Below are positions 1-64,000 of a DNA stretch of 64,000 bases, piece after piece. The notes under the pieces are model-generated. The model was not told where the DNA came from. It worked only from the letters and a program-made list of their open reading frames with translations, and did no database searches. The stretch is from Chthoniobacterales bacterium. GTDB lineage: Bacteria; Verrucomicrobiota; Verrucomicrobiia; Chthoniobacterales; Chthoniobacteraceae. Both the position numbers and the translations under genes were made by a program. The stretch is from contig JBBQZX010000016.1 of the NCBI GenBank assembly GCA_038207335.1, positions 1-64,000 on the forward strand, written 5' to 3'. Position 1 is the first letter of the stretch. Every line of letters starts with the position of its first letter.

Positions 1-53
1 CCGACATCGATCCCAGCGCGGACTTGGGGAGCGGGTTTTGGAGGTTGTTTCAT
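1..53 (-). CDS. IS110-family (DEDD) recombinase/transposase, N-terminal 17 codons only; continues off the left edge
   Basis: The reverse complement of 1-53 reads ATG AAA CAA CCT CCA AAA CCC GCT CCC CAA GTC CGC GCT GGG ATC GAT GTC GG = MKQPPKPAPQVRAGIDV(G). GIDV near the N-terminus matches the first catalytic Asp motif of IS110 RuvC-like domains. The motif alone is not unique (ASKHA/ROK proteins share it), but it lies directly downstream of a bridge-RNA-like region. Too short to appear in the supplied ORF track. Confidence 0.75.
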   Translation of the reverse strand, partial: MKQPPKPAPQVRAGIDV

Positions 54-99
54 GGGCGTTGTTTGGGTTTACTGTGGAGCCATCGGGAAGCCGACTCCG

Positions 100-330
100 T
101 GCAAATGTCCTCGACCGACCTTGTCAATACAGGCTCCCCGCCGCGGCAACGCGGCGGTGGCCTCAGATACTCTCCGGCGTGGACAAAAGAGTCGGGGGAC
201 CGATCTAACGAACAGGGTCGCGGCGGAGCGATCACACCGCCGGGCCCTCAGGCGTCTGCGGCCTCCCGAAAGCGCATGCATCTTCTCCCAAAACCCTTCA
301 CGCTGGCAGCTCGTTTTCGGCATGAAGACG
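100..330 (-). ncRNA. Predicted bridge RNA with target-binding loop (192-269) and donor-binding loop (106-185)
   Basis: Target loop: outer stem 259-269 pairs with 192-202, inner stems 245-248/214-217 and 237-242/221-226. It encloses left guide CAGACGCCT (250-258) and right guide TCGTTAG (205-211) in the context CCG-guide-GAGGG...ACCCTGT-guide-AT. Donor loop: outer stem 181-185/106-110, inner stems 160-163/131-134 and a perfect 8-bp hairpin 138-145/150-157. Its motifs CCGG-AGAGTATCT and TGTATTGACAAGG closely parallel the IS621 donor loop. The 5' and 3' ends are approximate. Confidence 0.8.
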
Positions 331-363
331 AGATACAAGGCGTCGCTACGCGCGTCCCATAAC

Positions 364-978
364 ATGAGAACCATTCTCTTCCTTCTCTGTCCTTTGATCG
401 CCTGCGCTTCCAGCCGGGGCGCGGAGGATCAACCCAAGGGCGATCCGCAGCCACTGGGTCTCACCAAGTTCGACCGAACCATCATCGACGCTCACGAACA
501 AGGCTACCCCATGTCGTGCATCGCGAGTTCAGTGGAGATGCTCCTGAAGCTGCTTGGTCAGGTGCCGAATTCGTATCGCGACCTGCAACTCGCGTGGCGA
601 AACAAGTCTGATGGCTGCTGGCGCGACTTCAACAACAAGACCTTTGCGGGTGTAACCTTCAGGTATCACGAAGGCTACTCGATGGATCAATTGTTCGAAT
701 CGATTGACCGTGAACTCCATGCCGGGCGGTTTGTAGTCGTAGGGCTCCGCAGCCCCGGCGGAACCCACAGTTGGGTAGTCTATGATGAGGACACCAGCGG
801 AGAGTTTCTGGCGATCTCCAAGGACCGAAGCCGCACCATCGAAGAGCGGCACGTCAAGGAGGCTATCATCCGACAGCAAGGTAGCGACCTAGGGACTTAC
901 GAATTTCCTACTTCACCGATGCGCCTCCAGAGCGCGCCACCCCGATTTCAACCCGGACCGCCGGCATTTCAACCGTGA
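364..978 (+). CDS. Cassette 1: secreted papain-fold, C39-like cysteine peptidase (204 aa)
   Basis: The likely start is ATG 364, not the ORF-track start at 52, which lies inside the IS. Signal-peptide-like MRTILFLLCPLIACASSRGA. Motif Q-x5-C (EQGYPMSCIASSVEMLLKLLG) and downstream GTHSWVV...FLAISKD resemble the C39-like catalytic Cys/His arrangement. Confidence 0.65.
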   Translation: MRTILFLLCPLIACASSRGAEDQPKGDPQPLGLTKFDRTIIDAHEQGYPMSCIASSVEMLLKLLGQVPNSYRDLQLAWRNKSDGCWRDFNNKTFAGVTFRYHEGYSMDQLFESIDRELHAGRFVVVGLRSPGGTHSWVVYDEDTSGEFLAISKDRSRTIEERHVKEAIIRQQGSDLGTYEFPTSPMRLQSAPPRFQPGPPAFQP

Positions 979-1050
979 GTGCCCTTCCACGACTTGCTGT
1001 TACTGACGGATGGCAACTACCTTCATCACGTCAATGACGACACCCGCAAC

Positions 1051-1173
1051 GCCTAACCATGCGCTGCAGCGAACTGCTCCGGGCGTCACGGGACTGCTTC
1101 CACCGCCACCTTGCCGCCTGCCATGCAGCTCCCGCGCCGCCCTCCGCCGTCGCTGAGCTTGGGGTCGTTAGGC
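1051..1173 (+). other. attC recombination site (123 bp), complete
   Basis: R'' GCCTAAC 1051-1057, 5-nt spacer, L'' GCTGCAGC 1063-1070 followed by GAAC. On the other arm: GTC, L' GCTGAGC 1152-1158, 8-nt spacer, R' GTTAGGC 1167-1173. R'' and R' are perfectly complementary, and the L arms pair with two extra unpaired bases, as expected for attC. Confidence 0.92.
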
Positions 1174-1194
1174 GGTCGCTACACGCATCCCGTA

Positions 1195-1554
1195 ATGGAG
1201 CATCATCAGACATACCGTCACGCGAGCAATTCATCCACGCGCTTGCATCCGCTGCCGTTGCTTCTCGTCATTGCGCTTCTGTTTTCCTCCTGCGCGACAA
1301 CACCTCCGCGCCAAGCCACCAAGATCGACATCGAGAGTCTATCCACGCGTGCCATCGCCAAACGCGAGACATGGGTCGGAGCCCCCTATTGTGTTGCCGT
1401 GCAAGACAAATATGACGGGACGTGGCGCGTCGAAGCTCACGCCATCGATCCCACTCACATAGACTGCGGGTGCGTTCTCTTTGTGCCAGGGTCGAGCAGA
1501 GAGATACTTTTCAGTCCTTCGGGGCGCCTTATCAGTTACTTTTCTCCGCAATGA
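1195..1554 (+). CDS. Cassette 2: small putative lipoprotein of unknown function (119 aa)
   Basis: ATG lies 21 nt after R'. Hydrophobic stretch LPLLLVIALLFSSC ends in a lipobox-like Cys. The stop codon is 7 nt before the next R'' box. Confidence 0.7.
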   Translation: MEHHQTYRHASNSSTRLHPLPLLLVIALLFSSCATTPPRQATKIDIESLSTRAIAKRETWVGAPYCVAVQDKYDGTWRVEAHAIDPTHIDCGCVLFVPGSSREILFSPSGRLISYFSPQ

Positions 1555-1561
1555 CCGCAAC

Positions 1562-1631
1562 GCCTAACCATGCGCTGCAGCGAACGGCTCCGGGGTCGGT
1601 GGCAATGTTTGAGAGCTAGGGGACGATGGGG
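1562..1631 (+). other. Second attC: intact left arm, missing or degenerate right arm
   Basis: 1555-1594 matches 1044-1083 at 39 of 40 positions (R'' 1562-1568, L'' 1574-1581). No intact L' or R' follows. 1613-1630 matches 1155-1172 at 14 of 18 positions. Confidence 0.7.
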
Positions 1632-4600
1632 ATGCTGTTGGTGCCGCGGCCGGCGTTGACTTTGGTGTAGAGGTCGCTGCCGCCGGAGAGGGTGAAGGTG
1701 TCGTTGCCCGCTCCGAGGCCGACTTTCACGGACTCGAATCCGGTATAGCTGACGCCGAGGCCGAGGCCGGTGAGGGCGCTGAGGGTGAGGAGGCCGTTGT
1801 CGCCGGTGGCAAAGCCGGTGTCGTCGATGGTGAGGAGGTCGGGCTTTTTGGGGTTTGCGCCTGCGTCGAGGGTGACGGGGCCGGCGATGCCGCCCAGAAT
1901 GCCGCCGGGGCCGGGGGCGCGGCTGCCGAGGGCGATGCGGTCGCTGCCGAGGCCGGTGGCGATGGTGAGGAGGCCGGTGGTGGCGCGGATGTTGACGATG
2001 TCATTGCCCGCGCCGGTGTCGATGGTGACGGCGAAGGCGGGGGTGGAGTCGATGGTGAGGGTGTCGCTGCCGGAGCCGAGGGCGATGTGGAGGGCGGCGA
2101 GGCCGGTGAAGGCGATGCCGGCTTTGCCCATGCCTTCGCCGAGGAATGCGGTGGCGGTGAGGTGGCCGGCGGTGGCGGCTTTGCTGGCGGCGCCGGCGAT
2201 GCGGAGGAGGTCGGCGCCGCTGCCATCGAGGATGATGGCGCCTTTGATGGAGGTGAGGTGGCCATTGGCGTCGCCCGCGGTGAAGGTATTGATGCCGGCG
2301 CCGCCGTGGAGGGTGACGGTGGTGGCCGCGCCGCTGCCGGTGATGGCGGCGGTGTCGCTGCCGCTCCCGAAGGCGATATTCAGCGCGCCGATGGCGTGAT
2401 ATTCGACCACGCCGGTGCCGCTGCCGAGTCCACCGAGGACGGTGGCGGAGAGGGTCCAGGCGCGGGCGGCGGTGTTTGCGGAATCGTCGATGGCGAGGGT
2501 GTCGTGCCGGGTGCCGAAGATGCGGATGAGGCCATCGATGCCGCCCACGATGCCGCCGATGCCGGGGAGGGCGCTGGCGGAGGTGCCGATGTTCACGAGG
2601 TTTGTGCCGGTGCCGGTTTTGATGCTGACGGTGGTGCCGGCCTGGCTGGCGGCGATATTGAAGGTGTCGTCCCCTGCTCCGCCATCGAGGCTGGCGGCGG
2701 TGCCGAATGCGGCGGGGCTGACGCTGAAGGTGTCGTTGCCAGCGTCGCCGGTGATGCGGTCGCTGCCCTCGCTGACGATGAGGAAGTCATCGCCGCTGCC
2801 GCCTTTGATCTGATCGGCGCCTCTGCCGCCATCGATGAGGTCGGCACCGCTGCCGCCGGTGAGTTTGTCGTTGCCCTCGCCGCCGAGGAGTGTGGCCGCG
2901 CCTTTGCCGGCGGTGAGGGTGTCGCGGCCCGCGCCGCCGTCGATGAGGACGGGGATGGGATCGAGCTTGGCGTCGATTTTCACGGTGTCGTCGCCGAGGC
3001 CGCCGAAGATCTCGATGCGGTTGGTGGCGAGGAAGTCCATGACGAGCTTGTCCGCGCCGGTCTGCTTCTCGATGAGGGTGAGGCGGATGGAGTCGGCGAC
3101 TTTCCTGGTCTTGGCGAAGGTGATGCTGTCGGTGCCTTCGCTGCCGCCGATGAGGAGGATGAAGCGGCCGGGATTTGCGTCGTCGGGGAGCTGGAGGAAG
3201 GTCGCGATATTAAGCGGGACGGTGACGCTGGTGACGATGTCGGTGTCGTGGTCGGCGAGGGTGAACTCGACGGCGAAGGTGTCGGCGGTCGTGGGGCTGA
3301 AGGTGAGTTCGCGGCCCGCGCCGACGGCGACGACGTTGCCGACGGCGTCGAGGACGCGCCAGTTGGTCTCGACGTTGCCGACGATCGGCGCGCCGTCGAG
3401 GAGGGCGTGGAAAGTGAGGGGCTGGCCACGGACGCCGTCGGTCGGGCCGCCGATGCCGAGGCCGGTGGTGGTGGCCGGGAGGAAGGTGAGCGCGGCGACT
3501 TCGAGCGGGGCGTCGGCGGTGCCGAATGCGCCGGTGACGGGATCGGTGAAGCTGAAGTGGACATCGAACCGTCCGGTGCCCGCCGGTGCGAAGATGAGCT
3601 GCGCGCCGCTGCCCTGCGCGACGACGGTGTTGTGGCTGTCGGTGACGGTCCAGGTTGCGTTTCCGGTGAGCGGGGTGGCTCCGTCGAGCAGGCCGTCGAA
3701 TGTGAGGGGCTGGCCGTGGAGGCCTTGCAGCGGGCCGGTGATCGTGGCGTTCAGCGTGGCCGTGGCGGCGACGATATTCAGCGGCGCGATGCTGGCTCCG
3801 ACCGCGCCGGTGGCGGGATCGCGGAGATCGAAACGGACGCGATATTGTCCCGCGACTGCCGGTATGAAGGTGAAGTCCGCGGCGCTGCCGCTGGCGATGA
3901 CGGTGTCGCCGGAGTCGAGCACGGACCATGTCGCGGCGAAGCCCGCGGGGATGGCAAGGCCGTCGAGGAGTGCGGTGAAATTCAGCGTCTGTGCGAGCGC
4001 CGCGGTCTGAGGGCCGACGAAGCGGACATCGAGGGTGGGGATCGGAGCGGTGACGAGGAGGGTGGCGGTGGTGGTGCTGCTCGCGCCGGTGGCGGGATCG
4101 GTGAGTGTGAAGGAGACGGTGTAATTTCCAGCGGTCTGCGGGGTGAATGTGAACGTGTCGCCGCTGCCGGTGGCGGCTTCGACATTTGCGCCATCGACCG
4201 CAGACCATGTGGCTGTGAGGCCCGCGGGGACGCCGCCGATTCCGAGCAGAGCGGTGAAGGTGCGAACCTGACCGCGCACGGCTTCGACCGGGCCGCTGAT
4301 GCCGGCGGTGAGCGTGGGCAGCGCCGCACCCACATGGAGCGTGGAAGCCGCGACGCCGATGACGTTTGCGCTCGCATCGGAGAGCGTGAACTCGACGCGG
4401 TAGTCGTCGGCCGCGCCGGGGATGAACTCGAAGTCCGCCGCGGTGCCGCTGCCGACGACGACATCCGCGCTGTTGACGACGCTCCACGCGAAGGTGTCGC
4501 CGGCGGCGAGCGCGCTGGAGTCGAAGAGGCCATTGAAGGTGAGGGTCTGTCCGACGGACGCGAAGGTGAGACCGGTGAGGCCGATGGTGCGAGGGGCGTC

Positions 4601-7600
4601 GGAGGTCGGCGGGATTTGCGGAATGTTGAACGTGAGCGTGGCATCGCCGACCGCGCCGGTCGCGGAATCGATGATCCGGTAGCTGACGAGATAGGTGCCT
4701 TCCGCGCCCGGCGCGAAAACGAAGTCACGTCCGACGCCCGTGGCGACGACGGTCTGCGTCTGCGTGGCGGGATCGTAGAGCGCCGCGCTCCACGACACCG
4801 CGTAGTCACCGGTGAATGCAGTGCCATTCAGCAAGCCGCCGAAGCTCACGAGTTCGTCGAGCTTGCCGAGAGTCGGCCCGCTGACGCCGACGCTCAGGCC
4901 GGGCACGGGCGCCGCGATGTCGAGCGTGGAAAGTGCGGCGGCTTCCGCGCCGGTCGCGGCATCGACGACGGCGAGGCGCACGCTCAGGGCGCCGGTCGCG
5001 GCGGGGATGAAGGTGAAGCTCGCGCCCGAGCCGGTCGCGAGGATGTTCGACGCGGCATCGACGATCTGCCACGCGGCACTGTAGCCGGCGGGCAGCGCAC
5101 CGCCGTCATGCTGCGCTGTGAAGGTCACGGCTTGTCCGCGCACACCCTGCACCGGGCCGGCGATGCCCGCGGAGAACGTGGCGGCGGGCGGCAAGATGCT
5201 CAGCGGTGAGGAAGCGACGCCGAAGGTGCCGTTCGCCGGATCGACGAGCAGGAGCTCGACGCGGTACTGGCCCGGCGTGGCCGGCAGGAGTAGGAATTGC
5301 GAGCCACTGCCGCTCGCGACAACCGCGTTCTTTTGGTCGAAGACTTTCCACGACGCGTTCACGTTCGCGGGAATCTCGGAGCCGTTTAGAGAGCCGCCGA
5401 ATGTCAGCAGCGGCCCGCGCACGCCTGCCGCCGGGCCGGCGATGTAGACCGCGAGCGTCGGGGCATCGGCGCCGACGGTGAGCGTGGAGGTGACGATCGT
5501 GGCGAAGTTCGTGGCAATCTCGGTGAGTGTGAGCTGGACGGTGAACTCGCCCGCGGTAGTCGGGACGAACGCAAACTGGTGGCCCGTGCCCCCGCCAGCG
5601 AACGCGCCACTTTGATCGAAAATCTGCCACTCGGTGGTGAAGCCCGGCGGCACGTTCAGGTCATCGAGGAGCGCGGTGAAATTCGCGGCGATGCCGATGA
5701 ATCCTTGCGCCGGGCCGTTGAGTCCGGCGCTTATCGTGCGGCGTTTCGTGTTCACGAGCAGCTTCGCCGACGTGAGGCCGAATTCGCCGCTCGCGGTGTC
5801 GAGGATCACGAGTTCGACGCGATATTCGCCCGCCTTCTTCGCGATGAATTTCAGCGCCGAGCCGGTGCCGCTTGCAACGACTTTTCCATTCACATCGAAG
5901 ACCTGCCAGACGATCGCGAACCGGCTCGCGGGCGTGAGTCCATCGAGGAGCGCACTGACATCGAAGCGCGTTTTCTTCGCCTCGACTGCGATGGAAACGG
6001 CGAGTGTTGGGATGCGGACGATGCTCCCGCCGGGCGGCAGCACGGAGACGTCGCCGCGGTCGGTGGTCATCGCGCCGCCGGTCACGCCGGCATCCACGAA
6101 GAACTCGCGGAGGGCCGGCGTGATCGCGGCGAAGGTAAGACTGCGGAGGAGCGCAATGTCTTTGCGGCTGATGTTTCCGGTCTGCTTCAACAGGCGGTTT
6201 TTGCCCTCGGTGTCGGTGAGCTGGTCTTTGCCTTTCGCGAGCTTGCGGCCGGCTTTCACCACTGCGCCATCGAGGAATGCGACGGTCGTATCGACGTGGC
6301 TGAAGCCGAGCGTGATTGGCACCTGCTGCGTCGGATTGTAAGTGGCAAACGGGAGGGTGAGCGCGGCGTCTTTTCCAACCAGAAGGTCGTTGCCCAAGCC
6401 GCCGAAAATTGTGTCGAGATTCACCCGGAGTGTGACGGTTTTGCTAGTGCCGAAGTGACCGTATTTGGACGGCGCGAGGTCGTATTTGCCGGCGTATTTC
6501 TTCACGCCGAGGCGGAGCTGCAGGTCGTTCAGAAGCACGCTGATTTGCGCGATGGCTTTATTCGTCGTGACCGTCGAATCGGTGAGTAGCGGGAGGATCA
6601 CCACGCCATCGTCGCCGATGAGCAGGTCGTTGCCCGCGCCGCCACGGATCGTGTCGTTGCCGATGTCGAGGTCGTATTCGAAGACTTTCGGCACGAGTTT
6701 CAAATCGGTCGCGGACGGACGCAGCGCGCCGAGGTCGGCGACGTTTGTGGCGAGGTGGTAGGCGAGTTCGGCAGCGCGGATTTTCTGCTGCGTCGCGAGC
6801 GCGGAGTTCGTGTCGCTGAGCACCTTCGGCGTGATGCCGAGGACGGTCGTGGTTTTTGCCAGCGACACACCAGTGACGATCGGAGCGATGATCGCGCCTT
6901 GGTCACCGATCACGACGTCGTTGCCCGCGCCGGCGTCGATGTTGTCGTTGCCAATGAAGAGGTGGTGGTAATCGGGATCGATCGCTTTCGGCAGCAGCGC
7001 CTTCACGCGGTTCGGGTTCTGCGCGAGCCCTTGCTCGACGAGGTCATTCAGCACGCCGACGTGCGCCTCGCGGACGGTATTGAGGAAGTCGGTGGCGACA
7101 TATTCCAAATCGCGCAGGAAGCTGTGGTAGCGCAGCGCGGCGGTGGTGAAGTCCGGCGCGACGATCGGCACGCCAATGGAGAACGGGACCGTGATCAGCG
7201 CATTGTCGCCGACGATGTAGTCGTCGCCGTCGCCGCCGAGGATCGTGTCGTTGCCGATGCGAATATCGTGCGAGGTGGTGGCCGTGCCGCTGAGCTGCTC
7301 AAACAGGTCGAAGTCGAGCGAGAGGAAATGCAACGCGGTGACGGCATCGGAGACCGCGGCGCGCACGTCGTTCATCGCGAAATCGAGTGCGGCGAGGCCG
7401 GTGAAGACCGGGGCGATCACGGCCACATCGTCGGCGTAGATCGTGTCGTTGCCCGCGCCGCCGTCGATGATGTCGTTCCCCGGCAGCACGTCGGCGTGAT
7501 GGATGAGGTCGGGGACGAATGAGATGAGCGGCTGCGTGGTCGCTCCGTCGTTGCGATGCAGCGCGTCGGCGGCGGCGAGGTCGCCGAATGCGAGGTTCGG

Positions 7601-10600
7601 CACGAGGTTGAGCTGCGGCGCGGCGGAATTCAGCTCGAGCGGGAGGAGAGCCATGTTCGGCACGATGACGGTGCCGCCCGCGCTGATGGTGTACGGCACG
7701 CCGGCATCGACGCCGATGATGCGGATGCCGCTGACGACTTGCGGGAGGTTCGTGATGAACGGCACGGAATTGAACGCACCGTCGGCGAAGATGAGGTCGT
7801 TGCCGTCGCCGCCATTGATCGTGTCGTTGCCGCGTTGGCCGAAGAGCAGGTCGTCGCCCGAGTCGCCGTTGATGATGTCGTTGTCCGCGGGCACGAGGTC
7901 GATCAGCAGGAGCTCCGTGGCCCACGCGCCGGTGTCGCTGTTGATGAGCTTCGCGCCGCTCGGCAGGTAGAGGCCGGCGAGAATGGCGAGGTCGGCTCCG
8001 AGGAGTTTCGCGGCGAGCGCGGGGTCGTCGAGGCGCAGCGGATGCGAGTCCATTTGGATCACACCTGTCAGGTAGCCCACGTCTTCGAGGAAGATGTCAC
8101 GGTGCCATGAGCCGTTCGAGTTCAGCCGCGGCGTGCCGTCGGCGTTGAAGGCGCGCAACGCATATCCGCTGTCGCCGAGGACCACGTCGTTGCCGTCGCC
8201 GCCGCTCGCATTGTCCGACCCGAGGCCGCCATAGACTTCGTCGTCCCCTGCCCCGCCGTCGAGAATGTCGTTGCCGCGCTGTCCGAAGAGAATGTCCTGG
8301 CCCGCGCCGCCGAGCAGCGTGTCGTTGCCGCCGATGAAGTCGATGTCATCGAAGCGGAAGACGGTGCGAATGACGATGGTCGAGAAGACGCCGGTGTAGG
8401 TGCGCCACGCGGACGGGAAGCCCGGCAGCACTTCGCGGGAAATGATGCCGTTGTCGCCGAGCACCACGTCTTCACCATCGCCGCCGTCGATGAAGTCGTT
8501 GCCATCCGCGCCGTAGAGGACGTTGTGCCCGCCGATGATGTCATCCTGCCCGGCGTCGCCGAAGATGCGATCATTCCCCTGCTGCCCGAGGATGAAGTCG
8601 TCGCCCGCGTCGCCGTGGATCGTGTCGTTTCCGCCGCCATCCGCGGTGGTGATGAAGATCGACACGAAGTTCTGATTCGCGGGCAACGAGGCGTCGTAGC
8701 GGCCGTGGTCGCCGAGGATCACGTCGTGGCCGTTGCCGCCTGAGATCGTGTCGTCACCGGTGCCGCCGAAGATGTAGTCCGCGCCGTCCTCGCCGAAGAT
8801 CGTATCGTTGCCGCCGAGGGTCGGGTCGGTGCTGTAGAAAGTGGCGAGGCTGCGGTCCGCGGCGAACTCGAACACACCGTTGTCGCCGAGGATGAAGTCG
8901 TTGCCCCCGCCCGCGTGGATCGTGTCGCCGCCCGCGCCGCCGGCGATGATGTCGCTCGCGCCGCCGGTCGTGATGAAGTCGTCGCCGCCGATCGCCGGGT
9001 CGGTGGTGAAGAGCCGCACGACACGGCCCGTGAGGTCGAAGATCGCGACGCCGTTGTCTCCGAGGACAAAGTTCCGCGAGGTTGGATTGACGGTCACGAT
9101 TGTGTCGCCTGCGGCTCCGCCGAGGATCACGTTTCCGCTGTCGCCGCCGGAAATCGTGTCCGCGCCGCCAATCGCGGGATCGGTCGTCTCGGCGCGCAGC
9201 AGGATGCCCGTGGCGGCGTCGAAAACCATGCGCCCGTTGTCGCCGATCACCACGTCGAAAGCCGTGTCGCCTCCCGCTCGGATGATGTCGCCGCCCTCGC
9301 CGCCGAGGATGAAATTCGCGCCGAGGCCGGCGGTGATCGTGTCGCTGCCACCGATGGCAGGGTCGGTCGTGTGGACATCGACGAGCACGCCCGCGACGAA
9401 GCTCGCGATGCCGTTGTCGCCGACAAGCACGTCGGCCTGCACATCGGCGAGAATGTTGCCCGATGCGAAGCCGTAGATCGTGTCGTTGCCCGCGCCGCCG
9501 AATATCAGGTCGCGGCCTTCGCGTCCGCTGATCGTGTCGTTGCCACCGACGCCGGCGAACTCGGTGAAGGCGAGGGTCGCCGTGCGGATCGTGCCGTCCG
9601 TGAAGTCGCCCGGACCCGCGTGGCCAAATGCCGCGACGACATTCGAGCCGTCTTGATAGAGCACGCGGCCGCGGTCGCCGAAGATGATGTCGTTCCCCTG
9701 CCCGCCCGTGATGTCGTCGTCGCCCTGGCCGCCAAAGATGATGAGCGGCAGAGTCGAGCCCGCGGCGTGGACTTTATCGTTGTCCGACACGAGCGGCTGG
9801 TTGTTGTAAGCGCCCTGCGTATTCAGCACGAAGAAGTCGTCCTGGCCCGCGGTCAGCGCGACGGTCACGTCGTCGTCGCCGAGGCCGGTGTTCAACGTCG
9901 TGACCGTGCGCAGACCGGGCCGGCGAATCGTCCCATCGATCGCGATCGTGTCGTTGCCGAAGCCAGACCAGAACGTGACTCCGCCGGCAAAATTGCCGCT
10001 CGCTTTATCCGCGCCAAACGTAATGAGGCCGGGCGCGAGTCCACTCACGAGAATTTCCGCGGACGGCAGGCCGATGCCGGTGAAGTTGTCCGTGATCGCG
10101 ACGTTCGAGTCGCCGAGGGTCGCGGCTTCGTCGGAAATCATCAGCGTCTGCCGGCCCGCGCCGCCGTCGATGTTTAGGATGCCGCGGATGTCGTCGAGAG
10201 TGCCGTTGAGGTAATCGTAGCCCGCGATGTTGTCCGGGCGGCGGTCGGCCTGCGACGAAATGTAAATGCGATCGTCGCCGTCGTGCGTCCGCACATTCGT
10301 GACCGCGCCGTCGGCGGTGCCGCGGATGTTGAAGATGTCGCTGCCCGCGCTGAGGTCGATATTCAGCTCCTCGAACGCATAGTAATGGATGCCCTCGAGC
10401 TGCGTCGCGAGCGTCGCGGTGCCGCGCGCATTGCTGCCGGAGACGATGTTGTCGAGCAGGTCGCCGTCGAGGTCGCCGGGCACGATGCGGAGGTCGCTGA
10501 ACTCGCCTTGGAACGTGACGACATAGACGCTGCCCTGCTTCGTCACCGCGACATTTGCGGAGTGCGGCGCGTCGGTCAGCGGCGTCGTGGCATTGCGCGA

Positions 10601-13600
10601 ATTGAGCAGCGGATCGAGCGCGGCTAGCACGTCGTTGGCGGAGGCGTTGAAGGCGATCGGCTGCGTGTAAGTCAGCCCGCCCGGCAGGCGCAGGCCGATG
10701 CGGAAGGTGCCGCCGGTGGCCTTGATCGTGATCGTCTGTGGCGGCAGCGAAATCGTCGCCGCGCTGAGGTCCGACGGCTGGATTGAGTAGTTCGCGTATT
10801 CGCCCTGGAAGGTGAAGACGAAGCCGCCCGCCTGCTGGGTGACCGCGACGTTGTCGGTGTGCGGGATGTCGAGGTCGGCGTTGTTCGGGTTGAGGATCGG
10901 GTCGAGGAATTTGCGGAGTTCTGCGGCGGTCGCGCCGACCGGAATCGCGCCGGTCGTGACGGTCGTGCCATTGATCGAGGGGACGTAAGGCGCGCCGATC
11001 ACCGGCACGCCGAGGCTCGTGACGCCGAGCCCATGCTGGATCGCGAAGATCGCGTCGGCGGTGAGGCGGAAGCTGATCGTGAATGTGCCGGTCGTGGAGT
11101 TGAGATTGATGACCTGCTGGATGCCGAGGCCGCTGCCGGGAACGGTCGTGCCGTCGCGCACGGTGGACGTGACGACGAATGCCGAGGAGTCGTCCGAGGC
11201 GACGAGCTGCGTCGCCGCGAGGTAGCTGGAAAACGCGTCGGTGAGCAGCGCGCGGTTGAGGTCGGCGAGCTCGCTGCCGAGCGGGTTGCGCGAGATCAAA
11301 GTCAGCGTGACGGGCTTCAGCAAGACATCGGCGAAGGTCGTGGCGTCGTAGAGCGAGACGCCGCTGGAGATGATGGAATTGAAGCCCGAGAGCAGCGCGG
11401 CGCGGAGTTGCGCGTCGGTCGAAGCAGTGTTGTCCACGACCGCGAGCGCCGCGGCGGGCAGGCGCACGCGGAGCAACGCGACGATCGCGGCCGGGAGCGG
11501 ATTCACTGCCGCCGGAGTGCCGCGCAGCTCGCTCGCGAGGTTTAGCCCATTGCTCAAATCGGTCGGCGCGAACACTCCGGGCAGCCAGGTGATTTGACCG
11601 AAGTCGCGGCCCGCGAATCCGCGCGCAAACGTGATGGTGTAAGTCTTGTCGGCTGGCGTGATCGAGACGCTGACCTCTATATTCGGCGCGCCGTAAGCCT
11701 CGCGGAGCGCGGCGGAAACCTCGGCGGCGGTCATGCTGTAGCTCAGCACCACGTCGGCGAAATTCGCGCTGCGGACGACCGTGTTCGACGACGGGAGATT
11801 CGGCGCGGCGTCCGCCGCCGGGATGCGCAGGACGTAGCTGCCGCTCGCCGCCTGCACGGTGAACCGCTGCGTCTCCGACAGCGTAAACATATTCAACCCG
11901 GTGATCGTCGTCGCGGTCAGCGTGCTCGTGTTTCCGAGCGGCACCGGCGCATTCTGCACAACGATCGTCCACGCGAGCTGCGGCGCGCCCGTGCCGGTCA
12001 GCGACACAGCGAAGGTTGTCGTCGCGCCGTCGCGCGTCTCGGTGACGGTGAGGTTATTCGTCCCGAAGAGCGTGCGGAGCGCCTGCTGGATTTGCGCACC
12101 GCCCATGCTGAAATCGAGCGCCGCTTCCGCATAGCCGGAGAAGCGCGTGATGCCCGCGGAATTCGAGAGCGGCAGCCCGAAGCCCGTCGTGCGCAGGATG
12201 TAGCGGCCATTCGCCGCCTGCACGACGGTCGTGCGCGCGTCATCGACATCGAGCTCGCCGGGCTTCGTCGTCGTGAGGATTCCGATGCTCGTGTTGTCGA
12301 GCAGGTTCAGCACGTCGCGGCCCGCACCGCCGTCGAGGACGAGCTGGCCGTTGAGCTGGGCGACGACGAGGTCGTTGCTGTGGAGGTTGATCGTGTCATC
12401 GCCGTTGCCAGTGCGGATGATCGTGTGGCCGAGGATCGTCTTCACATCGACGATGTCCGCGCCGTCGTTCGAGTCGATGATCGTGAGGCCGCGATGCGTG
12501 GACTCGACCGTGAAGTGGTCGTTGCCCGAGCCGAGCTGAATATTCACGACCTCGAGATTCGTGTAGCTGATGCCGCCGGAGAACGCACGCCCGCCGACGA
12601 CCGTCGCACCGCCCATGCCGAGCCCGGTGATCGTGTCCTCGGTCAGCGTGCCGCGATCGTCCGCCGGGCTGTCGGCGTTGAAGACGTTCAGCACATCGAC
12701 CTGCTCGCTCTCGATGACACGCGTGTTGAGATTTACCGGCGCGTAGAAATACGAGTCGCCAATTTGCACGGCCTTCAGCGTCAGCAGGCCGTCCACGATC
12801 GTCGGCAGGTAGTTGCGCCCGCCGAATTGCGTGTCGGCGAGCAGCACGCTGAGCAGGCCCGCGATCACGTCCGCCGCGCGGTCGCCGGGGCGTGTCGTGT
12901 AGGTGAAAGTGTGGCTGTCGAGCGTGACCGCGACGCTCGCCGGAATCGCGGTGCCGGTGAAGCCGATCGTCGCACGCTCGAGCCGCGTCGCATCCGTGCG
13001 CGCCGGCGTGCCGGTCAGCACGAGCCCGCCGGAGACGCTCGCGAGGAACGGCGTGGCGACCTGCGGCCCGGTCTTCAGCAGCAGCGTGTCGCCGGTGACG
13101 CCGGGCTGGAACGCACTGCCGAGCGTGCCGGCGAGGATGCCTGCCACGCCTGCGGGCACGCCGACGGTGTCGGCCAAAATCGCCGCATTCAGCGCCGCCG
13201 TCAGCCCGCCAATCGGGTCAGCGCCGGCGGGTGCGGTAGCGGTGAAAGTAAGACCCGCGAATGAAATCGTGGCCACGTCGCCCGGCCTGACATCGCCGCT
13301 GAAGACCCACGCCGCCTGCGTCCATTTCTGGCCCGGCAGCAGCGCGACAGGCGTGCCGCGAATCGCCGCGTTGACCGTGCTCAAGGCGTTTGGCGCAAAG
13401 TTGAAAGTGAACGGCGCGCCGCCCTTCGTGAGGATGAGGCGGTTGCCAAAAACGCTGGCGAAGAAGTCGATCGTGTAAGCGCCCGGCACAACCGCGCGCA
13501 GTTTCTCGATCATCTCGAGCAGGCTCGAAGTGTCGGGCGTGATCGCGCCGCCGAATGCGTCGTCGATCAGCAGGCGATTGAGCCGCGCGAGCGCGTCGCC

Positions 13601-16600
13601 GGTCGGATTTTGCGCGAGCAGGTCGATCGTGTCGAAGGAAAGAACGACGCCTTGGAAATCGGCAAGCGCGTTCAGCGAAGTGCTGCCCTCGATGATACCG
13701 TTGAGCTTCGGCAGGAGGATCGCGAGCTTCGCGGCATCGCTCGCAGCGGGATCGACCAGCGTCGTTTTTTCCGCGGTGCTGAAGAGGCTCCAGACGTAGG
13801 TCAGCGGGCCTTCGAGCGCCGCGCCGCCGTTCGAGACAGGCGCACCGCTGAGTTTCAGGATCGCGTTCGCGAGGCTGGCGACGTCGCCTTTCGCCAGGGT
13901 GATGCTGCGGATGACGTAATCGGTGCCGTCGAGCGTGACGGTCCATTTTTCGTTGCGGCTCGCGACGCCGGAGAGGCTGAGCTGCACGCTGCGCCAATTG
14001 ATCGTGGCGACCTGCGCCGGGTCGGGAATGCCGGTGAAGGTGATCGCGCCGTTGCCACTCAGCGAGACGCCCGCGGTGAACGGGTTGCGGAAGCCGACGC
14101 TGAGGATGTTACGGTTCGTGCCGAAGAGGTCGATCGAGTTGTCCAGCGCGCCGCCGTCGAGCAGCGTGACGTTGTAGAGGAAGAGATTCGAGCGCGGGTC
14201 GAAGCCGAGGCGCTCGCCGTACTTCGGCAGCGTGTGGATGGCGAAAGTGTCGGTGAAGCGGTCGAGCGGGCCGCTGGCGACCGGGCCGTAAATGCGGCCG
14301 TCTGGCAGCGGGTAATTCGTCTCCCCGGGCAGGCGGAACGGGTTATTTAGGAACGCGTCCTCGGTCACGCCGATGCCGCCATTGATGATGAGCGGCCCGC
14401 GGATTCCATTCACGCGCTGCTCGGGCGAGGCGAAGACGAGCGCGTCGGAGCCGTCCACGATTTCATCCGAAATGGCCTCGACGAACACGTCCTGCGCGGC
14501 GTTCCACTTCGCGAGCAGCACCCACTCGGTGCCCGCGCCGAGGTAGGTCAGGTTGTTCGTCGTGTCGTAGTAAATCTGGCCGTCGGTCGCCGCGCCGGTC
14601 GGAGCCGCGGTGCCGCGCGTGATCGCCGCATTGGCCGCCCATGAGTCGGGCGCGAAAATCACAATCGGCGTGACGAGCGACGGCGTCTCGTAGGTCGGCG
14701 TGACGATGAAGGACGCCGTGATGCCCGCGCCGCCGATCCGCGCGATGTCGAGCGACGCGCCATTGACCGTGAACGTGTAAAGCGTGCCGAGGCCGAGGCG
14801 GTTGAATTCCGCGAGGAGGCCATTCGCGACCACAGCCAGCGTGTCGCCGGGACGCGCGATGTATTTCACCTCGTTCGAGTCGAGCGTCAGCTTCCAGATT
14901 TCCGGCGCTTCGCCTTCGCCGTTCGGATGGCCGTTCAGCACGACATGCACGCTCATGAATGCGCCGAGCGCATCGCGCGGTCCGGTCAGCGCCGCGCCGT
15001 TGCGATCCGGCGTGACGTTGAAGGCGAGCGTGAACGGATTGCCGCCGAATCTGACGAGCAGCTTCGTCGCATCCGTCGAGTCGAGCGTGACGCTGAAATT
15101 CGCGAAGCGCGCCACCGCCGCAAACCCATCGCGCACGAACGCCGCGATCAGCCCGGCGGCGATGTCCGCGAGCGTGTCGCCGACATTGACGTGATAGCTC
15201 AGCGACTCGCCGTTCAGCGTGAGTTTCCAGACTTCCGGCGTCGGGAAGCGCACCGTCGGCGTGCCGATGAGTTTCACTTCCGCAGCGGTGAGTTCACCCG
15301 CGGTGTAAGTCCGTGCGATGCTCGCGCCGCCGCGGCTCAGGATGACTTGGGCAAAGAACGGGACGTTCGTCGAAGTGATCGTGACCGTCGTGCCGGAGAC
15401 GGTGGCGATGTAGCGCGCAGTGACATCGACTTTTGCGCGGAGAGCGGAGGCGATGGTCGCGAGCGTGTCGCCCGACTGCACGATGTAGCTGAAGGTTTCG
15501 GCCTGCTTCGCTGCGTGAGTCGGCGAGGTCGTGTCGGCGGAAGTGAGTTGGAATGTCCAGACTTCGCCGGGCGTGACCGGTCCGCGGAGCTGGATGGTCG
15601 CCTGCTGCGTGGCGACGCGGACTTGAACGGCTTCGTTCCGGCCGTTGTTGCGCGTCGAGTCAAAGGCGAGGTCGGAGTTGTAGGTCTTGGTGAGCGACGG
15701 CACCGCGTGGAGATAGACGAGCTGCGTCGGGTTGCTCGAGAGCGTCACCGAGTAGCTGTCGGTCGTTGGCGCTTTGTTGTAGGTGCCGGGGAATTCCTCG
15801 CTGATGTGGTAGGAGATTTCGAACTTGCTCGTGTCGTCCGGCGTGGCGCTCCAGACGCGGTCGAGCGTGTATTCTTTCGACTCCGCGTCGTATCCGAGAA
15901 TCTGTGCGGTCTGACCTTTGCCCGTGCCATCGACGATCGTGATCGTCTTGCCGACAAGCCCGATGGCCTGCGGATTCGTGTCATGGCCTTGGAGCGAAAT
16001 GTTCAGCTCGTAGCTCTGCCCGCCGATCACGCCGGTGACCTGATGATCGCTGACGTAGTAGGAACTCGGGATGCCGAAGAGCCCGAATTCGTCGTAGTCG
16101 ATGTATGAGCTGACGCGGACGAAGTAAGTGCCGGGCGTCGTGATGTCGTATTCGAGGAAGGCGTCGCGGCTGTTGTCGCTGCCGGGATCGATGATGTTCT
16201 GGTGTCCGGGAGTCGCGACGTGGTCGATCGCGAGCGGCGCGGGGTCGGGCTGACCGGCGACGAATTGCGCCGCGCTGAAGAGCTCCAGCACCGTGCTCGC
16301 CGTGTAGCCGAAGATGAACTCGCGGCCGAAGACCAGGCTGCTCTTGTCGATGTCGAGCACGACGTGGACGGAGCCGCCGCGCTTCACTTGGAGCACGAAA
16401 GGATTGAGCTGGTTTGTATCCCGGTCCGTCACCGTGAAGCTCACCCCGCCAGCCGTGTAGCTTACGCTGTAGGTCGGATTGCGCGTGTTGTTCGAGGTAT
16501 CCGTCACCGCGCCGGTCAGAACGGGCACGTTGAATTTGCCCGGAGTGAGGAACGTAACCTGCCACGGATTTTGCAGCGTGCCGGCGCCGGTCACGGACAC

Positions 16601-19600
16601 GCTGAGGTGCGTGCCGTCGGTCAGCGTGATCGCGTCGAGCGCGGCTTCGACCGCCGCGCGATCGGTCTCGCGATCCGCTGCCGCGATTGTTGGATCGCTG
16701 TTGATCGTCGAACGGATCGTCAGCGGAGTGGTCGTCCGCACGACCGCATCCGCGGCGGAGCCTTCGCGGAAGGACAGCGTGAACGTTCCACTGGTTGCGT
16801 TGAGCCAGACTTGCTGGACTTCGTTCGCGAGGCCGTTTCCGCCGATGGTCGTCTTCACCGAGACCGCTCCGCGAATCGCAGCGACGAGACCCGCGGCGAC
16901 CGTGCTCAACGTCCGCGGCGCAGGCAGCAGGCTCGGCACTTCATACTCGTAGTATTGGTTGTCGAGAGTCAGCCGCCACACGTCGCCCGCGCGCAGTCCG
17001 CCGGAGTTCGGATCGGACGCGAGCGTGATCGTCGCCGCCGGGCGGTAGTGGGCGCGCGCCGTGCCGTCGCCGTTCAGGTCGAGCGTGCTGGTGAAGCTGT
17101 AGGAGCGCAGGAATTGCGCGGACGAATCGAACGTCGCGTTGTTGTTGCCGAACCGGATCGGGGCGCCGTCGTCGCGTGAGATGTCGATGACATTGCTATC
17201 CGTCGCATTGGTTCCCGCGTTGTAGGTCGCGACAGGAAGTTTCGCGGCAAGCCCGGCAGTCACGTTGGCGAAGGTCGCCGCCGTCGCCGCGAATTTGTAG
17301 GAGGTCGCCACTCCGCTGTCATTCTTGATGAAGATCGTGAACTCGTCGTTCGCCAGCACGCCGTTCGCGGTATCGAGCGACAGCGTCTGCTTTTGGTCGG
17401 GCTTGAGCGTTCCTTCGACGATGAAGCCGCCATGCACCGGCGGGATCGCCACGGATACCTTGCCGTCATTCGCATCGACCGTGGCCGCGCCGAAAGTCGA
17501 GAGGTAGATGATCTTCCCTTCCGCGACCGCGGCGCGATCGGTGCCACCGCCCGCATCCGCCGCATCGGCTAGGCGCTTGGCGATCGTTGTCAAAGTATCG
17601 GCCGCGATGACAGTCGTGGAGTAAGACGCGCCGCCGAAACTCAGCGTCCACACATCGCCGACGCTCGTCGTGCCAGCAAGGTCGCGGCCGATGGTGGTGA
17701 CCACCGCGCCCGAGCGCGTGATGCTATCCGGCGAAGTCACCGTGAGGCTGCCAGCGTCGAAGCTGCTGAAGTTCGTGCTGATCTCCGTGATGACCAGCGT
17801 GTCGATGCCCTCACTGCTCGCGACGTAGTTGCCAGCGGCGAAGCCCGTAATGGCTGCGACCGCGCCTGAAATTATGTCGCTGTAACCGCCCGCGCCGACC
17901 GTGACGCTCACGACGCCCGCCGTGTTGCCAGCGCCACCGCCGGGGAGGCTGAAGGCCCATGTGTCGCCCGCATTCGCATTGCCCGTGAGCTTCACGATCG
18001 CGGTGTAAGGCGCGGTGACGGCGGTGACCGACGCCTGACCCGTGACCGTCACGGCGACCGTGAAGTTTGCGTTGTCCGAGAGCGTCAACTCCGCGCCATT
18101 GAGCGTGACCGTGTTGATGCCCGCCGCGAGGATTTTCGTCCGCAGCGAAGTCGCGAGGGCGGACAACGTCGGCGGCGTGCCGGTCGCCGGAATGACCTCT
18201 GTGACCGTCGAGTGTCCGCCGGTGAATGTCAGCGTCCACGTTTCACCGAGCGCCGGGATGCGCAGCAGCGTGATCACCGCGGACTTCGAATCCGGCGCAG
18301 TGACCGTGGCGGGCAGGATCGTCACGCTGACCGTGCCGATCGCGCCGCTGATTTTCGTGAAAGGGATCGTCCATTTCCCGCCGACGAGCCGCGCCTTGGC
18401 CGCGTAATCCGTGCGCGCGTCGATGTTCGCCGCGATAGCCGTGACGACCGCTTGCAGCGTCGCGCTCGCGGGCACCACGTAGTCGTAAGTCACCGTCGTG
18501 CCGAGGGTCACACGCCAGACTTCGCCCTCGTGCGGCGTGCCGTTGAACTCGAGCGCCTTGGTCTGCTGATTCGCCGCCGGACTGCGATCAGTGAAGTCCA
18601 CCGTGATCGCACCCGGCGCGGCGACGAGCCCACGCAGATTTGTCGGGAACGCGTTCCCATCGATGCGCGTCAACACGAGTTTGTTGCCGGTCTCGGCACG
18701 GGCCACGTAGTTGTCGGTCGCCGTGTTGATGCTCGCAACGAGGGCGTCGATCACAGTGCCGAGCGTCTCGCTGTTGCCGACGACGGTGTGGGTGTAAAGC
18801 TGCGTCGGGCCGCTGCCGCTGACGATCTGCCACACCTCCCCGGCTTGCGGCGTGCCGCTGAAAGTGAAGATCGTCGAGACTGCCGTATTCGTCGCGACGA
18901 CCGCGGCGCTCGGACTGGCCACGGTGAAGGTCGCGGTGAACGGATTGCTCGCCGCGTCGTTCGGGACGATGACCAAATGATACGGGCTCGCCGCCGTGCC
19001 GCTGCCGGTGACGCTCGCGGTGAAGTGGTTGTCCGTGTCGTTGTTGATCGCGGTGCGCAGATTAGTCGCGACCGCCTGCGCGCCCTGCCCTGCCGCGATA
19101 GTGTAGGCGAAAGCCTCGCCATTCAGCACCAGCGTCCACCGGTCTCCCACGCGTGCGGGCTCGGCAATGATGAAGTCCGCGCTCGACCACTGCGCCGTGC
19201 CGAACTGGGCCTGGAACGGCGTGCCACCGATCGTGAGCGCGCTCTGGGAAACCGTGCTCGTGACGCCGGTCGCCAGCGTGAAGCCGGTCGCTGCCGGGGG
19301 CTTGAGAATGGTAATCGCGAGGCCGTTGCGCGTCGCGCTGTAGCCCGTGGGAATCTGCGCGAGGAGCGACGCTGCGACGCTGTCGAGAGTCGTCGCCGAG
19401 CCGGTGACATTCACTGTGTAGGCCGTGCCATCGAGCGTGATCGTCCACGCGTCGCCGGCCGCCGCGTTCGTGTTCGCGCCCGCGCCGAGTGTCACGGTCG
19501 CAGCCGTGTATTGCAGCAGCGGACGGCCCGCGACATTGAAGACGCCAAACGTATTTTCGCCCGCGACATTCAGCGCGAGCCGGAAGCCGTCGGCATTTGA

Positions 19601-22600
19601 AAGCGCGATGCTCGATCCCGTCCGCGTCGCCCCGAACGCGCTGCCGATCGAGGTCACGAGTGCCTGCGCGACATCGGAGAGCGTCTCACCGGCGACGACC
19701 GTGTGCGTGTAGGTCGTCACCGCATTCGTCTGCGCGTTGTTGATTTTCACCGTCCACACGTCGCCGACGACGGCCGTCGTAGCGGTGATGCCCTTCGCGG
19801 CATCCGCGGTGGTCAGCACGTTCGCCAGCGTGAGGTTCGCGTTGCTGAAGATGAGCGCATTTCCCGCCGAATCCGTCGGGCTCGTGGAGCGCGTGACCGA
19901 ACCGGCGCGCGGCAGGAGCTGCGTCAGCCCGCCGAATGTAAAGCCCGCGTTATCGACGAGCGTGACAGCGCCCGCTGCGGTGTAGGTCGATTGGTAGAAG
20001 CGATCCGGCAGCGCGCTGACGAGGTTCCGTGCGAGGTCTTCGACCGTATCGCCCGGCTGCACGATGTAGCTGTAATCCTGGTAGCGCACGCCTTTCAGCG
20101 TCCACACGTCGCCCGCGCGGACGGCGCCGGTGATCTGGAATGAGACGCTCGTGTAGTAGATCGAATTGTCCGGGGTCTGCGAGATGCCGTCGCTCGATTT
20201 CGGGTTGATCGCAGCGTCGGTGACGACAAATGAATAGATGTCGTAGCTGCCATTGCCCGAGCCCTGAATGCGGACATACGGCGTGTCGGAGCTGACGCCG
20301 CCGCCGCTGATCACGTTGCCGATATTCGGGTCGAAGAACGTGTAGAAGTTGGAGGCGTCGTTGACATTCTGCGCGGTGCCGAATGTGTCGTGCGCAAGTT
20401 GCGACTCGCTCAGCGGCTCCGGCGCGAAGACGAAGCCGGAAATCGGGTGCTGCGGAACGCTGACATTCAGCGTGTAGCTCACGCCGACCGGCAGCCCGCC
20501 GAAGCCCTCGGCGTTATCGACCTGCACGTAGTAGGTGCCCTTTTGCGTGAAGCTGTAGGTCAGGAAGTCGTCGTTGAAAGTCGTGCTGCCGGTGCCGCTC
20601 TCAAGGAGGTCGAGCGGATTCGAGCCGCCGCGGCCCTGACCGACGAGGCGGCCATCCTGGTCGTAAATTTTGAGGATGCTGCGCCACTGGATCGAATCGC
20701 CGACATCGTAGCCGTGGTCGATGTCGAAGGTCGCGACGATCGGCCCGCCCGCGGCGCGGAGCATCGAGTCGGTGATCGTGAAGCTGTAGTAATCGGAGGT
20801 GCCGTCGCCAGTGCCGAGGATGCTGAGATGCGGGTCCCACTTGCCGTCGGTGCGCTTCACGATGTCGGCGTTGGAGTTTGCGCTCCAGCGCGCGAGGTCG
20901 ATGTTTTGCGCGTTGTAAACTGAGTCGTGGGTGCCGACCTCGTGCAGCACCGCGACGCCGAAGTCGCCGGCGAAGCGCGTCACGAATTTGGCCGTGACGC
21001 CGGTCGGCACGTTGTAGCTCGCGACAACATCCTCACCGGACTGCGCGGCGATCGAGAAGACCGCGGTGTAAACTCCGCTGTCCACGGTGAGGTCGAATTT
21101 CACTTCGAGCGCCTGCGCGCCACCGACGAGAATCGCATTGAGCGCGTCGGCGAGCTGCTTGGCGACCGAGTTCAGCGAGGTTGAGTTGCCGGCGACGGTC
21201 ACGGAGCCCGAGCCGATCAACACGCCGATGGCGTTGGAAACGGTGATCGTATAGACGCCCGGCTTCGCGTTCGGCGACGTAACGGTGATCGCGAGATATT
21301 TCCGACCCGTGAGGACTTTGCTCACGATGCCTTCGCCGAGCACGACGAGGTCGCTCGACTCGATGACGTTCGTCGAATTGCCCGACTGCGTGACGATCAG
21401 GCCGGGCGCATCGTCGTCTGCGATGCGGACATCGAGCACGGGCACGAGCCGCTCTTCGCCGTTTTTGCCCGCGACGTATTGGTAGGTCGTGCCGTTCAGC
21501 ACGATGCTCCACTTGTCGCCGTCGGCGATGGCGGACGTGCCGCTGAGAGCGATCGTCGCCTGCACGAAATAGTCCGCGCTTTCCACCCGATCCGTGAAGG
21601 TGCCGCCAGCGCCATCCGACACCGCCGAGCCCGGCGCGAAGTGCGCGATGCCGACGCCGAACGCCGCGCCCGCCGCCCGCGTGATGTCGATGATGCCGCC
21701 CGCAGTGAGATCGAGCGAGTAAGCCGCGCCGCCGACCGCCGCGCGGAGGCCCGCGGCCACGTCGTCGAGCGTGTCGTTCGGCTTCGCGATGTAATCGAAA
21801 GCTGCGCCGTCGAGGCGCAGGCGCCAGAGCGCGCCATTCGCGACCGCGCCGGAGAGCGTGAGCCGGACGGAGGTCACCGCGCGCACCGGCGCGGGAGTCG
21901 TCGCGATGCTCGTCTTTTCACCCGCGACGAGTTTGAAGGCCGGGCCGCTGAGCGTGATCTTCCCGCTCATGAGTTCGCCGCTCGCGGTGACGAGCGTGGA
22001 CACGTCTTTTTGCACGGAGTTCACGAGGCCGAGCACGACATCGTCCTGACCGAGCCCGAAGTAATTCAGCAACTCCAGCGCGCCGCCTAGGATGGTGTGC
22101 GTAATGCGCGAGAAGTGCGTGCCTTCCTTATTGTCGTCGGGCGTCGCGACGACGCGGATGATCTGCGGGATGTTCCAGTTCGTCGCATCGAAGTGGACGC
22201 TCGAAATGAGCGCGCCGGTGCCATCGTTGTAGAGGCGTGTCTCGCCGTCGGACGCGAGCGCGACATCGACCGGGCCGGTCGGCTTGCGGCTGAGCACGAT
22301 CGCGTAAGTGTCCTTCGCAGGCGTCGCGTTTGTCCCCTCGGCCACGAACGTGTCGAATCCCGTCGGCGCAATGATCACGCTCGACGCATCGTCGTCCACG
22401 ACTTCAACCGTTGCGCTGAGCACTGGCAGGTTGTCATACGCGCCGCCGTCCGCACCGCTGCCGCCTTGGATCACGGTGTGCAGGATAGTGTAAATGCGGC
22501 GTCCCTCGGCCACGTTGTCGTCCGGCGCGGTGATCGTGATCGTTTGCGGGATGAACCAATTCGAGCGGTCGAACACGAGCGTGACGCCGGTCGCGCTGCC

Positions 22601-25600
22601 GTTCAGTAGGATACCCTGCGCGCCGGTGCGGTCGTCGGATTGAGAGCGCGACGGCGAAGCAGTGATGCGGACGCTTTCCTCCGGCGCATGAGTCAGGACG
22701 ATCTGATAGGTGTCGTGGACGAGGTCACCGCCGATCGGATTTTTCTCGAATACGCGCAGCGGAGCCGGCTCGTGGGTCGCGTCGCCGAGGCGGATTTGCA
22801 CGCCCGCCGTGCCGTTGTCAAAGACCTTCACCGAGAGGTCCTGCGCGAAGATCGCGTTGTAGGCCCCGTCGATGCTGAAGATGGACTGGTCGATCAAGCC
22901 GCTGTGGCCTTCCAGGCTCTTGGCCACGACGACAACCGGCTTGCGGCCTGGGAAACCGCCGGTGTTGAAGGTGTCGGTGCCGAGCCCGCCGATGGTCTCG
23001 ACGATCACATCCTCTGGCGTGCTCACGATGAAGAACGTGTCGTTCCCCTCGAGCGCATCGACGGTCAGTTTCTCGATACCCGAGTAGGTAATGAAAAGTC
23101 CGCCGCCGAAGACGCCTTCGCGCGTGATCACGAAGTCGTCGCCGAACTCGGTACCGACGATGGTCAGCGTGTCGAAGCCGTCGCCGCCCTCGACCCGCAC
23201 CGGCGCGTTCACGGTGTAATTGATCACGTCCGCGCCCTGGCCGCCGTTGATGTTCGTGAAGGGCCGCTTCGGATCTTTCGGATCGACTTTCACGAATGCG
23301 CGGATGCGGAACGTGTCGTCGTCTTCTTCACCGAAGAGGAAGAGTTCCGCGAGATTCCGATAGACCGTGAAGCTGTCGCGCCCCGTGCCGCCGTGCAGTT
23401 CCGCCGGGGCGCTGATGCCGTTGCTGAGGTAGCCCTTCGTCGTGAGCGTGGTCGGGAAGTAGTCGCCCGGCAGCAGGCCGTTGTAGGGGTTCGAGGCGTC
23501 GCGCGGCGACTTGTAGAGCTGGCCGACTTGGAAGGTGTCGTTGCCCGCGTCGCCGAAAATGGTCAACGGCGCGTTCGTGTCATCGAGGACGAAAGTATCG
23601 TCGCCGTCGCGACCGAAGACCGAGATGCGGCCGCCAAAGGTGCCGTTGTAATTCACGCGCTCGGCGCGGCCATTCGCGACCGGATTCCGCGCCGCGTCAG
23701 TCTCCAGCGCGACGATCGTGTTCGGGCGGAAGAGGAAGAAGTCCGGCGCGAGCGTGCCGTAGATTCGCAGCACGTCGTTCGCGTCGCCTGCCGGCGAGTC
23801 GTTGACATTGATCAGCGAGGAACCGAGGCCCGAGAGGCCGATTTCGTAGAAGTCATTCCCCTCGCCGCCTTCGAGCGTCAGCGGTGCGCCGATGCCATTG
23901 AGGAAAGTCTGCAACCCATCGCGGTCGTAGTTTACGCGAATGCGATCGTTGCCATTGCCGCCGCGCACCGTGGTGAGACCGGTGGTGCTCGCGATGTTGA
24001 TGACATCGTTGGTGCCGTTGAGCGTCGCAGTTTCATCCCCGGCATCGACGACGGTCGAGCCCGCGTGCGTCGAAGCGATGAAGAGGTTGTCGTTACCGCG
24101 GCTCAGCGAGAGGTTCAGAGCCTCGAACTCGGTGTAGTAGATGCCCTGAATCATCCCGAGGCCGGTGACGGTGTCGCGCGTGAGGATGCCGGTGAGTCCG
24201 ACCGTGCCGCCCGCGTAGATGACGAGCTTGTCGCCGTTCGGCCCGTTGTTGTTGCCGAAGAGATTCACGAGCGCGGGGAAGCCGACCTGCGTGCTGTCGA
24301 GGCTCGGCGTCACGGTGTCCGCAGTGCTGCCGACAATGAGCGTGTCGGTGCCAGTGCCGAAGATGATGTTGAGCGTCTCGGTCGTGAGGTACTGCAGCCG
24401 CCCGCCTGCACCGAAGACGCCCTGCTGACCGAAGATGTCCGTGAGGAACGTGTGCGTCAGCGCGGCATTCGCGCCGAGCGTGTCGTGGTGGTCATCGATG
24501 TTGACCGTGTCGTTGCCGGTTTCGCCGTTGAAATTGATCTGCGCGATGATCGCATTCACGTCGCCGAGCACACTTTGAACCGCACCCTTGCGTCCGGCTT
24601 CGCTGCCGAGATTCAGCACGTCGTCCGCGCCGCCGGCGAAGATCGTCGTCGAGCCCGCCGCGCTGCGGATGTCGAAAGTATCGACCGCCGCTCCGGTGCG
24701 GAACGTCGTGCTGCCGGTGAAGCTGGAGAACGCGCCAAACAGCGTGACCTGCGGAGTCGTCCCCGCGACGACTGGGCCGATGCCGGGCTTCATCGTGATG
24801 TGGTTCGCGCCGTCGCCGAGTGTCACTTCGAGATGCTCGGCGCGCACGAAGTCGAACTGCGTCCCGACCGGCACGAGCGAACCGGTGAGCCGCTGCTGCA
24901 CGTCGATGACCTGCACTTTGTCCGTCGCGAGATGGAACGCAGTCTCGCCTCCGTTGTAAGTCACCGCCTCGTTTCCGAGGTAGAACGCCGCCTCGCCGCC
25001 GAGGTAGGTCGCCTGAATGAAGTCCGTGCCGGACGCCACATAAACCGGCTCGCCTCGAGTGTGGAAAATTGCGCGCTTGGTGAGCGTGACGACCGCGCCG
25101 CTCGAAGTCGCGTCGTAGCCCTGCACCGAGTCGAGTTGCGCCGCTATGGCCGACGCCACGTCGTTCAACGTCTGCGCGTCCGCGACTTTGATCTCATATT
25201 TCTGCCCGTTCAGCGTGACGCTCCATGTGTCGCCCGCCGCCGCCGCGCCGCCGAGCGTGATCCGATTTACGAGCGCCGAAACGTTCGCGACCACCGCCGT
25301 TTTTCCAGACGGAGCCGCTGCCGTGAGCGTGTCGGGCTGATAGGTTTTCACGCTGCCGTCGTCGTTGCGCATGAAGACCCACTGCCCGCCGTCCTTCTTC
25401 ACGATCGGCTGGCCAAATTGCGCGAGTTCGCTGCCGTCGTAGAATTTCCCGTCGCCCGCGCGATGCACCGCGGCGACGAGCACCGTGAAGCGCACGCTCG
25501 CGTTCGGACTCGTCGCGAGATTCGCCGGCAACGCGATCGTGCTGCCGCTGATTTGCGCCGCGGTCGGCGTGACGTTGAAGATGTTCGAGCCGTTCGTGAT

Positions 25601-28600
25601 CGTCGCGATGACGCTGCCCGCCGTGAGCGTGCCGAAGCCGGTGAGCGTGTAAGGCGTCGCGCCCCACGCGAACGTCTTCGCGAGCGTGACTTTCACGGTC
25701 GCGCCGGTGACCTGATTTCCAGTCTCGATATTCGGGAAAGTGAGCGCGCCATTCGCGAACTCGAACTCGCCGCGCGGCAGGATGAACGTCGATTGCGCCG
25801 TCGTCACCTGCACCGAGACGATGTCGTTCTTCGTCAGCATCGGCGGGAAAGCCGCGCCATTTTCGGACACCGAAAGCGAGGTGCCACGCGTGAGAGAAAC
25901 CGGGCCAAACGTGATATTGAACGGCTCGACGATCCGCTCGCCGCGGTTGTGAATCGCGACCTGCCCGGCCTGATGCAGGAACGGGCTGACAATGTCGATA
26001 TCAACGCGGACCGTGCCGCCGAAAGTGCGGGTGACGGTGACTTGGTTCGTGTTGTAGTTGATCGTGAAGTCGCCCGCGCCGAGTGAGACGCGACCGCTGC
26101 TCGTGACAACGGAAACGGCGATCGCGTCGCGCGTCGTGATGTCGGTCGAGAGGTCGTAGTTCGTGGTCGCTGTGAGCGTGGTGTTCTTGAAGCTCTCGCG
26201 ATTTCCGGGATTCGTGACCGGCGCGCCCGTCTCGTCGAAAGTCAGTTCGCCGCCGAGGTAGAGCAGCATTTCGCCCGCTGTATGGACAACCTGCTCGCCG
26301 TAGAAATGCGTGACGACATCGCCCGGCAGATGCCGCATCGCGATGCCGTTCGCGTCGAACACCGGCTGGCGCGTGTAGATGTCGAGGACGAGTTCATTCC
26401 CGACGAAGCGCACCGGTTCGCCAGTGAACGGATCGAGCACGGGCTCGCCGCCGGAGTAGGTCTGCGCGTCGGCGGTGAAGAAGTAATTGAGATACGTGAC
26501 CTCAACGACGCCCGCCGTCGCCGTGCCCGCGATGTTCTTCAAGATCGCGGCGTTGATCGTGATCCTATTGGTCGCGGCGTTGTAGGTGTAGTCCGCCGGA
26601 AGCGCGCCGTGCGGGTAGGCGAACAAGCCGCTCGTCACGCCGTCGATTTCGATCTGGAGCCGCACGTCGTTCAGGGTCGTGCCGGCGCGCAGCGGCAGCG
26701 CGAGCGTCGTCCCCTGTGCCGGATCGACGTTGAATTTATCGCCGCCGTGCGTCTGCGTGCGCCCGCCGATAATCTTGTCCACGGCCTTCAAATACGTGTC
26801 GAGGATCGCCGTGTCGCCCGCACTACTGACGCTGTTATCGACATTCAGCGTGTCGAAGCCCGGGGTGCTCGTGAGCAAATCGACGACCCGCGTGACGAGG
26901 CTAGTCGTGACGCGCGGGACGAAAAGCAGCACTGGCGGACGGTCGCGCGTGATCGTCTCCGCGCCGCTGTCGGCGTAGTAAAGCGGACGGTTCTGGCTGT
27001 CGAGCTTCTGCGTGATGCCGTCGCTCAGGAAGACCTTCGGATATTGCGCGGCGGTCGTTTTTGTCGTGCCGTCGTCGCGGTAGTAAAGTCGCGCGCCATT
27101 TCCATCCACGACCTGCACAGGGTCTTCGATGATGTTCCCGCGCTTATCGAGAACCACGACGTAAGCCGCGATCTTCCCGCCCTGATCAAAGACGATCTGC
27201 GCCTGCTGCGCTGCGGCATACGCGGTGATCACGCCGTTCACCGTGGTCGGCGTCGTGTTGATATAGACGAGCGGCGCGTTGCGGAGCAGTTCGGTGAAGT
27301 CCGGGTTGCTCGACGCGACATTCTGCACGCTCTCGACGGTGTGCGCGTCGCCGTCGAAGAAGATGCGCCCAGCGATCCCCGCGAGGCTGCCGGCCTTGAT
27401 CGTCACCGCGCCATCCGTGCTGGTTAGCACCGGCACACCGATGAGCTTCGGAGTGAGGTCGCCGAACGTGACGACCCAAGTTTGCGCCACCGCGCCAGCA
27501 ACGACCGTCACCGCGCCTGCCGGGATGTTCGAGAGCGCCGCGAGCGCCGCCTGCACGTCCGCAGCGGTCGCGGTGAACGCGATCGGCGCGGTCGTCTGCG
27601 TGCCGAAATTCAGCGTGAACGTCCCGCTGGTCTTCGTCGTGGAAACAGTCTGCACGAGCCGGTTCCGCGCATCGACGGTGTCGTCGCCCGCGCCGCCGTA
27701 GATCAGCGTGAGTCCGCCGACCTGTCCGAGATTGATGCGGTCATTGCCCGCGCCGCCGTCGATCACGAGCTTCTGGCCGGGCTGATTGTTCACGCCGGAA
27801 TACGTGCGAATGACCGTGAACTCGTCGTTGCCGTTCAGAGCGGAATTCGCGCTCGCCGGGTCGCGGCCATCGGCGAGACGCAGCTCGATCGTCTCGAAGC
27901 CCTGCGCGTCGATGCCGTAGAACGGCAACCCATTCGCGCTCATGCCGGTCGCGAGACCGATGCCTTCGATGCTCTGGTATTCGTCGAAAATCAGCTTCCC
28001 GGTTTCATCCCGATCCTGCTGATAGACCGGGTTGCCGTCCTTGTCCTGGCCGACCTCGATGAGCCGCGGGATGCCGCTGCGAACGCGAATCTGGCCGGCG
28101 GCGGAGAGGCCCTGCTGGTTGTGAATGATGAGCCGGTCGCCCGCGGTTTCAAACTGGTCGCCGCCGACCACAATCAGGCGGCCGCGAATTTGTGAGACAT
28201 CGAAAATGCCCGTCGCGGAGAACGCGAATGGCGGCGGATCGAGCGTCACTTTCGCCGGCTGCACGACCTGCTCACGTGGCACGAGCGCGCCGACTTCGTA
28301 GTTGAAAGTGAGATCGGGAATTGTGACCTCCACCGCCGCGTCGAAGATGAAGAACGTGCCGAAGACGAGGCGGCTGGTGATGTTCGCCGGGTCGTAGCGC
28401 AGGACGTTCGCCGGGTTCGAGTCGAAGCGGACGTAGGGGAATGCGGCGCGCGCGGCGTTCTCGAGGATGTTGATGTAATTCGCGAGGTAGTTCGCGACGA
28501 CGTCCTGGATCGTCGCGCCGCTGAAGAGGGCGGTGAGCAGGTTCACGCGGAGCGTGAGGCCGTTCAAATTGTCCACGCGCGGCGAGTAAACGACATCCGG

Positions 28601-31600
28601 CGGGAGCTGGATGCGGAAGGCCGGCGGCTGGTATTCGAATGACGGCGGATCGAAGACGAGCACCGGAGGCTGGCCGCCGATGTGGATCGTATCGTCGCCG
28701 CTGCCGCCGACGACCGTGGTCTCAAACGCCGGGCTCGTGGAGAGGATGTAGATGTTGTCCGGGCCGCCGCCGCCGTCGATCTCGATGGCTTCGATGTTGG
28801 TGAAATTGATGATCCGACCGGCGCCCGCGATGTAGGTCGAGGTGACGATGAAGGTGTCGCCGATCGGCGTTCCGACGAGGACGATTGTATCGGTGCCGGG
28901 GCCGCCATTGATCTTCACCGGCGCGTTCTGGAGGTAGTCGTAGCGGTTCTCGCCGCCACCGCCGAAGAGCGTCGTGAGGTTCGTTATCTCGTTCTCGTCC
29001 TCGGCATTTTCGCGCAGAACGAGGAAAGTCTTGAGCAGGAAGCGGTCGTTGCCGTTGCCGCCGTCGAGGTAGAGTTTCGCGCGGTTGTGGTTCACCTCGA
29101 AGCGGTCGTTCTGGTCGCCGCCGAGCACGGTCAGCGGAGCGGAGTTGCCGTTGGTCAGGTTGTCCGTATCGACGACCGGCACGCCGTCCGGGAATTCCAA
29201 CGTGCGGTTGCCGGTGTCGGGCTTCAGCGGGACGGTCGCGATCGTGATGTTGTCGTCGCCGGAGCCGAGGTCGATGACCGTGTAAACGACCGTGTCGTTC
29301 GAGAGCACGTCGTCCGCGCCGGCGAGCGCATTCACCCGCACGCGCTCGATGCCGCGGTAGCTGAGGATGTCGCTCGAAGCCCGCGTGCGGTCGCCGACCG
29401 TGACCGTGCCGACGCGCGCCGCACCGACTCCAAACGCGTCGAGCGTGATTTGATCCGGGCCGTTCGTGCCGTTCACGACGAGTTCGTCGAAGCCCGCCGT
29501 GCCGCCGCTGTCGTCGATCGTGATCCGCGCGGAGTTCATCCCGGTCAGGTTCACGATGTAGTATTCGTTCAGCCCGCCCTCGGCGCCGAGAGCGTTGCCG
29601 CGGTTGTCGAGCGTCACCGTGCCGGTGAAGGCAGTCACGTTGAACGGCGAATTGCCGACCGTGATGCGGCCATCCACGTCGTTGACGACCATCACATTGT
29701 TGCCGCTGCCGCCGATCAAAATCGCGTGCTCGAAGATTGTGGAGCCGTCCGAATTGAGCGTGCTCTCGATGATCGAGTTTGCGCTCCACGAGTCGCCGCG
29801 GTCGCGGAGCGCAAAGCTCACCGGCGCGCCGAGCGCAAGATAATCGGGATCTTCCGCCGTGATGAGCCGCGACTGCTCGGCCTGTTCGTCGATGTTGTTC
29901 GCTTTGTAGAAGACGCCGCCGCCGACCATCTTCGAGCTGTCGGCTATCAGTTCCGGGATATTGAAATCGTCGCCCGTGCTGGAGAAGACGACGACCCACG
30001 GATTGGTCGCCGTGCCGCTGCCGAGCACGCTGACTGTGTTGCCGACGATCGCGCGGATCGCGGTCTGCACCATCGCCGCGGTCGCATTCCACGCGATCGG
30101 CGTGGTGGCGAGTCCTTTGTAAGTCAGCGTGAACGTGCCTGCCGTCGCGTTTGACGAGAGGAGCTGCACGGCGTTGACCGTTAGCTGCGTCTTCGTCGCG
30201 ACCGAGAGGCTCTCGGCCGGACCGATGAGTTCCGGGATGCCGTTGATCGTGCTCGCGATGCGGACGAACTGCACTTTCCACGGATCCTCCGGCGTGCCGC
30301 TGCCCGTCACATTCACCGTCGTGATTTCGGGCAGCGCCTCGAGCGCTGCTTTGACCTGCGCTGTCGCATTCGCCGCGCTCGGATCGATCAAGCCGGTCTG
30401 CACGTTGTTGAAGCTCAGCCGGAACGGCGCGGAGCCCGGCGTGACCGAGATGAGCTGCACGAGATTCGCGGTGTAATGCGTCTTCGTGACGACCGTGAGC
30501 TTCCCGTCGCCGACGACTTTTCCGATCACGAGATAGTTGCCGAAGAGCCCGATGTCCGCGTCCTGCTGCTCGACCAGCGTGTCGTCGCCGCCCGCGTCGA
30601 TGAAGGTGTCGCGCCCCTGGCCGCCGGTTACCCGGTCGTTGCCCGCGCCGCTGTTCAGCACGTCGTTGAACGGCGAACCGATTAACTCGTCGTTCCCGTC
30701 GCCACCGATGAGCGTGAGCGCCGCCTTGTCCGCGAGTACGCCCGCCGCGTTGATCCTGTCATTGCCCGTGCCCGCGTCGATCACGATGCCGTCGCCCTCA
30801 CCGCGCACGCTGTTCGCGGCGACCACGGTGTATGCACCCTGCCGGTTGATCTCCACGCCGGAGTCGGACGTGGCGAGCGTGAAAATGTCGTCGATCGAAG
30901 TCGCACCGTCGTCGCCGCGGACGAGCAGCGTATCCTTGCTGCGGTCGGGCGAGTAGGCATACGCCGGTTCTTCGATCGTGTCGTCGTCCGCGGTGCTCGG
31001 AGTGCCGTGGTCGTTGATCGTCCGGATCGTCACGCCCTGCTGCGTCACCTGCCGGCCGAAATCAACGTTCACGCGGCTGATGCCGGTGTTCAGCAGGCTC
31101 TCGATCGTGACCGAGTCGCTGCCCGTCCCGGCGAGCAGGTTTAGGTTCTCGATGCCCGTTCCAGTGACATTCCGCGCCGCGCTGGTCGAGATCGAGAACT
31201 GGTTCGCCGCGCTCCGGCTGACGGTGAGTTTGTCGTTGCCGTCGGTGGCCGTGAACTCGAGCGAGTCGTTCCCCGCGCCACCGATGACATCCGTGCCGAG
31301 CCCGTTCGCCGCGACGCGGATGATGTCGTTGCCCGCGCCCGCGTCGATCCTGTCCGCGCCGCCGCCGCCGATGATGAGGTCGTCGTCGTCACCGCCATCG
31401 AGGATATCGTCTGCGGGACCGCCGTAGATTTGATCTTTCCCGCTGCCGCCGAAGATCGTCGCCACACCGGTGCCGCGCTGGAAGAGGTAGTCGTCGCCCG
31501 CGCCGCCGTTGATCGTGACCACCGCGCTGCCGATGTTCTGGATCACGTCGTTGTCGTTACCGCCATTGAGCGTCGCAACGCCGCTGCCCGCGTAGATGAT

Positions 31601-34600
31601 CGAGTCGTTGCCGTCGCCGCCGTCGATCGTCACCGGCACGAGCACGCCCTCGGCGATTTCGAAATCGTCGTCTCCGTCTCCACCGTCGCCGTAAATCGAG
31701 GTGACGTGCTCAAACGTGTTGCTGCGCCCGAACGCCGTGACGCGGATCGTCTCATCGCCAGCCGTCCCGCCGATGTGCTCGATTTTGTAGCCCTCGGACG
31801 TCCCATTTTCGCCGACGCCGCGGTTCTGGTTGCGCGCCTTGCTCGTGTTGAGCACGAGTTCGCCGCCACTCCAGCCGCGAGGATTGTTCCGGTCGCCCGC
31901 GAGATACACCGGCTTCGGCAGCTCGAGGTATCCGATCGTGAAGTCGTGCGAGAAAGTGACGCTGAAGAAGAAGAAGTCGATCGTGACCGAGAGCGAGAGG
32001 ACGATCGGAACGCGGCCATTTCCCTCCACATGGAAACGGGCGCCGAGACTGACACCGAGCGGGAAGCCGAAGATGTAGGCCTTCACGTAGCCCGTCAGCT
32101 CAAGGTTGAAGATGAAGTAGTCGTTGCCGATCGCGTCCTTCGTCACGATCGACGTGATGTTGAAGTGAACGCCGCCCTCGATGCCGAAGAAGTCGTTTCC
32201 GATCTTCAACTTGCCATCGATGGTGACGCTGAAGCTGCCGGTCGAGTCGAGCCAGCCATTCACATGCAGTCCGGCGAAGCCGAAGAGATTCACGCCGGCA
32301 TCGAAGTCGAAGCGCCATGAATTGAACGCCGAGACTCGAATGCTGAAGCTCGCGTCGAGTTTCAAAATCTTCAGGATTTCGAGGTGCCCGGCGACCATGA
32401 GGTAGAAGCCGTTCGGCACGCCGTCGCGCGTCGCGCCGGTGGTGTTGATTTGCAGGCGGCCCGCGGCCTCGATCGAGAAAACCGCAACGTCGGCTCGCAG
32501 GCTCACAGCGACGTCGAGCACGAGACCGCTCGAATAAACCGCGGCCAAACCGTGTGCCTCGAACTCCAGCCCGCCGAGCAGGAATGAGACATCGAACTGA
32601 ATCCGAATGCCGTCCGCGCCGATGAAGATCGAGATGCTGCCGGAGCCCTTCGCGAAGCCGAGGAACTCGACGGAGCCATTAATGGAAATGAGCACGCCGG
32701 GCTGAATCGTGATGCCGACGAGCGTCTGCGCGCTGCTCGTCGTGTTAAGCTGCAGCATCGCGCCGACCGAGAATTTCAGCCCGACTCCGCCGCCGAAATT
32801 CGCGCCGAGGCTGAGCGACAGCGCGGCGACGAGGCCTTGTGAGGTGATGCGGAAACCGCCGCGCACATCGACCTGCCCGAGCGGCCCGATGACCGCCGTC
32901 GCCACGACCGTCACTTCGAGCATGTCGGGGCTGAGCGTGAACTCGAATTGCCCGTCGAGGGTGATCGCGTTCGCGATATTGAGCGAGCCGCGCAGCCGCA
33001 GATGCACGCCGGACGGCACGGCGACCATGCCGACGACGAGGTTGTTGTTCGCATCGCGCTGGAACCGTCCGGTCACCGGATCGATGACGAACGTCTGCAC
33101 CGTGCTGTGCGGATTCCCATCGTCGAAGGTGTTGAATTCCACCAGGAATTCGCCGCTGAACCGGACGCCGGGAATGCCGTCCGCAACGCGCACGAGATAG
33201 ACGCGGCCGACGACGCCGGTGTTATCCGCGTCGCCGATGAAGACCGAGAAATTCAGCGTGCCGGATACAGCGCCAAGCACTGGAATCTCACCTCCCACCG
33301 CGCCGGTGACGGTAAACTCGCTCGTCGAACCGACCGACGCCTTGATCTGAATGAAGCCGGTCAGTGTGATGACCTGCGCGATGCGAAGCTCGGCCTGGAT
33401 CGTGAAGACGAGATAGATCGACGGCACAGCGGTCGCGCTCCGCAGGCCGTCGAGTCCGGGCGGGCCCGCGTAAATGTTGATCGATGTCGGATCGCCCGGG
33501 GACAGCAGCGGAATGAAGGACTGCGGCAGGTCGAAGACCTGATCCGCCAGGGTCGTATTGAACATCAGCGTGACCGAGCCGCTGACCTCAAAGATGTCAC
33601 CGACGCCGGGGATTCCGACATTCGCGCCCGCCCCAACGCGCAGGTATCCGGCGATGCCGGGAATCTCGCCCGCCTTCGTGGTGCCATACACGATCTCGAG
33701 CAGACCGGTAACTTTCCCGTAGGTGATCGGTCCCTCCTTGAATTCCGCATCGACGAATACCTCGAAGCGCGTGCTGCTGATCTTCAGGTAGAATAAGCCA
33801 CGCAGGCGGAAGAGCTCTTGGTCAGCGCCCGGCGGCTTGATGACCGCGCTGCCGAAGAGTTCCAGCGTAAAGGTCTGCGGCGCGAGGACGTAGGTGCGTA
33901 CGAGCGGCCCGCCATTCGGCCCGATGCCGGGAAGCTTGATCGTCTCGGTCTTCGCGACGGTCGTCGTGTTGATTTGAAGGGTGCCGCCAACATCGAAGTA
34001 GATGCCGTACTGCTGGAGTACCGTGAGATTGCTTTGCACCGTCGCGACGCCCCAGAACTGCGGCGCCGGGCCTGTCGTCCCGCTGAGATCGAGGATGAAG
34101 CGCGCCGCCGTTGCGCCGATCGCCCCGATTTTATAGACCCGAAGCTCGCCGCTGAAATCGAGCTGCACGACTTTCCGCGCGAGGTCGATTTCGATCGTCG
34201 CCTCGGCCTTCACGCTGATGAGCGGCTCGTCGAGCAGGTCGGCGAGCCGGAGTTCGACGGAGCCGGAAATCTCGATGAAGAACGACTGCGCCTGCGTAAT
34301 AACTTTCACGGTCTGGACGCCCGCCGCGCCCTGTGTGCCGCTCGAATCCTGCCACTGACCCGCGAGGAAGGTGACGGTCAGCGTGCCGGTGTCGAACTGC
34401 CCGCCGAAGCTGTAGCGCCATGTGTTCGTCCCCGTGAGCGCGCCGGGCTGCGTCGGCACGCCGTTGACGACGACGTTCTCGCCGTTCGCGCCGGTCAGCG
34501 TGAACTCCTGACCCGGGTCGGTGATCGAGCCGGCATTGAGCGTATTGGTGCCGGTCGGCGTGAACGTAACGTCGATGTAGTGCTGGCCGTTGAGCGTCTC

Positions 34601-37600
34601 GCGGTCCGCGGTCTGGCCCACCATCGGGTTCGAGAGTGACGCGTGACCGACAGCGACGCTGAACACTTCGGAGCCCGCGAGATTCGCGATTCCATCCATG
34701 TCGCGGAAGCTGTTCGCGTTGAAAGTCACGGTGTAGGTGCCTTCGGAGAGCGCTCCGGTGAAGCGGTAGCGCCACGCGTTCGTCCCCTGCCCCGCGATCA
34801 TCACGCGCTCCGGCGCGCCGGTGATCGCGACCGCATTTCCAGCGGCGTCTTTGATCGTGATCTCGTCGCCGTTAATGCTGTTCGCGTCGAGCGTGCCGCC
34901 GGTCGGCGGACGGAACGTCACCTCGACGTAGCCCTGACTGTTGATCAAGTCGCGCCCGATGGCCGCGCCATTCGCCGGGCTGGTAAGCGCCGCCGTGCTG
35001 CCGGAAACGGTGAAGATTTGATCCGTCGCGACGTTGCCAAACATCGTGTCGCTGAAGCTCCCGCCAACGAAGCGAACCTTCGCCTCGCCCACCGAGAAGT
35101 CGCCGGTGAGGAAGTAGCGATACGTCGTCCCGCCGACCAGCAGCGGCGTGTCGCCGACCGTCACGCCCATCGCGCCGAGGCCTTCGAGCGTGAACTCCGC
35201 ATCCGGGTCGGTGATCGAGCCGGCGTTGATCGTGTTCATCCGCGACGGACTGAAATTCACGTCAATGAAGCTGTGGTTCGCGTAGCTCGACATGACCGAC
35301 GTGCGCGCAGCCGCGGGCGATCCACTCTCCGTCCAGCTCCCGGTCAGATAGTCGAGCGTGACATTTCGCGCATCCGCTGACAGCGACGTATCGGTGACGA
35401 AACGGCCCGTCAGGAAGTAGCGATACGTCTTCAAGCCAGCCGTGTTGCTGACGAGCAGCGGCGCGCGGTCGGGATCGAAACCGATCGAGCCGAGGCCGGG
35501 GCCGGAGAGCGCGAATTCCGCGCCTGCGTCGGTGATACTCGCGTCGTCCGCCGTGCTCTGGAACGCCACGTCGATGTAGTTGCGGCGGTTGATCTGGTTC
35601 AGGTCGATGAAGCCGCCCGGGCCCGGATTCAGCACCGCCGCTGTCGCGCCATCCGCGGTGAATTTGATCGCCGCCGCGACATTGCCGACGCCCGCCGTGA
35701 CCGAGCCGTCTGTTGCGGTCACGTCGGCATTCTTGAAGCCCGCGCCGCTCGCTCCATCGAAGGCCAGCACGTTCACCGTGACCTCACCGGTCTGGAAGCT
35801 CGTGAACGCCGCCGAGGTTTCGTCGGTCGTGAGGAAGTAGCGGAAGCGGTTCGCGCCGCTGTTCGAGATCGCCGCGATCAAGTCGGCCTGCGTCGCCCCG
35901 GTCACCGCGCGCACGGTCTGCACGCCATTCGCATCGATGACGGTCTCGAGCGGCACCGGGACGCCGTGCGTCTGATAGGTGTGACCGTTAGCCGTGACCG
36001 TGATTTCCGCGCCCGAGTCGAGGATCGAAGCGTAGTCGAGCTTCTGACCATTCGGCGCGTTGAAGGTCACATCGACGTAGGGCTTCGTGAACGGCGACGC
36101 GCTGCCGAACGGCGTGAGCGGCGGCAGCGGACGCCCATTGAGCACGTTCACGTCGATGTGCCCGGCCATCGGATCGATCAACGTCGCGGTCGGTTTCACG
36201 TCGCTCACCACGCCGCTGGTCGTCGCCACAGTTGTGAACGTGACTTCGTCGCCGCCCGCGTTTTTGAAGCCGAGCTTCAGCTTGCCTTGGATCGTCAGCA
36301 GCCGGACTTGATCCGGGATGTCGGCGAGGAAGAGCACGGTGACACTGCCCTGCGCGACTTTCGACAGGTCGGCGTAAAGCTTCGCGCTGAGGCTGATTTG
36401 GTCCGCGGCAAAGTTGAGCTTGCCCGCGATGAGGAATTTCCCGTCGGTGCTGAACTTGATCAGAATCTCGCCATTGAAGACTTCCTTCGACGTGTAGATC
36501 GTGAACAGCTTCGCGCCGCCGGTGATGGTGAGCGGCGAGGTGAACGCAGCCTCGAATCCGCTCATGCCGGGATTTGCGCGGATCGCCTGCACCTGCCGCA
36601 CGACCTGCATCTTCACATCGTCGAGCCATTGCTCCGGCGAGACATTCACGCCCGTGCCGAACGCCGGGCCGCGCAGCTCGAGCGGGTCGCTAATCGACGG
36701 CAGCGTTTTGAAGAATTCAACCCCGGCTACAAAGTCGTTGATGGAGAGGCCGGTGTTCGGTTCCAGCAAAATTCCGCCGGGCACCGAAGCGCTGATGAGC
36801 ACGCCGAGCGGACCGAGTTCGGTCAGCGCGAGACGGATCGTGAGCCCGCCGATGCCCGGGAATACAAAGCCGCCCTGGAGCCCGGCGAAGAAGACGCGCT
36901 GCGCGACCGGCGTCACTTCATCGGTCGAGGCGATGATTTGATCGGTCGCGCTGAGTTTCACGATGCCGCCAATGAGCGCCGCGCTGATCTCGCCGCCGAA
37001 GAGCTGGCCACTGATGCTCACGCCGATGCTCGCGATGTCGGTGATCGGGAACTCGCCGCGCAGCAACTTCGCCACGTCGATCTTCACCCCTTCGATCGCG
37101 CCGGCGAAAGTGAGACCCTTGATCCCGTGGATGCCCGTGACACTGGCCGAGAGCGTCAGGACGAATTCGGCCGGATGCTCCTGAATCCCGTTCGGCCAGG
37201 TGATGCCGAGCTCGGTGATGTGGATCGGCAGCCAGCTCGGCCATTTGAAGGTGTCGCCCGTCGCGCCGCCGACGCTGAGCACGACGCCGAAGCCGAGTTC
37301 CGGCCGGAATTTGCCGTTGCCGAGGATCGAGAAATTCCGCGCCTCACCGCCGATGATGAGTCCGCCGATATTCACCTCCGCGCCGACCGCGCCGACGGAG
37401 AGCAGCTTCTCCGTGCCAATCGCGCCGGTGTCGAGCCGCAGATTGCTTGCCGTCAGGGTGAGGACGCCGCCGAGTTCGACGCGCAGCGTATCGACGTCGA
37501 ACTTGAACGAATCGACCTTGCCATCCTTGAAAGTGAGCGTGGCCCGCAGCGCTTCGGTGTCGGGGGAGCCGGGGAGATCCTTGCCGGGCTCCGCGGTGAG

Positions 37601-40600
37601 CCGGTCCTTGATGGTGGCGTTGAACGCCTTGCCCGGGAAGAGCGTTGCGCCGCCAGAGGCGAAGAAGATCGAGCCGTTGAAGACGAGCGGGTTTTCGGCG
37701 TCGAAGTTGACTGAGAAATTGGTGACGCCGATGCGGATGTCGTCGAATTCGATGATTCCCTTGAGCCCGATTTTGCCCGGCGTCGGAGCGGTCTGGCCCG
37801 CGGGCGTGGGCATCGGCGTGAGGCCGTTCGGGTCATTTGCGGGCGTGACTCCGCCGAACTGGAGAATGGCCTGGCCGATCGTGAAGCCATTCTGCCGGAC
37901 GACGAGTCCCGGGATGACGCCGGGCGGGCCGGTCGTCTGCACTTTTCCGATCGGGGTCGGGTCGGCTGCCATTTCCGTCTCGCTGGCGTCGTGATTTGAC
38001 TGAGTCGTCGTGTCGAAAGGACGAATCCGGCCGGCAACATTCAGCGACGGGAAGACGATGTCGGCCGAGTAAACGCGGATCAACTCCTGGTCGCGCCCGC
38101 CCGCCGGATCGTAGGCGATGCGAATGCCTTGCGCGGTCACGGTGACCACATCCGGCACGGTCACATTCAGCGCCGCGACGGAGAAGCTGAACTTCCCGGG
38201 CACGTTGATTTTCACATTCCCGCTGAGCAGCCCGAAGACATCGACGGCCACATCGAGCGCTCCGTGGATGCCAAGCAGGTCCGCCGTGATCGCACTGGAA
38301 CTCTGCTGCGTCGTGCCCGTCGTCGCGCCCGCCGCGGGAGCGCTCCCGCCGAATGACAGCGACGCGCGGTCAGCGCCGATGCCGATCGTCAGCACGAGCA
38401 GCCCGTCTTTGAATCCGACTTTGTCGATGTCGATCGACGGACCTTGCAGCGTGAGCGGGCCGATGTTCAGCGGACCGCCCGCCGTGCTCGTGCCCGTCGC
38501 GTCGAGGGTGAAACGCTCCTGCAGCGGCGCATTCCCCGCGCCGTCGAGCGTCTTGAAGCCCCAGTCGAGATGCGCCGGACCTGCCGTGACGAAATCGACG
38601 AAGACCTCGCCCGGAGTCGAGCCCGTGCCCGCCTTGAACAGGCCAACCGCGTCGCCCGGGGTCGCGTCCGTGAGGTAGTAGCGATACGTCGTCCCCTGAA
38701 TCAGCAGAGGCACGGCACCGACGAGCACCGGGAAGCCGTTCCCATCGACTTTGATCTGCGCGACGCCGGAGCCGGAGAGCTTGAATTCGTTGCCGTTGAT
38801 TGTGCTCGGGTCGATTTTGCTTCCGTCTTTCGAGACAAAAGTCACGTCGATCCACTGCCGCCCGTTGAGTTGCGAGAGTTGCACGGAGCCGCCGCCATTC
38901 GGGTTCGCGAGCTGCGCGGTCGCGGCGGCGACGGTGCCGGGGCTCACGTTGCCGTCCGCATCGGTGAAGGAGAACGGAAGGATCGCCAACTCGATGTCGC
39001 CCGTCGGCAGCGTGCCGGTGTAGGTGTAGCGCCAGGTGTTCGGCTTGCCGGTCGGGTCGGGCTGCGTCGGCGTCTTGCCGATGGTCACGCCCGCGATCGT
39101 TTGGCCGTTTTGTTTCAGCGCAAATTCCGGCGCGTCATCGGTGATCGAAGCAGCTGTCAACGCGGTCGAGCCGAGCTTGAAGAACGTCACGTCGATCGTC
39201 TTGGCTGCGGCATTCAGCGCGGGCGCGGTCAGGAATTTCGAGTAGATCACGAACGCATCCGTCCGCGTGGTATTCATGACGCCGTTCATGTCGGTGTAAG
39301 TGCCCGGCTCAATTTTGACCTCAACACGCCCGGTCTCGCCGAACGACCCCGTGAACGGGAACCGCCACACGTTCGTTGTCCCCTGCCGCGCCGGCGTGCC
39401 GAGCGTGATTCCCGTTGGCGTGACGCCGTTCACTTTCAACGAAATCTCGCCGCCACCGACAGTCGAAGCCTTGATCCCCGCGCCCGTCGGATCGGTCAGC
39501 AACACATCGATGAAGCCATCCAAATTGATCTTCGCGAGGTCGATGAACTGCGTGCCCGCCGTGAAGACTTGCGTCTCGCCAGCGTTCGCAATGTTCAGTT
39601 TGTCCGTCCAAGTTTCCGGGAGGAAAGTGATCTGCACCGCGCCTTCCGGTAGGTCGCCGAGGAACGAGTAGCGCCAGACATTCGTCGTGCCGATGCGCGC
39701 CGGTTTTCCGATCACGGTCACGCTCGCCGGGATCGCGCCGTTCACGCGCAGGATGAATTCCGCGTCGGTGTCCTCGATCGTTTCCGGCTTGAGTTGCGCG
39801 TGGTTCGGATCGTTGAAGAGCACGTCGATGTAGTGCCGGCGATTCAGCGTGGCGCGGTCGGCGAGCACGCCCGCGACGGGATCGAAGAGGTCGGCAGTCA
39901 GCGACTGGACAGAGCCCGGCAGATTCGAGAGCGTGAGCGTCTGGCCGTAAACCGTGACGCCATTCACCGCGAGCGTCTGGAGCTGGAAGCCGTCCGCGCC
40001 GCCGATGGTGAAGATCGCGGTGCCCGTGATCGCAAACGCTTCCTGTCCACTGACGTTGATCTTCAGCCCGGCGGGCGCGCCGTTCGGGATGCCAGTCACC
40101 GCGACGGCGACGACACCGTTCGGCTTCTTGGTGAAGCTGATGCGGCCATCGAGCGAGAAGATGTTGCCGACCTTGAAGCTGAGGTCCCCGGTGAAGATCG
40201 CGACGTCATCAGTGGTCGTGAATTTCGCGAGCGTGATCGGCGAATCTCCCGGCACGCTGATCGACGTGGTCGGCGGAATAATGACCCCCGAGTTATTGAA
40301 ATCGACGGTCGCGAAGCCGGTCACGTCGAGCCCGTCGAGGCCAACGAGCTTCACGGTGCCCTCGGCGTGCAGCGCGTATTTCGTCACGCCGCCGATGTTG
40401 AATTTGATCAAGCCGAGCCGCGCATTGGTCAGCAGGACGCCGGTGGCGTTCGGGTTCTTTGTGCCGTCGGTGAGCGTGTAGGGCCCCTGGCCGAGGAAAA
40501 TCTCGATAGCTGCCGCACCGACTGCGCCGGTGGCATTGGCGAGCCCCGCGGGAGCGGAGCCAAAGCTCAGGCTGCCCTCGATACTCACGAAGTCGCCGAG

Positions 40601-43600
40601 CGTGATCTTCAAATCCTGCACGATGACCTGGAAGAAGGGACGCGTGCCGGACTTCACTTCCGTCGCGCTGAATTTCACCGCAACCGTGCGCCCGTTGATG
40701 TCGAGCATCTCATCGACCGCGGTCGGCGAAGTGTTGAAGCGCACGCCGACCGTGCCGCCGATGCTCGCGCCGCCACCCGATAGCGCCACCTCGCCGGTGA
40801 TCGTCCCCGCGATGCCGTCAGCTTTCAGCACGAGCACCGCACCCGCGTTTTTCAGCACCGGCAGGTCGTCCGCGCCGGAACCGGTGAAGCTCAGCCGCGA
40901 CACCGCGATGCGCGTGACTTTGCTGCCGTCGGCGCGCGTCGATTGGTCGAAGAAGAAGTCGCCGCTCAACGTGAATCCGGCGAACGTCGCGGTCGCATCG
41001 TAAGCCGTGACGCGAATGTAGGGGCCGCCCGGCACGTTGAGCCGCGTGCTAGTGCCGTTGAGCGTGAAAGTCTGATCGACCGGCGTCATCAGCGTGTTGA
41101 TCGCGAAGCCGATTGTGCCGCTGAGATTGAAGTCGGGAATCGTGACCGACGCCTTCACCGAGAAGCTGCCGGCGAGACCGCCCGGCGTGACTACGAGCAC
41201 GCCGTTGCCATCGCTGAGCGTGAAAAGCGGCGCGCCCGCGCTGTCCTTGAATTGCAACCCGATGTTCGTCGCGACGACCGTTACGGTCGCCTGCCCGGCG
41301 GTCGTCTGCTTGCGCTCGAACGCGAAGTTTCCGCTGATCGTCGTGCCGAGCACGGTAAGCGCGATGTCGGTGCCCTCGACGCGGACGAACGGCCCGGCGG
41401 GCAGCGTCAACGTGTTCAGCCCGAGGCCGGTGATCGTGTCCGGCTGCGTGGTCTGTCCGGTGGCCGTGCCGCTGATTCCAAGCAACCCCGCGGCTCCGAG
41501 CCCATTGAGCCCGACGACGGTGAGGCGCTTGCCCGCAGTTACCGCCGACATGTCGGTGAGTTTGATTTTGTCGCCGACGAGCGTCGCGATCGTCGATCCC
41601 GCGGCCGTGTTGATCTTGCCGATTACATCCGCAACGGTCACCGCGCCGGAGAGGTTGACGTTGAAGCTCGTACCGTCCCGGCGCGTGATTTTGAAGTGCG
41701 CGTCGTTGGCCTGCGTCGCGGCGAATCCGGTGACGGTCGGCGCGCTCGAAGCGGTGAGCGCGAGCGAGGCCACGGTCGTATCGATCACGCGGAAACGCAG
41801 GAACGTGCCGAACAATTCCGCGCGCACTTTCGAGCCGAGCCCGCCAGTGCCGAGCGCGGCGTTAAAGTCGGCCACGAGGTTCGCCGCGGTCGTGTTGTCG
41901 GCAGTCGCCGCAGTCGTGACGGTCACCTGTTGCACCGTGCCGCCGAGGTTCAAAGTCACGCTCACGTCGCTCGCGAATTTGCCGTTCGCAGGCGCCGCGA
42001 TCGTCGAGGTGAGCGTCAGTTCGATCGGCAATCCGTCGCCGCCCTTCACGTCTTTCAAGAGCGTCGGAGCCGCGGTCGTGAGCGGGATGTTCACCGCCGC
42101 GTTCGTCGTGTTGATCCGCAGCGAGAAGGTGCCGCTGAATCCGACGTTCGGAATATTTTGCACGCCGACATCCGCGCCGAGTTCACCAGCAACGCCCGCC
42201 GCAGTGATAATGAACGAGCCGTGGCCGTTGCTGACGGTGACGAACTCGGTGGTGCCGTCGCCGAGCCCGAGGTGAACGTTCGACGCCATGATGCGCACGG
42301 TTTGATTCGGCGCGACGCCCACTTTCTCGAACGAGAAATTCCCGCCGAGCGTCTGACCCGCGACGTTCATCGTAACGTTCGTGCCGCTGACTTTCACGTA
42401 GTTGCCGCCGGGGACGCTGATCGTGAATTCGTTCAGCGCGGAGCCGGTGATGACGCCCGCGACGCTCGGCGACAGCAGCCCGAACGAAGCAGCGGTGAGC
42501 GAGCCGTTCAGCGCGGTGACCGCAAACGCCGTCGCGCCGGTCGTGGTGTCGGTGAGCTTGATCGCCTCGCCTTCGAGCGTCGCGATCGTCGTCCCGGCGG
42601 CGGCGTTGATTTTGTCGATCACGTCTCCGACCGTGAGCGCGCCGACGAGGTTGACATTGAAGCTCGTGTTGTCGCGGCGCGTGATTTTGAAGTGCGGCCC
42701 GCTTGATCCGACCGAAATCCCGCTGCCGCCGCGCAGGTCGCTAAGGAGCACGCTGGAATTCACCGCGCCGACCGTGAAGGTCTGCGTCAGCGTCGTTGCA
42801 GGCAGGGTCGAGTCGGTATTGATGCTCACGCCGAAGCTGCCGGAGAAAGTAACACCCGGCACGTTCAGTTCGACCGTCGCGCTGAAGCTGCCCGCGATCA
42901 CGGTTTGGCCGCCCGCGAGTTTTTTCACGACCAAGCCGCCGCGGCCGCGCGACACTTTCACGAAGTCCGTCATGCCGTCGCCGAGTCGCAGCGCGGCGTT
43001 CGCGATGGCGATGGTCATGATGTTCACCGGCGCGGCGAGTGTGCCGATGTTCTGCTTCGCGAACGAGAAGTCGCCGCTGAGCTGCTGGCCCGCGATGTTC
43101 ACGGTGATGCCGGTCGCATCGACGCGCAGATAAGGCCCGGCGGGCAGCGCGAGGGTTTGCGTCTGGCCTGCGATCGTGAACCGCTCGTTCACCACGCTCG
43201 TCGTGTTGTTCAGCGAAAGCGTGAGCGTGCCGGTGAAGAGCGGCGTGTTCGCGGGATTGCCGTCCACGTCGATCGTGACGGCGCCGCCCACGGTGCCCGC
43301 GATACCGCCCGCGCTCGCGGGAATCGCTGGCGTCGTCGCGGTCGCGGCAACGGCGGCGATGGCCGGGCGCACGACGAAGAGCAGCGAGCCGCCGGTCAGC
43401 GCGAGGAAGTCCGTGGCGCCGTTGCTGAATTTCAGGCTGACGTTGCTCGCGGCGATGCGGATCGTTTTCGCCGTCGGCGAAAGTGTCACCTGCTCAAGGC
43501 TGAAGTTCCCGGTGATGTCCTGGCCCGCGATGTTCAGCGTCGCGGGAGCATTCGCGCTGCCGATTTCCACGCGGACAAACGGCCCGGCGGCCAGCGCGAG

Positions 43601-46600
43601 CGTGACAACCTGGCCGCTGCCGAGCGTGAGGGATTGGTTCACCGCGACGTTCGTGTTGTTGACCGCGAACGAGACATCGCCCGAGAAGCTAAAGCCCGGG
43701 ATATTCTGAACGGTGACATGCACCGCGAGCTGGCCCGCGATGCCCTGCGGCGTCACGACGAACGAACCGGTGTCGCCCGGGTTTTGCGTGACCGTGACGT
43801 ATTCCGTCGTGCCGTCGCCGAGGTGGATTTGCAGGTTCGCGACCGCGATGCGGATGATCTTTTGCGCGGGCGCTTTCGTCACCTGCTCGAACCCGAAGTC
43901 AGCCTGCAGCGTCTGGCCCGCGATGGTCAGCTTGACGGCCGTGCCGGTGATTTTCAGGTACGGCCCGCCGGGCAGCGTGAAGGTCACAGGCGGCACAGTC
44001 ACGAGCTTGCCTCCGATGAAGGCGCTGCCGGAGCTGACGGCACCGTCGCCCGCCGTGAGCTTCAGCTTCGTCGCAGTCGTGAAGCCGTTGCTGTCCGCGA
44101 CGATCGGAGCCGTCGCGCCCGCGGCGTTGTCTACGATCTTCAACCGCCCGTCGGTCGTGAGGCTCGCGACGACTGGCACGCTCGCCGTGGTCGCCGCGAG
44201 ATTGATGCGCGCCACGACATCGCCGAGGGTCAGCGCGCCGCCGAGATTCACGTCGAAGAACGTGCCCGAGCCGCCGTTGCGCGTGACCTTCAAATGCGCG
44301 TCGCTCTGCTTCTCGGCAAAGAGCCCGACCGTGACCGAGAACGCCGTGACCGCGGGATCGGTGACCTTGAATTCCACGAGCGTGCCGGCGGCGACGGCGG
44401 AAACACGCGAGCCGAGCCCGGCGGTGCCAATCGCCGACGTGAGGTCGCTGATGAGATCCGAAATGCCGTTGTTCCCCGACTGGCCGAGGAGCGTCACCGC
44501 GGTGGTCACACCGTTGAGATTGAAGTTGAACACGACATCCGCGCCGCCGGTCCATTTTCCGCCGGTTGGCGCGACCGCGATGGTCTGCACGAGCGACGAC
44601 GCGACCGGCGCGACCGTCGCAAAGCCGAGCCCGGCGACCGCCGTCGTCAGCGTGAAGGTGGTCATCGTCGGGTCGATCACACGCAGCCGCAGCAAGGAAC
44701 CGCTCGGCCCATCGACGAGCTCGGCGACGACTTTCGACGCGAGGCCTTTCGCGTTCAAAACAGCGTTCCAATCCTTCACCAAGTTGTCCTGCGGATTCGA
44801 GCCGACCGGCAGCAGATTGTCGTCCTGCTTCGTCGCATTCGGCAGCGCGCTGGAGACCGGGAACGTGACGATCGTCTCAACGCCGTTCAGCGTCAACGTC
44901 ACGCTCACATCGACACCGTAGCTCCCATTCGCCGGAACGACCGCCGTCGAAGTGATCGAGCGCGCAGCGAAGCCGAGCGTGTAAACCGCGCTGACTGAAA
45001 GCGACGTGACGCCCGGATCGGTCGCGGTGAAGATGAGTTTGGCACCGACGTTCGAGGCCACGAGTTGCGCCCCGAGCCCGGCAGTGGTGAGCGCGGCATT
45101 CACGTCGGCAATGAGCGCCGCCGGCTTGTCCGTCGCCTGCAAATTATCCGTCTGCGCGGTCGCGGTGACAGTGACCGACTTCGTAACGCCGTTCACTTTC
45201 ACGAGGAACACGACCTCCGCCGAAACCGTGCCGCTGACCGGGTCCGCGAGCGGATCGATGAAGCGCCCGCTCGCCGGCACCACCGTGCTTGTCGTCAGCA
45301 CGATGCCGTTGCCGATGCCGGTGCGGTTGTTGAGCACCGTGAGAACGGTCGAGCCGTCGAGCGTGGAGAAGGTCAGCGTCTCGTTGACCGGCGCGGTGCC
45401 GGTGTTGATCTCAAGCCCGAAGGTCCCGTCGAAGCTGACGCCCGGAATGTGCAGCGTGACCGTGCCGCCGAGCTTGCCCGCGAGCGCGGCGGGCGTCGGC
45501 GGGACCGCGGTCGGATTTGCGGGGAAGAGGATGAGATAGCCGTTGCCGCCGTCGAGCGTGACGAAATCCGTCGTGCCGTCGCCAAGCCCGAGGTGGACGT
45601 TCGCCGCGCTGATGCGCGTCTGCGTCGTGACCGCGAGCGTGATCGGATCGGTGAACGTGACATTCTCGATCGCGAAGTCGCCACTGAGCGTCTGACCCGC
45701 GACGCTGAGCGCGATATTTTTGCCCTCGACGCGGACATACGGCCCGGCGGGCAGATGCAGTTCGATCGAGACGCCGCCCGCGGTGAAGGTCTCGTTCACC
45801 GGCTTGCCGCCGTTGTTGATCGAGAAGGTGAAGCCGCCCGCGAAGCTCACACCGGCGGGCAATCCGCCGATCGCGATGTCCGCCGCGATCGTGCCCGCGA
45901 GGCCGTCCGGCGAGATGAGGAACGCGCCCTGTCCGTTGCTGATTTGGACAAAGCCGCCGAGGCTCAGGGAAACCTGCGTAACCGCGAGGCGCACGCGTTT
46001 CTGGCCGAGCGAATTGGTCGCCTGCTCGAACGAGAAATTGCCGCGGAGCGTTTGGCCCGCGACCGTGATTTCCGCGGGGGTGCCGACGACCGCGCCCTTG
46101 AGTTCCGCCCGGAGGTATGGCCCGGCTGGCAGGTCGAGTGGGAAGTTTTGGCTGTTGACGACGAAGGTCTCGTGAACCTCCGCGTTGGTGTTGTTGATCG
46201 TGACGCTGATCGTCGCGTTGTTGAGTCCGAAGGCGTTGCCGAAGTTGAGCGTCGGGTTCGCCTCGATGCGGCCCGAAAGTCCCGCCCCCGTGACGAGGAA
46301 GAGCGCGGATTGACCGGCGCTCTGTTTGATTTCCACGAGCGGCGGCGCGAGTCCGGTCGGACCATCGGGATCGGCGAGAGCGATGTAGGCGTTGGTCACC
46401 GCGACCTTCACGACACGAGTGCCGTTCGTCCGCGTGAACTGCTCAAACGCGAAGTCTCCACCGATCGCCTGTCCCGCGACGGTGAGCTGAATGTCAGTGC
46501 CTTCCACCCGCAGGAACGGACCGGCAGGCAGGTCAACGTGAATGACTTCGTCGGATAGCGAATTGCCGACGATCGAGCCGGGCGTCGCAACCGCGGCTGA

Positions 46601-49600
46601 TTTCAAAATGCCAAGCTGGCTCGCGGCGAGCGAACCATTCAACGCCATGACCGCGAACGTGCTTGCACCAGTCGTCCCGTCGGTCAGCACGATCGTGGAG
46701 TTGACCAGAGACGCAATCGTCGAGCCGGCGGCGGTGTTGATGCGCGTGATCACGTCGTTCAGCGAAGTCGCGCCGACGAGATTCACGTCGAACGTCGCGC
46801 CGCTACGCTGCGTCACGCGGAACTGCGCCGCCGCGATGCCAATCGCGATGCCCCCGCCGCCGCGCAGCGAGGAGAGAAGCGCCGCTCCGGTCAGGTTGGT
46901 GAGCACGCTGCCCACGATCTCGCCGGGCTTGCCAACGGTGGGCGCATTCAGGAGCCCGAGCAGGCTCGCGGTCAGCGAACCGTTCAGCGCGGTGACCGCG
47001 AAAATGGTCGCGCCGGTCGTGCTGTCGGTGAGGAAAAGTTTCGAGTTCTCGAGCCGCGCGAAGTTCGTCCCGGCGGCGGCATTAATCTTCTTAACCACGT
47101 CGTCGAGCGAGGTCGAGCCGCCGATGCTCACGTCGAAAGTCGTCCCGTCGCGCCGCGTCACCCGGAAGTGCGCGTCGTTCTTTTGCGTCGCCGCAAAGCC
47201 CGCGAGCGTGGACGCCGTGAGCGAGAGCGAGAGCACGGTCGGGTCGATGATTGTGAGCCGCAGGAACGTCCCGGAAATATCCGCGCGCACTTTGCCCGCG
47301 AGCCCAGCGACGGCGAGCGCGTCGTTGACATCCGCCGCGAAATCCGCGCGCGACGCGTTCGTGCTCGTGTTCGCCGACGGCACGGTGACGGTCGCCGTCG
47401 AGCCTCCCGCGTTCACGCCGAAGCTCACGGCGCTCGCAAAATTCCCATCGGCCGGGATCGCCACCGTGCCGGTGAGCGTGAGTTCGATCGGGATGCCCGC
47501 ACCGCCGCGCAGCGTGCTCAGCAGCGTGCCACCGCTCAGTTTGCTCACCACAAAATCTTCCTTCACCGGCAGCGCCGTGTTGTTCAGCGACACCTTGAAA
47601 GTGCCCGCGAGCGTGACGCCGGGGATGTTCACATTCACCGTGCCGCCGAGTTGTCCCGCCAGCCCGCCAGTGGTCAGCAACAGCGATGCCTGACCGTTTG
47701 TGAGGCTGAGGAAATCGGTCGTTCCGTCCCCGAGCCGCACGACGACTTTGTTCGCGACGACGCGGATGACTTTGTCCGTCGTCCCCTGCTTTGTCGTCTG
47801 CTCGAAAGCGAAGTCGCCGCTGATCGTCTGCCCGCCAACCGACAGCGTCAGCCCGGTGCCCTCGAAGCGGACGTACGGCCCGGCGACGAGTGACAGAGTG
47901 TGCTGCACCCCGGCTATGGTGAACTGTTCGTTGATCGCGCTGGTCGCGTTGTTGATCAAAAGTTTCAACGTGCCACTGAAGCCGATGATCGGCACCGCGA
48001 CCGTGCCGCTGATTTCGCCCGCGAGCCCGGCGGCTTTCACGACGAAGTAGCCGCTTCCACCGTTCAGCACGACAAGGTCAGTCGTGCCGGCGGTCAGCGC
48101 GAAATGCAGGTTCGTCACCGCGATCCGCACGACTTTTGTCGCAGGCACGCCGGGCGCGGCGGCTTGCGTGTATTGTTCGAAGGCGAAGTTCCCGGAGAGC
48201 TGCTGACCCGCGATATTCAGGGTGACCGGCGCGCCTTCGACTTTGAGATACGGCCCGGCGGGGAGGTTGATCGCGATCGTTTGGAAAGCGCTCAGCAGCA
48301 GGCCGCGGAGCGTGTCCTGCGTGTGGGTCGTGTTGTCGTCGCCGGTGCGGAGGAGACCGAGTTGCTGTGCCGCGAGCGAGGCACCCTGCTGCTCGACTTT
48401 CAGGCGGTTCGAGGCGGCCTGCGCGGAGGTATCGACGAGCTTGATGCTCCGGCCTTCGAGCGAAGCGACGGGCGCGCCTGCGGTCGCGTTGATCTTGGAA
48501 ATCACGTCCGCCAGCGTCAGCGCGCCGGTGAGATCGACGGTAATCGAAACTCCCGCGCGATTCGTGATTTTCAACTGCGGCCCGGTGCCGAGCGTGACGC
48601 CGAGCGCGGTGAGCGTCGTGGTCGGTTCGACCACTGGCACGTTCACCGACTGCACGACGGCGTTCGGCGTGTTGTTGATGTTCAGCGTGAAGGCACCAGT
48701 GAAAGTGACCGCGCCGGGAACGTTCAACGCGATATCCGCGGAGACACTGCCGAGGAGCCCCGTCGGTCCGATGATGAACGCGCCGCGACCGTTGTTCACG
48801 CTCAAAAATTCGGTCGTCCCGTCGCCGAGTCCGAGATGCACGTTCGCCGCGCCGGCCTTGATCTGGCGGATGTCGTCCGCAGTGTCCGGCAGGCCATCCG
48901 GCCCGGGTAACTTGCTGATGTCGAAGCTGAAATTGCCGGTAAGCGTCTGGCCCGCGACGCCGAGCGTGAGCGCGCCGGAGACGCCGACCGCGTCCGCCGG
49001 GATCGTGATCGACTGGCCGTCGAGCGTGAGCGTAGCGATCGTCGCAGTGCCCGCCGTGCCGGCGGCCGTGCGCGTGTTGTTGAAGACCACCGAGACGAGG
49101 CCGGAGAGCGTGAGGTCGGGAATCCCAACGACCGAAACGGTGCCTTCCGCGTAGAGCGCGAATTGTCCGAACCCGTTCCTTTGATACACGAACCGCGCGT
49201 TCGAGATAAGCAGCCCCTTCGCCGCCGGGTTCGCCTCTTCGCCGTCGAGCGTGGCCGGGCCCTGGCCGAGGAAAATGCGGACGCCCATGCCGGACCCGCT
49301 GTTCGGGTCAAAGGTAATCGTCTTGCTCTCGATCGTGACGAACCCGCCGATGTTGATGATGAAGTTGCCGATCGTGAATTTGATCGTCGGGCTGGCCAGC
49401 AGCTTGATCGGGAAGACCTGGCCGTTGAAGGCGATCGCGTCATCAATATCGACGCCGGTTGTGTTCACGCTCACCGCGACGGTGCCGCCCGCGCTCACGC
49501 CGGAGCCGCCGCCGACGCTCAGGTCGATCTCGCCGTTGAAAATGCCCGCGAATCCGGTGCTCGTCAGCAGCGCCGCACCGGAGCCGTTTTTAATCCCCTG

Positions 49601-52600
49601 CCCGTTGAAGCTCAGCTCGAGATTCGCGATCGCGAACCGGCTGACTTTGACGCCGTTCGAGTAAAGTTTCACGCCCTCGCCGTTGTTGCCCACGAGCAGG
49701 TCGAGGTCGCCATCGCGGTCGATGTCGGCGAGCAGCAGGCCGGTCGTGTGATCGGTCGCGAGGCCAATCAGCATCGCGTTCACGCCGCCGAACGGGTCCG
49801 CCGCATCGCCTTTGTTCAGGAAGAGCCGGCTCTGCGCAAGGTTCCCGCCGAGCACGACATCGACGCGCCCGTCGCCGTTCGCATCACCGACCGCAATCGC
49901 GCGCACCGCGAACGGCGCACTGCCGATACTCACCGCGGTCGCGAACGGAATCGCGCCGCCGCTGTTGATGTAGAGGACGTTTTGCTGGCCGTCTTTCCCG
50001 ACGACGAGGTCGAGTTTACCGTCGCCATTCACGTCGCCGAGCGCGATGGCGGTGGTCGCGGTGTTCCCATTCGCGCTGTCGATCACGAGGCTCTTCACCG
50101 GATCGAACAGCGTGTCCTGCACCGTGTTGAAAAGGGCGAGGGTTTCGCTGCTGATCGCGAGCGCGAAGACGCCGCCGACATCGCTCGCGCGCAGCCGCAG
50201 CTTGTTGCCGATGAGTTCCGCGACCAGTCCGGAGCCGGTCAGTTGGCTGTTGAGATCGATGACGAAATCCGCGGGCGCGGCGTTGTTGCCCTGCAAAGCG
50301 ACGCTCACCGTCGCGCTGCCGGACGTGGTTCCGTTCGTCGTGAAATTCACAGTGAATGCCGCGCCGAGTTGGCCATTCGCCGGGAGATCGACGATCGAGG
50401 TGAAGCCCGGCAGCGACACTCCCGACGAGGCAAAGACCGGCAGCGCCCCGCCGCCGAAGGTCACGGAAATCACCGCTGGATCGCTCACGCCGTGCGCTTT
50501 GCCGCCCGCCAGCGTGACATTGAATTGCGCCGCCGGGATGCCCGCCGCGACGAGCGCGCCGTTGATGTCGTTGACGAGATTCTGCCGCGCGACGCTCGCC
50601 ACCGGGTCCGCATTGTCGGCCTGCGCCGCGGCGGTGACCGTCACGGTCTTGGTCGTGCCGCCGCTCAGCAGGATGGTGAAAGTGAGGTCCGCGCCGAAGC
50701 TGCCATTCGCGGGAAGATCGGTGCCGCTGAAGAATTCCGGAGACTTGGTGAACGTGCTCGCCGTCGGTCCGAAGATCGCGAGCGACTGACCCGAAAGCGA
50801 AATCGACGTGACCGCCGGATCGATCGCGCGGAGTTGCAGGCGGTTCTCGATGACGCCCGGCGAAACGGTCACGGCGACCGATTCCGCGGTGACTTTCGTG
50901 CCGATCGTCGCAGCGGTCAGCCCGGCGTTGATGTCCGCGAGAAGGTCGGTCGCGCTCGTGTTGTTCGCCTGCGCGGCGGCGGTGACCGTCACCACGTTGC
51001 CGGTCGCCGAGCCGTTGAGTTTCAGCGTGAAAGTCAGGTCGCCGAGGAACTGGCCATTCGCCGGTGCGTCCGCCGTCGCGGTGAGTGCGGTTCGCGATGT
51101 GAGGCTGTCGGCGGTCAAGTTGAAGAACGCCTGCGACTGCGATGCGACCGTGAACGTCGTGATCGCCGGATCGATCACCGTGAGGCGCACGCGGTTGCCG
51201 TCCTGCTGCGCGAGGACTTTCGCGCTAAGGAAGCCGCCGCTTCCGGTCGGCGTGCCGGCGAGTGCGGCGTTGATGTCCGCGACGAGTTCCGCGATCGAAT
51301 TGTTGTTGTCCAGCGTCGCAGCCGGGATCGCCACGTCGGTCGGCGAGGTCGTTCCGTTCAGCGTCAGACGGAAGTTGAAGAACGTCCCGAGACGGCCATT
51401 CGCCGGCGCGTCCTCTGCGGAGGAAATGCTCGGACCGGCGACGATCGTCGCGTTCATCGCACCGAAGACCGCGATGGTCTGCGCGGAAATCGCAATCGAA
51501 ACGACCGTCGGATCGCTCGTCGTCAGCGTGAGTTTCGTCCCGGACAGACCGGCGAAGAGCTTCGTCCCAAGCCCGGCGGTGCCGAGCGCGGCGTTGATGT
51601 TGCCGACAAGATTCGCCGCCGTCGTGTTGGTCGATTGTGCGGCGGCGGAGACGGTGACCGGCACCGCGGCGGCGCCGTTGATCGACACGCTGAATTTGAA
51701 ATCCGTAAGGAATTTACCGTTCAGCGGCAGCGCGCCGGTGCTCGTGAAGGTGAGGCTCACCGGGTCGAACAGCGTCAGCGTTTGATTCACGATGACCAAC
51801 GCCGTGACGGTCGCGTCGAGGATGCGAAACGTGATCTTGCCCGCGTCCGTGCCGATCGTGACGGGCTCGGCGGTCAGCTTCGTGGCGAGTCCGGCGGCGG
51901 CGAGCGCGTCGTTGAAGTCGGAGACGAGCCGCGCGCGCGCCGTGACCGCATCGAACGTCGTGCTCGCGTCGCCGGCGTTGTCCGCCTGCGCCGCCGCCGT
52001 GATCGTGACGACCGTCGGTGTCGCCGCGCCGTTGAGCTTCACGCCAAAGGTGAACGTGCCGCCGAGTTGTCCGCTCGCCGGCGCAACCAGCGTCGTCGTG
52101 TATTTCGCGCCGCCGAGCAGCGAGTCGGCGTTCTCGGCGAAGAGCACGCCGGTCTGCGCCGAGACCTCGACTTTGAATACGGTCTTGTCCACCGCGCGCA
52201 GGACGATGTTCCCGCCGTCGAGCGAAGCGGCGAGCTTCGTGCCGAGCCCGACGCTGGTCAGTGCGGCGGTGAAGTCTTCCACGAGATTTTGCGCCGTCGT
52301 GTTGTCCGCCTGCGCCGCAGCGGTGATGACGAACGACGTGCCGGCTGCCGCGCCGTTGAGCTTCACCGTAACGCGGAACTCGAGGCCGATGCCGCCGATT
52401 TTGCCGTTGGCCGGAGCCACGCCGAGTGAGCGGATGGTCACGCCGTTGTTCACGACGATGAGGTTCGAGAAGCCGTTGTTGCCGATGACGATGTCAGCGC
52501 GTCCGTCGCCGTTCACGTCGCCGACCGCGACCGCCGTGCTGTTCGGCGTGCCGGTCGTCAGCGGTAGCCCGGCGGCGAAGCTTAGGACGAAGAGTTTCGT

Positions 52601-55600
52601 CGTTGCATCGACCGCGCCGGTGTTGAGGTAAGCGAGGCTTGGACGGCCACTGTTCACGATGACGATGTCGCGGATGCCGTTGCCGTCGAGATCCGCAATC
52701 GCTACGCCGGTCGTTGCTTTCGTTGCGTCGCCCGCCGCGCCCGGATCGAGCGCGGTGCCGGCATCGAAGCTCAGCGTGAAGATGCCGGACGCGTTCTTCG
52801 TGCCGGTGTTGAGGAAGACGAGATTCGCCGCGTTGTTGCGACCGACCACGATGTCGGGCTTGCCGTCGTTGTTCACGTCGCCAACCGCGACCGCGACGGC
52901 GTTGGAATTCGCCGGCAGCGCAATCGGCGCGGCGCTGAATGGCGTCGCGGTGCCGGTATTCAAATAGACGAGCAGCGGCTGCCCCGCGCGCGCCACGACG
53001 AGGTCGGCACGTCCGTCGCCATTCAGGTCGGCGGTCGTGATCGCCGTCACCGGAGCGGTCGCGGTCCCGATCGGCAATGCGCCGGCGAACTCATTCCGCT
53101 GGCCCTGCTCAAAGAAGAAGTCGCCGCGAATCACCTCACCGCTCACCGATGTGATGTCGATCGAAGCACCGATCACCGAGACGCGCACGAACGGCCCGGC
53201 AGGCAGGTCGAGTGTCTCCGTCACCGCCGGTGTGCCGAACGTGAACGACTCTTTCACGATCGACGCCTGCGTGTTGATCTGCACCGAGAAGACCGACGCC
53301 GTGACGTTGATCCCCGGCAGCGTGAACGCGATTCCCGGCCCCGCATTCGGCCCGGTCAGCACGGGATCGATCGTGAGGCTCGCAGCGATGCCGAGGTTGT
53401 TCACGAGGATCGAGCCGTGCCCATTCCGCACCTCGACGTAAGGCGCGCCCGCCGGCCCGATGCTCAGCGTGAGCGCGGAAATTCCAACGCGCACGACTTT
53501 CTGGTCGTCGGCGGTGCCCGCGATGTTGTCCGCGCCGCGCGTCTTGATTTGCTCGATCGCGAAAGTGCCGCCGAGCTGCTGGCCGAGCACGTTGAGCTTC
53601 GCGTCGTTCGCGGTGACGCGTAGGAACTGCCCGACCGTCGGGATGTCCAGCGTCCGCGATTCGGTGCCCGTCGGCGTGTTCACGGTGAATGTTTCGTTCA
53701 CCGCGGCGTCGAGCGTTTTCACCTGAACCGAGAAGCTCGCGTCGAACGTGACGCCCGGAATGTTCACCGCGACCGTCGCGCTGAGTTGACCCGCGAGCCC
53801 CTTCACCTGGCTCGCTCCGGTACCGCTCGTTTTCAAGATGAAGTCGCCGCTGCCGTTCGTGACGCTCACGAAATCGTTGGTCCCGTCGCCGAGGCCGAAG
53901 CTGACGTTCGCGAGCGAGATGCGGACGACTTTCGAAGCCGGGCCGGTCGCCGGAGTCGAGGTGAGCTGCTCGAATGCGAAATCGCCTGAGAGCGTGACGC
54001 CGGAAACGCCGAGCTTCAGCCCGGTGCCCGCGAGTCGCACGTAGCTGCCCGCCGGGAGATCGATGGTCGTCGCCGTGCCGCCGACCGTGAAGGTTTCCGT
54101 GACCGCGACGGGCAGCGTGTTCACTTTCAGCGAAAGCGTTCCGCTCAACGTGACCCCCGGGACATTCAGCGCGACTGTGCCGCTGAGCGTGCCCGCGATG
54201 CCGGCAGGGACCGCCGGATCGGGCGCAGCCGCCGCGACCGCCGGACGCAGCACGAAATATCCGGTGCCGCCGGTGACGCTGAGGAAGGTGTTCGTGCCGT
54301 CACCGAGCGAGAGGGCGACGTTACTGAAGGCGATACGCACGAGCTTCGTCGCGGTCGGCCCCGTGCCGCGCGTGAACTGCTCGAAGGAGAAGTTGCCCGT
54401 CAGCGACTGGCCCGCGATGCCGAGCACAACATTGCTCCCCGCGACGCGGAGATACGGCCCGGCGGGCAGGTCGAGCGCGAGCGTCGAAGTCCCGATGCTG
54501 ACGCTGTCTTTTACTGACGCGCTCGTGTTGTTGACCTCGATCGAAAACGCGCCACTGAACGTCACGTCCGGCACGTTGAGCGCGACGCTCGCGCTGATTT
54601 TCCCGGCGAGCCCGGCGGGCGTAAGGAGGAAGAATCCGGTCGCTTGCGAGACGCTGACGAGCGGCGCGGTGTCGGTGCCGCCGAGTTTCAGCGTGCCATT
54701 CGTGACCGAGACGCGCACCGCTTTGCTGCCGTCGGCGCGCGTCGATTGCTCGAGCACGAAATTCGCGCTGATCGTCTGGCCGAGGATGCTCAGCGTGCCC
54801 GGCGTAGTGTCGTCGCCGATTTCGATGCGGAGATACGGACCGGCGGGCAGGTTGAGCGTCGCGGCGGGATTCGTGAACGTCTGGCTCACCGCGGCGAGCG
54901 TGTTGTTTACGCGGACTTTGATCGTGCTTGAGAAAACGACGCCCGGCACGTTGACCGCGAGCACGCCGGAGATGTCGCCCGCGAGTCCCGCCGGAGTGAT
55001 GAGGAACGTCGCCGCGCCGCCGGTCACGCTGACCGCGCCCGCGCCAAGATTGAGCGCGACGTTGTCCGCGGTGACGCGGATGCGCTTGGCCCCGGCGACC
55101 GTCTTCTGCTCGAACGCGAAGTTGCCGCTCAACGTCTGGCCGAGCAAGCCCACGCTCACGCCCGTCCCGCTGACTTTGAGATACGGACCGGCATCGACTT
55201 TCAACGAAACCGGCGCGACGCCAACGAGGAACGTCTCGTCGATCGCGCTGCCGGTATTGTTCAAGACGACGCTGAAAGTGCCGCCGAGCGTGACCGATGG
55301 GACGTTGAGTTTGATCGTCGCGGTGAAGGTGCCCGCGAATCCGCCGGGGACCATGCCGACGGTCGGTGTGACGAGGAAGAAGCCGCTGCCGCCGCTGACT
55401 TCGAGCACCGGGCTGGCGGCGTCGCCGAGCGCGAGGCGGATGTTCGCGAGGCCGATGCGGACGCGGCTCTCGGTTGTGCCGGCTTTGGTCACGCGCTCGA
55501 ACGCGAAGTCGCCGCTGAGCGTAATGCCCTGCACGTCGAGTTCGACGCCGGTGCCTTCGATACGGAGATACGGTCCGGCGGGCAGGTCGAGCGCGACCGT

Positions 55601-58600
55601 GCGGTTTCCGACCGCAAACGTCTCGGTGACTGCTGCGGTCCCGCTGTTGATCGCGAGCGAGAAGTTGCCGCGGAAGCCGAGCCCAAGCGATGGGTCGATC
55701 GTCACCGTGCCGCTCACTCGACCCGCGAAACCCGTCGCTTTGACCGCGAAAATCCCCTCACCGTTCGTGAGGCTGATCACCGTTTGCGTGCCGGTCTTGA
55801 TCGCGACGGTGACGTTGGTCAGCGCGAGGCGTACGACCTTGTTGCCAGTCAGCGCGGAGCCGGTTTGCTCGAACGCGAAATTGCCGGCGAGCGACTGGCC
55901 CGCGATGGCGATAGTGACGTAATCGCCGCTCACGCGCAGGAACGGCCCGGCGGGCACGTCGAGCGTGATCTTGGTCGCGCCGACAAAGAAGTCGGTCTTC
56001 ACCGGCGCGGTCGTCGTATTCACCGCGAGCGAGAGCGTGCCGGCGCTCAGCGTGAAGCCGGGAATGTTCGTCGTGACGGTCGCGGCGAACGAGCCCGCGA
56101 CGCCCGCCGGAGTCAGCAACAGCGAGCCGCTCCCATTCGTCACGCTCAGGAAATCGGTCGTCCCGTCACCGAGGCCGATGCTGACGTTCGTCGCCGAGAT
56201 GCGAAGCGAACCTGCCGCCGCACCGCCGGTCACTTTGTCGAACGTGAAGTTGCCGTGCAGCTTCTGCCCGACGATTTGCAGGTCGGTGTTCAGCGCCTGG
56301 AACGACGTGAGATTTTTCTGCTGGTCGCTGAAGTCGAGCGCGATGCTGTCGGCGGTGTTCGGAATGGTCAGCGTCTCGTGAATTTCGAGGCCGGTGGTGT
56401 TGACGAGCACGGTCGCCTGACTGCTCAGGACGATGCCGCTGAGGCCGAGCACCTGCACGTTGCCGGTCGCGAAGAAAGCGACGGTGCCGTTCGGGTATTT
56501 GATGAGGCCGACGCGCGCTTCGGTGAGCAGCAAACCGGTCGCCGACGGGTTGATTTCACCATTCGCGAGGCGGCCCGGACCCTGGCCGAGGAAAACCGCG
56601 AGGTTCGTCCCGGCGAAGGTCAGTTTGCCGCCGACATTCGCGAACGAAACGCTGCCCTCGATCGTCACGAAATTGCCGATGTTCAGCGTCAAATCCTCGG
56701 CGAAGAACGCAAACAGGTCGCCTTCACCGGCGGTGAACTTCACGGCGATCGTGCGGCCGTTGATGTCGATCGTTTCATCGACCGCGCCGCCGCTCTTGTT
56801 CACGCGGAAGCCCGCGCGCCCGCCGAGACTCGCGCCGCCTGCGGCGATGGCGATGTCGCCGCTGATGATTCCCGCGACGCCCGTCGGCGTGATGACGAAC
56901 GCGCCGTCGGCGTTCTTGATCCCCTGCCCGCCGAAGCTGACCTCGACATTCGCGAGCGCGATGCGCGTGACTTTTGTGCCGTTGGCCCGCGTGCTCTGGT
57001 CGAACGCGAAGTCGCCGTGCAGCAGCACGCCGCCGACGATGAGGTTGGTATTATAAACCGCGACGCGGACATACGGACCGGCGGGCAGGTCGAGTGAGAT
57101 CGTCGCGCCTGCGACCGTGAAGCTTTCCTTCACGGCAGCGGTTGTGTTGTTGACTTGGATCGAAACGTCGCCGGTGAGTTGCACGCCGGGGATGTTGAAC
57201 GCCGTAGAAACGCTGAGGCTGCCCGCGACTCCGGCCGGAGTGATGAGGAAGGCACCCGTGCCGTTGGTCAGCGAAACGAAGTCGGTCGTGCCGTCGCCGA
57301 GTTTCAGCGAGACGCCGCTGATCGCGATGCGAACGACCTTCGCGCCGGCGAGCGTCATCGATTGCTGGAGCACGAAATTGCCCGCGAGCGTTTGTCCTGC
57401 GACGGTCAGCGCAACGCCCGTGCCGCTGACGCGCAGGAACGGCCCGGCGGGCAGCTTCAGCGCAACCGTCGCTGCGCCGACCACGAAGCTCTCATCGATC
57501 CCGGCGGTCGTATTGTTCAGCTCGGCGGTGAAATTTCCAGCGAATGAAACGCCCGGCAGATTCACCGCGACGCTGCCGGTGAAGGAGCCCGCGATGCCCG
57601 CCGCCGTGACGACGAAGTAAGCCGATGCGCCGCAGACGACGACGAGTTCGTTGGTCCCGTCGCCGAGCGCGAGCCGCGCATTCGCGATGGCCACGCGCAA
57701 TTTCGTTTCGCCGCGCGTGTTCGTCGCGCGCTCGATCGCGAAGTCGCCGGTGATGCTTTGGCCGAGCACATTCACGCCCACGCCCGTGCCCGCGATGCGG
57801 ACGAACGGACCGGCGGGCAGGACAATCGAGACGCTCGCGCCGCCGACCATCAGTGTCTCGTTGACGGCCGCGTTCGTGTTGTTGATTTGCAGCGAAAGCG
57901 CGCCGCTCAGCGTGACGCCCGGAATGCTCGTGAGGATGTTCGCGCTGAAGCTGCCCGCGATGCCCGTGGTCGTGACGAGCAGGCTGCCGGTGCCGTTCGT
58001 GAGGCTGACGAGGTCGGTCGTGCCGTCGCCGAGTTTCAGCGTCACGTTGTTCGCCCCGAGACGGACGGTGGAACCGAAGCCGACGCGCGTGACTTTCTCG
58101 AACGCGAAATCGCCGCCGAGCGTCTGGCCCGCCACCGTCAATTTTGCACCGATCGCATCGACGCGAACATACGGCCCGGCGGGCAGGTCGAGCGTCGTGG
58201 TCGTGCCGCCGACCATGAACGTCTGCATCACCGCGGCGGTCGTGTTGTTGACGGCGATGCCGAACGCGCCGGTGAAGCTGACGCCCGGGATGTTCAGGGC
58301 CACGTCGGCGTCGAGGCGACCGGCGACCCCGGCGGTGATGACGAGGAAGCTGCCGCGGCCATTTGTGACGCTGACGAAATCAGTGGTGCCGTCGCCGAGT
58401 TTCAGGGTGACGCCGCTCGCCGCGACGCGCGTGATTTTCGTGCCGCCCGTCTGCGCGATTTGCTCGAGCGCGAAGCTGCCCGAGAGCGTCTGGCCCGCGA
58501 CGGCGAGCGTGACGTTGTCGGCCTTCACGCTGAGGAACGGCCCGGCGGGCAGCTTCAGCGCGATCGTGTCCGCGCCGATCGTAAACGTCTTGTCCACCGC

Positions 58601-61600
58601 GCTCGTCGTGCCATTCACGGCGATCGAGAAGGTTCCGGTGAACTGCACGCCCGGAACGTTCAGCGTGACCTGCGCGTTACTCAGCGAACCCGCGGCACCC
58701 GTCGAAGTCAGCAGCAGCGCGCCCTCCGCGCCGGTGACGTTGACGAGGCTCGTCGCGCCGTCGCCGAGGCTCAGGCTCACATTTTTCGCAGCGACGCTGA
58801 TGACTTGCGCGCCCGCGACCACTTGCTTGTTGAAGGCGAAGTCGCCCGTGAGCGTCTGGCCGACAACCGACAATTTGAGCTGTGTCGCCTCGAACGTCGT
58901 AACGAGCGCGGTCGTGTCGAACTTCACGAGGATGTCGTGCGCGGTGTTCGGAATCGTCAGCGTCTCGTTCACGATTTGCCCCGCGTTGTTGAAGCGCACG
59001 AGGACGTTGCCGCTGACCGTGATTCCGTCGAAACCGACGACCGCAACCGTGCCCGTCGCGGCGAGAGCGTAGGTGCCGTTCGGGAATTTAATCAGGCCGA
59101 TGGTCGCGTTGCTCACGAGCAGTCCGGTCGCGAGCGGATTGACTTCGCCATTCGAGAGCTTCGACGGACCCTGGCCGAGGAAGATGTTCAGACCTTCGCC
59201 CGCGAAGACCGTCCTTCCGCCGATCGTCGAGAAGCTGACATTGCCCTCGATCGTCACAAAGTTGCCGATGTTCAGCGACAGGTCACCACCGAAGAATTGC
59301 GTGAAATTCTGCGTCCCGACTTTCACTTCGGTGTCGCTGAACCGCACGTTGATCGTCTTCGCGCCGATCGTGATCGTCTCGTCCACCGCCGCGATCGTCG
59401 TGTTGATCCGCACGCCGAAGCTGCCGCCGACGCTGACCGGTCCCGCCGCGACGCTCGCCTCGCCCGTCAGGATGCCCGCGATGCCCGCAGGTTTCAGGAT
59501 GAAGGCGCCGGCGCCGTTCTTGATCCCCTGCCCGTCGATCGTCACCGCGATGTTAGCGAGGCCGATGCGCGTCGTGTTGTTCGGCGCCGTGCCGGTTTGG
59601 TCGAAAAGGAAATCGCCGGTGAGATTGAAGCCGCTCGCGCCGCCGACGTTCAGCGTCGCACCGAGCACGGTGACGCGCAGGAACGGTCCGACGGGCAGGT
59701 CGAGCGTGAGCGTCTGCCCGCCGACCGCGAACGTCTCGTTTACCGCCGTCGCGCTGGTGTTGAGTTGCAGGCGGGCAGTCTGGAAATTGAGCGCCAGCCC
59801 GGCGGCGGCGAGGCCCGGGAAGCTCGCGCTGACCGAGAAATCCGCGGCGATGCCGGTGCGGTTGATGAGTAGCGAACCCTGTCCGTTCGCGATGTGAACG
59901 AATGTGCCGAGATCGAATTGCACGCCGCTGACCGCGACGCGGACGATGCGCTCGCCGAGGCCGTTCGTGGTTTGCTCGAACGCGAAATTTGCGATCAGCG
60001 CGACGCCCGAGAATTTCAGCGTCAGCGCGTCACCCGTCAGACGCAGGTAGCGGTTCGCCGGGTTCGTCGTGTCCACCGCGATCGTGAACATTCCGGAAAA
60101 CTCCACGCCCGGGATATTCGTCGTGACCGCGATGCCCGTGATATTCGCCACGACGCCCGCGGGTTTCAGCGTGAGCGAGCCACTCGCCACATTCGCCGAA
60201 ACGAATTCCGACGTCCCGTCACCGAGTCCGAGATGCACGTTCGCGACCGTGACATCGACCTGCTGCGTCGCGTTGTTTTTCGTGAAAGTAAAGTCACCGC
60301 GAAGCGTCTGGCCCGCGATCGTCAGCGCGACGCCCGTGCCTGAGATGCGCACGTAGTTTCCACCGTCGAGCGTGAGTGTCGTGGTCGCACCGCCGACCGT
60401 GAATTGCTCGCTCACCGGCAAGCCCGTCTGGTTGATTTCCGCGACGAGTGTCGCACTCAAGGAGGCGCCCGGAAGATTGATCGCCGCCGTGCCGCTGAGC
60501 CGTCCCGCGATCGCCGACACGCCCGGAGTGGCCGTCGGCAGGATGATGAAATTTCCCTCTCCGCCAGTGACGCTGACGAATGCCGTGGTGCCATCACCGA
60601 GCACCACACTGACATTCGTCGCAGCGACCCGCACGATGCGGCTCGCGCTGCCCGGGGGACCGCGCGTGACCTGCTCCAGCGAGAAATTTCCACTGATGAC
60701 CTGGCCCGCGACGCTGAGCGAGACGTTGCTCGCGGCGACGCGCAGATAAGGCCCGGCGGGAAGTTGCACGCGCACCGTCTGGCCCGCGACGACGATGCTT
60801 TCGTCCCCCGCGGCGGCGGTGTTGTTCAGCGAAACGGAGAACGCGCCGGTGAACGTGACGCCCGGCACATTCAGGCCGACCGTGCCGCTCAGCGTGCCCG
60901 CCGTGCCCGCAGGCGAGAGCACGAAAAAGCCGTGGCCATTCGTGACGCTGACAAACTCCGTCGTGCCGTCGCCGAGGCTGAGTTTCGCCTCGGTGACCGC
61001 GATGCGGACGCGGACTTCACCGGCCGGATTCGTCAAGCGCTCGAGCGCGAAATTGCCGCTCAAGGTCTGGCCGAGGACGGTCAGCGTCGCGGGCGTGAGC
61101 GCGTCGATTTGCGCGACCTCGACGCGGACGAAAGGCCCGGCGGGCAGCGTCAGCGCGATGGTTTCGGTGCCGACCGTGAAGTTCTCGTTCACCGCGGCGA
61201 GCGTGTTGTTCACCTTCACGCTGACTTTCCCGCTGAATGCCAACCCGCCCGCGACGTTAAGTTGCGCGCTGGCGACGATTTGGCCCGCGACTCCCGCCGG
61301 GGTGAAGATGAATGCGCCCGCGAGATTTCCGACGCTCACGAGACCGCCGCCGATGTCGATGCTGCCGTTCAAAATAGCGAGGCGCGTGACGCGTTCGCCG
61401 TTCGACTTCGTGAGCTGCTCGATCGCGAAATCGCCACCGATCGTCTGGCCTGCGACCGTCAGCGAAACGCCCGTCCCGGCGATGCGCAGATACGGCCCGG
61501 TGCCGCCGGGAACATTGAGCACCACGGCCCGCGCACCGATGTTGAAAGTCTCCTGCACGAGCGCGCCGGTCGTGTTCAGCGCGAGTTGGAACGTCCCGCC

Positions 61601-64000: not shown

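Follow-up and report, generated by a model that had tools for sequence, protein, structure and literature searches.

The stretch of DNA considered here (the window, 64,000 nt) starts at the edge of contig C16 in a 5.17-Mb assembly of 53 contigs. Positions 100-337 of its minus strand represent the left end of an IS110-group element of about 1.33 kb, IS621/ISCro4-like, which is truncated by the contig edge. At positions 1-53, also on the minus strand, lies the 5' part only of an IS110 (DEDD) recombinase gene, cut by this edge, with an ATG at 53 and the translation MKQPPKPAPQVRAGIDV. The first-pass annotation had described an ORF starting with GIDV; the ORF is there, its start is the ATG at 53, and GIDV are residues 14-17. 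Between the element end and the ATG there are 284 non-coding nucleotides (337-54, minus strand), and the layout of positions 100-337, compared with that described in PMC11208158, predicts a bridge RNA. The left end itself, TGTATCTC (330-337, minus strand), combines the donor right half with a weak -10-like hexamer that would belong to a predicted circle-junction promoter. It is followed on the plus strand by the core dinucleotide (338-339) and the target left half (together 338-346), that is, by what is left of an attC R' box and by the beginning of the following cassette.

Directly behind the insertion sequence, a first cassette ORF (364-978, plus strand) encodes a protein of 204 aa with no Pfam match. 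A complete and empty attC follows at 1051-1173 (plus strand), with the boxes R'' GCCTAAC, L'' GCTGCAGC, L' GCTGAGC and R' GTTAGGC; the R' box sequence TCGTTAGGCG at 1165-1174, pointed out in the first-pass annotation, belongs to this site. The second cassette ORF (1195-1554, plus strand; 119 aa, no Pfam match) precedes a truncated attC with R'' and L'' only (1562-1594, plus strand), where the array ends. Over 1,562-1,625, this half attC directly abuts a long minus-strand repeat ORF, rich in glycine and threonine, at the ORF's 3' end.

Ends of the element and its recombinase

The genome to which the window belongs contains three further left ends, all at contig ends (C1, C41 and C22; 98.5-98.9% identical), and one relic on C30. 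Right ends are found on C36, C29 and C28, where they read AGAGTAT then CT-AACGA, or TT-AACGA on C29; the donor right end that had been predicted by reading the RNA alone is thus present on all three contigs, with a TT core in the case of C29. Among the elements compared, the left non-coding end measures 266-284 nt and the right end 27-39 nt, and the longest exact terminal inverted match is 4-5 nt (terminal 40 nt, 3/3 elements).

Searching the window's own genome for PF01548 gave no match, since the recombinase gene is unassembled there. Related genomes were searched at the DNA level (61 and 151 genomes) and the element was found within the same family. One complete relative (L123) has a length of 1,334 bp and the order target half, left end, ORF, right end, attC; its ORF of 342 aa (P0002) carries PF01548 and PF02371, i.e. 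a DEDD RuvC domain and a Transposase_20 domain with the catalytic serine. The only PDB matches of P0002 are ISCro4 (E 9e-37) and IS621 (E 2e-35), and its residues D19, E67, D110, D113 and S255 align with their catalytic residues. The closest named records to the recombinase come from Chthoniobacterales MAGs, and a phylum-wide search with P0002 at E<=1e-40 found it in 0 of 401 genomes.

The first 17 amino acids encoded in the window are identical to those of P0123 and 88% identical to those of P0013. In sequencing run X1, a contig of 1,281 bp matches window positions 1-273 at 271 positions, continues into the transposase of L155 and finishes with the right end known from the window's own genome, and thereby links the window to an IS110 gene. 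Together with the two Pfam domains of the complete relatives, this bears out the earlier assignment of the ORF leaving the window at position 1 to the IS110 recombinases. The same contig is 14 nt longer than L155 across the aligned gene, and P0123, a protein of 154 aa from a 1,281-bp contig, keeps the DEDD domain (D16, E64, D111 and D114) and is out of frame after residue 146; the C-terminal 37 codons of the recombinase of this lineage are found on C29. The recombinase of the window lineage, judging from these sequences, is therefore probably broken by a frameshift, a difference from IS621, with the window's own copy unassembled at that point. Because the near-identical X1 copy carries the frameshifted gene, the lineage is probably non-autonomous, its copies being now immobile or moved in trans. 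The proposal that this is an RNA-guided recombinase is supported, with the qualification that the enzyme of the window lineage is probably frameshifted.

Several other damaged copies were seen. In L157 (G125:C1), a 57-nt palindromic insert splits the donor-binding loop and the ORF is frameshifted, and the copy on G034:C19 also has a frameshifted ORF. Decayed relics of related IS110 elements lie at G000 C30:33,990-34,400, C28:23,030-23,110 and C6:18,900-19,005; the C30 relic has retained its left end at a GACGC-CT site and lost the guide loops, and of the C28 relic a scrap of tnp and the right end remain, still within an attC. The element was not found in the viral contigs searched, and a metagenome scan with a 16-nt end motif was rejected as giving chance matches, as 0 of 120 loci matched the element by BLAST.

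The predicted bridge RNA

The predicted RNA, read from the minus strand, contains two modules made of a stem, an internal loop and a stem. The target-binding loop (192-269; helices 1-2) carries the left target guide CAGACGCCT at 250-258 and the right target guide at 203-211, composed of TCGTTAG (205-211) and the handshake bases AU (204-203); both guides were re-read at the positions first assigned to them. The donor-binding loop (107-184; helices 3-5, the inner stems recovered by RNAalifold as well) carries the left donor guide AGAGTATCT at 165-173, which is the same as the right end of the element plus the core, and the right donor guide at 118-128, composed of positions 120-128 and the handshake bases GU (119-118). 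Following IS621 numbering, the right donor guide would pair with CT-TGTAT with a 2-nt bulge like that of IS621, and the handshake bases AU and GU, mapped on the numbering used in PMC11208158, are those of wild-type IS621. The inner hairpins of both loops are longer than in IS621. At positions 236 and 243, within the target loop's inner hairpin, the window copy differs from the three other genomic copies and from the X1 contig, and one of these two differences disrupts a pair.

When the non-coding end was shuffled 200,000 times with dinucleotide composition kept, both target-guide words occurred together in 0.023% of the shuffles and all four guide words in none. The stability of the single-sequence fold is ordinary (z -0.72 against shuffles), the minimum-energy fold of the single sequence pairs the two target guides with each other, and an Rfam search of the non-coding region gave no match. 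Structural support comes from covariation in an alignment, built here, of 11 relatives, onto which an IS621-style structure drawn on the window's sequence was projected, a choice that favours this structure: 85.6% of cells are paired, against 77.4% in shuffled alignments and 33-47% when the structure is slid, with 13 compensatory pairs against 7.2 in shuffles. RNAalifold, as an independent prediction, also yields the outer target stem and the inner donor stems. The fit to a bridge-RNA model anticipated by the first-pass annotation is in this way observed as the two-loop layout of IS621. In the RNA libraries of two studies, contigs reach no further than the loop region of related elements (90-95% identity); as they show neither strand nor ends, they were not counted as evidence of expression.

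Across the join of right end and left end, a hexamer starting with TTG stands 17 nt upstream of the left-end hexamer in 6/6 elements checked, and this arrangement would, by analogy with IS621, create a circle-junction promoter predicted to drive the bridge RNA. No circle junction was seen in the contigs examined, to which we attach no weight as evidence. If the element behaves as IS621 does (PMC11208160), its excision would join the ends into a circle and so form both the donor and the junction promoter; the recombinase would then bind the bridge RNA, through which donor and target would be paired, and strands would be exchanged at the CT core with handshake pairing by AU and GU. A recent preprint (10.64898/2026.08.31.748434) makes a case for copy-and-paste and half-match events in IS621, and events of this kind would fit the multiple copies of the element seen here.

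Insertion in the R' box of attC

Insertion sites were examined at 21 anchored loci and at the C30 relic; two loci without a recognisable left end were excluded. There are 18 distinct right junctions in 10 genomes, 15 of which lie in an attC with L' and L'' boxes where expected, and all 15 are located in R'. The core is CT in 17/18 and is followed by AACGA in 17/18, so that the other copies, at the mapped junctions, occupy the TCGTT|AG|GC context foreseen for them. For the window copy, the flank AGGCGTC at 338-344 matches 7 of the 9 left-guide positions, as had been noted. Across 20 left junctions, positions 5-9 of the left target guide match in 19-20 cases, positions 3 and 4 in 13 each, and positions 1 and 2 in only 5 and 7. 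The three right junctions that lack attC hairpin and boxes nevertheless match the guide, and two of them are inside ORFs.

The left guide fits occupied sites more closely than it fits empty attC sites. With a threshold of at least 6/7, this holds for 5/5 occupied against 4/15 empty sites in the window's own genome (p=0.008) and for 17/20 against 7/20 when the family is pooled (p=0.003), among six occupied-versus-empty tests run on genomes that are kin and not independent. Enrichment at positions 3-4 in the pooled family is not significant (7/20 against 3/20, p=0.27; position 3 alone, p=0.11). G100 should not be regarded as an independent genome, because its ends are also present in run X1 and its right end equals that of G000 over 110 nt. 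This identity (L189, on G100:C117, against G000:C36) spans two genera and reflects either recent transfer or shared binning.

In the window's own genome, 11 of the 12 CGCCTAACGA sites are R' boxes of attC (2.9 expected), and the 16 R'' look-alikes in this genome were used by 0/18 junctions. A fully complementary right guide of 7 nt would allow the element to distinguish R' (AACGA) from the look-alike R'' (AACCA). Sequence comparison shows the anatomy of the element, its four guides matching donor and target, its repeated insertion at one position of attC and the covariation of guide and flank in relatives. In our reading, the window contains the left end of an IS621-like IS110 element whose predicted bridge RNA has guides matching its joined ends and the attC R' box, and this RNA likely directs the DEDD recombinase to that box, antisense to the array.

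Two observations on individual loci may be added. L158 (G034:C19) has a right flank, from 1,223, that is not an attC, matches the guide and resembles the attI-like site of the window's own genome; it could be an insertion in attI or a cassette delivered by IntI, and no intI was found beside L158 or elsewhere in genome G034. For L156 and L220 (G028:C25 and C45), one repeat-protein gene is obtained by joining the left flank of one copy to the right flank of the other; this is a single intragenic insertion, with flanks swapped by assembly or by recombination.

The position of the insertion matters for the attC it enters. IntI crosses over where A adjoins C in the AAC triplet of R', within the bottom-strand consensus RYYYAAC, and this triplet is described as the only feature conserved among all attC sites (PMC5027507). 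The core of the insertion sequence lies just 3' of this crossover on the top strand, and the element end turns GTTAGGC into GTTAGAT, which is still GTTRRRY; on the bottom strand, occupied sites read ATCTAAC or ATTTAAC, within the consensus. R'', L'', L', the AAC triplet and RYYYAAC are intact in 3/3 occupied sites of the own genome. Insertion just past the crossover, with GTTRRRY kept, would thus probably leave the upstream attC usable, an outcome that these sequences make somewhat more probable than its opposite. Two outer R-box pairs are lost in occupied sites, where forcing the R box costs 0.2-1.4 kcal/mol (3/3), against no forcing required in the empty ones (11/11), and IntI activity may be reduced by this weakening.

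By the definition of a cassette, the element would stand at the head of the next one. Actual carriage by IntI is, from sequence, conceivable and slightly on the doubtful side. We tentatively propose a wider scenario, to which we give somewhat less than an even chance: the bridge RNA of an IS621-type element has become tuned to a site-sparing spot just past the IntI crossover, where the element's own end rebuilds GTTRRRY; the host integrase would excise, shuffle and spread the element as a passenger of the next cassette, even with a dead recombinase, and its subfamily would have moved on and off this target several times through a few guide bases. If recombination does continue at occupied attC sites, cassette arrays would become carriers of insertion sequences and help them spread, and an intact relative would provide a means of writing into arrays while leaving them undestroyed. 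The same RNA-guided mechanism might instead inactivate the attC and freeze the array, as proposed for the attC-targeting elements of the IS1111 group (hereafter IS1111-attC). The weaker R box speaks for this, as do the 1.3-kb antisense insert that parts the next cassette from upstream promoters, the absence of any match to the sigma-70 consensus in a simple promoter scan of one complete element, and the suggestion in PMC11616780 that ISPa21 immobilises cassettes. With every box, the triplet and the consensus intact in the three occupied sites, and AAC alone being conserved among all attC, inactivation appears unlikely, though it keeps real weight.

Recognition of the site and related elements

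The attC might be found by its structure, as a folded bottom-strand hairpin, or via the integrase, the guide matches being secondary. The target strand is indeed attC's bottom strand, which IntI recombines in its hairpin form (PMC5027507), and 15/18 right junctions are in attC. The three guide-matching junctions without attC hairpin, two of them in ORFs, indicate that recognition appears to be sequence-based, and the near confinement of the guide 10-mer to attC in the own genome (11/12) accounts for the bias towards these sites. Moreover, relatives with the same scaffold enter other sequences that match their own guides, and we regard targeting by structure or integrase as very unlikely.

These relatives, which share donor and scaffold with the window element and have other target guides, come from Acidobacteriota, Latescibacterota and Pseudomonadota. 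Their left target guide matches the flank at 7-8 of 9 positions in 9/10 rows, the tenth row being parsed one base off register, and the right target guide at 6-7 of 7 positions in 9/9 rows that have a right end. Such covariation of guide and flank is consistent with recombination that depends on the guide and can be reprogrammed. An attC R' box is also the site of some relatives whose left guides differ (L143, L252 and L256, and L250 by flank only), and close relatives target palindromic or tandem repeats. In relatives from another phylum with at least 12 copies per genome, guides match tandem heptamer repeats (L255, L263, L268, L271 and L274 in G955; L260, L270 and L273 in G962), and L268 consists of two element copies head to tail.

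The liking of close relatives for palindromic or tandem repeats would also agree with another explanation, in which the repeats of the array are REP-like host repeats rather than integron attC, entered by an ordinary repeat-targeting IS110. No intI was found beside the window's array, and most arrays likewise lack an adjacent one. The repeats, for their part, possess R'', L'', L' and R' boxes, an extrahelical base and a foldable bottom strand, and flank single ORFs; before R' they have a spacer of 7-8 nt, where 5-6 nt is usual (PMC5027507). A rule-based attC caller returned 73 calls, mostly noise, and only those of GTTA type with the L boxes of the family were kept. On C3 of the own genome, repeats of this family stand behind an intact intI (TIGR02249) and an attI-like site, and intI is present in 2/5 related genomes tested. 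On these grounds the REP-like explanation is even less credible than recognition by structure. At G000:C35:49,500-50,015, the 5' region of intI and the attI-like site are present a second time, with a cassette behind them, on a contig where no intI match was found.

In phylogenetic trees, the attC-targeting rows fall within a well-supported clade of elements with a 5' RNA. They do not form one clade, with at least four label changes among 22 rows, the attC labels having been set by hand after the first tree was viewed, and an AU test rejects keeping the seven attC-targeting rows together. Five rows were excluded from the tree (two long branches, one duplicate and two with unknown targets). These data agree both with repeated gain of attC targeting and with an attC target that is ancestral and was lost repeatedly. 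The earlier suggestion that an IS621-like recombinase had independently adopted attC stands for the likeness to IS621; a single clean adoption gives way to switches of targeting within the subfamily. Independence from the IS1111-attC elements is suggested by architecture, guide order and insertion point, and the trees held no IS1111-attC protein.

With IS621 and ISCro4 (PMC11208160, PMC11208158; PDB 8wt6, 9t56) the element shares a DEDD and Tnp recombinase with aligned catalytic residues, a long 5' end with target and donor loops, a CT core (TT once), the 2-nt bulge of the donor guide, the handshake bases and a predicted promoter at the junction of right and left ends. It differs by a protein match to P0002 that is only distant (E about 1e-35), by its target, the R' box of attC, and by its natural right target guide, which has 7 complementary nt where that of wild-type IS621 has 4. 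The IS1111-attC elements (ISKpn4, ISPst6, ISPa21 and ISPa25; PMC11187229), for which Tetu and Holmes 2008 and Post and Hall 2009 are the sources cited, are likewise RNA-guided DEDD elements that target attC antisense to the array. According to PMC11187229, their RNA lies 3' of tnp, with reversed guide order and long subterminal inverted repeats (7-17 bp in IS1111, PMC11208160), and their insertion point is close to the 5' end of attC (PMC3001079); by contrast, the window element has its RNA 5', the IS110-type order with the bottom-strand guide first, no long subterminal repeat and an insertion in R', at the 3' end of attC just 3' of the crossover. Membership of the IS1111-attC group, which the same target class and antisense orientation (PMC3001079) might suggest, is the least probable explanation of all, given the long 5' and short 3' non-coding ends, the 4-5-nt terminal match, the guide order, the insertion point and PDB matches to IS621 and ISCro4.

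Group IIC-attC introns are also mobile, specialised on attC bottom strands and antisense; PMC3001079 describes them as retrohoming ribozymes, with insertion near the 5' end of attC and an outward promoter of their own. A simple consensus scan of a complete IS621-like element found no such promoter. Among the full texts of the literature covered, attC targeting was found only for IS1111 elements and for no IS110-group element with a 5' RNA; ISfinder and the supplements of PMC11208160, outside this scope like most subscription papers, may list such elements. The 'IS110' in attC of PMC11616780 is ISPa21, of the IS1111 group, and the account of Shewanella attC in PMC9229058 reports no IS found. 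In the window element, an RNA-guided mechanism that is already known is combined with a distinct insertion point and with a target for which no published example in the IS110 group was found, and the element represents a third kind of attC-specialised mobile element, after the group IIC introns and the IS1111-attC group. The guide itself spells out the targeting rule, and a 14-bp substrate would allow it to be tested. The natural 7-nt right guide resembles the one engineered into IS621 for specificity, and the subfamily offers a natural reprogramming series, in which one donor and scaffold are combined with many flank-matching target guides (attC, palindromes and tandem heptamer repeats).

In genomes of the same host family, attC sites also contain other, unrelated inverted-repeat elements, inserted in their R'' end (L126:2,770-2,925; L124:2,225-2,352; L240); one such R''-end element is about 150 bp long and has terminal inverted repeats.

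Follow-up and report, generated by a model that had tools for sequence, protein, structure and literature searches.

The window analysed here, a 64,000-nt stretch at the very start of contig C16 in a draft genome of 5.17 Mb (G000), begins inside an IS621-like element of the IS110 group, whose predicted bridge RNA reads the R' core of integron attC sites together with the first bases of the next cassette. In sister copies, insertion at this point rebuilds the GTTRRRY consensus of the attC site, which the integron integrase would probably still use, albeit less efficiently. The features of the locus are collected in Table 1.

Table 1. Features at the left end of the element and in the adjoining cassette array (window positions).
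Feature	Position	Strand	Remarks
First 17 recombinase codons (MKQPPKPAPQVRAGIDV, including the first catalytic Asp)	1..53	-	Remainder past contig end
Left non-coding end, encodes predicted bridge RNA	54..337	-	Conserved in 10 aligned elements
Handshake GT of right donor guide	119-118	-	
Right donor guide ACAAG, pairs with CT-TGT of left end	120..124	-	Conserved alignment column block
Left donor guide AGAGTATCT, identical to element right end plus core	165..173	-	Sister right ends
Handshake AT, directly after right target guide	204-203	-	
Right target guide TCGTTAG	211-205	-	Reads attC ...TCGTT-AG
Left target guide CAGACGCCT	250..258	-	Reads first bases of downstream cassette (GCGTC on +)
CT core of left junction (AG on +; positions 4-5 of former GTTAGGC)	338..339	-	
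Cassette start left behind insertion (GCGTCGCTACGC...)	340..363	+	Similar starts after empty attC
Cassette gene, 204 aa	364..978	+	No Pfam match
Intact attC	1051..1173	+	R'' GCCTAAC 1051-1057, L'' 1063-1070, L' 1152-1158, R' GTTAGGC 1167-1173
Second cassette gene, 119 aa	1195..1554	+	No Pfam match
Broken attC, 5' half (R''-L'') only	1562..1594	+	Array ends here

Read on the minus strand, the cassette start (...GCGACGC) is followed by the CT core, TGTAT..., the non-coding region, and the recombinase ATG at 53, with the left end beginning CTTGT (339-335) and the 17 codons ending in GIDV where the contig stops. This N-terminus is that of family members P0003 and P0021 by protein comparison. The guide-bearing left end measures 285 nt and holds all four guides upstream of the recombinase gene; its consensus fold has two internal-loop hairpins, and 7 of 62 pairs are compensatory. 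The initial annotation had named the two donor guides, and both were confirmed. When the 276-nt non-coding end was shuffled 5000 times with dinucleotides preserved, neither AGAGTATCT nor the four guide motifs jointly appeared even once, but ACAAG alone appeared 753 times, so that this 5-mer is weak evidence when taken singly. The two target guides (258-250 and 211-205) come in addition to that earlier pair.

Window bases 236 and 243, in the stem of the target loop, differ from the unitig of run X1 (below) and from contigs C22 and C41, and may be copy-specific changes or an assembly error. Rfam gave no match on window positions 1-1700. Scanning for sigma-70 promoters found none in the left end or in the right end on contig C36; the computed circle junction scores only 8/12 as a promoter (TTGCCA, 16-18 nt spacer), which is a weak hint. 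A 220-nt contig over 83-226, at depth 3 in a run guessed to be RNA, was considered as a sign of expression and rejected.

The assignment to IS110 draws on a full-length homologue, L011, which matches PF01548 (E 1.3e-20) and PF02371 (E 3.4e-18), that is, a DEDD RuvC-like domain and a Tnp domain with the catalytic serine. A homologue aligned to IS621 and ISCro4 at E 1.8e-35 and 8.8e-37, with D, E, D, D, and S in register; the roles of these catalytic residues in an IS621-type recombinase are described in PMC11208158. A CT core is common to both junctions, one right end (C29) having TT. As far as its sequence can be compared, the element is IS621-like.

Contig C16 starts inside a collapsed repeat, and the far junction of the window copy therefore lies outside the readable sequence. 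Contigs C1, C22, and C41 also end in this left end, with the same junction. A Pfam search for both recombinase domain families across the G000 contigs returned no matches, because the repeat is collapsed and the middle of the gene unassembled. Run X1, possibly the source sample, yields the element body as a single unitig of 1281 nt with a depth of 88 against 12-13 in the flanks, corresponding to about seven collapsed copies. This unitig extends 1008 nt past the start of C16, a length sufficient for reaching the right end. In run X2, the peptidase cassette is covered and positions 1-285 are not, but this missing cover carries no weight.

Three right ends are assembled in G000: at the start of contig C36, in an internally deleted relic on C28, and at the end of C29. 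All three abut attC. Those on C36 and C28 read AGAGTAT-CT-AACGA-N3-AAGCTCAGC, which on the cassette strand is attC...GTTAG-ATACTCT (attC-GTTAGATACTCT), and in both a full attC with R'' GCCTAAC, ending GCTGAGC-N8-GTT, precedes ATACTCT. C29 reads GTTAA-ATACTCT. The junction TCGTT-AG-ATACTCT, which the initial annotation had forecast from the donor guide, was thus found exactly at two of three sister right ends and in a variant at the third; the accompanying forecast, that the rebuilt core would still fit GTTRRRY, holds at all three. The C-terminal peptide of C29 and the N-terminal peptide of the window match one and the same protein family.

Homologues elsewhere give a similar picture. Among six contiguous close homologues (G007:C4, G251:C388, G280:C1, L031, L032, and G176:C25), five show the predicted junction, and the full-length 1.34-kb homologue G007:C4 carries both junctions on one contig. 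A flank-free pattern run over five related genomes gave 12 matches, one of them by chance; of the 11 genuine right ends, 10 continue CT-AACGA, a count that leans upward because two of the five genomes had been picked by a flank-including pattern, and 9 have the attC L' box. L067 and L087 were set aside as chance pattern matches. Since sister copies rebuild GTTRRRY, the window copy likely does so too, and its far junction is very probably of the GTTAG-ATACTCT type.

It is improbable, in comparison, that the far end of the window copy lies off attC, whether because the copy is rearranged, truncated, or recombined with another copy, or because it sits at an attI-like or off-target site. Such cases do occur: G176:C25, the exception among the six homologues, has a left flank of the cassette type but an off-target one on the right, whose matching left flank is on another contig, and is either a rearrangement or a mis-join. 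Its mismatched flanks mean that a left flank is no sure predictor of a right flank. The right ends of G137:C19 and L055 lack an attC body, C28 is an internally deleted relic, and the G000 assembly has four left ends against just two right ends at contig termini. Against this, the body of the element in X1 is a single unitig long enough to reach the right end, the window's left flank matches the guide perfectly at a normal cassette start, and every assembled G000 right end borders attC.

Several irregular copies were recorded along the way. The relic (G000:C28:22700-23240) has lost the left end and the start of the cassette; what remains is the right end with ~70 nt of recombinase gene, joined to the 3' portion of a cassette gene. 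It was found just once in G000 and so gives no sign of movement. In G176, C25 and C45 (L012/L083, L008) share an off-target insertion at GGACGC-CT-GACGA within a repeat-protein gene, and the flanks of the off-target copy appear swapped with those of an attC-type copy. A ~63-nt repeat-like insertion breaks the donor-binding loop of L068 (G280:C1) at the left donor guide and likely disables that copy. Beside a recombinase fragment, at G000:C30:33987-34040 and further upstream, a related element is represented by a left end that has diverged and decayed.

Target guides and flanking sequences vary together within the clade. In 24 clade members with both flanks available, the right target guide matched the element's own flank at 4.54 of 5 positions and the flanks of other members at 1.52, and the left target guide matched at 4.72 against 1.92 (18 parsed of 24). 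Every occupied site (15/15) had no more than one mismatch to the left target guide, as did 17/37 empty attC sites (Fisher p=1.4e-4), in a comparison that pools related, non-independent genomes; for G000 alone, the figures were 4/4 and 4/11 (p=0.08). The intact attC of the window is empty, and the cassette start after it has two mismatches to the guide. The element is specific for attC and lies antisense to the cassette array.

In a midpoint-rooted FastTree of 31 sequences, seven members with a right flank starting AAC form one clade (support 0.99), including one Latescibacterota record. An eighth such member, L057, is placed apart from them, so the attC-core target may have arisen twice. Members of the sister clade L039-L054 share the donor end; their target is GAGATC-CT-TCGCC, within a palindromic repeat, and their right end is much longer. 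A protein search of 401 genomes of the phylum at E 1e-60 found nothing; two Latescibacterota genomes hold one whole copy along with some fragments, and intI was not found in them at E 1e-40. A guide-motif search of 301 genomes of the class matched 11, but reversed controls matched about as often, and the search was discarded. The junction 15-mer matched 103 viral contigs, none of them with a recombinase match, and these were treated as chance.

How the insertion would proceed can be outlined from IS621. The guide matches are observed; by analogy, the circular element (donor AGAGTAT-CT-TGTAT) would recombine with the target GACGC-CT-AACGA, whose cassette strand reads TCGTT-AG-GCGTC. The integrase crossover lies between G and TT of GTTRRRY (PMC8876359), and among attC sites only GTT/AAC is conserved (PMC2727003, PMC5027507). 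As the AG core lies downstream of the crossover, the upstream attC retains R'', L'', L', and GTT, as seen in the sister copies, and as it occupies R' positions 4-5, the element swaps only positions 6-7. The right end would supply these (AT for GC), again as in the sister copies. The rebuilt sites on C36 and C28 show R'' RYYYAAC, the L''/L' boxes, and R' GTTRRRY.

The initial annotation had further held that the upstream attC stays recombinable, and this stood in part: the consensus and the four inner R-box pairs are kept, but two outer pairs are lost (on the bottom strand, two Watson-Crick pairs become one T-G wobble and one mismatch), and predicted folding drops. Folding was computed as pfold, with the constraint on L boxes and four R pairs after Loot et al. 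(PMC5371416). With positions 6-7 swapped in 14 perfect empty sites, the median pfold dropped from 0.62 to 0.41; when pairs were enforced, it dropped from 0.55 to 0.30. Rebuilt sites folded alone reach 0.27-0.41, a drop of ~1.8-fold, and Loot et al. call values above 0.1 high (PMC5371416). When 15-40 nt of flank were included, seven G000 sites fell from 0.18-0.55 to 0.0001-0.056 on swapping, a decrease of 10- to 100-fold or more. The actual sites on C36 and C28 stood at ~0.03 and 0.003 (range 0.003-0.035). The possibility that the right end contains a specific competing structure was considered and rejected, as shuffled right ends lower pfold about as much.

The in-context drop is what would be expected if the element does target the attC core but leaves a site that is practically dead for the integrase, the fit to GTTRRRY being a coincidence of a fixed donor end and the insertion mostly freezing or fusing cassettes, as has been proposed for the IS1111-attC elements. 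The donor end is indeed fixed: it is AGAGTAT in 26/31 clade members and AGAGTGT in 5/31, whatever the target, so the AT completing the core belongs to a donor end common to the clade and is no adaptation to attC. That terminal AT is what the handshake guide pairs with (PMC11208158). For ISPa21, insertions may immobilise cassettes, the experimental evidence being limited according to PMC11616780. Nevertheless, GTT and the four pairs that define the recombinogenic fold are kept, and the rebuilt sites all exceed a pfold of 1e-5, the level of the poor sites in PMC5371416; in that paper, a site near 1e-5 with a good partner recombined significantly less, and recombination is not stated to be absent.

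The state of the R'' box bears on the same question. Canonical TAAC was present in R'' at 5/15 occupied attC sites against 30/36 empty ones (p=0.0009), a tally made by hand that omits contig-end-cut sites and one false match and spans differing but related genomes. The other occupied sites had another base before AAC (4) or a lost or mutated R'' (6; lost, p=0.14 against empty). This enrichment of non-canonical R'' fits a dead site, but it may equally reflect survivorship, with the integrase having removed copies at good sites; occupied sites may decay, or copies at good sites may be removed. All three occupied G000 sites retain TAAC. Weighing these points, I consider it doubtful that the rebuilt site is practically dead; by these folding predictions, it would probably be recombined by the integrase at a reduced rate.

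The 204-aa product of the cassette gene is likely a C39-like cysteine peptidase, a lead only: its ESM Atlas feature score to a C39-like cluster is 0.94, and its ten best family-bearing ESM Atlas matches all fall in one family or clan. The attC at 1051-1173 has a pfold of 0.55 as site only and ~0.21 with 15-40 nt flanks. Recombination by the integrase between it and the rebuilt attC would excise ~2.2 kb, namely the element and the peptidase cassette, where the empty cassette would be a unit of 0.83 kb. Loot et al. report that excision dropped for cassettes of at least 1500 bp when one site folds poorly (PMC5371416), and excision of the longer unit is predicted to be rarer than that of the empty cassette. 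The other three G000 left-end copies have no complete attC within 3.5 kb downstream, which leaves only the window copy placed for integrase excision.

An intact intI gene is present on G000 contig C3 (478.8 bits, cut-off 265), and the G007:C4 element adjoins a partial intI-like reading frame, for which no Pfam or tblastn match was obtained. Mobility by both the element's own recombinase and the integron integrase would be plausible. At none of the copies examined was there a genomic footprint that only integrase could make, and carriage by the integrase as a real route of spread is a tentative proposal. Equally tentative is the broader idea that this IS110 lineage acts as a stowaway cassette prefix, inserting just past the crossover, leaving a working attC, and spreading by its own recombinase and by IntI-excised cassette circles; G137:C19 and L055 would then be such units at attI. 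The right end of G137:C19 matches the likely G000 attI core at 11/12 bases. It does not, however, show integrase action: its flank matches the guide fully, no intI was found beside it in the loci examined, and direct insertion explains it equally well.

Other features of the array and of related loci were observed. In the intact attC, L'' (GCTGCAGC, 1063-1070) set against L' GCTGAGC leaves an unpaired L'' base that is C on the bottom strand and not the usual G. A giant open reading frame (1616-64000, minus strand, >20,794 aa) runs off the window, its 3' end abutting the broken attC (1562-1594); within the 2000 aa scanned there are RTX calcium-binding repeats and PKD domains, and the product is likely a giant surface adhesin. 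A second element, at the ends of G000 contigs C15 and C24 and at L011 5497-5889, starts TGT right after R'' (GCCTAAC) and thus sits at the other end of attC sites; it encodes a protein with the integrase core domain PF13683 and is presumably IS481-like. In G310, three empty attC 3' halves (L127, L137, L138) are preceded by one foreign sequence ending ...AACACGCCC, which suggests another element inserting mid-attC.

Compared with the bridge recombinases IS621 of E. coli and ISCro4 (PDB 8wt6, 9t56) of the IS110 group (Durrant et al., 2024, PMC11208160; Hiraizumi et al., 2024, PMC11208158), the element is alike in its DEDD RuvC-like and Tnp domains, its CT core, a non-coding RNA in the left end with four guides in the same order, and the handshake AT after the right target guide. 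The target loop of IS621 is set to REP elements, while that of the present element is set to the attC R' core and cassette start, and here, unlike there, insertion leaves a consensus recombination site of another system. Excision by IS621 is reported to be weaker than insertion, perhaps copy-and-paste (PMC13626964; bioRxiv 10.64898/2026.08.31.748434), and by analogy the many stable copies seen here would fit such behaviour.

The IS1111-attC group (ISPa21, ISPst6, ISKpn4, ISPa25; PMC11187229, PMC3001079, PMC11616780, citing Tetu and Holmes, 2008, and Post and Hall, 2009) likewise comprises attC-specific elements of an RNA-guided DEDD recombinase family lying antisense to the cassette array. Their guide RNA is described as lying downstream of the transposase gene and their insertion as near the attC 5' end (PMC11187229, PMC3001079). 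In the present element, in contrast, the RNA is upstream of the gene, with only 29 nt from the stop codon to the right end, and the insertion point falls in the R' box at the 3' end of attC, two bases beyond the crossover of the integrase, which makes the element part of the downstream cassette. By the position of its RNA and its insertion at the attC 3' end, it does not belong to that group. Group IIC-attC introns are also attC-specific, on the bottom strand and opposite to cassette transcription, but they are retroelements, and one of them, S.ma.I2, splits a cassette gene from its own attC (PMC3001079), whereas the present element sits after a complete attC hairpin. No description of an IS621-type element at the attC R' core was found in the literature searched, mainly outside subscription journals.

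On the open question of whether insertion sequences that target attC freeze integrons or are carried along by them, experimental evidence is limited according to PMC11616780. This lineage offers a clean test between the two, because the insertion alters only two attC bases and keeps the crossover in place. A natural bridge RNA would here be programmed against the one sequence common to attC and attI sites, and the selection of cassettes by their first five bases could bias cassette persistence in environmental integrons.
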